64,000 nucleotides of DNA from Octopus vulgaris (taxonomy: Eukaryota): positions 88,226,001-88,290,000 of the forward strand of contig OX597817.1 in the NCBI GenBank assembly GCA_951406725.2. The letters run 5' to 3'. Below, one piece after another: positions 1-64,000 of this stretch. Positions within the stretch are counted from its first letter, which is position 1, and each line of letters opens with the position of its first letter. The notes under the pieces were generated by a model, which was not told the DNA's origin, searched no databases, and saw nothing but the letters and a program-made list of their open reading frames with translations. The translations under genes and the position numbers were made by a program.

Positions 1-654
1 TTGCAAAGCTGAAAATTTAGATTAGTTCATTACATTACTTAATACTTACGGAAGTGGTGACAAGTCAATAGCTTCACAAGTGCATTATCTAATATTTACA
101 ACAGCTTAAATCTTTGTATTTCTTCTCACTTATCAGTCAATGGCAGTTATTTACTTTTCCTTTTTCAGTTGTTGTCGGCCTTAGAACACAGCTGTATATC
201 TAATTGTTTTATTGTTTGACATTTTTCTCTCTCTTTCTTTTACTCTGACCGACATTATATTTTCTAATCTGCCTTCAGTAATATTATGTCTGAATTTGGA
301 TAAATAATACGTTCCGTTGTTAAAATTGAGGTTCATCACATCTTCGCGACTAAAACTTTGTTCACAGCACTTACTAGGCAATAGGGGCGATGTGTTACGA
401 GGCATTTATTCACTTAACAAGCAATATACACCATATCTCGATAGCACACTATTGCTGCGTTGCACGTAAAATTTCGTCTTGAAATTATTGTCTGTTGATA
501 CTCTTTTTTTTATATGTTTTTAATGTTTTTTTTATATTCAGGGATGTTGTCTAATGAACTTTAGCCTTTACCCTATCCTTTTGGTGATGTTATTGCAATT
601 AGGTATACAGTTAAGATGATGCTATTGCTCTTAGCAGTTTGCTCATTTTTGTTT

Positions 655-714
655 TCAACCAACAGAATGCAAAATGTCTCTTTTCGAAGAGGCTTTTTGC
701 ATTCTGTTGGCTGA
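655..714. repeat. Isolated ~60-nt near-perfect hairpin
   Basis: CCAACAGAATGCAAAA (659-674) pairs with TTTTGCATTCTGTTGG (695-710); inner GTCTCTT-TTCG-AAGAGGC. Confidence 0.8.
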
Positions 715-1418
715 CCGACGAGGTGAAATTTTTGCAACAAGAGTAGTTAACCCTTGAAGTATTTTTGTAGAATAGTCTACACTATCTGTGCTCCCAGGGG
801 AAAATGTCTCGATATGTTTATGAAGTCCGTAGCTATATTAGTCTTTACAATCATAATGAATGTCGGCTTAGACCACGAAGTTTTCTTTGTTCTACTTCTA
901 CGAGATCGCCTTCACGTAATGGTTTTTGTCTAGTTTTCTTATAGAAGACAGGTTTATAACGACTGTCTTCACCAAGATACAACGCTTCGCTTTAATCAAT
1001 TTTAAGTAAAATGGAAATAAAATTCTCGCTGTTGTTCTAAAAGTTCACTTCCATCTGAAGACTGATTATGTGAAACTTGGAGTTAACAATCTGAGAAGTT
1101 TTTCAGCTTTAATAAAACGCAATATTAAATTCTACCTTCGATATTCGAGTACTATTTTTCTCACCTTGTTTTTGCACCTATGAGCTTCTCCATATATATA
1201 TATATATATATATATAACTTCTCTTTCGCGCGCTCTCTCTTACTTTCTCTCATCCACTCACACACATACAGATACACGCACCCATGATTACAACCATTAT
1301 TTGCAATCGGCGTGACTTGGTCGCATGCACAATGCATTTGCTAAAAATTTTGATTGTCTTTGTAATCGTGAGCAGAGCATGACGCCATTTCAGCCATGTG
1401 TGCGCGCGCGAGTATGAA

Positions 1419-1459
<41 letters not shown>

Positions 1460-2995
1460 CAGACAGACAGACTGATAGACAGACGGACAGACAAAGACAG
1501 ACAGCGAAAAAAAGGAGAGAGATGACGGGGAAGACAGAACCTTAAAATCTCTGTGGAATCAACATGGCAACAAAATTAAAAATCTCATTTCGTCAAACTC
1601 CAGGATACGACACCACTGCGTGACAGGTGCGCTCGGTTCAACCTAAGACTTTTGAATGAAAGTGGGTGAGTGGAAACTATGTGGAAGCCCATGGGATGGA
1701 ATTTACTTGTTTAAGTTAAAGGTCGACATGTGAATTACTTTAAGAATACATGCATCTGTGGAATACTCAGCCAATTATATGCTAATTCAATGAGTATGTT
1801 TTTTTCAATTGATGGAAAACTTATCGTCGAAACTGGCGGAGCGCCATTCCTTGTTTACATTCAGAAAAAACATGGAGAGATTCACATTTGAACCGCGTCG
1901 ATAGAATATTGTGAAAGGTTTGGTGCTGTTATTGTGTGTGGACTGTTCCAAACTGTCGATGAGGTTTGTACTCTCAACTTCAAATTTCGCTTCTCATCGA
2001 TATTTGAGGGGATCCAGAGTGTTGGGAGTTTGGGGAACAAAGGTGCGGTCCAAGTATTTGAAATGGGGTTAGACAAAGTACGAACAATGAGGAAAAACGA
2101 GAAGAGAGAGGGAGAGAGAAAGAGAGGGAGAGAAAGAGAGAGAGAGAGAGAGAAAGTAAGAGTTGGTAGTCAGCTTAGATCACTTTGTTGAGTTGATGGC
2201 ACCCCCAGAAGTTTTCGCAGTTAATGGCTAAGTGCATACAGTATGAAGTATGCTGGTTTGGAATGATGAATCCAGGAGGTGTTATATTTAGTCAATCGCA
2301 TGTAATTCAAAACCTAGAATAGTGAGAATTAAGTTTTAGTTTGATATTTTGCAACCCTAAAGATTCAAATTGCGCATTCACAACAAACGAGGCACAGGGC
2401 CTAACTTTAGGTCGTGTGGTTGTATTTTTACCCACTCCATATTTACACACAGCCAGTTATACGTCGCTATGAGTAGAGCAACGGACTCCAGTAATTTGAA
2501 AATTAGTGTCGACCAAACAGAAAATATCGTCTACAAAGAAGTTTGGTAAGCATATTGATATAATCGAAAGGAATATGATTTATAATTTAAATAAGGAAAT
2601 TTGTGAACTTTGAATGTATAAGAGTATAAACAAACGTAAAATAGTGTAAACAGCTAAAATAAAAGTATACCTAAATAACATTTTTTCCTGAAAACTCTTT
2701 ATGTAGTGGTCGAAGGAATCTCTGGCTTTCGTTAGGAGTAGTCCATATAACCATTCATAATACAGAGGCTGAGAGCCTATTTCAGTTCGGGAGTGAATCA
2801 TCATCACACATCACTTGGTCTCAAATATGTCATATAGGCTGCAATAGAATGCTATATCACCAACAATAATGTGATATCTCTAAGACATCACTCAGTAATC
2901 TATCAAGTCCATTTATACATTTCTCAATACATACAGCTGCTATGAATTTCCTCCTTCATCTTATGCCTCCATCGTAGATGGATAAATTTGCTAGT

Positions 2996-2996
2996 G

Positions 2997-3087
<91 letters not shown>

Positions 3088-3140
3088 ATGTGTACGTGTC
3101 TGTGTCTTCGTATCTGTGTTTATCTCCCGCCACCGCTGGA

Positions 3141-3200
<60 letters not shown>
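2996..3200. repeat. (TATC)n and (TA)n microsatellites (representative of dozens in the window)
   Basis: Direct tandem repeats; these generate the spurious YLSI/YIYI/CVCV/HTHT ORFs. Confidence 0.95.
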
Positions 3201-3205
<5 letters not shown>

Positions 3206-3468
3206 TACTATTAATAAATGTCTGGTGTGTGTTGCGTACCGTTACAAATAAACGAAAAAATGCATTGTAAATAAACAAGACATTTAAAAGCCGTATACGT
3301 ATAAGACACAGAGGGTCCTTAATTCTTCATCAGTTATCAACCAGAATGGTAATGCGAAACTGAGTATTACCATTCTGGTTGATAACTGATGAAGAATTAG
3401 GGCCTCTCTGTGTCTTATAGGTATACGATTTTTTATCTGTCATTGTTTATTTACAATGCATTTTTTCA
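3201..3468. mobile_element. Non-coding fold-back element in (TA)n, probably PLE-derived
   Basis: Inverted arms ~3254-3355 / 3364-3467; left arm ~50 bp longer; (TA)n on both sides; each arm has CTGATGAAG but no downstream GAAA. Confidence 0.6.
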
Positions 3469-5153
3469 TATATATATATATATAACACAAATAAAAAGTG
3501 AAGCATTAGATTTTTCCCAGGTAAATTACATCGTTTAACAGTTTAAAATCATCAAACACAGAATATATTCTTGATAGCAAGAAAGGAAAGCAAGGAGGAG
3601 TCAGATAAAAAAACAAAGAAAAAGTAAAAGAAGGAAAATGAAAGGAATGGAAATATGAGAAAAAACAGAAATTACAAACAGGAAAGATAATTAAATACAA
3701 AATATTCATAGTTGACTGATCATCGTCTGCTTTTTAATGAAATCGAAAGATTCGGGACAAAATTATAATTTCATGAATGTTAAGCGAAAAATAAATGTTG
3801 CCTGCTCCATTCAATGAAGAACTAAATTCGCGATGACAAAAACGGCAAATAATAATTTAGTAAAGCCAGGAATTCTTGGAGAGAACCATTCATTACTAAT
3901 GTCAACATAATTGATACTGGTTTCAAATTTGGGCACAAGGCCAGTAATTTCAAAGAGGGGATAAGTTGATTACATAAACTGGTTCTTATTTTATCGGCCC
4001 TGAAAGGATGAAAGGCAAAGTCGCACTAGCGTAGCTGGGAGGGATGGGGGCAGTAGGGGTGGTCCACCCCAGGTGGCACTTTTAAAGGGGCGACACTTTT
4101 GGGTCTGTTGTAGGCAATATGTGTTTTTTGTGGGGTTCAGGGGCAGCAAACGGAAGGGCCGCCCCGGGGCACGAAGTTTTTTTTCCCATGTGAGTTCCGG
4201 ACCGCAGCTATGAATCATTTGCATACAGCCAATCAGAGCTCAGCTATCAAACTAATTTATGAACGCATAACAAGTGATGGGCGATAAGATAAGGTCACTT
4301 GAATAAGGAATGACCATGCTTCTTTTCTCTTTTAATAATGCTTGTTGTTTTTGTTCTTGTTTCTGCATAATTATTTGTGTTGTTGGTTACTTTGTAAAAC
4401 AGTAAGGGGAAAGATTTGCTCGCACATCACCCTCTACCCACACTTTTCCCATCCACATTTTTAACATATAGGGCCCTAACAGAATCCGATTATAGGTGGA
4501 GATGCAAATCTATCTAATTTCTTGTCTCTTTTTAAAATCAGACATAATTGGCGATCAGTTGACTTACAACACCGTTCTTCGCCTTGAGTTTACTTGGTAG
4601 AGTGTGTTTTACCAATAGATTGGTTGTTTTTAATACATTTACGAATGTTATGTTGGGCTTTGCGTCTAGGCATAAAGACGTGATGAAAAGAAAATATATC
4701 AACGATTTGGTAAATGGTCCTTTGTCAAGATAGATATGATAAGTGAATACTTTTCACACTGCGCTCAGAAAATATACAATAAACTAAGGATATTTACAGT
4801 AACTACAACACTTCATAAAAGATATACAGTAGAATAAACATCTGAAAAAATCTATACAAAATAACTATACTTTAACTTTTATCTTTTATTTGTTTCAGTC
4901 ATCAGACTGCAGCCACTCTGGGGCATGTAAAGAATAATTCATTGGCCTTGATAATATTGCTCAATTCGTTTCTAGACATCAGTATTTCAGGACACCTGTC
5001 TACAGGTTTTGGGGCGAACTGCCTAGCAACAGCCGAATTACTGCTATATAATAGAAGAGGAATTAGGTACGTCGGCAATACACTTACAAGTGATCAGGAA
5101 ACGCGTCAGTTGAATTGAATGGCGGTTTTGGATAAGTATATCAATTTTCTAAT

Positions 5154-5230
<77 letters not shown>

Positions 5231-5309
5231 GTGTTCGTATGTGTGTTTGTGTGCGTGTGTGTACGTTCGTAAGTGTGCAGGTGTCTACACGTATGACTGT
5301 AGGTATGTA

Positions 5310-5354
<45 letters not shown>

Positions 5355-5590
5355 ATGCGTGTGTGCGTGCGTGCGTGCTCGTATGCAAGCACACACACCG
5401 GAGTTCCGAGCTAGCTTCTCAATTTGTTTTGAGAAGCCGATCGAACCCGCTGTCAAATGTGACAAGATTAATAATAATCATTGACACCTAGCACCAAATG
5501 TTTAAACATTACATAACTTTAATCTCTTGTCCATTCTATGAGCTACATAATTCGTTAACCGACTAAATCAATATATTTCGTTACAGCTTG

Positions 5591-5653
<63 letters not shown>

Positions 5654-6090
5654 CTCTCTGACTGTACTCTACCAACTTGAGATGATTTCGAAGTCCAACT
5701 ATACCTCTAACTCTTTCTTTATGCCTCTTACTTCTGCCTGCTCTCTCGACGACTTTCTTACTCACTGGACATATAATTCATATTTAGATTTACCAATTAT
5801 TCTGTGAATGGGAACCACCTTTATATTCTGTAATAAGGATTTAATTTAAACCCATTCAACGGCACTATATTTAAAGGTCAACACATTTCGTGGGAAAGCA
5901 CCCACAAAAATGCGTCACCTCTGCTCGTGAATGATACACAATTTAATACTCCCTCTAAATTCTCGACGAGTTCCAAGGTTACACTAACACGTGTTCACTA
6001 CTTCATGCCTGGAGACGTTGCAGCAAATATTAATTGGACAAATCTCCATCCCATTGTTTAAATGATTTTTGACCGCGTACAATATTTAGC

Positions 6091-6218
6091 CTTCGTCTGT
6101 CTTTATGTTCTGAGTTCAAATTCCGCCGAGGTCGACTTCACCTTTCATCCTTTCGGAGTCGATCAATTAAGTACCAGTAGCGTACTAATCGGGCCTTGTG
6201 CCTAGAGTAGAAAAGAAT
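6091..6218 (+). mobile_element. SINE family A, 5'-truncated
   Basis: GTTCTGAGTTCAAATTCCGCCGAGGTCGACTT..CATCCTTTCGG..AAGTACCAG core shared with other copies in the window. Confidence 0.8.
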
Positions 6219-6447
6219 ATTTAGCCTTGATACCATATTCAGCTAGTCAGAGAATGTCATATTCTACACTAAAGATCAAAGAAAATTTGTGTAAAGTTCG
6301 TTCATCCACATTGTTATTTCCGCCAGTAACATGCGTTTTATTGAAACCAAATCATACAAGGTCGTAGTTGTGACGTCTAATTTTTTCAGTCAATGGGATG
6401 GGTACCTTTCGCACAGAGATAGATAGCCAGCTTACCCAGCCAGCCAG

Positions 6448-6521
<74 letters not shown>

Positions 6522-6891
6522 CAATTGAATATCAACGATTTAGGTGGGAGAAATTACATGTTGGGAGAATTCTGTAAACACAATAACCTATGTGGAAGGG
6601 TCTCATAGGTGTTATATAATGAGTTAAACTTTTTAATTAACTGAGATTATTCAATCAATTAACTGACATGTTGGACCCTAATTACGCGACTAACTAAAAA
6701 GTCTACGAAGCTAACTTTTAGCCAACGCTCTTTTCTCGTTCCACTTTTACAGCCCCCACAAGTTGTAATAAAAGCCGAATAATCATCACATGAACCTCAC
6801 CCTGTAACCATATCGCATTGTACAACCGAAGCTAAAAATCTTTCAGCAGAGCTTTTAGACGAACTTCCTAATTGGCTAATAACACTGTATA

Positions 6892-7766
6892 CAGTAATCC
6901 CTCGCCTAGCGCGGGTGTTACGTTCCAAAACACCCCGCGATAGGTGAAAATCCGCGAAGTAGAAACAGTAGTGTTCTGTTTTGTTTTTTTTTATTTTTAT
7001 AATTTGCATATATTCGTTTTATTATTTTTATATATTTAAGCTTTATAAACTCTTCCAACACTCTTAGGAGTACCCGTGTCTTCTCTTTTTTTGCAGGCAA
7101 GAAACATGGTGATGGACAGTTGCTGGTGCTGCCTATTCTGTGTGAGGAGGTTTTTATAAACCCCCCCATGACTCCCTCGATTGCATTTCTGAATTGCAAC
7201 ACATAAATCATCTGGGGTCCTAATCTTCCGCCATTCTCTGAATTTCTTTTGGCGGCTTAATATCAGCATTCCTTCTCACTTCCTTAAGCATGCCAAGGAG
7301 TCTCATCTCTGCTATAGTAAGCATCTTCCTCTAGCACTTGGGTTCACTGCCAGAAACCTTAGAAAGTGCTCATCGTTTGGGTGACATCATAGGACTTGAT
7401 ATAAATTCACAATTTTACACACAAATGCAAAAGAACACCACAACTCGCCTCCCGAGTTTCGTTTTCCATACAGTATGTACAATTCTATGTTTACTCATCT
7501 ACGGTATACTACGCATTTTCTTTTAATGTATTTTGATTAATGTGTTGTACAGTGCAGTACTGCACTGTATTTTTATTTATCGATTTATTAATTTTTAGGC
7601 GTGAAAATGCTTATTTTACCAATGAAATAATTAAAATCTAAAAATATATAAATACCTATCGGCCGTTATACTGAGGAGTCCACGATATAAATTTACATAT
7701 ATTAGCCAGAAAACCGCGATGTACTGAGGGCGCGATAGGTGAACCGCGATAAGTGAGTGATTACTG
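6892..7766 (-). mobile_element. Tigger/pogo-type DNA transposon, internally deleted
   Basis: TIRs CAGTAATCCCTCGC.. / ..GTGAGTGATTACTG with TA on both sides; minus-strand relic MSPKR*ALSKVSGSEPKC*RKMLTIAE resembles a Tigger N-terminus, plus C-terminal QQLSITMF. Confidence 0.8.
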
Positions 7767-9382
7767 TAACATGATTTTTTGCAACTGTTACTTCCCGTTT
7801 GCTAACCACTTGAAAGTATGAAAAATGGATAGTATTCCCTTAAAACTGCTTTTGTTGCATTTATTCAAACCCCAAAGCATCCCTCCCAACATATGGCTAT
7901 GATGCCCCTCCCCACTACTCTTGCTCATGATCAAAAATGCACATATTGTCAGCCACTAGGGGACATGCTCTAGTGGTTAATGTCAAGCAACGATCAGCGG
8001 ACCTAATCCTGCATTTCACTACTCACAGTTTTCAACTGCTAAACCTTATTATTGCACTTTCTTGATGTATGTACTCTTTCAATGCCCGTAACTCAGATAA
8101 TTCTGCATTTTTCCGGTTGAAATTTTTCGATGACAATACTTAAATTCTTGATTGCAGAACGTATTTAATAAGTGTGTTCGAATACAATGAACACATACTT
8201 TGAATGCTTAAAATTCTTTAACAATGAAACCAAACTTCCACATCAAATTCAGTTGGGACACCCTGAATCACTTATACTTATTTTACAAATTATTATAATT
8301 GAGCCATCGAATTTAGAAATATTTTACAGGTTTCATTGTTTATGTTCGATTACTTTGAATATTCACTTTTGTGTGTCCAATTTCTAATTTTTGCAGACAA
8401 TATCACTTTTATACTTTATTTGACGCGTAAGTAGAACTCATGTCTGGAACTCGTGACATACTTAGATTGTTGAAAAAAAATCGATAATAGGGCTCCTCCA
8501 ATGGATCCTTCTATCTACTACATATTACTAATATTTTATTTAAACAAACCAAGGGAAATAACCTATACCACCTACAGTTTTTAGCGAAGCGATCAATATT
8601 CGATTCTCACGATCAGCCGACCTAATTCTGCATTTCACTACTCAGTTTTGAACTGCTAAACATTATTATTGCACTTCCTTGATTTGAATCTTAAACCTTA
8701 AAGACTTCATTCATACATTTCTATACATACATACTTTTTTGAATGCCCACTACTCTGATAATTCTGCATTTTTACAGTTACACTTTTCCATGAAAGTAGA
8801 TGAATTTTTATTCCACAACGTATTTGTAGTGGCTTCATGCAGGCATAGCTTGTATTCGATCCTCGATTGCCAAATTTCGCCTAACACTTCAACAGCGCTT
8901 TTCTCACGCAACCTCCGACAACCTCCCTCGCGGCCTTGAGTATAATACGCTGACCCTCTGAAAAAGGCAGATTTTATCTGCCTCCCTTTGGGAGTTATAC
9001 AAATCTACAATATAGGATTTCTTCAATTACAATTTACCTGGCATTTTTGAGAGTACAATGCATCGCGTCATGCCAGGTCCAGTTTTTAAAATTTAAACTC
9101 CAATTAAGCAAAATTTACAGAAAACTCACATTCTGGTGTGTGTGTCAAATGCTTTTCTTAGTCTGGTTTACACCACACGCAAACGCACACACACAGTGGG
9201 CAACGAATAAAATGAAAGTAAATAGCGACAGTGATTTGAGGAAGACTAAAGTGAAAGTATTCTGTCTATGACGCTGATAGATATATGAGTAAAATGTATG
9301 GGAAGCTAAGAGCTAAGAGTGAGTGAAAATGTTCTTGGAAGAGAGTAATTAGTAATAAAGTAAACATACACTCATAGATACA

Positions 9383-9416
<34 letters not shown>

Positions 9417-9490
9417 CATACATACACACACACACACACACATACACACACACATACATACACACACACATACATACATACACACATACA

Positions 9491-9522
<32 letters not shown>

Positions 9523-9666
9523 CATACATACATACACACACACACAACACACACACACAGTATTGAAGCTTGAGAACAATCAGATACATTTGCAACACAT
9601 CTGTTGAAAATATTATTGTTCACACACATACATATACATATATACATACAGACAGACAGACAGATA

Positions 9667-9714
<48 letters not shown>

Positions 9715-9719
9715 ATCCA

Positions 9720-10135
9720 GCATGGCCACAACCTCAAGGCTGAAACATATAAAAGAATAACAGAATATAAATGTGTGCAAAGTACAAGAAATATTAATGC
9801 AGTATATGGGGATTGGACAATAAGCGTAAGGCAGTGTCAATGGTGGTTCCAGAAATCCCGAGCCATAAACTACAGCCTAGAAGACGAGCCTCATCCTGAA
9901 AGATCTGTAGAACTCGACAAGGACATCCTGAAAACCCTGGTGGAACAAAATATCATCGTAACTGTTGAGGAACTAGCAGAGAAGCTTGGATTTGGTCATT
10001 CAACCATTCATTGACACCTGTGTGCTATCGGAAAAGTCAGCAAATTGGGTCAATGGGTTCCTCACGAACTTTCCGAGTCTAATTGCATGCAGAGAGTGAA
10101 TGTATGCTTTTCTTTGCTGTCATATCTCACCACTA
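9720..10135 (+). mobile_element. Mariner transposase fragment (HTH region, pseudogenic)
   Basis: INAVYGDWTISVRQCQWWFQK..SLEDEPH..VEELAEKLG, then after a stop GKVSKLGQWVPHEL (mariner WVPHEL motif). Confidence 0.85.
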
Positions 10136-10149
10136 CTGCGCTATGTATA

Positions 10150-10785
10150 TCTATATATATAAAACTGTAGTTGTGTGAGTGTCTGTCCCCTTCGATTTAG
10201 ATTCCTAACTACTCCCACATTTTGCGGTACAGTTTAACCAAATTCGGGTAGCTTATAGTCGTGATTCATATCGAGCCCGTCTGAATATTAGCGCGCGTCT
10301 ACGATGAGTCTACGATTTTAAAAATAATTTAACATCATTTTTTATTCCATTTTAATGCATAATTTTTCGTGTGTCGATGGCGGCGGAGTTGGCGTCCACG
10401 CTCACACCTGCACCTGTGGGGAAGGGAGTGTAAGGAAATCAACGTCGTAATGCGTTGTCAAGGAGACCAGTGTTCTTTTAGAACAACGACTTCATGGCTT
10501 GAAGACACCAAAACAGAAATGGCTAAGAAAGCGTCTACATGAGTCTACGATTTAAAAAAAATTTACCATCGTTTTTTTTCCATTTTAATGCATTTTTTCG
10601 CTATTATATAAGGGAAGTAACTCTCTAAAAATGTCTACGATGAGTCAACGATTTAAAAAAAAATTTACCATCATATTTTTTCCATTTTTAATGCATTTTT
10701 TGCTATTTTTTTGCTATAACTCTCTAAAAATGTTTATATAGTTATTTCCCTTACAAACCCGAGCAACGCCGGGCGATACTGCTAG
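10150..10785 (+). mobile_element. Non-autonomous Helitron
   Basis: 5' TC after A, 3' CTAG before T, subterminal GC hairpin CCCGAGCAACGCCGGG; internal ~100-bp repeats GTCTACGATGAGTC..GATTTAAAAA. Confidence 0.8.
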
Positions 10786-11007
10786 TTATGAATATGGCGA
10801 AAGAAAAAAAAGTATATGAATGCATGCATGGCTGTGAGGTTAACAAGATCGTTAGGTAACAAAGTAGTTCCGAGTTCGGCTTACTGCGTGTCCCCTTGAA
10901 TAAGTATCTTCTGCTTGTGCCTTAGGTTGACCAATATATTGTGAGTAGAATGTAATTGATAGGAACTGTGCAGGACCATATCTCTCTCACACACACACAC
11001 ATGTATA

Positions 11008-11072
<65 letters not shown>

Positions 11073-11136
11073 TTCACTCGTTTCAGTCATTAGACTGCGA
11101 CCATGGTGGAGCACCGCTTTGAATACAAGACAAGAC

Positions 11137-11342
11137 AAATAATGGTCATTGCATATTTTTCTTCATTGTAGGAAGTTTGACTTACAGCTGTTTCGAGTCA
11201 TCATTATAGGTTCGGCCCATTGATCGGTTGAGAACAATTGAACACCGATTGAGTAAAGCTCTCAATAACGAGCCTATGACTACTGGAAATAGCTGTAATT
11301 CAAATTTATTAAATAAAGAAAAATATGTAATAACCATTATTT
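11137..11342. mobile_element. Diverged fold-back element with minimal HHR-like motif
   Basis: Imperfect inverted arms; minus strand reads ATGATGA-CTC-GAAA-CAGCT-GTA (11183-11204) with palindromic stem III; degenerate copy GAAATAGCTGTA in the right arm. Confidence 0.6.
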
Positions 11343-11949
11343 ATATCATGTTTTCTATATCACTCTGTGTAAAAACCAGTATAACTGAACCACAACCATG
11401 GATTTACAAAGTAGGATAGTGATGAACTATAACCTCGCACCCTGCCAACACAAAAGTCGTGGAGTTCTTTTCTAATTGAAACAATATTGTTCGCCTGGTG
11501 AACTAACAGAGCATATGTACACACGTGTGTGTCTGTGATTAAAATGGGTTAGGGTTAGGGTTAACGGATGGTTTTCTCCTACTTTTTAACTCACAAGTGT
11601 GATAAAGATGGCTTACCGCGCCTACCACACTCATTGCTAACCTCAGCCTCGCGGGTCTTCGCGTATTCCTAATTCCTAAAGGCTATTTTCATCGTTGACA
11701 CGCGCGCACACACTACAAAGAAGGAACACTCAGTTTTGCAGCAATGTTAGAGTGGTTGCAGCTACACCCAGTCAGTTTGGCAGCTGCATGGATGACAAAT
11801 GTAAAAAATTTGCTCCAGTGTGGATCAAAGAAACCGGGACATTTTCCGATAGCATCAATGCTGCACAATACTTATGAAGGAAGTGGTATTGTCGGAAGTT
11901 ACCGAAACCGCTGGTCTCTGGATTCAATAGCTACTGGAGGGAATGTCTC

Positions 11950-12440
11950 GCAGGGTCAACACTTCCCTCTCCATCATTTTCCTTCCCAAGTGGAACTTGT
12001 AATAGTTGAAGATGAAGGTGTCTGTTCCCGATACTTTCAGCCGCATCCACTACTCAACATACCCGTCTTCTCATTATTCAGTTGTGCACCTTCAGATTTA
12101 CATTGACATATTTATTTCGTAGTGCCCACCCAGAATATTCTGAAGCACTCCCAGGTACCAAAGTCTGGCGACTGGCCAGCTACGCGTCCTTTTTGCCATA
12201 ACCAAAGATAGAGCCTGCCCAGCATTGTTAAAGGACGGTGGAAGGTTGATCTTTATGAAAGGCTCTGCTGATAGCCGGATGTCCTACTCGCGACAACAGC
12301 TGTTTGCCATACTCCACAAGTCAGCAATGCTCGGACACTGCATACGTGCAGTCTCTGCGATTTCGTCGCTTTATTCGAATTTTGCTCCAGCAGTGCCCTA
12401 TCCTCGGTAACACTGCCAGACCAGGAATTTTTGGAAATGT
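11950..12440 (-). mobile_element. L1/Tx1-like LINE 3' ORF2 fragment
   Basis: Reverse complement aligns by eye to 43830-44260 (e.g. CCGAGCATT.CTGACTTGTGGAGT; AAGTT.CACTTG..AAGGAAA). Confidence 0.7.
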
Positions 12441-12980
12441 ACAGGGATTCTACACCGAAAGTTACTAGAACAAAGCAACTTGCTGATTTTTATTGACACC
12501 TAGCATACCTCCCGAAGAATGTCATCATACTTGCACACCCAATAATGATGTGTGTATATGTGAACTGTCCGTATTAATGTTGAGTCCCTTCATATTCCAT
12601 AACTTATCAGTACAACGAAATAAAGTCGATAAGATAAGTACGAGACACAAAAAATATTCTAGGACGGATATCCTCGATTAAAGGTGGGTAACTGAAATCA
12701 GAAAAGGAACAAAATATAAATGGGAGAGAGGGAGAGGGGGGATAGAAAAAGAATGAGAGTAAAAGAACGAGAGATAGAGAGACAGAGGGAAAGCGAATGC
12801 GAGTGTGTATATGTGCGTTTGAATGTGTGTGTGTGTGTATGCAAATGCGTACGTGCATACCAATCTGTCAAATTGTCAGTCAGCAATTTATAATGCATAC
12901 ACATAGCCACACACGCACACGCGCGCAACACATATGTAATGTAAATATGGGTGTGTACTTGTGTATGTGTATGTAAATGT

Positions 12981-13070
<90 letters not shown>

Positions 13071-13254
13071 TACATATATATATGTGTGTGTTTATGTATA
13101 TGTATGTATATGAGTGTGTGTGTAATGTATATACACACGCACACACAAGTATATACACGCGCGTATATTAATCAAACATTGTTATCAATGTACCCAGATA
13201 TGACGCAATGATGTCAGTTAGGAGACCAAAAACAGTGTCAACCATAAAACGATG

Positions 13255-13321
<67 letters not shown>

Positions 13322-13989
13322 AAATAGTCGTAGCAGCATTAATAATACAAAGAGCTAAAAGCAAACAATTGAAACTACGATAAAATAAAACAAAATTTGT
13401 ATGTCACAATGTAACCTTTGGAAGAAAAGGCCAGGAAACGGAGATCATTGTTACAATTCTTCTAAACATTAACTAGTTTAATCACCCGTCACTTGTGTAT
13501 GACTATGAGCTTGCGTGTGTTAGTTACCCCCATTAACTCGGTTCCTGGAACACACGGTAAGCTAAACTTGCACTTTTGTTGTGGCGCCGTTTTGAATACT
13601 TATTTTCTTTCACCCATTTTACTTCTTTTTTTTTGTTTTTTTTTATATATCGTAGCACAGAAAAAAAAAACCTAACTTACATTATTACCACTGCCATCGC
13701 AATCATTAACATCATTGTCATCATCATCATCATCATCATCACCACCACCACCATCACCACCACCATCACCACCACCATCATCGATTTTTCTTGCATTACA
13801 AGCCGGTTTAGATAGCAACCGTGCGTGTTGATCTGATCCTTCTGCAAGTCTGCATGAAATCTTCTGTTGAAGCCCAAAAACCTCGTGTCTGTTTTTATGT
13901 TTCTTCTCCCATCTTTACTGTATGTATGTATATTTACTATATGTGTATTTGTATATGTATATTTGTATCTTTATGTTTCTATATGTATA

Positions 13990-14024
<35 letters not shown>

Positions 14025-14146
14025 ATATATATATACACACACACATATAATTAACAGAATGAGATAAAAAATCCAAGGCTGTGAATTATTTTCAGAACAT
14101 TTATAAAGAACATTATTCACAGACTTGGATTTTTTATTTCATTCTG

Positions 14147-14199
<53 letters not shown>

Positions 14200-14309
14200 T
14201 GCTAATACACGACCTACGTTGGACTCATTTGTATCGTTATCGAACCTGGAGCTTAACTATAGTTTGTCCATAGCACTTACTCAGCATTACCTGACACCTT
14301 GGGTCTTCT

Positions 14310-14540
14310 TGGCACAGAAACGTTAGCACGCCGGGCGGAACGCTTAGCGGTTTTTCGTCTGTACGTTCTGAGTTCAAATTCCGCCGAGGTCGACTTTACC
14401 TTTCTTTCTTTCTTTCTTTCTTTCTTTCGGGGTAGATAAATTAAGTACCAGTTGCGTACTGGTGTGGTCTAATCGACTGCGCCCCCACCCCCTCAACAAA
14501 AAAATTTCGGGCCTTGTGCCTAGAGCAGAAATGAATATTT
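14310..14540 (+). mobile_element. SINE family A
   Basis: tRNA-like head with B box GAGTTCAAATTCC and family core. Confidence 0.85.
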
Positions 14541-14544
14541 TATA

Positions 14545-14950
14545 GGTACAAGAGTGGCTTGTGATAAGTAGCTTGCTTACCAACCGCATGTTTCCGGGTT
14601 CAGTCCCACTGCGTGGCACCTTGGGCAAGTGTCTTCTACTATAGCCTCGGGCCGACCAAAGCTTTGTGAGTAGATTTGGTAGACGGAAACTGAAAGAAGC
14701 CCGTCGTATATATGTGCATATATGTATGCGTGTGTATATGTTTGTGTGTCTGTGTTTGTCCCCCAACATCGCTTCACAACCGATGGTGGTGTGTTTACGT
14801 CTCCGTAACTTAGCGGTTCTGCAAAAGGGACCCATAGAGTAAGTACTAGGTTTACAAAGAATAAGTCCTGGGGTCGTCTTGCTCGATTAAAGGCGGTGCT
14901 CCAGCATGGCCGAAATCAAATGACTGAAACAAGTAAAGGAGTAAAGGAGT
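14545..14950 (+). mobile_element. SINE family B (tRNA head, CORE-like TTGGGCAAGT)
   Basis: GGTTCAGTCCCACTGCGTGGCACCTTGGGCAAGTG..GGCGGTGCTCCAGCATGGCC..GACTGAAAC tail. Confidence 0.9.
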
Positions 14951-15035
14951 ATATATATTGTGAGTGTTTATATATATATATACTTGTAAATGCATGTAAA
15001 TTCGCATTTGTATGTGTGTGTGTATATATATGTAT

Positions 15036-15237
15036 ACTCTTTTACTCTTTTACTTGTCTCAGTCATTTGACTGCGGCCATGCTGGAGCACCGCCTTTAGT
15101 CGATCAAATCGACCCCGGAACTTAGTCTTTGTAAGTCTAGTACTTATTCTATCGGTCTCTTTTGCCGAACCGCTAAGTGACGGAGACGTAAACACACCAG
15201 CATCGGTTGTCAAGCAATGCTAGGGGGGGACAAACAC

Positions 15238-15305
<68 letters not shown>

Positions 15306-15467
15306 CGACAGGCTTCTTTCAGTTTCCGTCTACCAAATCCACTCACAGGCATTGGTCGGCCCGGGGCTATAGCAGAAGACACTTGCCCAAGATGCCACGC
15401 AGTGGGACTGAACCCGCAACCATGTGGTTGGTTAGCAAGCTACTTACCACACAGCCACTCCTGCGCC
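15036..15467 (-). mobile_element. SINE family B
   Basis: Full-length reverse-complement copy, closely matching 29532-29945. Confidence 0.9.
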
Positions 15468-15604
15468 TATGTATGTATATTTTTATATGCATATTTGTAT
15501 ATGCAAACATCGGATCAGTTTAAGCAAATCATCTGTGAAGGAGGTTCAATCAGAAATTGCAGAATGCTCATCTGTCGCCTACGACAGGAGAATCCGTGCT
15601 TATT

Positions 15605-15845
15605 CAAGGTACGTAGTTAGAACGTTGCACTCACGCGAGATCGTTGGTTGCATTCCCGGACAAGGAGCTACGTTGAGTTCTTGAGCAAAACACTTCACTT
15701 CACGTTGCTCTGCCATCACTTCGACATCTGACTCGTGGCACATCATGCACCTGTGTAGATAATGTTGATTTGATGGAGAGACTGAGCTTATGTGGTGCTC
15801 AAATATTTAATCACTATAAACAAATCACTTGTGCAGGTTGTTCAC
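15605..15845 (+). mobile_element. SINE family C (decayed tRNA head)
   Basis: Homologous to the minus-strand copy at ~60000-60220 (TTCTTGAGCAAAAC, CACTTCGACATC, ATCACTATAAACAAATCA). Confidence 0.6.
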
Positions 15846-15889
15846 TAAGAACCCCCATTTGTTGTCTACGACAGGAGTGTCCCTGCATA

Positions 15890-15941
<52 letters not shown>

Positions 15942-16039
15942 TGTGTGTGTGTGTGTATGTGTATATAGTGGCATGCACACTTCATGCAGGCATAGAGTGG
16001 ATTCGATCCTCGATTGCCAAATTTCACTTAACAGCTCAA

Positions 16040-16940
16040 AAGCACTGTGGATTTTATAGCGGGTTTGTAGAGCATATGTCCGACGACATCCTGTGGGAGA
16101 CTCTAGGTTTCGATGAGGAACCTGCTCAAAAGAACATTCGGGCCAAGGGACAACTTCCAGAAATCCCTGGTCTGGTTGTGCTACAGATCGGCCTTGCCAG
16201 TTCGCGTGGTGCTGGTATCCTACCCACATGCCCGAGGTGCGGGCATGTCAGTGAAACTGTCACGCACGCCTTCGTACATTGTGAAGAACTGAGGGGATTG
16301 ATAACCTATGTCGAACAACTGGTATCAGATACGGAAAGAGTGAGGTTATCAACTGAGTCTATCATCAAGATTGTACCGCCACCCTCCTTTAACAAGGAAA
16401 AGGAGGCGTCATTTTTCTGCGTAGTAGCAGTAGTGAAAGAGACAATATGGGTAACGCGTGGAAGGGGAATTGAGAGAAACAACTTTATCTCCGGACATGG
16501 GTTGGTTAGTTTTTTTAACTACCATCTGTCCAGGAAGATCAGTCTGGAGAAGAGGTTCCTGCTTCAAAGAACGTTTGAGAAAAGATGGACAAATGTCGTA
16601 AGGAAGTTGAGAGTGAATGAGGCCGAGCTAGTGTAGCCGGTCTGAACCGAAAACAAGGAAAAAACGAAGAAAAAAACGAAAAATTATTATAAAGAGTAAG
16701 AAAGAATTTTAAAAAACCGGCAGGTCGAACACAAACCCAGAAAAATATATAACCATTTAATTCTTAATTCATTTAATTCGTTTCGATTTCATTGTATTCT
16801 TCAAGTTCATTCGATTTTATTATATCTGACTTTTATACCAACTAACTAGTGTATAACCCCAGTCCCTAGATGTTTTTGCTTTGTCCTTGTGATGTCCCCT
16901 TTACGTGAGCCATGTACTGGCAATAAAGAAATTAGTTAGT
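16040..16940 (+). mobile_element. L1/Tx1-like LINE, 5'-truncated 3' end
   Basis: CCHC knuckle CPRCGHVSETVTHAFVHC; homology to 43700-44620; AATAAA at 16922. Confidence 0.85.
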
Positions 16941-17330
16941 GAATGGACAACTATAGTCATGGCCACGAGCAGGCAGCCGCTAGAGACGAAGACGGCCAGA
17001 GGGAGAAAGAAAGTTACAATCAGCAACTGTGCAAGACTTCCCTCGACTGTCTCACTTTCACTAACTCACTTTCTTTTCTCTGTCACATTACCATATCTCT
17101 CTCTATACCCTACTATGAGAACATGTACACACATACCGACCGAAATTCACTCTTTTTTCCTCGCATGCTTTTCCATTTACTTGTTATACATGCCAACCCG
17201 TCGTGATTTTGGATGTATACAACGTAACGATAAATATACATTTTCTTAAACCTCGATCGCTGTTCTCCCATTTGCATACTCGCATACTGGCAACCAACAC
17301 CTTAACAACAACAAACGTCACACACACACA

Positions 17331-17434
<104 letters not shown>

Positions 17435-18640
17435 TGAAATGCGTTTGGACCGCTTGGATCGCTTTCAAGGCCACTACATCCCGTCGGATTGACTCCAAAA
17501 TTTACAGGGACATGTAAAATGAGGTGACGATGCCCGTGGGCTACCTTAGAAACCCCTATCTTAAAAGGTGTCGTTGCTAGGGCCAAAAATCCACTTTGAC
17601 AAGTCCACTCCCATTCTTTAATGTATCTGTCTTCCTCACTCACTCACGCTCCCTTACCAGCACTTTTTCACTCACTCTATTTCCTACCTTCCCATCACTT
17701 TCACTTCATCAAATGGCGTTCTTTTATGTATCTGTCTGCATTCATAGAGAGAATTATCATCGCCACAACCAACACATGCTCACGTATGAGAGAGACTCCA
17801 ACACACACAAACACACACATATATACATATATATATATATGATGTGTGCATTATGTGGTCGGTTGAGCTGAAAATATGCAGACCTATGTTAAAAGTGCTG
17901 GCAAGTTTGCATGACAACTATTTTTTCCCCTCAAATGAAAGGCGTGACCTCTAGGACAAAATTCCTCATCTTATAAAATGTGGCCCCAGTAGACCCGAAT
18001 GAAATCGGGTTATATTAACCAAAATGTGAAAAGGGGTCTAAATGGGGCTGGAAGGGGATTAAAATTTAAAGGAGCGGGTGTTTAGGAATTCTCTGTTACA
18101 TCAAGCTAAAAAGTTTGCCTTAGCCTTTTAATCGTCAATGTGTTGCCGTCCATGATGAAGAAGTTTTGAATGCTTGCCATGGTGAGTTTACTGTCGTGAG
18201 AAAGAATCACTTCAAAACTTGATGTTTAGGCATTTTCTTTCACATCAAGTTCAAAATTTTACGCCAGCCGTTAAACTGTCAAAACGTTGCTGTCCGTCGT
18301 TAAGAAATGCCAGCCATGGTGACTCTACTATCCTCAGATTCTATCCCTTCAAACTTTGGTTTCCAATATTTTATTATTTTTATTCAGCTCGCAAGTTCGT
18401 CTGTCCCTTTTAAATGTTACTGTTTTGCTGTCTGCCTTGAAGCAGACCTTTCCGTTGTTGCTGCCTGATATTTATGATTGATCTTTCTAAATATTTCTCA
18501 ACTTACTCAAGATCTTTTGTTGTTTATAAATGGGAGAGAGATAGATAAAGATAGAGAGTAAGAGAAAGCGAGGGAGAGTCCGAGAGAAAGGAAGAGTAAG
18601 AGAGTGGGGAAAGTGAGAGAAAGGAGAGAAAGAGGGAGAA

Positions 18641-18945
18641 TCATCATCATCATCATCGTTTAACGTCCGTTTTCCGTGCTAGCACGGGTTGGACAGTTTG
18701 ACCGGGGTCTGGGAAGCCAGGAGGCTTTACCAGGCTCCAGTCTGATCTGGCAGTGTTTCTACAGGTGGATGCCCTTCCTAACGCCAACCACTCTGTGAGC
18801 GTAGTGGGTGCCGCCGGCACAGGTGCCAGGGGGGCTGGCAGTGGCCACGATCGGTTGGTGCTTTTTACGTGCCACCGGCACAGAAGCCAGTCAAGGCGGC
18901 GCTGCAATCGGCCACGTTCGGATGGCGTTTTTTACGTGCTGAAAG
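18641..18945 (-). mobile_element. SINE/LINE-tail repeat ending in (GAT)n
   Basis: (CAT)n end then CGTTTAACGTCCGTTTTCC..GGATGCCCTTCCTAACGCCAACC; internal repeated TTTTTACGTGC units. Confidence 0.7.
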
Positions 18946-19006
18946 GAAGCAACAGAAAGTAACAACCACACTCTTACCCGCGCGTAGAGCGGGTCACCTT
19001 CAGCTA

Positions 19007-19049
<43 letters not shown>

Positions 19050-19050
<1 letters not shown>

Positions 19051-19462
19051 CAAAATAAAGTAGTAAGGTACCGTACGAGTGGAAATATATATGAAGAAAG
19101 GTTTGGAAATGCGATTTCAGAAATGTTTATTCACTTGACCGGTTTTACTTTTTTATAAAAAGATTGTCAAAAGTAAAATATAAAAGCTTTGTATGAGCTT
19201 TGTTGTGTTAAGTACTGGTTATCACAAAAGTATTAAAAGGCGCAAATACATTCTTTCTCAAGTGCTTTCTTGAAGACTGTTTTTAACATTTTCTTATTAT
19301 CAAAGAATGTGTTTCTGTTTTTTTAATACTTTTGTGATAACTAGTACTTAACACAACAAAGCTCATACAAAGCTTTATATTTTACTTTTGACAATCTTTT
19401 TCTAAAAAAGTGAAACCGGTCAAGTGAGTAAACATCTCTAAAATTGCATTTTCAAACCTTCT

Positions 19463-19466
<4 letters not shown>
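19050..19466. mobile_element. Non-coding fold-back element in (TA)n, probably PLE-derived
   Basis: ~165-bp inverted arms (~19091-19256 / 19302-19466); right arm carries GAAACCGGTC, the 3' half of a PLE-type minimal HHR; (TA)n on both sides. Confidence 0.7.
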
Positions 19467-19523
<57 letters not shown>

Positions 19524-19974
19524 AAATTGTAGAGATGGAAAATTGAACATACGGGAAACTTTATTGCTTACAACGATCATTTCGACCCATCCTACATCGA
19601 TCCTTCGCGAGTGCGATTCTGTACATAGGCAGTGAGTGGATTTGGTAAACGGAAACTGAAAGAAATACATTATGTATATATATATATCAAGTCGCTCTTC
19701 AGTGCTACTGGTAACATGTAATCCAGTACAACTTGTTGCGTGAGGAGGGTGATTGTTGGACACCCTGCAGGCTAAAACGTAACCCCATCGGAGGGTGGAG
19801 GAACTCATGAGCAGTCAACGGCCATCCAACCAATATGTGTAAATATGTATAAACTTTTTTTTATATATTCTTATATGTGTATATATATATATGTATATTT
19901 TTACTTTTATATATATTATCTATATTTAAATCTTATTTTATTTATATCTTTAAATTACATATCTTTTACTTTAT

Positions 19975-20300
19975 ATCTATATATATATTACTGATAATGT
20001 GTGTGGGTCTGTGTGTCTGTATGTATGTATGTGTATGTATGTATGTATGTATGTATGTATGTATGTATGTTTCTGTGAATCACTAAAACACGAGAACTTC
20101 CCAAACGATTTCAAATTTTACACATGCTTACTTAGGGTCCATGCAGTGTCATGGGACAAAAAAATTTTCAACTTCTTGCCTAATGCGAATCCGGAGGAAT
20201 CTCTTATTTCTTACACTATTTCAGTATTGTGTCAAAAGTGAAACAATAACATCTCTATTGTAATGTGAGGTACTTTCAATATCAATACTAAAACTGTTAT
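19975..20300 (+). mobile_element. Possible Helitron-like 5' portion
   Basis: TCTATATATATAT start followed by (TGTA)n, similar in layout to the 5' end at 10150. Confidence 0.35.
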
Positions 20301-20321
20301 CTCACATACATATATACATAC

Positions 20322-20368
<47 letters not shown>

Positions 20369-20409
20369 TAAATAAATAAATGGAGTTGAACGAAAATGTT
20401 AACAAAATT

Positions 20410-20502
20410 CCTTTACTCTCGACATATATTTCGAAGACAACATGGTTTTATTCCAAAGGAATAAACGATGCAAGATGCAATCTTCTCATCAGGAAAGAAA
20501 GG
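20410..20502 (-). ncRNA. Type I hammerhead ribozyme
   Basis: CCTTTCTTTC-CTGATGA-GAAGA..TCTTC-GAAA-TATAT-GTC-GAGAGTAAAGG: intact core, stems I-III can form, GUC cleavage triplet. Confidence 0.8.
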
Positions 20503-20860
20503 GAGCCTCTCTCATCAACAAGACAAAACAATAATTGCGATGACTGCCTACATGGTAAACAAAACGATAATAAGTGTTTTAAAAAAACCGTTAGTAGAAT
20601 TGACGTCAAAGTTAGATAGTAGGAAGAGAAGGATTAAAGGAAAGGGTTAAAGGAATATTCCTTTAACCCTTCTCTTCCTATTATCTAACTTTGACGTCAA
20701 TTCTACTAACGGTTTTTTTTAACACTTATTATCGTTTTGTTTACCATGTAGGCAGTCATCGCAATTATTGTTTTGTCTTGTTTAAACACTTATTATCGTT
20801 TTGTTTACCATGTAGGCAGTCATCGCAATTATTGCTTTGTCTTGTTGTTGAGAGAGGCTC

Positions 20861-20953
20861 CCTTTCTTTCCTGATGGGAAGATTGCATCTTGCATCGTTT
20901 ATTCCTTTGGAATAAAACCATGTTGTCTTCGAAACATATGTCGAAAGTAAAGG
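20861..20953 (+). ncRNA. Type I hammerhead ribozyme (A9G variant)
   Basis: CCTTTCTTTC-CTGATGG-GAAGA..TCTTC-GAAA-CATAT-GTC-GAAAGTAAAGG. Confidence 0.7.
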
Positions 20954-21147
20954 AATTTTGTTAACATCTTCGTTCAACTCCATTTATTTATTTATTCATA
21001 TATAACACACAAATTTCTGTACATGAACCCGGAGTTTCTACCCTTGGACAGGTCGCTTCAACCCTGTTTCTGACGTGAATTTGCTACTCCGGTATCGGTT
21101 CATCGAATTTTCCATGTTGACGGTAAACATAGGATAATTCATTCACC

Positions 21148-21188
<41 letters not shown>

Positions 21189-21365
21189 GCATATATGTGC
21201 ATATACATCTGCACATATGTATATGTATATATATGTATATTTATAGATGCATATGTATACATGTATTTGTATATATGCATGTATATATATGCATATACGT
21301 GTGTGTATATACATATATGTATGTATAAATATATGTATTCATGCATATATGTGTAAATATATATC

Positions 21366-21401
<36 letters not shown>

Positions 21402-21411
21402 CTTATGTATA

Positions 21412-21487
<76 letters not shown>

Positions 21488-21863
21488 TATATATTTAGGT
21501 ATATATTATATGTATATATATATATATATACTTATGTATAAGAGATACAGGGAAGAAGTTCAACTCAGGCAGACTACGATTGGGATATACATATATGGAT
21601 TTAATATGATAGAGTTGTCTAAAACATAAATTCATTTGAAATATAGAGATACAGAGATATAAAAATATATGAATGTTAAAAATATGCAATAACAAATAAA
21701 TACATAGATATATAACCATAATAGAGTATAGATAAAAATATATATAAGAATAACAAAATATAGAAAGACATTTCTTATAAAAATTCAGAATAAATTATGG
21801 AATGGAGGGAGTAATAGATGTTTAAAAAGAGTTTTTGGTACCATATTTCAAGGAAATGACGTA

Positions 21864-21949
21864 TTCCAACGATCGTTTCTAGAGTTCATTCAAAGAATAT
21901 ATGTGAATCTTACGATTCATTTCCCAGGAATGCCCCCATCATCAAGGAA
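21864..21949 (-). ncRNA. HHR-like motif (C3U variant)
   Basis: TTCC-TTGATGA-TGGGG..CTCTA-GAAA-CGATC-GTT-GGAA: stems I, II and palindromic stem III present. Confidence 0.55.
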
Positions 21950-22176
21950 AAGAAAAGAATAACGTTTGCGCTAGAAATGCATTAAACTGTTTTGCAAGTA
22001 TTACTTAATTTATGTTTTCTATAAGAGTCATATGACTTATGGAAATTATTAAGAGGGTTGATATATTATATCTATATATTTTATCTATATATTTATCTAT
22101 ATATCTAAAGAAAATTTATAATTATATTTATGTACATATATATATATATATATACATGTGTGTGTGTATGATTCTA

Positions 22177-22207
<31 letters not shown>

Positions 22208-22272
22208 GTACATATATATATATATACATGTGTGTGTGTATGATTCTATATATATATGTACATATATATATA

Positions 22273-22307
<35 letters not shown>

Positions 22308-22455
22308 GTATAAAGAGATGTATTTATAGATGTATACGTATAAATGTCTATGTATATATGTATATATATATAGATGAATATTTAAATAGATGCATATGTA
22401 TATATATATAGATGTATATTTAAATACATGTATATGTATATAAGTATATATATAG

Positions 22456-22494
<39 letters not shown>

Positions 22495-22583
22495 TGTGTG
22501 TATATATGTATATATATGTATATGTGTGTGTGTATGTGTATATATTGTGTGTGTATATATATATATGTATATGTATATATGTA

Positions 22584-22650
<67 letters not shown>

Positions 22651-22945
22651 GTATATATATATATATGTATATATACATACATATGTATATATATATATTT
22701 GAGTGGTTGAATGAATTATCTTGTTATGGATAATTCGGTTAACCGATACCTGGGTAGCAAATTCACATCAGAGAAGACACGTTTGAAGTTACGTGCTTTC
22801 GTGTGGAAATTTGTATGTTTTTTTTTTTAAATATACTGAATTAGATGCTAATGTCTTTTCAACTACCATAAAAGTCTCCGAGACAATAACAAGCTTTTTT
22901 ATGTAGATAAAATGAAAAATGATGAATTCACACGACTTCGGTTAA

Positions 22946-22995
22946 TCACAGACGCGTTTCGAACTTAAAGTAAATTATATTTACCTATTGCTCTC
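22946..22995 (-). ncRNA. HHR-like motif (U4C variant)
   Basis: ACA-CCGAGGA-GAGC..GTTC-GAAA-CGC-GTC-TGT; GAAACGCGTC is typical of PLE minimal HHRs. Confidence 0.55.
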
Positions 22996-23059
22996 CTCGG
23001 TGTTATACTCTGAATTATTAATTTGCGAGCATTAGGGTTAAATATGTACGCAATCAATA

Positions 23060-23111
<52 letters not shown>

Positions 23112-23228
23112 GTTATATTTCGGAATGGTCATATTGCCAGTTTAGCCAATAAAAACACACGCACTATATATTTGGTGTTATTTTGCTTCAGTGATATTTA
23201 TTTTTTACATTAATCTTAATCTTATTTC

Positions 23229-23273
23229 GGCCAAAGTTCTTTCGTCACACTCCTGTGACCGCATCAGTGGTCC
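23229..23273 (-). ncRNA. Non-canonical HHR-like motif in PLE 3' region (left arm)
   Basis: GGACCA-CTGATG-CG-GTCACA-GGAG-TGTGAC-GAAA-GAAC-TT-TGGCC. Confidence 0.5.
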
Positions 23274-23603
23274 TTTGTTTTCTTCTCACTTACTTGTGTC
23301 TCTCCTTACTAACCGTCAGCCATTTTGTATTTCTATTGTATGTCTTCATTTGCGCATGCTTATATCTCTATGTGCGTCTATGTTTATTTAGTGTGTGTGT
23401 GAGGGGGATGCCTGTAATATTTGTATCTTCTGGTTATATACATTCTTGTAATTTGTATTTTGTTTTTGTTGTTGTTGCTTTTGTTCTAATTTTGTTCATG
23501 TGTTTACATCCACCCATTATTATCATTACATACGCTTGTATGTATGTATAACAACAATATTAGTAATAATATTAGTAATAATAATAATAAATCTAATTGA
23601 AAA

Positions 23604-23644
<41 letters not shown>

Positions 23645-23828
23645 CATATAAATACATACATATAGATATATATACATATATACACATATATATACATATA
23701 CATATACATATATATACACATATACACACACATATACACACATACATACACATATACATATATATAGTTATTCATTTCTATTTCTTTAATTATCTGTGTA
23801 TTTATTATGTTTGCAGGATCCACTATCG

Positions 23829-24440
23829 TCATATGTTGTGGTGTGCGCTATTGCTCCATTCTAGTTTTCTATTCAGGCTAGGTTTATTTTCTATTATATG
23901 TGTAGCTTCTGTAATTTGTCTAATTGTTGCATCTGTTCTATGTGTGGACAATATCTTAATCTCTATGTTATTGATTGATCCCCCGTGTTCTTGTTCAGCG
24001 TGTTGGTACAGAATCGATGAGCTTTTACCTTCCTTGAGTTGTCTCCAATGTTCATTCACCCGCTCACCAATGCTTCTTGCTGTTTCCCCTACGTATGTTA
24101 CTGTCTTGTTACTGCATCGTCCCTCTATACATCTTATACTATAGACCACATTTCTGGCTTTACAGTTTGTTTGTGGGCTAAATCTACATACAGTGCAATA
24201 GTTATCCGTACAGAGAGTTCTACTAAAAGGATAGCTTCTACCAATTATAGATCTGATAGGGTTGCCTGGCTTTTCAACAACCTTAATTCTTAGTTTAAGT
24301 TTATCTAGGGTCCTTCTAAAGCGGTACGCCAGTTCACCTCCAGGGGTGGTGTCAACGAACATGACACTCTGGTATTTATGGCTATCATACCAAGAGTTGG
24401 CCTTCCCTATTTTCTTTTTGTCCTTTCTATAGTGTTCCAT
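23829..24440 (-). CDS. PLE linker, Cys-rich motif and GIY-YIG endonuclease (left copy)
   Basis: [48 protein letters not shown]. Confidence 0.9.
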
Positions 24441-25702
24441 GACTTGTTCCTATAGAGTGGGCAAATCCCATTCCTATCATTACATAATATATTATCAAAT
24501 TTCTTCATGGCTCCTTTGTATACTCTGACCCTTTCTTTATGGCTGTAACCTGAGAACTGCATGCGGTGAATGAAATACTGTATGTGTCTCTTTAATTCTG
24601 TAGGCTCGCACATGCGTGACACATTTCTCATTATTCTGACGAGGTCTGCCATCAAAATATTGAACTTGGCATTGCCCGCAATGGCTGAGTTCCGGTGGAT
24701 CAGGTATTTTGAGGCCATAGGTTTTGCATAGTATGAATGAAGGATTTGGGTTTTATTTTTCACAATTTCTAGCCAGAGTTCAGTGTCTAGTACTGGTAGT
24801 CTATGGTTGGGGTGTTTAGTGGGGTAGTCTATTGTGACCTTAATACTCTGGTGGATGGAGTTAGCTATTTGCTGGATGCTCTCCATAGTATTAGTTTCTA
24901 TTACTATATCAACATTACTCTCTTGTGGGGGTGCCTTTACTACTATATTGATATCATCAACATAGCGAGAGTACATGTTTACGAGTATGGATTTCTGCAG
25001 TAGGCATTCTTTAAGCCTTCTGTCCCACCATACCATGAAGAGGTTGGCCACATCACCAGCGATACTAACACCGATGGCTGCCCCCTCGTCCTGGGCATAT
25101 ATTTTATTATTAAATTTAAATGTGTGGCCTTTTAGGGTAACTCTTATACTAGCTCCTAGTGCATGTGCGATCATTTTCTTTACCTGATGGACATTTGCGG
25201 GGCTCCGTATGGCTCTGGTCCATCCGCGCCATCTTTCTATATGTGTCTTCCTAGCCATAGAAGTAATTGTAGGCGGTCTACCTCTTAAACATCTACTGGG
25301 GCAGAAACTACTAAGATTATGTTTATCTAAGTATTCACTATTATATGTCAGTCTAAGTAGGAGGCCCAGTTCTTCTGTGTCGACATTACAGAACTCCACC
25401 TGGCTCTCGTTGATCATCTCCACGCACTTCTCCACTGCAAAATCTACGTCAATCGATGGGTATAGGGATACCACATCCATGCTACCTACTATACATCCTG
25501 TCAAGTCACAAGTTTTGTTACAGTCACTGATCCTGCTTAGGAGATCTTCTGTGCTGTCACACACATCAGGTGACATCCTGATTATAGGGCGTATGATCAT
25601 TGAGAGGAAGTAGGAGATTCTGTAATTGCTAGCGATATTCGCTCCACAGACTGGTCTTGTTGGTGGTCCTGCTATAGGGTCAGTAAAACCTTTATGGTCC
25701 TT
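24407..25702 (-). CDS. PLE reverse transcriptase (left copy, 5'-truncated)
   Basis: Frame stays open upstream of the tracked ATG: KDHK..PPTRPV; then SMDVVSLYPSI, QDEGAAIG, YSRYVDD, LPVLDT, YYAKPMAS. Confidence 0.93.
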   Translation of the reverse strand, partial: KDHKGFTDPIAGPPTRPVCGANIASNYRISYFLSMIIRPIIRMSPDVCDSTEDLLSRISDCNKTCDLTGCIVGSMDVVSLYPSIDVDFAVEKCVEMINESQVEFCNVDTEELGLLLRLTYNSEYLDKHNLSSFCPSRCLRGRPPTITSMARKTHIERWRGWTRAIRSPANVHQVKKMIAHALGASIRVTLKGHTFKFNNKIYAQDEGAAIGVSIAGDVANLFMVWWDRRLKECLLQKSILVNMYSRYVDDINIVVKAPPQESNVDIVIETNTMESIQQIANSIHQSIKVTIDYPTKHPNHRLPVLDTELWLEIVKNKTQILHSYYAKPMASKYLIHRNSAIAGNAKFNILMADLVRIMRNVSRMCEPTELKRHIQYFIHRMQFSGYSHKERVRVYKGAMKKFDNILCNDRNGICPLYRNKSWNTIERTKRK

Positions 25703-26593
25703 AGTAGATGTTTAAGAGGTAGACCGCCTACAATTACTTCTATGGCTAGGAAGACACATATAGAAAGATGGCGCGGATGGACCAGAGCCATACGGAGCCC
25801 CGCAAATGTCCATCAGGTAAAGAAAATGATCGCACATGCACTAGGAGCTAGTATAAGAGTTACCCTAAAAGGCCACACATTTAAATTTAATAATAAAATA
25901 TATGCCCAGGACGAGGGGGCAGCCATCGGTGTTAGTATCGCTGGTGATGTGGCCAACCTCTTCATGGTATGGTGGGACAGAAGGCTTAAAGAATGCCTAC
26001 TGCAGAAATCCATACTCGTAAACATGTACTCTCGCTATGTTGATGATATCAATATAGTAGTAAAGGCACCCCCACAAGAGAGTAATGTTGATATAGTAAT
26101 AGAAACTAATACTATGGAGAGCATCCAGCAAATAGCTAACTCCATCCACCAGAGTATTAAGGTCACAATAGACTACCCCACTAAACACCCCAACCATAGA
26201 CTACCAGTACTAGACACTGAACTCTGGCTAGAAATTGTGAAAAATAAAACCCAAATCCTTCATTCATACTATGCAAAACCTATGGCCTCAAAATACCTGA
26301 TCCACCGGAACTCAGCCATTGCGGGCAATGCCAAGTTCAATATTTTGATGGCAGACCTCGTCAGAATAATGAGAAATGTGTCACGCATGTGCGAGCCTAC
26401 AGAATTAAAGAGACACATACAGTATTTCATTCACCGCATGCAGTTCTCAGGTTACAGCCATAAAGAAAGGGTCAGAGTATACAAAGGAGCCATGAAGAAA
26501 TTTGATAATATATTATGTAATGATAGGAATGGGATTTGCCCACTCTATAGGAACAAGTCATGGAACACTATAGAAAGGACAAAAAGAAAATAG
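25703..26593 (+). CDS. PLE reverse transcriptase (right copy, more truncated)
   Basis: Protein identical to the left copy from SRCLRG onward; the tracked N-terminal MVL is junction-derived. Confidence 0.9.
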   Translation, partial: SRCLRGRPPTITSMARKTHIERWRGWTRAIRSPANVHQVKKMIAHALGASIRVTLKGHTFKFNNKIYAQDEGAAIGVSIAGDVANLFMVWWDRRLKECLLQKSILVNMYSRYVDDINIVVKAPPQESNVDIVIETNTMESIQQIANSIHQSIKVTIDYPTKHPNHRLPVLDTELWLEIVKNKTQILHSYYAKPMASKYLIHRNSAIAGNAKFNILMADLVRIMRNVSRMCEPTELKRHIQYFIHRMQFSGYSHKERVRVYKGAMKKFDNILCNDRNGICPLYRNKSWNTIERTKRK

Positions 26594-27171
26594 GGAAGGC
26601 CAACTCTTGGTATGATAGCCATAAATACCAGAGTGTCATGTTCGTTGACACCACCCCTGGAGGTGAACTGGCGTACCGCTTTAGAAGGACCCTAGATAAA
26701 CTTAAACTAAGAATTAAGGTTGTTGAAAAGCCAGGCAACCCTATCAGATCTATAATTGGTAGAAGCTATCCTTTTAGTAGAACTCTCTGTACGGATAACT
26801 ATTGCACTGTATGTAGATTTAGCCCACAAACAAACTGTAAAGCCAGAAATGTGGTCTATAGTATAAGATGTATAGAGGGACGATGCAGTAACAAGACAGT
26901 AACATACGTAGGGGAAACAGCAAGAAGCATTGGTGAGCGGGTGAATGAACATTGGAGACAACTCAAGGAAGGTAAAAGCTCATCGATTCTGTACCAACAC
27001 GCTGAACAAGAACACGGGGGATCAATCAATAACATAGAGATTAAGATATTGTCCACACATAGAACAGATGCAACAATTAGACAAATTACAGAAGCTACAC
27101 ATATAATAGAAAATAAACCTAGCCTGAATAGAAAACTAGAATGGAGCAATAGCGCACACCACAACATATGA
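26560..27171 (+). CDS. PLE linker, Cys-rich motif and GIY-YIG endonuclease (right copy)
   Basis: Identical 203-aa translation to 23829-24440. Confidence 0.9.
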   Translation: MEHYRKDKKKIGKANSWYDSHKYQSVMFVDTTPGGELAYRFRRTLDKLKLRIKVVEKPGNPIRSIIGRSYPFSRTLCTDNYCTVCRFSPQTNCKARNVVYSIRCIEGRCSNKTVTYVGETARSIGERVNEHWRQLKEGKSSSILYQHAEQEHGGSINNIEIKILSTHRTDATIRQITEATHIIENKPSLNRKLEWSNSAHHNI

Positions 27172-27345
27172 CGATAGTGGATCCTGCAAACATAATAAAT
27201 ACACAGATAATTAAAGAAATAGAAATGAATAACTATATATATGTATATGTGTATGTATGTGTGTATATGTGTGTGTATATGTATATATATGTATATGTAT
27301 ATGTATATATATGTGTATATATGTATATATATCTATGTATGTATG

Positions 27346-27392
<47 letters not shown>

Positions 27393-27718
27393 CAATTAGA
27401 TTTATTATTATTATTACTAATATTATTACTAATATTGTTGTTATACATACATACAAGCATATGTAATGATAATAATGGGTGGATGTAAACACATGAACAA
27501 AATTAGAACAAAAGCAACAACAACAAAAACAAAATACAAATTACAAGAATGTATATAACCAGAAGATACAAATATTACAGGCATCCCCTTCACACACACA
27601 CTAAATAAACATAGACGCACATAGAGATATAAGCATGCGCAAATGAAGACATACAATAGAAATACAAAATGGCTGACGGTTAGTAAGGAGAGACACAAGT
27701 AAGTGAGAAGAAAACAAA

Positions 27719-27763
27719 GGACCACTGATGCGGTCACAAGAGTGTGACGAAAGAACTTTGGCC
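27719..27763 (+). ncRNA. Non-canonical HHR-like motif in PLE 3' region (right arm)
   Basis: GGACCA-CTGATG-CG-GTCACA-AGAG-TGTGAC-GAAA-GAAC-TT-TGGCC. Confidence 0.5.
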
Positions 27764-27938
27764 GAAATAAGATTAAGATTAATGTAAAAAATAAATATCA
27801 CTGAAGCAAAATAACACCAAATATATAGTGCGTGTGTTTTTATTGGCTAAACTGGCAATATGACCATTCCGAAATATAACAATATCTGTTTCAACACACG
27901 ACTTCACATAAAAAATCTTGCACAACAAATATTTAAAC

Positions 27939-28005
<67 letters not shown>

Positions 28006-28129
28006 CATATATATATATTTATATATATAGCAATAAGAAAATGGAGGGGATCAATAGGTGGTTCATCAACTTTTAGACATTATATTATGTTAACTTATTT
28101 ATTTATTTACTAAACTTACAATTACAACC

Positions 28130-28905
28130 AATCAATATCATGAAAAGAAAGAAATGGGCTAAGGAGATGTCAGAAAAATCCAGTTCATTTTGGGATAGAG
28201 TGATTTTCTCAGATGAATCCAGATTTGCTTTATTTTCAGACAGTGGACGTGTTTGAGTCTGGAGGCTTCCTAATCAAGAATTTGATTTGAAACGACTCTA
28301 ACCAACTGTTAAACCTGGCGGTATCTCTATAATGGTATGGTGGTGATGGTGGTGGTGATGGGGGGGGCTCTCACCAGCAATGGTCGTTCTGAGCTGATCG
28401 AATGTGTTGGAACCGTAAACTCTGAAAAATACATCACTTAAGCAAGGACTACTTTTGATGTATTCACACGATAACATAACGAAAAATGAGTTTTTATTTA
28501 TGGAAGATGGGGCTCCATGCCACACAGCGAAAAGGAATCAACGATGGCTGACTGAAAATGGGAACAAAAAGCTTCCTTGGCCGAGCCAATCTCCTGACAT
28601 GAATCCAATTGAAAATCTTTGGAGCATACTGGAGAGAGGTATACGAAGGTAACTCGACAGAAACCTAAATATAAAGATGGACTGTTTCGATTGTTGCGTG
28701 AAAAGTGGGCAGAAATTCCATAAGAAACAATCACGAAGCTCATCAGTTCAATGCCAAAAAGAGTTTCTGAATTAAAAACTGGAAAGGGAATGTCAGCTAA
28801 ATACTAAAGTATGTAGACCTACCTATCGATTGCATTTCAATTGTTCGCTTTGCGTATTAAATAAAAGATTTTGAAAATTAAAGGTGTCTATTTACTTCCA
28901 GCATG

Positions 28906-28909
<4 letters not shown>
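28130..28909 (+). mobile_element. Tc1-type (DD34E-like) transposon, 3' half, pseudogenic
   Basis: WDRVIFSDESRF, FMEDGAPCH, WPSQSPDMNPIENLW; ends ..CATGTCTG-TA. Confidence 0.9.
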
Positions 28910-28983
<74 letters not shown>

Positions 28984-29112
28984 GTATATGTAAATGTATG
29001 TGTGTGTGTGTAATCATATGTATATACATATATATATATACGTATATATATGTTTATATATATACTTATATGTATATGTGTATATACGTATATATGTATG
29101 TATACATACATA

Positions 29113-29355
29113 AGTGAAGGCGCGTTGCCCAGTGGTTAGAGCGTCGAGCTTACAATCGTGAGGTTATGAGTTCGATTCCTGGACCGGGCTACCTGTTGTG
29201 TTGTGTTTACGTCCCCGTAACTTAGCCGTTTGGCAAGACATACCGATAGAATAAGTACTAGACTTACAAAGAATAAATCCTGGTGTCAATTTCATCGACT
29301 GAAGGTGATGCTCCAGTATGGCCGCAGTTACATGACCGAAACAAGCAAAACAATA
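29113..29355 (+). mobile_element. Chimeric SINE: different tRNA-like head joined to a family B 3' half
   Basis: TGCCCAGTGG..GAGTTCGATTCC head, then GTGTTTACGTCCCCGTAAC.. family B body. Confidence 0.6.
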
Positions 29356-29398
29356 AAAACTATGCTATTTTAATCCCGAGCAATGCCGGATATCCCTG

Positions 29399-29945
<547 letters not shown>

Positions 29946-30348
29946 ATATATACAAATTGCAACTGGATAGATACTTAAGCACCATTAGAGATGAACCCCA
30001 TCTCCCAGGATATACACAACGAGCACAAACTGACTCAAACTCGTTCCTACACATGTCAAAATTAAGCAGAGAATACAACCTGGCAACCACACCAGACTCT
30101 GAGGGTGGAGTCTTCGACTTGGCCTGAGCATGGACTCAAACCCAAATGAAATGAAATGAAATGAAATGAAATATATAAAATGAGATAGGGGTTGTAAATT
30201 CAACCCTCCATAGGATAACATATATCCAATATACTGCTAGAGAAGTACCCAACAAAGCTAATACATAAATGTTAAGAATTGCGATGCAATTAATTCATTT
30301 ACTGTATTAGGTGGGCAAAGGTAAAATTATTTTTACCATAAATTAATA

Positions 30349-30431
30349 ATACAAAATGAGAAAATGGAGTCGGTATTATCTGATAGTTGATGAATGATTT
30401 AGATATATTTCTCCATTTTCTCATTTTGTAT
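30349..30431. repeat. Small fold-back element
   Basis: Perfect 21-bp inverted repeat ATACAAAATGAGAAAATGGAG / CTCCATTTTCTCATTTTGTAT; related sequence at ~28031-28075. Confidence 0.7.
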
Positions 30432-30437
30432 GTATAT

Positions 30438-30476
<39 letters not shown>

Positions 30477-30494
30477 CATATGGAGAGAGAGAGA

Positions 30495-30653
30495 GAATTT
30501 AGAGACAAACAACCGGTGTTTAGTTAATCCATTGATTTGTCATGAGATTTTTAGAATAATAATTATAAGATATTTAATTAATTTCTATGTGGTTATTATA
30601 GTTAATATCTTTTCACTATTGATGGATTAATTAAATAGCGGTTTGTCTCTAAA

Positions 30654-30658
<5 letters not shown>
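30495..30658. mobile_element. MITE-like element between (GA)n and (TG)n
   Basis: Terminal inverted repeats AGAATTTAGAGACAAAC / GTTTGTCTCTAAATTCT extending imperfectly to TTAATCCAT / ATGGATTAA. Confidence 0.65.
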
Positions 30659-30722
<64 letters not shown>

Positions 30723-30849
30723 CTTGGGAACGTTAGGGGAACAGGCCTGGCTCGGCAAGTGTCCCAGTGTATCACAGGCTGAGCCCGGTCGTCATCCTGT
30801 CACTGTGGTCAAACAATCTTGAAGAAAAAGTAAAAATAAACATCTTTTG

Positions 30850-31370
30850 AATTTTGGTTGTTGGAACGTGCGTACACTTCTTGATGATTATTTCAACAAG
30901 AGGCCAGGAAGGCGTACTGCACTTATTGCATATGAGCTTAAAAGATATTCCCTTGGTTCAATTGCGCTTTCTGAAACACATCTCGTCTCTCTGGTGAGGG
31001 TCAAATAAATGAACCTACTTCTGGATATACTATATTTTGGAGAGGACTATCTGAGGGTCAGCGTAGAGAATCTGGCGTTGGGTTTGCTCTCAAGAATTCA
31101 TTAGTATCCTCCATTGCAGAATTTCCAAGTGGTATATCTGAACGAACCATGTCATGCCATATAAAACTGACAAAAGGTAGGTTTCTTACCGTTGTCAGTA
31201 GTTATGCACCAACAATGTCTCGTTCTGATGAATCTGTAGGACAGTTTTATGACGATCTAACACAATTATTGACGAAAGTACCAATTTCTAACAAGCTGGT
31301 CATATTGCGAGATTTCAACGCAAGCGTTGGAAATGACTACGTTTCATGTTCGTTTTAGGCCGACATGGAG
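30850..31370 (+). mobile_element. RTE-clade LINE 5' fragment (APE endonuclease), pseudogenic
   Basis: FGCWNVRTLLD..RRTALIAYELKRY..ALSETH..GYTIFWRG..SGVGFA..SYAPTM..FYDDL..DFNASVG, with frameshifts. Confidence 0.85.
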
Positions 31371-32647
31371 ATTTCTCATTAACATATTGGCATTACTTAT
31401 ATTGACGTAAGGCTGCGAGCTGGCAGAATCGTTTGGGGTCGATAAAATAAGTACCAAATCAGCACTGAGGTCGATGTAATCTCAGGACTGTTGCGTGTAC
31501 CAGTATTGATTGTTGAATTAACATGAAACAATAATAGAATGCTTACTTTTAATAACCGACTTCTGAAGCACCGTTGGCTTCTTTTTTCTTTTCTTTTTTT
31601 TTATTTTCATTTCTACTCTGGTAAGCTTTCAAGGGAGTCCTGTAGAGATATCTTTGTATTCAGTTTTAACGTGATCATTGCACGAACGTTCTCTTCACGA
31701 CTCATCGCAGAAATTTTATGTGAATTGTGCTCTCTCTAAGCAACCACAGATTCTCAAACACTTTGTTTGTTGGATGATTTGAGAATTAATGGTTTCTAAT
31801 TTAGGCTGAAGGGCAGCAATTTTGAGGAGCGGGAAGTTAGTCAATACCATTTGCTCCGATACTTGACGGGTATTTTAATTTATCGATTCACTTGGTGATA
31901 TTTGAACTCATAATGCAGTATCGACAGAAATACCTCAGGACACTTTGTCTAACGCTCCAACAATTCTGCGAAGCCACCGCCCTGACCCTGTCATTTTATA
32001 TAAGAACAGGAAGCATGCGGTTCTACACGACCTCCCCACTCCCCACCATAAACAGTGGGGTTATGGCTGAAGTAATTATGATCAAAGGCTGCTCAAGTCA
32101 GGTTGACAACAGTAATGCCATAAACATTACGTCTCATTTCCCTCAAGTCAGGTGATGCTGCATGATAACAATAATGGCATCTGAAACAGTTTTCTCAATA
32201 TTTTTGCTTCATTAGTGCGCACATGTTTCGTTGTGTGTGTCTGTGACTGTGTGTTTCCTCTCCTTCTGGCTCCTCCACCTCCTCCGCCTCCTTCACTTCC
32301 TCCGCCTCCTCCGCCTCCTTCGCTCCTCCGTCTCCTCCTCCTTGAGCCTTCAGTTCCTGCTCGAGTCGTAAGTGCGCTGTTACAGCATACAGCGCGCCTT
32401 GGCACTTTTAAACCGGACGAACTCATTCTATCTGTATAGATGAGTTAGGATGCACACATGCGTGTCGCAAGTTGGATCAGATGTGACTTCATTTGGTACA
32501 TCATTTACCTGGTTTTCAGAGGCAACTAAAATACGAACTGTGTTCGTTTGGACAGATTAAAATTATGAAAATAAGATTTGGAGAGCGATTCATTCAATTA
32601 ATTAAATTCCCTTCATGTTTACCTCGAATTTATTCGACGGCATCTTG

Positions 32648-32690
<43 letters not shown>

Positions 32691-33052
32691 GGACTAGGAA
32701 AAATATCTATGGACATACTCTGCATAAAACCAAATGCTGAAGCTGGTGTTAACATATTTAATCTACTGAACTAATAATAAGGCACTAAAAGAGAATGACT
32801 CTCCCCAGACACAACATAATAAATTTTTGTTATATATAATTACATCTGCGGTGGTGGGGAGAAAGTAGCGTAAGTTTACAGTTCATTTCTGGTCATGAAC
32901 AACAAGTAACAAGCAACAAGATAGCATCTGCATACAATGCCAAACAGGCATATACAAACATACATATGTAAATATACATGCATATACAAATATAAATATA
33001 CATACATTTCTAAAAATGCATCTATATCTATCTATCTGTCTCTCTCTCTCTT

Positions 33053-33156
<104 letters not shown>

Positions 33157-33229
33157 TGTATGTATGTATGTATATGCATATATACATACATATATATATA
33201 TACTTATATATGTATATATATATATATAT

Positions 33230-34714
33230 AAAGGAGGTAGCAGAGCGGAGGCCAAGAACTACAGACCTATCTCTCTGACCTCACACATCAGCAAGGTCAT
33301 GGAACGAATAGTCAGAAGGAAACTGATCACCTTCCTTGAAGAAAATGACTTGCTGCCTGACACCCAACATGGTTTCCGACCAGGAAGAAGCTGCTTAACT
33401 CAGCTCCTACAACACTATGACTGGGTGCTGAAACGACTGCTCAACCACTCAAATGTGGAAGTGATATATCTCGACTTTGCAAAGGCCTTTGATAAAGTCG
33501 ATCATGGAATGATATGTCACAAACTGCGTGATCTTAGCATAGTTGGAAAACTGGGAGAATGGCTTCATGACTTTCTGAAAGATAGAAGTCAGGTGGTAGT
33601 TTCCATTAACACGCAAATAGTGAGCGGTGTTCCGCGGGGCACTGTTTTGGGACCACTACTGTTCATAATGGCCCTCTCAGACATGCCCTCAGCCACGCAG
33701 AGAACCACGATCACAAGTTATGCAGATGATACAAAAGTTTCACAGGCAATACAGAACCCTGAGGACACTAAACGCCTGCAATGTGAGCTGGACAAAATAT
33801 ACAAGTGGGCTGAAAAGAATAGCATGCAGTTCAATGCTGAAAAGTTTCAAGCTTTATACTATCAGCATACAAAACTAAATGCAATACCCAATGAATACAC
33901 TGGACCCGGAGGAATTGCAATCCCAGAGGCACAATCAGTGCGTGACCTGGGTATTTACATGAGTGATGACGCAACCTTTCGTGTACATGTTGCTAAATTG
34001 GCAATGAAATGTAGACGACTGGCCGGATGGATTCTCAGAACCTTTAGAACAAGAGAACAAGAAACCATGATGGTCCTCTGGAGGACACTTGTCCTAAGCC
34101 ACTTTGACTATTGCTCTCAGCTATGGTCACCATCCAGTGTCAAGTTGATCACAGAACTTGAGGCGATCCAACGTAGCTACACGAAGAAGATAAGCCTCTA
34201 TGCAGAATATAAGCTACTGGGAAAGACTCAAGAGATTAAAACTCTATTCCTTGGAGCGTAGGCGAGAAAGATATGCCATAATATACATCTGGAAGATCCT
34301 GGGGGGACTTGTCCCAAACTTTGGCATCGAGAGTTACACAAATGCCAGAACTGGGCGCCACTGCGTGGTGTCTAGGACTCCAAATTTGCCATCAAGATGT
34401 AGGACAAGATACTGTGATAGCCTGGGCTTCCGAGGCCCACAGCTCTTCAATATCCTCCCGAAGAACCTAAGAGACCTGCATGGGGTGGATGCAGATGTCT
34501 TTAAAATGAAACTGGATCTCTTCTTGTCAGGTATCCCAGATGAACCAACTTCACGGCAGGAGGTGCAGATGAGGGCAGCTGCATCGAACTCTCTCATGCA
34601 CCAAATGGCAGTTGCTAAAAAGCATTCGTGAAGTAAAACCATGTAGCAACACCAAATGGCGGTGCCCCAGCATGGCCACAGCTCGTGAGCTGAAACTAGA
34701 ATCAATCAATCAAT

Positions 34715-34718
<4 letters not shown>
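33230..34718 (+). mobile_element. CR1/L2-group LINE, 5'-truncated RT, one frameshift at ~34197
   Basis: [62 protein letters not shown]; (ATCA)n tail; (TA)n on both sides. Confidence 0.93.
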
Positions 34719-34789
<71 letters not shown>

Positions 34790-34791
<2 letters not shown>

Positions 34792-35553
34792 TATATGAGT
34801 ACAAGACGTCGCAAAATGTAAACAACATGAAATACGAAGGAAAATTTAGGTATGCGAACAACGAGAGAAACAAATGGAAAACAAGACAAGTAACACTATT
34901 TACATTTGACGGATATTTGTCCTCATCTTGTTTATTGTTAACACAACGTTTCGGCTGCTATACACTCCAGCCTTCATCAGGTGTCTTGGGGAAATTTCGA
35001 ACCTGGGTTCTCATTCCTAAGACGTCCAAGTGCTGTTAGATCATGTGAACTCAATAAAGCCATCCATACAGTTCACAATGGAAAAAGAAAAAGACAATCA
35101 GTTAGCGTTCCTGGACGCATTAATAACACGTACCAAGTATGGAATCAGGACATCCGTATACCGCAAGCCGACTTCAACTCCCACCATCCATACAGTGTAA
35201 AGAGAGGGATGGCTCAGTGCCTAAAACATCGAGCAATGAATATAAGTAGAGATCGTGATACCCACCACGAAGAAATGATCAAGCTCAGCAACAATCTGTT
35301 AAGCAACAACTACCCCAAAAGCATACTCTCCACTCAAATTATGAAGAAAAGAGAGGGCGAAACCAATAAGCTGTCCACAGTCTGTCTACCCTATGTGAAA
35401 GGCCTCTCCAAAAAGATACAAAAGATATGTGGCCCATATGACATTGGGACAGTATTCAAGAGTAATACAACACTTCGCAAATATTTCCTTCGAGTAAAAC
35501 CACCAATAGAAGAGAATATGACCAAGAACTGAGTGTACTCCATCCCATGCAAC
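34790..35553. mobile_element. Penelope/Poseidon-type PLE fragment with inverted 3' repeat
   Basis: Plus-strand FNSHHPYSVKRG..NNYP..LPYVKGLS..N*VYSIPC; minus-strand HHR-bearing segment upstream. Confidence 0.8.
34940..34986 (-). ncRNA. PLE-type minimal hammerhead ribozyme
   Basis: GACAC-CTGATGA-A-GGCTG..CAGCC-GAAA-C-GTT-GTGTT; loopless ACGT stem III (dimer-type). Confidence 0.75.
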
Positions 35554-35555
35554 TG

Positions 35556-35940
35556 GTTTGTACAGAGCCAATATTGTATTGTTATTTATATCTCGTTGGC
35601 GCCAAACACATGATTCCAAGCCACCAAATGCTTTTACTGCCCTTTGAATTCGCAGATATATTTCTGTGTCCAAATTTCCATAATTTTGTACAGAGCTTCC
35701 AAGGAAGATGAAAGAATCAACAACCTCAAGTAGCTTACCCTTAACAAAAAATTTAGTGGGGTTGCAAACAGCACCACATGCAGGCTGATACATAACAACT
35801 GTTTTTTTTTTCAAGTTGATGGTCAAGCCAAAATCATCACAAGCTGAGTCAAATGTAGATAGAAGAGATTGCAGACCTGTTTCAAAATGACTGACTAGAT
35901 CGCAATCGTCAGCGTATAAGAGTTCCCTAATGTGTGAAAT
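35556..35940 (-). mobile_element. RTE-clade LINE RT fragment
   Basis: IRELLYADDCDL..FGLTINLKK..LEVVDSFIFLGS..EIYLRIQRA. Confidence 0.85.
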
Positions 35941-36254
35941 AAAAAATCTTCGTTTTGAATTTCAGTCTGTTCAGATTAAAAACATTCCCTGTTCGATATT
36001 TTATGTTACTCCTCGGAGTTTTGAAAAGCGTATGACAACACAACAGCAAAATATATTGCAAAGAGGGTGGGTGCATCAAGGTCTCCTTGCTTTACTCCTT
36101 TTTCCACGGCTCAGAGAGCCTAACACCAAAATTAACTCTAGCTTTCATATCTTAATGCAAAACCCTGATCATGTTTACAAATTTTTCTGGGCAATTCATT
36201 TTCGTTAGAATTAGCCACACAGCATTTCGATTAACAATATGGAATGATTTGCTC

Positions 36255-36465
36255 AAATCTGGCAGAATAGTTAGCACGCCGGCCAAAATATTGAGCGGCA
36301 TTTCGTCCGTCTTTACGTTCTGTGTTCATATTCCGGCGATGTTGAATTTGCCTTTCATCTTTTTGAGGGTCAATAAAATAAATACTGGTTGTGCACTGAG
36401 ACGGATATAATCGACTAGCCTCTTTCCTCCTAAATTTCAGGCCTTGCGTCCATAGTAGAAAGAAA
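36255..36465 (+). mobile_element. SINE family A
   Basis: CTGGCAGAATAGTTAGCACGCCGG.. family match. Confidence 0.8.
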
Positions 36466-37221
36466 TATGTTTCTGGCTCTTTCGAATTCTGAACGGCAAT
36501 TTTCAGAACCAAACAGCACAGAGTATACTTTCTTGGTTTAAATTTATTTTAAGTCCTTTCCATTTCCTAGCCATGAAATAAGTACTGATTTGAGATACTG
36601 AGTAAGGTTTTTCGTCACAAGAAAACGCGGTTAATAGAATCAATAGGGTATCGATGGGTGGACGATCTGCATTCTGCTTGCGGCGATATGTTGTATTCAT
36701 GACCAAGTTATTTAACCCTCAATGGAATAACTCAAGATGTCAGTGGAAGTCCTGTAAATTTAAGATGTTTTGTCTGTTAGCTGATCTCTGTTGAATTCTG
36801 TCTGCGAAGAAAAGTTACCTGTAACAAATTAGTTTCCGATTCAGAGGGAGATGTATCTCTTAGTCAGGGGTATCTGTACTTCACTACTTAGTCACGTGGA
36901 TTTTACCGGCCTTGTTGAGGTGTATTCAGGGCAGCAAGCTATGTGTGTCGGTGGTTTATTTGGTCTTTCACAGCATTAAGTGGTCGAAAATGTCTCTTTA
37001 AATTAGAGGTATTCAAATTGTGACCACAAGATGTGTCTTGGTACACCACAATTTTAAAAATATGATAAATACATACAAATATGTCCTGATTAATGTTTCT
37101 TCATAATTTTGTCATAATTTTGAACGATTTGGGAAGTAACGTAAGCAGTAGGTTTCTATGTATTCTCTAGATTTTTAACTTTAAAGCAATTTTTAATTGT
37201 TTTAAACAGTTGAAGTGGTGT

Positions 37222-37266
37222 CTGTTACTGATGAGGCGTAGCTACGCAGAAACACGTGTCATACAG
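37222..37266 (+). ncRNA. HHR-like motif (degenerate)
   Basis: CTGTTA-CTGATGA-GGCGTA-GC-TACGCA-GAAA-CACGT-GTC-ATACAG; core intact, mismatches at the bases of stems I and II. Confidence 0.55.
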
Positions 37267-38617
37267 TCCGATAACGTCATTCAGAGCCGAACCCGAATAT
37301 ACTCTCTGAGACAATCTCTGCAGTGAACCTCTTTCCATATTTGAGTGTACACAAGTGTATTGAATCATAAATATACACAGATTTAATTTTATAAACTTTC
37401 CATGCAAAGCGCGCCAATAATTTTTCTAAATGGACGAAAGAATTTGAACTTTATCCTACAAACTAATTGGGCGAGTTGAGATCTTGGGTTCATTTAAGGC
37501 TTTAGAAAATCTATGCAAATATGCCTTGAATAACATGATTTTTCATAATTTTGTCATACCCATGTATAATTTTAGTACCTCTATGCACTATAGTTTATCT
37601 GTCAGGAATATGTACCTGATTATTTATTAATTATACTTAAGCGAGATCAGCTAACAGAATAACATTCTAACGACTCGACTTAGTGATATTAAATCTAAAA
37701 CTTTTTTTTACATAACTTGTAAATCTGGTTATAGCTAGTTGTCAAGTCAGTTGAGAGTATTTACTGGAAAAAATACTCTGAGAAACATGTATTGTGAAGA
37801 AAGTTTGGCCTAGTTACTATTTCCTTTCATTTATTTATTTATTTTACAAGCATATGGCTATATATTTTTATAGAAGAGAAACTGGGATTTTGTAACATTC
37901 AGTGGGATGTTATCGATGTAAACAATGTGAATTTGTCACAAACGAGAAGTGAAACTAAAATGATTTCACAACTCCCCGGAGAGTGTAAGAACGACTCGGA
38001 AACTAATTAAGAAAAAGAGATGAGTCACGTAAATAAGGAAGTCAGGTGCAGTAGCCTTGGAAAGTGGTTAATGTAGTCGTATGCAAATTTTTTGAAGTGA
38101 TTGCTTCAATCTGCAGCGTAGGGGATTCCCTGAAGTGTCGATATTGTGCACAACATTTCTGCTATAAACTAAAAATGAATACGTATATATAAATATATTA
38201 GGATGGGGTGGATTGTCAAAGTTATTTCCAGTCTTTATCTTTGCAATGATTAATGGCGGAAGAAAGTATAATCGGATATTTTAGCAATTATTATGTTTGG
38301 CAGAAAAATATTGGTGATAACTTTTTGTCTACTAAATTTCATCTAGAGTAGATCACTGCTAATCTCTTCTGGTGATATCACATCTACTTCATAGCAACCA
38401 CAGCATCTCAAAGTCTGGCCTTCCTCTTTAGAGTCAGAAAATATGTCATCTTCTATGAGCTGCTTTCAGCGTAGCCCAAGTGAAACGTGCAATAGAACAC
38501 TGCTTGTACTTGTACAGTTCTGCTGCTGCACACGCGAACATCGAAGACTGAGCTACAAAAGGCCTCAGTAACACATTCCAGAATCTGATTCAGAGAGGTA
38601 CTGTATCCTCTTTCTGC

Positions 38618-38652
<35 letters not shown>

Positions 38653-39287
38653 CACTACTAGAATGGCCCCTGCTCTTCGGAGTTGGCAGATCCATTTGGA
38701 ACCGCCACCTAGCCGTCTCTTTTTTTTTCTCGTCACCTATATTATTGTCTGCTTTCTCAGGTTTCGCACTAACTGCTATCTCCAATCCTTCCTACCATAA
38801 CTTCAATCCCCTGAAATTCCCTTCTTTTCCTTATTATTCCGGCAGCCATTAGCTTGTTATTCTTCAAGAACAATATCAATCACAACGCCTATTTCAGAGG
38901 GGCTATGAAGACCACCAGCATAGCCAATTTCCCCGGAGTAAACCATTAAAGAAAAATATGGGAATTGGAAGGCTTTCAAAAAAGTCTGTATCTATTGATA
39001 AATATTTAATGTGAGAGATATAAATAATTATGTGAAAACAAGTCTAATGATAGAATATTAATAATGTTTTTCATAGGCTTACTTTCCTTCACATTACTGC
39101 GATTATTCATATTTCTCTGATGATCAATAGAAACTCACCGTAAGTAAATCCTTCTAGGTTATTCCTCTAAAGTTGTACTATATGTCGTACAACTCCCAAA
39201 ATACCGCTGTTGAGTTCTTTTCTCTCTTTTTTGCTCAGTAACTTTGTATTAGCTTAAGTATTTACATTATTAGAAGGTATTCTAATA

Positions 39288-39475
39288 CGGCGAGCTGTCA
39301 GAATCGTTAGCACACCGGCCACAATGCTTAGCAGCATTTCGGCCGTCTTTACGTTCTGAGTTCAAATTTATCCTAGGTCAACTTCACCTTTTATATTTTC
39401 GAGGTCGATAAAATAAGTCCAAGTTGATGTTATCGACTTATCCCATCCCCCGAAATTTCAGGCCAGAAAAGATCA
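39288..39475 (+). mobile_element. SINE family A
   Basis: CGGCGAGCTGTCAGAATCGTTAGCAC.. family match. Confidence 0.8.
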
Positions 39476-39649
39476 TTAGAAGGCATTCTATGCAAATACA
39501 GTTCAATTTTCAAGGTACTCATTTATTGTAGACTTTTAAAAGAAATTGCTCCAGTTTCTCGGTACCAGCAAACTTCTTATGTTCTTTGGTTAAAGTATTC
39601 GACCAATTCGGACATTATCAATAAATAATTAATACATGGTTATATATTC

Positions 39650-42600
39650 ATTCAGTTTGATGCTTTGCTCAATTATCCAATGAAAACAAGAGACGTTTGG
39701 AACAAGAGACGCAGCGGGTGGAAAATGCTCCTGAGAGCGAAGTACAAAAATGCTTTGGGTGCGTGTGGGAACAAAGGACCCACATCATCCGAGGAAAGAA
39801 GTTTGGAACCACTGAGGTGAGATTTGGGACGGAAGAAGCTAGATGTAATTCTGCAACCACTTTGAGGAATGACAACCTTTTCTTAATCCCCAGCTATCGC
39901 GGCCAACGCCTTGCCAATATTAGGGTGCTGAATGCGCCGCCAAAAATATCCATTACCTGGTTAGTGGCGGCTGTCTTGGCAGGTTTAGAAGACGAAGTCA
40001 CAATAATGGAGGCCAAGAAACTACATAAGCAAAACTGGTTAGGTATAGCTATGGAACAGACTTTGCAATGCAAGCAGGACCATATAGACCAGCTGCCCGA
40101 TCTAATCGGATGGTACTCACCTGTCAGTGTTCATGGGGGGTAGAAAGCCAAGATGCCACACACGTGGACCTGTAAATCCCTTAAAGGCTCCCTGCACTGA
40201 AACAAGGAAAAATAAAGTCCCACTGCTGCCAGCATTGCAAACACCACAAGTGTAAAATCATAAACAAGTGCTCAAGACTCCTACACCTACTCCCACACCT
40301 ACGCTTACACCCACTTCCAAACCAAGACAAAGAAGGTGTCTATCCTCTGTTACCACGGAAAAGCAAGTTTCTCCTGAATGCTCTTCCTCACAAACCAACA
40401 TCAATTGCAATGACATAGAGACCGAAGCGCTGAACGATCAATGGATCACAGCCACAAAACGGGTGTAGGCGAAAGAGGAGGATGGTACATAGCCCTACTC
40501 CAAGAAATCAACAAAAACTTATTCTGAAACCACAACTGCAACACAATTCACAACAACTCCAACAAAAACTGAAAGAACAAGATCAACAACTTCAAAAACA
40601 GCAACATTATCAACAACAGTATGAAATCACAGAAATACAGAACCAACCAATTACAGAACTTCAAAGATATTCATCAGACTGTAGACGAAATGTATCCATC
40701 AATTTCACTGTTGTGGATAAGTGTAACAATGAATTGATGGATTTTGTAAGTCAAAACAAAAACAAAATAGAGACAGAGGGAAAGGAATTTGAGGATTTCA
40801 TCCTCAAAACACCCAAGGACAGACTTTTAATTAAAACGTTGTCAGACGTTTATAAAATTATAATCGAAAAATTTCCAGCTAGTGTGGGAATTTTAAAAAA
40901 TAAATCTGTTGATAAAAGACTGTTGAAAGGGCCTTTTAAAAAATTTTCGCCAGTAGAGAGGCTCAGAACTTCCGGGTTTCTCGAAAATCATGATAAATAG
41001 CCTCTTCATTTTCTTTCTCCGACTAGCATGGCTGTGTTGAGAATGAGGTGTGTGAATGTGCGTGAACTGGCATCAGCTTAGAAGGAAGGTTACTTGCTCA
41101 ACGATCTCAGGTCACTTGATTTGAATGTGGCTGCCATTAGTGAAACAAGGATTTCTGGAAAGCACGATCTAGCATCCATTTTCGATGACTACGAGGTATT
41201 CTCATCTTGTGGTCTATCGGGAGCAGGCAGCAGTGTAGCAGTGCTACTCCAGAAATCCTTAGATCTCCAAGTACGGTCTATCTTCCTGGACCCGGATGGT
41301 AGGGTGGTGGTCCTGGACGTGAATGGCAGCGAAGGTGGTGCCTTTAGACTGGGAACGTCTCGCACTCTGGTACTAGTGGGGTACTAGAATAGTATTTTAG
41401 ATGCACGGAAGGACTATATGGGTCTAGTACATAGTTGAAGGGGATGTAAAAGCCTCGAAAACCTGCTCAGGACTTTCCAGGTTTCTGACAGATAACGACT
41501 GTATTTCCTTGATGTGCCAGTGTGGACATGGAGCAACCACAGCAGGTCATCCAGATCGTATTTAGATAGAGTATTTGTTAGGTCAGAGGATAGGGATAGC
41601 ATAGGTTGTCCACAATTTAAATTGGTCTGCTACACAGATGACAAATTTGTGATATGCTCAGTCGATTTAGATAGGACCCGTAGACAGGGACCCGGTTACT
41701 GGAAGCTAAATTCGTCCTTATCGGCTCACAAAGACTACAGGGACCGGATTAGCGAACTAGTTAAGCGGCAGTTGATGGGAGCTATCGTCAACAACCGGTG
41801 GTGGATCGCTCTGAGGAGAGCGATTAGAGTATAATCAATAGCGTTTAGCAAAGATTTAGCAATAGAAATAAATAAATTGGATAGAGAACTAGTTAGCAAA
41901 CTAGAAGAGGCTATTAGTAAAGGTATCGCGTGTTAGCAGCGAGAATGATATTTGGCTATTTATTTCAGGCGGAACATGAAGGTTGCGCTGTCAGAGTTAA
42001 GTCCCGTGCGCCAAATCACGAAGGAACTGAAGCCGTCCGATGGGGCCGAACGGTAGAGACGCGACGTGGAAACAAAACTACGGTCAAGTCTTTGACGGAT
42101 CAGAACGGACGTGTATTACTCGGTTCTGGGCAGATGTGTGCGGCTTTGCCGCAGCACTTTGCGCGGCTGTTTGGGGAGGGTGATGAGTCGACGACGGTAG
42201 CGAACTTTACTTCGTACCTAGACGATCTACCACAGCTTTTGGTGACTGACACGAGATTCTACAAAAGCCGATTACAGCCTCTGAAATACGGGAGGCGATG
42301 AGCGATTTCACAAGTCGCAGATCGTCCGGTTTGGATGGTCTGCCCTAGAAATTCAATGTTTTCATGTCAGATTTGTTTTGCAGCCTCTTGGCAGTAACTG
42401 GCAACAGAACTGGGGAATTCCTAGTGCTGTTAGCCGAGGAATAGTAATACTGCTGAGAAAGGACGCTGATAATGGGGACCTGCTAGGGAATTTCCGACCC
42501 ATAAATCTGCTAAACACAGAGTTTAAGATTTTGGCCAAGGTGTTAGCGAAAAGGTTGGCTCTTGTCATTGGTAGTCTGGTCGGGAAGGTACAAATGAGCG

Positions 42601-44623
42601 CAATCCCGAGCAGGTCTATCCACGACAACCTCCACCTTGTGCGATACATCGTAGAGAGCTGGGATTAAAGCTGGCTTCGGTGGGGCCCTGATCAATTTAG
42701 ATCAGTAGAAAGCTTTCGATAGGGTAATCTGTCGCTACTTGGAAGCCGTCCTTAAAGCGGCCGGTTTCGGACCCATTTTCAGCGGCTGGATTGCACAGCA
42801 GCACCTGCTCGGTGGTCAACCTATCGGAACCGTTTAGTATTGCACGTTCAGTCCGTTAGGGCTGCCCACTGTCATCTCTTCTGTAATAACTGGCTCTCGA
42901 GTCCCTGCTGCGGAAGTTGGAACAGTTAAGAAGCTTCCCTTTCAAAACTGGACTCGGGAGGATAGTGTCTGCATACACGGACGAGGTCACTGTCATAGTG
43001 TCGAACGCCTAAGAACTGGAGACGGTCGGCTCCATTGCAAAGGAATCTGAGTCGGTTGCAGGAGCTAAAATCAATGCTGACAAGTCGGTGGGAATGCGTT
43101 TGGGCATCTAGAGAGGCAGATCGATGCCGTCAGACGTTGGACTGACGGACCAGTTAAACTGCTCGGGGTCTGGTTTCGTCCCGACCGCCAGGTGGATAAG
43201 AATTGGGAAGAGGTGAAGAACAGGGTGACCTCTCTTACCCAGAAATGGGCAGAGAGGAAGTTGTTCCAGAAAGGTCAGGCAGAGATGGCGAATGCCTACA
43301 TCACCTCTGTCATTATTTATCGTCTAACCGTCGTGCCTTGCCCCAGTTACTGCTTGATTAGATCGGAGCGTATCCTGTTTATTTTCTTGTGGAAGGGACG
43401 TGTTCCAATGGTCAGGCGGTCGGTCTACTGCCAACTTTCTTTGCATGGTGGCTTAGGCATGCCATGGCATTTAATTCGCGATTTTTAGAAAGTGAATGTG
43501 TGTAACGATTTTTAGGTGAACGTGTGCAGCGATTTTTAGAAGGTGAATGTGTGTGGGATCTGTTTGTGAGAAACGCCTTTCCACAGCCCGTCTCCTTGAC
43601 GGAGCTGCATTCCTGGGTAAAGGGTAGGCCTAGACTGGGCACCTTGCGTTTAGAATGTCGTCAGGCACTCACTATCCTCTATAAGTCGGTGGATGTTTCA
43701 CTTTAGATATTTACAGAGGATTAGTAGCGGGGAAGTGCGACGACGCCCTCGGGGAGAGCCTAGGTGGCGACGAAGACGAACTGGCAAGTCTATTCCGGAG
43801 AACTTTCCGGTTAGGGACTGTCGTGGATAATTTCCAGATGTCTTTGGCCTGACAATGCTACCGAGGAGCTATACCGGTTCGAGATAAGCTCTACAGGCAC
43901 GGATGTGCTGTCAGGCGGGCACGTGCGAGGTGCTCGCAGAGCGACGAAACCATCCTGCATGCTCCCGTTCAGTATCCGAGCATTACTGACTTGTGGAGTT
44001 ATGTCGAACAGCTGCTGTCGCGTGTAGGACAGATCCGTCTGTCAGCCGAGTCCATAAGGATGATTACCTCGCCGCCCTCCTTTAATCGGGCTAGCAAGGT
44101 AGTTTTCCTTTGTCTGGTGGTTGTGGCGAAATAGGTTATCTGGTGGACGAGGCTGAAAGGAATGAGGACAGAAATATTCCTCTTTGGTAAAGCCCTCATC
44201 GACTTTTTCAAGTTTCACTTGAAAAGGAAAGTGAGGGTGGAGAGGGAGGTGCTGTTCTCGAGTGAATTTATGAAAAGGTGGGTGAAAGTTGCGAAAATAG
44301 CAAGAGTGGATGGTACCATTCTCAGTGTAGACTTGAGAGTTGGATGAAAGAAGTTAGAGAGGGCTCTCGTCCTTAGTATTCAGGGTGATCTTGGATGGTG
44401 GGGTTTCTTGATTATCCCTAGAGGTCCTCCTATATCAGGAGGATACCATCACGATCACTTGTTCCCCCTTTTTCTAGAGTCATATACTATGTATACTTCC
44501 CTTCTTCTAATGTACAGCGTATATACTTTTTATTTTAACATTCTATTATATGTAAACCCCCACACTTTATATCTGTCTTTGTATTGTCCCCCTCATCCTT
44601 CGCCCTGGTGACAAATAAAAGAA

Positions 44624-44677
<54 letters not shown>
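39650..44677 (+). mobile_element. Full-length but decayed L1/Tx1-clade LINE (ORF1 ~39680-41000, ORF2 ~41028-44347)
   Basis: APE motifs VNVRE(G)L, AAISET, SYLDRVF, GPGYWKLN; RT motifs NFRPINLLNTEFKILAKVLAKRL, YTDE; GGLG; many stops and frameshifts; AATAAA at 44614; (ATT)n tail. Confidence 0.92.
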
Positions 44678-44679
<2 letters not shown>

Positions 44680-44892
44680 GGCGGCGAGCTGGCAGAATCG
44701 TTAGCACGCGAGACGAAATGCTAAGCGGTATTCCATCTGTCGCTACGCTCTGAGTTCAAATTCCGCCGAGGTCGTCTTTGGCTGTTATCCTTTCGGGGTC
44801 GATAAATTAAGTACCAGTGAAACACTGGGGTCAAATTATTCACCACCACCCCAAAAAAAAAATTACTGGCCTTGTGCCAAATTTTGGAATCA
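44680..44892 (+). mobile_element. SINE family A, full length
   Basis: GGCGGCGAGCTGGCAGAATCGTTAGC..GAGTTCAAATTCC..CATCC/TATCCTTTCGGGGTCGATAAATTAAGTACCAG. Confidence 0.9.
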
Positions 44893-46759
44893 TTATTAAA
44901 ATAAATAAATTATTATTACAATCCACATGTCTAATAATTTAAATTGAATTGTTTGTCTACAATAACATACGTACTTCTCTACCTTGGATTCAGTCAATTT
45001 CATGTCATACTACTGTTAAGTAGAAAATATGTCCGTAAACTATATTTTGCAGAATGTCATTGACTGCCAGAAAACGTCTAATGTCTTAAAAACTGTGGTA
45101 ATGGTAGAGATCTGCACATAAATTTAGTTATCGTGTGATGACCATGTCATGGTAAGGTGAACATAAATATTTGTAGACAACATCTAGCAAGCAAAATTTT
45201 CCGGGGTTGGCATTCCTTTGCCTGCATAGTTATACTATCACTTTGTTGCATCCCATTTTATAGGGCAGGAGAAATAAGTTTTAATTATCAATAACCAATG
45301 GACGATTAGCGTTTTTCTACTTTCTCTGGCGTTCCTAATCAGATGGTTATCAGCCATTTTCCTCACCATTCTTCAAATTTTAAAGCATAATTTGTCATCA
45401 CAGTACTAGTGTACTGTTCAGATTCAACAGTCCTTAGGACTACACTTGCGTGCATACATGCACTCCCACACGTCACTCCAAGGATTCCACACACACACAC
45501 ACACACACACACCACACACACACGTACACACACGCACGCACGCACACACGCATGCACACACACGTACGCACACACACACTCACACACGTTTTTTCCCAAA
45601 CATCGGTATGACATCTTCCACTTGTGTAAGTTGAGCGTTCAGTTGCAACATATGTAGATGAAGAACGCCGACTTCACTAGGTCGTCTGCTCCGAATTATT
45701 TAGGGAAGCTCTCTAATACTTATCCTACAATAGAAGCCATATTTCTTAACGTATACGCATATCTTTTTGCCTGTTATGATTTGTGTTCCATTTGAATTAG
45801 ACCCACTCACTTATACCCAAGAGGTAAGCAGAAAATATATCTTCATCCGTATTTTCCACTATCAGCTTATTTTAACTTTAGCTGTATTTCTAAAGTTGTT
45901 GCGTATAATTGCTTAAAAAACAACAAAAATATTTCATGCGTTTGCAATTTCCGATTGATGCTTAGAATCGATTTGCATTAGTAAGAAATCTGTAACCCTT
46001 TCCCAGAGATGTTTAGGCATGATTCATTATTGAAAATCAAGTTTTGTTGATTCTGTGTCAAATAAACACTTCAGTCACAAATGACAGTCTTCGTTGCAAA
46101 CTTCAGAAGTTTGGTTTTACTAAGATTTTCGGAGTTAACACCTCTATTTATTTCCTAGAAAGAAAACAATGACAATATGCAATATGCATATGCATGTAAT
46201 ATTTGAATGAGTTTAGTAAGATTTTTAGAGAAAATATATATCTTTCTCTTCGTTTACTTCATTCTATTTTGCTTAATATACAAAAAAAAAGCAATATAAA
46301 GAAAGAGTTCAGACCGACAAAAGTTAAGTTTTTTTGAAGAGATGTAGCGAATTTCATTCAACATTTACTATATGACCTCTTAGTTATCCATTTCGTGCAA
46401 TCGACCCATTTGAATTATTTCCCCTAGATCATTTTATTTAGTTTTAATAATGCAAATTAATTTATCAAAAATTATTTTCTACAATTAATGCGTGTAAAGA
46501 ATTTTTGTCAATTAATCAACCAGGCTTACATAGAATAGGTTTTGCTGATGAAGTCTAACAAACAGAAACATGTACGTAGATTTCCTTTTGCTTACAAGAT
46601 CAGACTTTCGTTCTTTCTAAGTAAATTAACAGATTATTTTCTAATTTCTTCAAATTATCTCCCTTTTTTTTCTTATCCAAATTTATCATTGGTGTATTTC
46701 TCTTTATTCACATTATTTTTGTCTTTTTTTTAATTGTCAACTTGATTTCCTTTCATCTT

Positions 46760-47110
46760 GTACATGCTTCAGTCAATAGACTGCAGCTATGCTAGTGCAC
46801 CACCTTGAAAGGTTTTTGTACATATTTTTATAAAGTCTTGGACTGTTTCTATCGGTTCCTTTTCGCCGAACAGCTAAGTTACAGGGATGTAAACAAACCA
46901 ACACTGGCTGTCAAGCGGTTGTGGGACACAACCACATACACGCACACAAACATACACACACACACACACGACGAGCTTCTTTCGGTTTCCCTCCACCAGG
47001 TCCACTCACGAGTTTTGGTCGGCTTGGCACTATATTAGAAGGCACTTGTCCATGCAGTCGAACTGAACCCAGAACCATGTGGGTGGGAAGCAAAACTTCT
47101 TACCACACAT
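46760..47110 (-). mobile_element. SINE family B, diverged
   Basis: Reverse-complement match to head, core and tail. Confidence 0.75.
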
Positions 47111-47237
47111 CGAATAGATTTTTCCCCTTTTATGAAAATGATTCGAAACAAATAAAGAATATTCTAAGCTGTTAAGAGTGATGATCCCGGTTCAAATTCA
47201 AAAAGATTTACGGCATATGTTCTTTTCTTTTTATCAG

Positions 47238-47361
47238 GAAACAAAGAATCTGTAAGCCGTTTAAAAATGGCTTCAACTATGGAGAACTGGAAAATCTTCA
47301 GAATGATATTGAAAAGAAATTTCGACACTTTTTTATCGCTTCTGAAATCTTCGAAGAAAGA
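47238..47361 (+). other. Candidate internal exon (unknown transcript)
   Basis: Strong acceptor TCTTTTCTTTTTATCAG and donor GTAAGT; 124 nt; two open frames; no recognised protein. Confidence 0.4.
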
Positions 47362-47920
47362 GTAAGTATTAAAAATGAAATTTTTTTTTTTTTTATATAT
47401 ATATTGATAAAATCATTTGATATTTTTTACTGAAGAATCGGGCGTTTTCTTCCATTCAAGAATCATCTAAATATGGAATAATCTTATGTAAAAATCGTTA
47501 TATAGGAATAACGAATACATTGCCTAGATTTTTACATTTTCGAATCGACGCTTATATTAACAAGAAGGTAATTAGCAAGGCTAGTCAGTATAAGTGTAAT
47601 TAATGTAGAATAGTAGCACAATTATTCAGATTCTGCCAATCAAATATATTGTTTACGATAAAATTGTTGTTTAGTCTTGGGTCAACCTTAATGAAACAAA
47701 CCTATGATCAAAAGCATTCACGCCGTGAGATATCCCGCCTCTTCCCTATGTGGAGAGTACGTTCTTTTCTTTGATGGCAGGCAAACATTTGAGAGATTTT
47801 TAGTTGCTGTTTCTGGCAGATCGAGCAATGACGTACAGGTTCCCACGTTTGCTTGTTATAGTATAATTAATGGTAATTAGTGTGAAGATTTAAAACATAT
47901 CAACAATGATAATGACTTAC

Positions 47921-48073
47921 TTTGTAGCGTAGTGGAAAGGGCTACGCTCATAGCTTTCGAAGGCCTCGGTGTTAGTTGAGATGGAGGCGATTGAATGACA
48001 TCTTGAACAGCTGCAAGTTAACGACCGTAGAAAAAAACATAGACTGTGGGGAAAGTTCGGAAAACTGAATATT
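47921..48073 (-). other. Candidate minus-strand exon, possibly containing a start codon (MSVALSTTLQ)
   Basis: Acceptor TTCTTCTTTTTCAG and donor GTAAGT on the minus strand; ATG at 47951. Confidence 0.35.
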
Positions 48074-48902
48074 CTGAAAAAGAAGAACTGAATGAAGTAG
48101 TTTTTGCGGGGTCTGACGTTGGGGTGGGGTAATAAGGGCGATGGGTGGAGGGGAGGGGAGTTAATAGAAACAACCCGAGTGAAGTTAGTACGAACCAACC
48201 AGCTCCGAAGAGCAGAGGACTCTATGAATATGATTGTCTCTTGTAGTCCGAGAAAGAAGGTTTATAATGATCAAATGTTTGTGTTGTACATTAGCGCACG
48301 CCCTTCGTCAAGTCGAGTTGGTTTTTTGTGGTTTACGATATTTGTATGGTAGCGCCGGATCTTTTTGAGGGAGTAATAATTCAATGTGGATCTCATTCAA
48401 GCTTTGTATATTTTAGAAAACAACGATATCAGAGATATCACTCTGTGAATGATAGAACAGATTAAAGGCAACATTGAAACAGGATGTTCAATGTTTGTAT
48501 GATGGAAGCTGAATGGGTCTTTCCCGGCACGCCAATCTTACAGAAACACAAATTGCGAATTATTAAGGCAGGCGTCCACGGGGGCAATGGGTTCGCCCTT
48601 AAAAGAACGATTGAAGTGGAATCTATAAGATTTAGAAAAGAAATGACGATAGACAAAACTAGAATAAAGGGAAATTTAATTATAAACTTGAAAGAGACAC
48701 TATGAATGGTATTGCGACAGACGTGCTTGCGGTGAGACTGGTCCTTGATAAATTATTCAACGCAAGCAACATAGGCTGCGTCGTCAGATTAGACACGAAG
48801 GGACGAAAGCCGCTCAACGTATTCGAGTGACAGAGATGCAATATGTAAAGAAAACCACAATTCGGTCTTTTGCAGAATATGATGAGCGCATGTTATTCAC
48901 GT

Positions 48903-49200
48903 GGAGGCGCAATGGCCCAGTGGTTAGGGCAGCAGACTCGCGGTCGTAGGATCGCGGTTTCGATTCCCAGGCCGGGCGTTGTGAGTGTTTATTGAGCAAA
49001 AACACCTGAAGGCTCCACGAGGCTCCGGCAGGGGGTGGTGATCCCTGCTGTACTCTTTCTCTCACTCTTTCTTCTGTTGGCCTGCTCGCTTAGCCAGCGG
49101 GGTGGCGTCATTCAAAGGCTAAAACAATGCGAACGCATTGTGACCAGCGATGTGTAACAACATCTGATGGTCTGGTCGGTCACGTGATGTGATGTGATGA
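48903..49200 (+). mobile_element. tRNA-derived SINE family D
   Basis: A box TGGCCCAGTGG, B box GGTTTCGATTCC, non-tRNA body, (GTGAT)n tail into (TA)n. Confidence 0.8.
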
Positions 49201-49780
49201 TATATATATATATATATATATATATACGTACAAATACTCGCACACATATACAGGCGTGGACAATATTATTTTCAACCGATACGTTACAACCGCATGTGAT
49301 TATTCAAGTGCTTCAATTCTGTGTATGTACATATATTTACTCGATTGCCGACATTTAATATTCGGTACTCCTTTTGTTTTGATGCGCCATTTTCTATCAT
49401 TGGCATATTTGACGACACGGGAATATTAAGCTATCGTACGCTTGAGTGCTTTCTAAGCTCAAATGTTGGGTTTGGTTTCAGTTAATGTCTTTTTATGTTT
49501 TTCTTTTGCTATTTACAAGTTTTTTCATCAAAATATTTCAGTTGTGACAATTCCATCTATTTGTATATCTAAAACAATACGATCTTACATGTCCTTCTTT
49601 TTGTAAAGTCAGTAGCACATGCTTTGAGAGGAATTTGGCTGTTATTTCTGGCCGGTCGATCGTCCTACAGTGATTCACTTACTGAGTCGCATAATATTTA
49701 TGCAGAGGGGCATTTAGAAGGTTGCTCGACTGGGTTTGGATATGTAGCGTACGCTTAGTGAAATTCTCTCTCTCTCTCTC

Positions 49781-50409
49781 TGTTATATATAACATAAATA
49801 CGGACGTAGCAGATAACAGCTAGTCTTCGGCCGTTGGACCCTGTTGTGTCCACTACTCTGATTGGTTGGTATTGGCGCAATTTGGCTCTTGCTATATTAC
49901 GCGCCAATATGCAACCCAACCAATTGCAACCTTCCGATTAGGTTCCGTGACACAGTCTTCTAAATCTTCGTTGGATCCTCCTAGTCCCTATAAAAGCTAG
50001 TCACAAGAAACTGTATTTCATCTTTGGTTCTAGACCTTCTAAAGTCTAACCACTGACCACAGAGCACACAGCCAGTTCCAGCGACAGACAACACCAGCAG
50101 CTTTTAGGACCTCCATCAACGTCGCCAACAACATTCGCTCAGGTTTAACTCCTCACTGTTTGTGAATTACTTCACCGTGGTTAACAGAAAGTACTACCTG
50201 CGAGATCTTCCTGTATCAAGTAACCGGCAGCCACAACCTCTTACACGACACGTGCAGTAACCGGCTCTGCTTTTACGCCACAACTTCTTGTTACAGCTCT
50301 TCAACTATTGTGTACCTTACTACGAACTGGTATTTATCTTCATTGTGTCTGAACTTCTAGCGTCCTTTCTATGCTCTGTATTTTACCTATTTGTAGGGTT
50401 AATCCGTAA
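49781..50409 (+). mobile_element. Probable solo LTR
   Basis: Starts TGTTA after (CT)n; CCAAT motifs; TATAAAA at 49989; terminal CA and TSD not clearly seen. Confidence 0.45.
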
Positions 50410-50479
50410 ATAATAATAATAATGATTATGATAATGATGATGACGATGCTAATGATAATAACAACAATAATAATTATAA

Positions 50480-51238
50480 TAATGGTTTCAAATTTTGCCA
50501 CAAGGACAGCAATTTCGGGGGAGGGGATGAGTCGACCCCAGTGTTCAACTGGTACTTATTTTATCGTCCTCGAAAAGGATGATTAATGCTTTCAAATTTT
50601 GTCACAAGACCAGCCATTTTCTGGGAGAGGGGACTAGTCGATTACAGCGACCCCAGTGTTTCACTGATACTTAATTTATCGAACCCGAAAAGACGAAAGG
50701 TAAAATCGACCTCGGCGGAATTTGAACTCAGAACGTGAAGACGGACGAAATGCCGCTAAGCATTTTGCCCGGCGTTCCAACGATTCTGTCAGCTCGCCGC
50801 CATAATAATAATAATAATAATCCTTTCTACTATAGGCACAAGGCCTGAAATTTTGGGAGACGGGAATATCGATTACATCGTCTCCAGTACTCAACTGGTA
50901 CTTAATTTATCGAACTCGAAAGGATGAAAGACAAAGTCGACCTCGGCAGAATTTGAACTCAGAACGTGCAGACGGATTGCCGCCTCATCAATAATATAAT
51001 GATTTCTTTTATAGGTCACACGAGCCCAGGACAGGGAGAACGATATCGAAGGAGGAATTACAGCACACAAACAAAACTAAAACAAAACATACAAAAACAG
51101 GTGGGCTTTACATCAATCAAAGGGACAGCCTACCACATAAAAGGATATAGCAGAGGATATATATAATAGAAATTAGAGAAATAAATAAATAGTTAAATAA
51201 AATTCTCAATAGCAGGGCACTCAATAATGATAATAATG

Positions 51239-51275
<37 letters not shown>

Positions 51276-51420
51276 TAATAATCCTTTCTACAATAGGCAC
51301 GAGGCCTGAAATTTCGGTGGAGGAGCTAAGTCGATTACATCGACCCTCCTGTACACAACTGATACTTATTTTATCGACCCCGAAAGGATGAAAGGCGGAA
51401 TTTGAACTCAGAACGTAAAA
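50480..51420 (-). mobile_element. Cluster of tandem SINE family A copies separated by (ATT)n
   Basis: Copies at ~50480-50800, 50820-50990 and 51280-51420. Confidence 0.85.
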
Positions 51421-51740
51421 CTCTTAAAGTCCCCACTTCTACTTTGAGAGGCTCCCACACCTCCTGGGTTCTGAAAGCAGTCTTACTTTGATTTTCCATC
51501 TTTCTGTCCGAGGTCCTGCCCGTTATCTTTTATGAATAGACATCTGAAAGTGACATGTTTCAATTATCAAAATAAAAACACCTAAAGCGTAGTAAACTTT
51601 AAAAAAAGAAAAAGATCGCAGCAAAACAAACAACAGGTGCGCGAGATAGAGAGAAAAAGAAGTAAACGCTTTGTATCCATTAGAAACTGTTGTTTTGTAA
51701 CAGTTCGGAGACCAAGAGGGCTAATTTGTGTGGCCTCATC

Positions 51741-51750
51741 TGATTGGTTA
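51741..51750 (-). promoter_or_regulatory. Candidate CCAAT box ~95 bp upstream of the MYLIP-like ATG
   Basis: TGATTGGTTA (reverse TAACCAATCA) fits the NF-Y consensus. Confidence 0.35.
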
Positions 51751-51841
51751 TCAAGTAAGCGACTTGCTTCTCGCCGTCTGAGAGAGAGAAATTGTAATTT
51801 GATTTCATATTAATTTTGGTGTTTATTAATGGTTCCCCAGG

Positions 51842-51934
51842 ATGAGAATCCGGTGCCTGGTTTCGGACGCAAGCGACGTGATCTACGAAGTTCTACTTCA
51901 CCAGAAGGCGAAGGGCCAAAATTGCCTCGATCAA
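51842..51934 (+). CDS. MYLIP: First coding exon of a MYLIP/IDOL (DNR1)-like FERM-RING E3 ubiquitin ligase
   Basis: MRIRCLVSDASDVIYEVLLHQKAKGQNCLDQ followed by GTAAGC (phase 0); resembles the MYLIP FERM N-terminus (C.V....V..EV....KA.G..CL.Q); later exons not found in the window. Confidence 0.8.
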
Positions 51935-52053
51935 GTAAGCAGAATTCTTTATTGAAGCAGCATTCTTTTCTCATATCGTAAAAGCTTTATTTATCAATCT
52001 AGTCGATATACCCGTACATAAAAATGCGTATAAATACATACATACATACAAAT

Positions 52054-52099
<46 letters not shown>

Positions 52100-52781
52100 C
52101 TTTACTACCCACAAGGGGCTATATATATATATAATATAATATAAAATGTATGCGTTCGTCATTATACTTATTCAAGTGAACTGGTTCTTCTTCTTTTGAA
52201 ACAATTATTTTATACTTAATTGTCAATATAGAATTACCATGATACACGACATTGTAAATAATAGACAGACGGAATTTTGATGCGATGCAATTCCACAATG
52301 TTTTATTCTGACGATAAAGGTCGGGTTTAATATTTAACCAAGTTTTATATAAATTCCTAACATGAATGGACCATGTGTTTGGTCAAAGAAGTATTTGATA
52401 TATAAAACAAATGTATATTATTCTTAGCAGGTTATCTCTGGCTGATGTATACGATATAATAGTTTAAATTTTTCAATTGAGCAACCTTAATAAACTAAAT
52501 TTATATTATTTGTATTTGATTACGCTGTATCTTTTCTCAGTCTATTGTTCCTTTGTATCTAATTTACGAGAAATGCTACCATAAATACCACCTAGCGAAA
52601 TTGTTTAAAACTCCCACCCTTCCTCTCGTATTGTTTTTACTTTCAATCTCAGCTGTAACCTATCTTTGTTTACATTAACTATAAGTGAGCTGCCTTCCTT
52701 GAAATAACTACATTGTTTTTTAATGTTTATGGTTGTTACTTTCTACTTCTTTCTTTGTTTGGGTACCCTTTAGTTTGACGA

Positions 52782-52830
<49 letters not shown>

Positions 52831-53458
52831 ACTTTAATTTGTGGAATATAATATATACGGAATGCAACAGATAATCGAAAACAAAATAGACGGGAAAAAC
52901 AAGAAATAACAAAAAAGCTGTACCGTCGGTTTTAACTAGATACATTAAAAAAAAACGGTACTATTAAACAAAACTTTCTCCAGTCCCGATGTGGTCACAA
53001 AAGTGAATTCATACCAGCATCATATTGCCTCTGTTCATGTCACCCGCAACGGCAGACCCCCAACAAGTCTTTGGTTTTGGAGGAGGTGGGGAACACATTA
53101 ATTCTCCATTCCCCGACGATGACCCATGTCTAGGGTCAACGCAATTCAACTCGTCTTAATCAAGAGCTAAATGGTTGTATGGTCTTGGTGCTTACGTGCT
53201 CACAGTTCCTCCGGATCGTGCAGGAGATGAACTATCCTCTCCTAATCAGGTAGTATGTGTGTGGTCCTCGTGCACCACGCACACACACTTTCTAATGGCC
53301 TTCGCCATCTTCAACAGCTCGGCAATATCTCTCGAACGTCCAGATTTGTCATCGATTAATGCCTTGGGCTTGTTGAACTAACTTCCGACCAGTTGACGGT
53401 TGACTATGAAAACATTTCTTTGGTAAATTTTATACTCGTCTCACCTGCAAGAAGGTGC

Positions 53459-54012
53459 TTAAAGGGTTGAATTCTGGTTTAAGCACCTTTCATAACCTTT
53501 TTCTTTATTTTAGGAGGTTTTCATAAAACATTTGTGTGCTACACCCGAGGATTCATATGATTATGAAAAAAAAAAAAATTTTTATCCTCTTAAAACATTC
53601 TACCCGGCGCCATAAATCCTAAAATGCCTATTCTTTTTCGGATTTTAGAAAAAAAAAACCAATCTAAAACACGGACAGTTCAAATTTTTTGCTTAAATCC
53701 TATCCGTGAATCACCCTTGGATGCATCATTATTCCATTAAATGCGTTTACGGGGAGAAAAATATTGAAAAACATCAATGAATGTCTAAGTGGTTAAGAAG
53801 CGAGGACGGTATCAGGTGGTCGTGGGATGTGTTAAAAACAGCAGCTTAAATCTTCGTCAAATCACTCACACTAAATAGATTTTTTTCTGTCATAATCGTA
53901 TGAACTTCCGTGTGTAGAACACAAATTCGCAAAAATTTTCTGAAAATTGCAAAAAGTTAAAAAAGTTATGAGAGGCTGTATGGGGTGCTTAAATAAGAAT
54001 TCCGCCACTTAA
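53459..54012. mobile_element. Decayed non-autonomous DNA transposon with TTAA-flanked ends
   Basis: Imperfect TIRs GAATTCT..TTTAAGCACC..TCATAAC / GTTATGA..GGTGCTTAAA..AGAATTC. Confidence 0.45.
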
Positions 54013-54854
54013 AGACCGAATGCTTTCCGACGGTTTTGGTAGTCAGTTTTGTTCAGGACACAAAAATAAATAAACCGTAGCAGAGACTTAAATTTCACCT
54101 TCAAAGTGAGACTAGTTTAATACTTGGATATTCGTGATAAAAAAGAGAAACACGAAAATATCAATATGCGATAACTTCTCTGCCACAGACCTCTTGTTCT
54201 TTCTCGGTCCCCGAACATAAAAGACCCGGCCACTTTTGAGAAGCTGCAACCTCCGAATCAGGCAGCACAGTGTACTTCTACGATCCCTGTGTCAGATTGG
54301 ATCCTGCTTTTATTATGCTGTCGGTACAACTGAAAGAGAAATGAGAAAAGATTTGGCACATGTCACAAAACGTTGCGCGAGGTCGCAAATACTGGGTACA
54401 CTCTTTATATTTTGTGGAATACTTGTGTGTGTGTAATAAAGAAGACGGTAAAAGTGATAACGATACCTATTATATTTGCGTAAAGTTAAATATTTTACGG
54501 TCCTATTTTTAAAGCTAAATAAGAGGCTGACCTCTTTAGAGGTGCTAAAGTTTTTAATAAAGCAAAGATAAGCAACCTCTGAATGATCTCTTAAACGTAT
54601 TAAGGTAAAAATAAAATGATTGCAATGAATTATACTGGTAAATCCATATGGTCCGACTCGCTGCACATCCACAAATACATAATAATGGAGGAAATTTCAT
54701 TTTTTTTTTCTTGTAACTTTTAGACATTCATTATTCTTTGACCAAGTAACTGGTCGACATTTACAGGAAATAGAAAATTCCAGAGTTTTAACCCCCGAAG
54801 ACGGAATCGACTTTTACATTAGGTTGACGACTTTTTATTCGCATATAAACATTC

Positions 54855-54900
<46 letters not shown>

Positions 54901-55151
54901 GTATATAGTGTATGCGGAATATATTTGTATGAAAATACACTTGCAGAATATAATTTACAAGTGTGTGCGCGCGTGTGCTTATGTGTATATAATTTGTTTA
55001 TATAATGTGTTTTATTAGCTTTGTCTTCTTGCGCTACTCAATGCACCGTGTGTATCAAATGTGCGTATACACACACGCACAGATACACACGAGATTCCTG
55101 TTTGGCTTACGTTTACATCAGTTCTAAAACAATAGTTTTCTTATGTCTTCT

Positions 55152-55358
55152 TCTTTTACCTCTCTTTTGAGATCGTGATTGCACAAATATTGGTGGATAA
55201 ACTATTACCAGACTGAAATGTGGGTGTCATTAGAACTAACTGAAAGCCCTTTAAGGCTATGTCCCAATATAACTGTGGTCCACTAGCTGCACCAAATAAA
55301 CAAAGTAAAATAGCTGGATATATTGATTTAGTTACTAAACTCATACGAACCTCATCAG
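55152..55358 (+). repeat. ~205-bp direct repeat, copy 1 (copy 2 at ~56557-56763)
   Basis: High identity by eye, from CTCTCTTTTGAGATCGTG to CATACGAACCTCATCA. Confidence 0.85.
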
Positions 55359-55759
55359 GCAAGCCTGACTAGCTCTAATTATTGTATTCATTGGGGTTGT
55401 GGCCATTGTCTATGCGTTTGTGTATATGTATTGTGTATGCATATGTGTATATATACACTGTGACCCTGGGTGAACCGATGCCTTTAGAGTGAATTTGGTA
55501 AACAGGAACTGTACGAAGAGCATCATGCGTGTGTGTAGGTGTATCTGTTTGTTTTAATCTTGTATGCTGTCCGCTAAAAAATTACCGAGCCACAAGCGAT
55601 GAAATTTGTCATTACCTTTTCAACAAATTACCTGCTGGCTATGCAATTTCGAAGTCGTGTAGAATAAGAGGCCCCTTTTCTGAAAAAGACACAAAGGCTA
55701 GCAACAGGAATGGCATCTAGGTGTAAAGCAATGCTTCTTTAGTATATATTCGTCGAACT

Positions 55760-56055
55760 CAGTGGTTCTCAACCATTTTTCATCTCTTGACCCCTTTGGT
55801 TACTATTCTATAATTAAAAACTAGTTTTATAGACTTTTGTCTTTCAAAATTCCTATTTTGTTTTTCACACATTAACTTGTGTAGGTTGAACTATGAAAAA
55901 CAACAGAGAAAGAAATCTAACTGATTCTTGCAATAAATACGTTTAATGTAAATTTTTTTCTGGAAGCTGTAATATTACTACTCTGGATCTCCAAGTTACT
56001 GTTTAGCTTGCGTGAACCCACCAAATCTTATATCGACTCTGGTTGAGAACCACTG
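55760..56055. mobile_element. hAT (Charlie-like) MITE
   Basis: TIR CAGTGGTTCTCAACC / GGTTGAGAACCACTG; 8-bp flanks GTCGAACT / GTTTAACT (6/8 match). Confidence 0.85.
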
Positions 56056-56099
56056 GTTTAACTCATGCTAGCATGAATGTTTATGCATTTATAAACCTA

Positions 56100-56473
56100 C
56101 TAGCAGTATCGCCCGGCGTTGCTCAGGTTTGTAAGGGAAATAACTATAAAGCATTTTTAGAGAGTTATAGCAAAAAAATGGGGAAAAAATGATGGTAAAT
56201 TTTTTTTTGAGAGTTAAAAAAGGTGGAGTTGCGTCCCCTAGACGGTCTGTGGTTTGGGTTTCTGATTCTCGACCCCATGTCGAATTTATCGATTTTTTTC
56301 AGAACTGGGGGAACTTTTCAAAATTTTCGCTGCGTTAGTTTTGAATTATGACATTGGGCTATGTGTGTGTCAAGTTTCATCAGAATCGGTTGAAAGCCGT
56401 GGTCAGAGTGAGGGTACGAGAAAACAGACACACAGAAAACGCACAGACAAACTGCCGTTTATATAGAGAGAGA
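56100..56473 (-). mobile_element. Non-autonomous Helitron
   Basis: 3' ~110 bp (hairpin plus CTAG) shared with 10150-10785; 5' TC start; different interior. Confidence 0.8.
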
Positions 56474-57061
56474 TATGTATATACACACGTTTATACATAA
56501 ACGCGTGTATATACATATCTCTCTCTATATAAACGTGTGTGTGTGTCTATATATCATCTTTTATCTCTCTTTTGAGATCGTGGTTGCACAAATATTGATG
56601 GATAAACTATTACCAGACTGAAATGTGGGGGGTCATTATAACTAACTGAAAGCCCTTGAAGGCTATGTCCCAGTATAACTGTAGTCCACTAGATGCAACA
56701 AGTAAACAAAGTAAAATAGCTGGATATATTGATTTAGTTACTAAACTCATACGAACCTCATCAAACATTTTGAGCGGGGAAACGAATTTAGGACGTTTCA
56801 TCATATACTTATTGAAAGATATGTTAAAATGGTTTTGTAAAGAAATTGTATGATTATGTACAGGTAAACTGAATTCTGTGACAGCATAAATGGAATAGAG
56901 TATGAAACCATAAATTTATCATACATAAACTACGTTATACGAGTAACATATTTCAACTTCTTTCAGATTAACTATATAGTTAGTTGTTTATATTTTTGTC
57001 AAAAAATTTATGATAGACAATGTAAAACTTGTATTTTTGGCCATGATATTTTGTTGTCGTA

Positions 57062-57275
57062 AGGTGGCCAACTAGCAGAACCGTTAGCTCGCCAGTCAAA
57101 ATGCTTAACTGCATTTCGTGTCTTTACGTTCTGAGTTCAAATTCTGCCGAGGTCGACTTTGCCTTTCATCCTTTCGGGGTTGATGAAATAAGTACCAGTC
57201 AAGAACTGTTGGTCGATGTAATCGACTAGTCACCCCTCTCCTCAAAAACTACTGGCCTTGTGCCAAAATTTGATA
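57062..57275 (+). mobile_element. SINE family A
   Basis: Family match including GAGTTCAAATTCTGCCGAGGTCGACTTTGCC. Confidence 0.85.
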
Positions 57276-57424
57276 ACACACCTTGCTTATGGTCTTGTTA
57301 TCCATTCATTAAAAATGGGTGACAAGCGAATGAAATTTTAATATGCTCTTCATCTTTCTAGGAGGATATTATAAGTTAGATCATTAAAAAATGTTTCTTA
57401 AACAACACAGTCATCAAATAATGT

Positions 57425-57785
57425 AAGACAGGTGTGGCTTTGTTGTAAGAACCTTGCTTCCCAATCACATGGTTCCGGGTTTAGTCCCACAGAGAGGTAC
57501 CTTGAGCAAGTATCTTCTAGACCCTCAGTCGGACCAAAGCCTTGTGAGTGGATTGAGTAGACAGAAACTGAAAGAAGCCCATTATATATATCCCTCCTAA
57601 GCTATTAGCGTGGTTCTGGGTGTATGTGTATATCTTTGTATTTGTGTTCGTGTCCTACCACTGCTTGACAACGGATGTTGATGTGTGTACATCCCTGTAA
57701 CTTAGCAGTTTTGCCAGAAGGGTCCGATAGAATAGTAACAGGCTTGCAAAAGAAAAAAATACTGGGGTCAGTTCATTCGACTGTG
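57425..57785 (+). mobile_element. SINE family B, diverged
   Basis: Head, core and body match. Confidence 0.75.
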
Positions 57786-58368
57786 TGTGTGTGCACATAT
57801 ATGCATGTATAATATATAATATGTATAAACATACTGTTCCCCTTCAACCCTTACTCATTGTTCAGACTATTGTCTCCTCCTCCTATACCATCTCTAACCC
57901 TCACACGTCCCATACACTCTTGCCACCTCTAGCCTCCCTTTCTGTTCCCAAGGCCCATCCTGACATCTCAGTAACACCATCTTTATCTCTCTTTCCAGTT
58001 CCACACTAATTACTGTGATTCTTGTATAATACAAGAAACCTGTTGTATCCCATTCTTTCATATTGTAACTGCTCATCATCTTCCATAAAGCATCCACCCT
58101 CTCTACTGAGCATTACCCACTTCCATTCCAGTTGAAAGGGATCATTATCTTGTGAGTTATATGGAATCCCACTTGTACTACTGCCACAAAATAAAGAGAA
58201 AAAAAAACAAAGCTCCCAGTACAATCTGTAGGGCATCAAGCTATAGAACCCATGCTAAAGCTGACACTGCAACACAACACAGTTCTCTGTCTGATCTTGT
58301 TAGACCATCCAATCATGCCAGTAGAGAAGTTGGTCATTAAAAATGATTTTATATATATATATATATAT

Positions 58369-59541
58369 ATAGTGTTGGCAAGAAAGTAATTTCATTTTTC
58401 GCAAATAGTGTTAAGATTTTTTTGAATGACTTTTGTCAATGTTATAATTTTTTTCCATTTCACATTTGATAGCCATTACTTTTAACTTACTTTAGAAGCA
58501 AATTGCACATAATTTTGTTTACAGCTGTTAGTTCATTGTGAATTTTAACATGGAGTGCAAAAACGAATATTTTCACCATATTTTGCTTTTTTATTTCCAT
58601 CAAGAAAGCTGCTGAGGCTCACAAAGAGATATGTGAAGTTTATGGTGCTGATTGCTTAACAGAATGCACATATCAGAAATGGTTCAAAAAATTCTCTTCT
58701 GGAGATTTTTCACTCAAAGATGACCAACGTTCTGGTCAACCTACTGAAGTTGATCATGACCGAATCAAAGCCATAATTGAATCTGATTGTCATATGACTT
58801 TGTGAGAGATTGCAGAGAGGTTAAATGTATCACACATAATTGAAAATCTCTTAAAATGTCTTGGACTCGTTAAGAAGCTCGATTTTTGGGTTCCACATAA
58901 ATTGAAAGAAATTCACTTGAATGTAACGAATCAATATTTGCGATATGCATCTCAAACACAATGAAATTGACATCTTTTATAATGGATCATCACTGGTGAT
59001 TAAAAATGAATTGTCTACAATAACATTTATCGAAAACGATCATGGTCCAAGCCTAATGAACTGACACAATGCTGAATTGCATTAAAAAAAAAAAAGGTCA
59101 TACTGTCAATTTGGTAGGATTACAAAGGTGTTGTGTATTTTGAGCTGCTTCCATCAATTCAGATGTCTACTGTCAGCAACTAATGAAACTGGGGGAAGCA
59201 ATCAAAGAAAAATTATTGGAGCTTGGTTGGGAGGTGATTTCTTATCCACCATATAGCCCTGACCTTGTACCATCAGATTACCATTTATTTTGAAGTTTGA
59301 AAAATTCTTTGAATGGTAAAACTTTCAGTAATGATTTTGACCCGAAATTGCACTTGCTCCAGTTTTTGACTGACAAAAACCAGACTTTCTATGAGTGCAG
59401 AATCATGAAGTTGCCAGAAAGGTAGCAAAAGGTCATTGAACAAAATGGAAAATATATAATTGATTGAAGTTCATTCTTTGTGTGAAAAAAATGACTTATT
59501 TCACACTAAAAAACCGAAATTACTTTCTTGCCAACGCAATA
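58369..59541 (+). mobile_element. Mariner element with both TIRs and decayed transposase (ATG 58550 to ~59466)
   Basis: TIR GTTGGCAAGAAAGTAATTTC / GAAATTACTTTCTTGCCAAC; WVPHKL, IITGD, PPYSPDLVPSDY. Confidence 0.92.
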
Positions 59542-60828
59542 TATGGTGGTGGGGATATGTATAAACATATGTGTACATATAATTTCTCTTGCACACACAC
59601 AGAATGTGAAGTAGGTAAAGCTATAAATAATAATGTGTAAATATTGACTTAAAATCCTCTAGGATAAGAGAAAAGTTATAAAAAATACTTTTTTATCTTT
59701 TAGTTGTTTCAGTCATTAGACTGCGGCCATGCTGAGGCATCACCTTGAAGAATTTTTAGTTGAATGTATCAACCCCAGTACTTATTATTTTAAAGTCTTG
59801 TACGTATTATATCAATCTCTTTCACTAAACCACTACCAGCACCAGTAGTCAGGCAGTGGTGAGGGAACAAGCACAGACACAAAGGCACACACTTGTGTGT
59901 GTGTGTATATATATGTATGTATATATATATATATATATATATATTGTGAACTCTTCCATCGAAGACATTGTATGCACCTTCAGCTTTTGCCAAATGACCT
60001 GTACAAATGATTTGTTTATAGTGATCAGATGTTTGTGCCTCCCATTAGCTCACCCTCTCTGTCAAATCGATGTCTGAACCAAGATGTCGAAGTGATCACA
60101 GCAATGTGAGATGAAGGGTTTTGCTCAAGAACACAACACACTATCTGGTCTATGAATTGAAATCACGATTGCTAAATTGTGAGTGCAACACCCTGACCAT
60201 TAGATCATGTGCCCTCACTTTTATTTATATGTATATGTGTATATACACACACACACACACACTTCATTCAGTTTACATCTACACAATCTGCTCACAAGGC
60301 TTGGTTAGCCCTGTGCTTTAGTAGAAGACATTTGCCAAGATGCTACACAGTGGAACTAAACCTGGAACCATGTGGTTGTGAAGCAAGCTTCTTATGTATA
60401 AATATATATGTCTTGCCATGTCAAGCACACTCCTATCTCTTCTACACTTCCTTGTTTTTCCTCATCTCTGCAACACATTCTCTTTCAAGGTGGGCCTTCT
60501 CCAGCAACTACAGCTCATATTTCGCATGTTCCACCCATTTTAATACTGATTCATTCATTCATTTTTATATCCATTTTTTTTTTCTATGCTAGCATGTGTT
60601 AAATAAATATATTATTGAGGCATTGTTTTATAATAGGATGCCCTTTCTGTTGCTATCTAACACTTATTTTATGAGTAAAGGATTTCTTTCTTATTTACAT
60701 ATGTCTTCAAATGGCCAAAGCAAATAACAATAGTGTCGCTGCTTTTAGCTTGTGATATTTGGAGAACATTTAAATACATGCACATGTGTGTGTATATATA
60801 TATACAGATACACACACACACACACACA

Positions 60829-60998
60829 CAGGGCTGGCTCAAGGTACCAGCAACTTGGACAGTCGCCCAGAGCACACAACATGTGCTACAGGGCGCGAAG
60901 GAGGGTATGGCAAAGACAAGGAAATTTCCATAACTGTCAGCTTGTACATGCTGAAGTTCAGTTTGCCCAGGGCACCAGCAACCCTTGGGCTGACCCTG
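60829..60998. mobile_element. Small hAT-like MITE
   Basis: Imperfect TIR CAGGGCTGGCTCAAGG / CCTTGGGCTGACCCTG. Confidence 0.55.
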
Positions 60999-61519
60999 TA
61001 TGTGTGTGTGTGTGTGTGTATATATATAAGTATATATGTATGTATGGTATGTATGTACACACACACATGCACACACATATGACAGGATTTTTTCAGTTAG
61101 CATCTACCAAACTCATTTGTAAGGCTTTGGTCAGCCTGGTGCTATAATAGAAGGCACTTGCCCAAGGTGCCATGCAGTGGAACTGAACCTGAAACCTTGT
61201 TGGGAAGCAAACTTCTTAACCACATAATCATACCTACTTCCTGAAGTAATAACTGCTTCTAGTGTAGGTGCAAGGTTAGCAATTTTGAGGGGTGATGTTA
61301 GTTGATTCCATCAACCTCAGTATCTGACTGGTACTTTATTTTATCCACCTTGATGAGATGAAAAGCAAAGTGGACACTTGCATGATTTGAACCCAGGTCA
61401 TAAAGAGCCAGAATATATACCAAACTGCATTTTTCTGACAAACAGTTCTGCCAAGCAATAATTGAACTACAACTTCATCTTTTCATTGCTTCTATAAACT
61501 TAAATGGTAAACCTAAATA

Positions 61520-61735
61520 TTGGTTTCAAATTTTGGCACAAGGCCAACATTTTCAGGGAAAGTGATAAGTCAATTACATCGATCCTAGTGCTCAACTGGT
61601 ACTTATTTTTTCAACCCTGATAGGATGAAAGGCAAAGTTGACCTCAGCAGAATTTGAACTCAGAACATAAGGACAGACAAAATGTTGCTAAGCATTTTGC
61701 TTTGCATGCTAATGATTCTGCCAGCTTGCCAGCTA
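61520..61735 (-). mobile_element. SINE family A
   Basis: Reverse-complement family match; an older copy lies at ~61255-61455. Confidence 0.8.
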
Positions 61736-62279
61736 GAAATAAATTTAAATATTACCCATAAGAAATGTTCTTCATCCTTAACATCTTGGTTCCATTTTGT
61801 CTGTCTTCTGTTGCTTTTGTAAGTATTCAGCAATCAGATCCACTTACAAATATGCTTTCTCTTGTAGTTCTAAAGAATTCTATTTTCAGGACATAAGATA
61901 GATTTTGACTATCTTGTTCATTGTTGACCATGTCAATTCAGTTCTTACTTTACTCTCTTTGAGCTTTCTGTCATCCCAGATATTCAAAGTCATTTACACA
62001 TTTCAATTTACATCCTTTGATGACATATTCTTTTGCTTGACTGGAAATCATAAACTCAGTCTTATTGTCATTGATGTGTACTCCTGTCTATTCTGAAGCT
62101 CCCTAAATTTGTATTAGTTGAGATTTCTTGATAGTATTAAAGCTAAAAGCTATACCATTTGTATAATCTGTATCAATAATAATAATAATAATTACGGAAA
62201 ATATGTGGTTGGGGGGGGATGTTGTTTGGAAACCTGTTTCTTTTGCATTTGATGTTACAATTCACAATGAGAACCCCAA

Positions 62280-62700
62280 TGCTACAACGAACAGAGAAGG
62301 TGCAAGTGTTATCTTGTAGTACTCCTGCCAGGATCTCAAAGAAATCGTACCACCATCAGAGGATAAAGCCTGATTGATAGCATCTTTACAGAGAATGTTG
62401 ATTGTATCTGAAAGTGCCTGGGATACCATATACCCTGAAGATCTGCATCTGTCTGACTGTGGATTGAGTTAAAAGCTTCACTAAACTCTACAAGTGATAT
62501 AACAGATTTTGGGTTCTAATCCTTGATGCCTTCAATAAGATTTTGTAATGCAAGAATTTGTGATAATGTTGATCTTCCTGGAGAATAACCATTTTTGGTT
62601 GAGTCTTAGAACTAGTTATGTTTGGAGGCATATGCTTTGAAAGCAACATTTTGTTATAGATTTAAGCTGCAATAACCAATAAACAAATGCCTCTGTTTTG
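62280..62700 (-). mobile_element. RTE/RTE-X LINE RT fragment, decayed
   Basis: RGICLLVIAA*IYNKML..GYSPGRSTLSQILALQNLIEG..EAFNSIH..YGIP. Confidence 0.7.
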
Positions 62701-62904
62701 TTTAGCATATCTAAGGCTTGCTGTTTTTTTTTCTTTTTTTAGATTAATACTAGACCATTTTTTAAGTCAAATTGTTTCACTCAAATATTACTTCAAGTAA
62801 TGGCTTCAAGAGGGCTTCTGTAGTTCTTAGGTAAAGTCATTTGTATCAACAGAGTTTCTTTTGCAACACACACACACACACATGTGTGTGTGTGTATGTA
62901 TGTA

Positions 62905-62946
<42 letters not shown>

Positions 62947-63300
62947 GGCACAGACATGGCTGGGTGGTAAGAAGCTTGATTCTCAACTACATGGTTCTTG
63001 GTTCAGTCCCACTGCTTGGCTCTTTGGGCAAGTGTCTTCTATATCCTTGTGAATAGATTTGATAGCCGGAAACTGAAAGAAGCCTGTTGTGTGTGTGTGT
63101 TTGTCTACCACTGCTGCTTGACAACCAGTTTTGGTGTGTTTACATCCCCGTAACTTAGCAGCTCAGCAAAAGAGACTGGTGGAATAAGTACCAAGCTTAA
63201 AAAATAAGTATTGTGGTCTATTCATTCAACTAAAACTTGTTCAAGGAGGTATCCCACTATGGTCACAGTCTAATGACTGAAACCAGTAGAAGATAAAGAT
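62947..63300 (+). mobile_element. SINE family B
   Basis: Head GGTTCAGTCCCACTGC, TTGGGCAAGTG core, GACTGAAAC tail. Confidence 0.85.
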
Positions 63301-64000
63301 AATATATGTATATATTATAAAAAAATGCTTGTTTCTAAATATCATTTAAACATAGTTATATTTAGTTTGTAGTATTCATTTTTATCAAACATTGAATATA
63401 CTTTATATTAAAAACCTGCAATTGCTATAATAACAAAGTACACACAGAGACAAGTAAACACAATGTAGCTATCATAAATATATACTACTGCATATTCAAT
63501 GCACTGAAGCTGCTTGCTAGATCATAGATCTATAATTGTGATCTATAAATATACACTTGAGGTTAACATGTTATACCAGGGCATTTCTTTTCTGTTTGTC
63601 TCTTAATGTTGACAAACATTGTTCCTGCTCTGATTGTACTGAACAATTGAGTATTCATTTGGAAATCTTATTTATTTTCCTGTTTTTTTTTTATATTGTC
63701 TAATTCCTTGCTGCTGTTACTTGACTCCAGGTCAGGCCTATTTGATCAGATCTATGATCAAAAGCATTGCAACCATGACCATCCCATTTTTTCCTTAGAC
63801 ACAGTTGTGATTTTAGAGAGATTTGGTTGCTAGCTTTAGCAATTCAAAGGAGTACCAGCTAGGTACCCTATTACCCTATTGCCAGACTGTCATGCCAACA
63901 TTAGATATCCTTATTTCTAGAAATAAGTCATAGAAACCATGGAAATCTAGAGCAAATGCCTTACAGCATTTGATTTCTATGTTCTTTGCTCAAACCCTGC

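What the first reader, a model, noticed from the sequence alone, without database searches (positions are those of the whole stretch)
19050..27939. (TA)n-targeted system: coding Penelope palindrome plus non-coding, hammerhead-bearing fold-back elements with the same architecture
Seen: four elements (3201-3468, 19050-19466, 20362-21150, 23107-27939) are inverted duplications flanked by (TA)n, with one arm longer and the shorter arm ending at an internal ATAT-like point that merges into the microsatellite. Whole or partial HHR motifs point outward. Further HHR or half-HHR motifs lie at ~19572-19586(-), 21864-21949(-) and 22946-22995(-). Established: PLEs carry HHRs, form inverted insertions, and some clades favour microsatellites. 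Inference: both ends of a break in (TA)n prime reverse transcription, one of them internally by microhomology, and short ribozyme-bearing non-autonomous RNAs use this machinery, creating a nested insertion hotspot.
Basis: partly seen in the sequence, partly recalled or inferred. Interest (0 to 1): 0.8.

Follow-up and report, generated by a model that had tools for sequence, protein, structure and literature searches.

The report
Mirror-image Penelope insertions in TA repeats
Four mirror-image DNA stretches wedged into TA repeats of a probable octopus genome are likely cut-short copies of Penelope-type jumping genes, a largely published pattern, with the twist that in three of the four the shorter copy ends on a short AT run that may help start the copying.

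Summary
The four fold-backs are real. Arms are 90-99% identical, all 8 outer ends abut (TA)n, a 31-146 nt extension lies on one side only, and flanks are not mirrored. The large one is a 5'-truncated, heads-in pair of a Penelope-like element (RT plus C-terminal GIY-YIG). Hammerheads are clear in 20366-21150, variant or decayed in the coding element and 19050-19465, and only a half core in 3202-3467. Inverted truncated copies, one-sided tails, (TA)n targeting, nicking and extension of both strands from two internal RT start sites, and non-autonomous HHR-bearing PLE derivatives are all published. Non-autonomy is not shown: in public contigs the 20366-21150 family continues upstream past the palindrome centre, so the short elements may be truncated 3' UTRs. 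Two features were not found in the papers searched. First, the inner end falls on a 4-8 nt AT run in 3 of 4 elements, and this end recurs in the family, whereas the one PLE tested in vitro starts at a non-homologous site. Second, the RT has a C-terminal endonuclease yet about 131 aa between RT3 and RT4, against about 60 in canonical PLEs.

The parts
23107..25702 (-). Left arm of the coding PLE plus 405-nt central spacer (25298-25702); 5'-truncated RT (24407-25702), EN frame (23829-24449), 3' UTR; ends in (TA)n without the tail
25703..27885 (+). Right arm of the coding PLE, more deeply 5'-truncated; RT to 26593, CX4CxxC linker and GIY-YIG 26551-27171; same frameshift as the left arm
27886..27939 (+). 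54-nt one-sided tail; with the pLTR end it reads as an ATG-initiated open frame of 26 codons (27860-27937), possibly the ORF start of the next tandem unit (homology not shown)
27719..27763 (+). Variant minimal type I HHR-like motif (CTGATGC core, 6-bp stem II, non-palindromic stem III); mirror copy at about 23229-23273(-)
20366..20657 (-). E3 left (short) arm with a type I HHR with perfect core (CTGATGA at 20492, predicted cut at 20421); ends at the AT run into (TA)n 20323-20365
20656..21004 (+). E3 right arm; HHR 20866-20947 with a G at 20877 where about 100% of family depth has A; 64-nt tandem duplication 20717-20846; the arms overlap by a 2-nt TA at the centre
21005..21150 (+). 146-nt one-sided tail of E3, contiguous with the HHR region in other family copies; its last 110 nt or so are homologous to the 3' end of the element at 22699-23058(-)
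   Evidence: (records 4, 6, 20)
19050..19465 (.). E2 fold-back, arms about 19081-19260 and 19303-19465, tail on the left; decayed HHR-like motif 19381-19430(+) (7-bp stem I, TTGACAA, GAAACCGGTC)
3202..3467 (.). E1 fold-back, arms 3248-3355 and 3368-3467, 12-nt spacer, tail on the left; CTGATGA in both arms (3333-, 3386+), no GAAA half
19521..19631 (-). Single-armed fragment abutting (TA)n, with only the 3' half of an HHR (19572-19586); its other end meets a SINE fragment at 19632-19687
21545..22030 (-). Single-armed AT-rich fragment between TA-rich arrays with an HHR at 21864-21949 (TTGATGA core, palindromic CGATCG stem III)
22699..23058 (-). Single-armed element with an HHR at about 22945-23006 (CCGAGGA core, GAAACGCGTC) and the 3' terminal motif shared with E3
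19008..28029 (.). (TA)n target arrays between the insertions; 16 of the window's 40 TA runs of 16 nt or more lie in this 9 kb

Best explanation
The four fold-backs are heads-in, tails-out duplications inside (TA)n; the large one encodes a 5'-truncated Penelope-like RT and GIY-YIG nuclease, and the three short ones are likely the same kind of insertion from other PLE families, truncated within the 3' UTR. Likely mechanism (inferred): a PLE protein-RNA complex nicks both strands of a (TA)n array. Each 3' end primes reverse transcription on the same or a sibling RNA, one at the outer start site (the tail end) and one at the inner start site, which here tends to be an AT run that could pair with the primer. 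Both cDNAs stop early and are joined head to head with little or no overlap. Each insertion leaves (TA)n on both sides, which would keep the locus a target. The hammerhead probably marks the pLTR and is probably not needed for insertion.
For: Shown here: RT and GIY-YIG Pfam hits. The modelled 99%-identical Octopus vulgaris relative P0001 has telomerase RT as its top fold match. Both PLE arms share 7 amino-acid differences from P0001 and a frameshift that P0001 lacks, so they had one source. Both E3 arms share the minority allele at 6 of 10 positions where the family majority differs, including 20895 where 99-100% of depth differs. E3 is a repeated family (2586, 2174, 1488 and 194 contigs laid in 4 runs). 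Family copies end at 21004 followed by (TA)n with mixed sequence beyond (35 contigs in X1, 21 in X4). The family continues upstream of the centre with a shared sequence (15 contigs in X2, 4 in X10, one record of 1064 nt). Three contigs show strand-switch joints at three other positions. TGACGTCA occurs only in E3 in the window and is enriched in 3' UTRs of coding relatives (8 in 7157 nt of UTR versus 1 in 33531 nt of ORF; 4 of 15 loci). Relatives carry type I HHRs downstream of the EN (L004, L011) or inverted upstream of the ORF (L021, L026). Published: PMC8557442, PMC11167929, PMC3846280.
Against: No coding sequence was linked to E1-E3; the upstream sequence of the 1064-nt contig could not be read. 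Depth over E3 falls roughly tenfold upstream of 20846, which a short non-autonomous family would also give. The E3 tail (146 nt) is far longer than the published 30-40 bp. E1 has no AT run at the inner end and only half an HHR. TGACGTCA is absent from 11 of 15 relative UTRs and from the window's own coding PLE. None of the 41 closest metagenome loci showed a (TA)n array (short contigs). The reads seemed cut at 21135-21164, so the outer end of the E3 family was not tested. No empty site or spanning read was seen.
Confidence: 0.68

Rival explanations
1. E3 (and perhaps E1, E2 and the single-armed elements) belong to dedicated non-coding families mobilised in trans by a TA-targeting PLE through a conserved 3' terminal signal.
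For: Summed depth is highest over the HHR and tail and drops upstream of 20846. E3 and 22699-23058 differ in their HHRs but share about 110 nt of 3' end (z=27), and the E3 family majority at 21088 and 21090 matches the other element. A profile search with the two tail peptides found no PLE protein (1 hit, a repetitive ORF; a weak search). Precedents: MRC1 (PMC8557442) and retrozymes (bioRxiv 2026.07.22.740005).
Against: The family extends upstream of the centre. The captured lengths fit inside a normal 3' UTR. No sequence is shared with the coding element's 3' end, so it is not the demonstrated partner. A depth drop is also expected from 5' truncation and subfamily divergence (loose ends at 20838 resemble the window's own upstream sequence).
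Confidence: 0.2
2. Both arms were first equal in length; the short arm lost its tail afterwards by deletion or slippage between the internal AT run and the flanking (TA)n, so the microhomology is a repair scar and not a priming site.
For: The palindromes have rearranged since insertion (13-nt and 64-nt duplications in E3). AT runs next to (TA)n are natural deletion endpoints and would recur across a family.
Against: One-sided tails are general in PLEs and map to RT start sites in vitro (PMC11167929). The 99.4%-identical young PLE already lacks the tail on one side. All four elements keep exactly one tail.
Confidence: 0.1
3. The short fold-backs are MITE or Foldback DNA transposons with TA target duplications that happen to contain HHR-like motifs.
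For: Non-coding, long inverted repeats, TA on both sides; a TA target-site duplication cannot be excluded inside (TA)n.
Against: Ends are asymmetric in 4 of 4. The E3 family continues past the centre and shows strand switches at other positions. The family HHR core is intact. A related element occurs single-armed.
Confidence: 0.04
4. Assembly fold-back artefacts.
For: The PLE arms show no difference over about 1,580 nt next to the centre; no read spanning a whole palindrome was seen.
Against: Flanks are not mirrored. Tails are one-sided. E1-E3 arms differ by 3-10%. The PLE arms differ by 3 substitutions in unique sequence plus microsatellite length changes.
Confidence: 0.03

Closest known systems
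Canonical C-terminal EN+ PLEs with a CX2-5CxxC linker (Neptune, Nematis) and Hydra (PMC8557442)
   Same: RT then Zn-finger linker then GIY-YIG with CCHH; HHR-like motif near the 3' end; inverted 5'-truncated copy; one-sided tail; (TA)n targets (stated there for Naiad and Hydra, microsatellite bias for Neptune).
   Different: RT3-RT4 interval of 131 aa (129-151 in the 57 of 62 homologs where both motifs were found) versus about 60-63 counted by hand in Fig. S1; TDKS in place of DKG in relatives; tails up to 146 nt; both arms are truncated copies with no full-length unit.
Poseidon PAc of Anolis, in vitro (PMC11167929)
   Same: Both strands cut and extended; two internal RT start sites define the tail; AT-rich targets; HHR dispensable.
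   Different: PAc starts at a site not homologous to the cut DNA; here the inner end lies on an AT run matching the target in 3 of 4 elements.
Adineta vaga Pen2a and related (PMC3846280)
   Same: Inverted pLTRs, an optional 31-bp tail on one of them, pLTR and tail covering the ORF start, microhomology joints, palindromes.
   Different: Those copies have discernible TSDs and are in the Penelope/Poseidon group; here the target is (TA)n and TSDs cannot be read.
Non-LTR retrozymes and non-autonomous Chlamys such as MRC1 (bioRxiv 2026.07.22.740005; PMC7761336; PMC8557442)
   Same: Non-coding sequences related to PLE pLTRs; retrozymes carry type I HHRs.
   Different: Those are head-to-tail tandems; these are heads-in inverted pairs or single arms, and a defined non-coding full-length unit was not shown.
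EN-deficient Athena and Coprina (as summarised in PMC8557442)
   Same: Short template repeats complementary to the target, beside an HHR, assist attachment.
   Different: They use telomeric overhangs and lack the endonuclease.

Membership tests
EN+ Penelope-like element (coding element) | Telomerase-related RT | tested here: met
   PF00078 E=4.6e-4, below the curated cut-off; model of P0001 has TERT as top fold matches
EN+ Penelope-like element (coding element) | GIY-YIG endonuclease with CCHH motif | tested here: met
   PF01541 E=8.8e-4, below the curated cut-off; conserved C, C, H, H, R, E, N columns
EN+ Penelope-like element (coding element) | Inverted 5'-truncated copy and one-sided tail | tested here: met
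   tail 54 nt, longer than the usual 30-40
EN+ Penelope-like element (coding element) | Canonical type I HHR in the pLTR | tested here: inconclusive
   Variant core and stem III; perfect cores in relatives L004, L011, L021
EN+ Penelope-like element (coding element) | Target-site duplication | not testable with these tools
   Both flanks are (TA)n; no empty site available
Neptune/Nematis | C-terminal EN with CX2-5CxxC linker | tested here: met
   CTDNYCTVC before GIY-YIG
Neptune/Nematis | Short RT3-RT4 region (no IFD) and DKG motif | tested here: not met
   131 aa and TDKS versus about 60-63 aa in PMC8557442 Fig. S1 (counted by hand)
Neptune/Nematis | RT phylogeny with reference sequences | not tested
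   No reference PLE proteins were available as tool sequences
Naiad/Chlamys | N-terminal endonuclease | tested here: not met
   No N-terminal YIG motif in the 58 of 62 homologs where RT3 was located; EN is C-terminal
PLE 3' end (E3) | Intact type I HHR in the family, sense toward the outer end | tested here: met
PLE 3' end (E1, E2) | Type I HHR | tested here: inconclusive
   E2 decayed, E1 half core
Non-autonomous PLE | Full-length unit with a defined 5' end and no ORF | tested here: inconclusive
   Family extends upstream of the centre; upstream sequence unread
Non-LTR retrozyme | Head-to-tail tandem units each with an HHR | tested here: not met
   No such tandem; only this window was examined
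MITE/Foldback | Matching termini and a fixed internal structure | tested here: not met
   Asymmetric ends; family continues past the centre

The most novel reading that the evidence does not exclude
Octopus carries an undescribed PLE lineage (C-terminal GIY-YIG plus a telomerase-length insertion in the RT fingers) that anneals nicked (TA)n to an AT island inside its RNA, telomerase-style, to set one of two start sites, and PLE machinery spreads a set of short non-coding hammerhead RNAs recognised through a conserved 3' terminal element of about 100 nt, writing palindromes into microsatellites genome-wide.
Probability: 0.15. Interest if true: 0.68.

Novelty: new variant of a known kind. Interest (0 to 1): 0.4.

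Why it matters
PMC8557442 names the formation of inverted structures and microsatellite bias as open questions of PLE transposition, and the one in vitro system (PMC11167929) found a start site unrelated to the target. Families whose inner end sits on an AT run matching a (TA)n target offer a direct test of whether primer-template pairing sets the start site in microsatellite-targeting PLEs. The long RT3-RT4 insertion in a C-terminal-EN element would, if confirmed by phylogeny, add a clade and bear on the PLE-telomerase link. The overall architecture is already in print, which limits the surprise.

Tried and rejected
Rfam scan: no hammerhead family among the 150 of 160 rows shown, nearly all low-complexity miRNA matches below gathering score; uninformative. 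No whole genome is held, so the genome-wide scan and empty-site search were not run. Sequencing runs: no RNA holder listed on record; best share 0.44, so no run holds this exact locus in full; X10 is only guessed to be RNA and is not used as evidence of expression. No piece spans the stretch, and that table is cut (6460 pieces and 411 loose-end rows not shown). Pattern search for the E3 HHR in metagenome contigs: 0 hits. Viral contigs: 43 pattern matches, none confirmed. Earlier-findings look-ups returned nothing. BLASTN of six window elements against 80 loci: no hit. ORF-start homology of the tails: best score 27, matched or exceeded by 8 of 820 control windows, so not shown; MAFFT did not place the peptide at the N-terminus. 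Tail-peptide profile search: one hit, a repetitive ORF, rejected. Naiad was my first guess from recalled RT motifs and was rejected because the EN is C-terminal. The SINE pair 14542-15470 was considered as a fifth member and rejected: the right arm is closer to a copy at 29.5 kb (95%) than to the left arm (89%) and its ends are 165-345 nt from TA runs. A simple single-cDNA fold-back was considered for the coding element and judged unlikely, since the arm with the central spacer is not the arm with the tail. PDB sequence search gave only weak bacterial RT matches.
Full report
Setting. The window is microsatellite-rich animal DNA; no whole genome is held for it. The RT of the large element is 99% identical to a protein that its source labels Octopus vulgaris (P0001), so the genome is probably that species or a close relative (inference).

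Observation. Self-comparison finds all four fold-backs. Arm identity is 90/98 (E1), 151/167 (E2), about 97% apart from two tandem duplications (E3) and 99.4% over 2191 columns (coding element). Each has extra sequence at one outer end only: about 51, 31-36, 146 and 54 nt. All 8 outer ends lie within 1 nt of a TA run of at least 16 nt; 0.4% of non-repeat positions lie within 3 nt of one. The 6 ends of three other inverted pairs that I tested lie 18-345 nt from such runs. Sixteen of the window's 40 TA runs lie in 19.0-28.0 kb. Outer flanks are not mirrored, which argues against fold-back artefacts, though no spanning read was seen.

Inner ends. Read in the long arm, the point where the short arm merges into (TA)n is an AT-alternating run of 8 nt (E2), 7 nt (E3) and 4 nt (coding element); such runs start at 0.3%, 0.5% and 2.6% of window positions. 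E1 has none.

Hammerheads. A strict type I descriptor gave one perfect hit (20492, minus strand) and three more with one core change (20871+, 21945-, and a weak one at 3333-); 2 of 8 shuffles gave one hit each. A relaxed descriptor gave 7 hits, 6 of them in 20.4-27.8 kb with scores 6-10, against about 0.11 per shuffle at such scores in 40 shuffles. E2 retains stem I and the GAAACCGGTC half but has two changes in the first core in both arms and was not called. E1 has only CTGATGA; 19572-19586 only a 3' half. All face a (TA)n-abutting end. The consensus labels (C3, G8, A9) are standard knowledge.

The coding element. Each arm holds a 5'-truncated RT, a CX4CxxC linker and a GIY-YIG domain (both Pfam scores are below the curated cut-offs), then a 3' UTR of about 690 nt with the variant HHR. 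The arms face outward from a 405-nt spacer that continues the left arm's ORF. Both share a frameshift absent from P0001 and the same 7 amino-acid differences from it, so both were copied from one already defective source (inference). The tail lies in an ATG-initiated open frame of 26 codons, as described for Pen2a_Av, but homology to relatives' N-termini was not significant. A model of P0001 (27 sequences, mean pLDDT 80.8) has telomerase RT as its best fold matches. Relatives from metagenome contigs carry perfect type I HHR cores after the EN (L004, L011) or inverted upstream of the ORF (L021; L026 with one change) (printed for the 41 closest of 80 loci and for more distant loci with an HHR hit; most had no HHR hit, and many contigs end early).

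The E3 family. Contigs of four public runs were laid on 20600-21164: 2586, 2174, 1488 and 194 contigs. About 100% of depth has A at 20877, so the family core is intact. Loose ends of (TA)n behind 21004, with mixed sequence beyond, occur in 35 contigs of X1 and 21 of X4, so the inner end recurs. Other contigs read through 21004 into the tail. Loose ends before 20656 share a pyrimidine-rich sequence in X2 (15 contigs) and X10 (4), and one 1064-nt record goes on for about 960 nt, so the family is longer than E3 and the palindrome centre is a truncation point. There the two arms begin at the same template base and overlap by TA. Three contigs show strand switches at three other positions. Summed depth is roughly tenfold lower upstream of 20846, which fits either 5' truncation with subfamily divergence or a short family; the tool warns that depth is no copy number. 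The outer end could not be tested because reads were cut at the repeat. At 6 of 10 positions where the family majority differs from the right arm, the left arm shares the minority base, so the arms come from one template. E3's last 110 nt or so match the 3' end of the single-armed element at 22699-23058 (z=27), and both stop within about 10 nt of the same motif. TGACGTCA occurs in the window only in E3 and is enriched in 3' UTRs of coding relatives (8 in 7157 nt versus 1 in 33531 nt of ORF; 4 of 15 loci; absent from the window's own coding element), a modest hint that E3 is a PLE 3' UTR.

Mechanism. Shown: geometry, shared template, recurrent inner end, AT runs, HHR motifs. Inferred, leaning on PMC11167929: both strands of (TA)n are nicked and each primes reverse transcription, one from the outer and one from the inner start site; both cDNAs stop early and are end-joined head to head. 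Inferred and untested: the AT run pairs with the primer to set the inner site. A later deletion between the AT run and the flank is the main alternative for that step. Ribozyme cleavage is probably not required.

Literature seen. PMC8557442: matched passages, sections 3 and 12, supplement parts 1, 53, 54 and a term search. It describes the inverted 5'-truncated copy, the 30-40 bp tail at one end, (TA)n targets, non-autonomous Chlamys, and the IFD as a feature of N-terminal-EN PLEs, TERTs and sporadic Coprina. PMC11167929: parts 1-2 of 4 (main text); supplements listed, not read, and they may bear on start-site sequence. PMC3846280: parts 1-3 of 5. bioRxiv 10.64898/2026.07.22.740005: parts 1-2 of 5; supplements closed. 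PMC7761336 and PMC13282606: passages, and a term search of the latter's supplement (PLEs 6.83% of the genome, 190 families; the word ribozyme is absent from its main text). Nine searches found no paper on octopus HHR fold-backs, on AT-run priming in EN+ PLEs, or on a C-terminal-EN clade with a long RT3-RT4 insertion. Subscription papers, Repbase and Dfam were not searchable, so absence from print is not established.

Side result. In 57 of 62 homologs where both motifs were found, RT3 to RT4 spans 129-151 aa (median 132; 131 in P0001), with TDKS in nearly all and a C-terminal EN. By hand count in Fig. S1 of PMC8557442 the span is about 60-63 aa in Penelope, Neptune and Nematis, about 84 in a Naiad, and about 118 in human TERT. 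The element therefore fails a diagnostic of each named clade; no phylogeny was run, and structural equivalence of the insertion to the TERT IFD was not tested.

Verdict. Real and mostly explained by known PLE biology; non-autonomy unproven; two variant features worth testing. Novelty: new variant of a known kind. Interest 0.4.

Noticed in passing
window 24407-25702(-); P0001-P0062: The RT has about 131 aa between RT3 and RT4 together with a C-terminal EN and a TDKS motif, shared by a broad set of relatives; this fits none of the clade diagnoses in PMC8557442.
   Followed up: partly
window 21040-21150(+) and 22700-22830(-): Two elements with different HHRs share a 3' terminal sequence of about 110 nt, a candidate RT-binding or start-site signal; both read as similar 36-aa stop-free peptides with no PLE protein match.
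   Followed up: partly
window 34789-35550: A near-canonical minimal HHR at 34980(-) next to (TA)n 34717-34788, back to back with an ORF fragment at 34942-35532(+) that resembles a Penelope/Poseidon-type RT thumb (resemblance recalled, not tested): probably another inverted PLE insertion.
   Followed up: no
window 11137-11342: An old fold-back (71% identity) with a GAAACAGCTGT half-motif at 11194(-) and weak similarity to the 34789-35050 fragment (z=6); possibly a fifth, decayed member.
   Followed up: partly
window 37228-37265(+) and 5098(+): A decayed minimal HHR (CTGATGA, palindromic stem II, GAAACACGTGTC) and an isolated GAAACGCGTC half.
   Followed up: no
window 14542-15470: Head-to-head pair of a SINE-like repeat; arms 89% identical, right arm 95% identical to a copy at 29.5 kb, so likely two independent insertions.
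   Followed up: yes
window 23107-25297 versus 25703-27885: No arm differences over about 1,580 nt next to the centre, while 3 substitutions lie in the outer 430 nt or so: chance, conversion near the centre, or two templates.
   Followed up: no
window 20900-20930; Family variants of the long stem II region of the E3 HHR carry a TTCG-capped hairpin where the window has TTTG, suggesting a conserved extra helix.
   Followed up: no
L002:3432, L038:1894: Relatives of the coding element also carry HHR-shaped motifs with two core changes (for example TTGAGAA), like E2's TTGACAA; degenerate cores may be common in this group.
   Followed up: partly
window 655-714, 30494-30657, 56456-56535: Further short inverted repeats without an HHR hit.
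   Followed up: no
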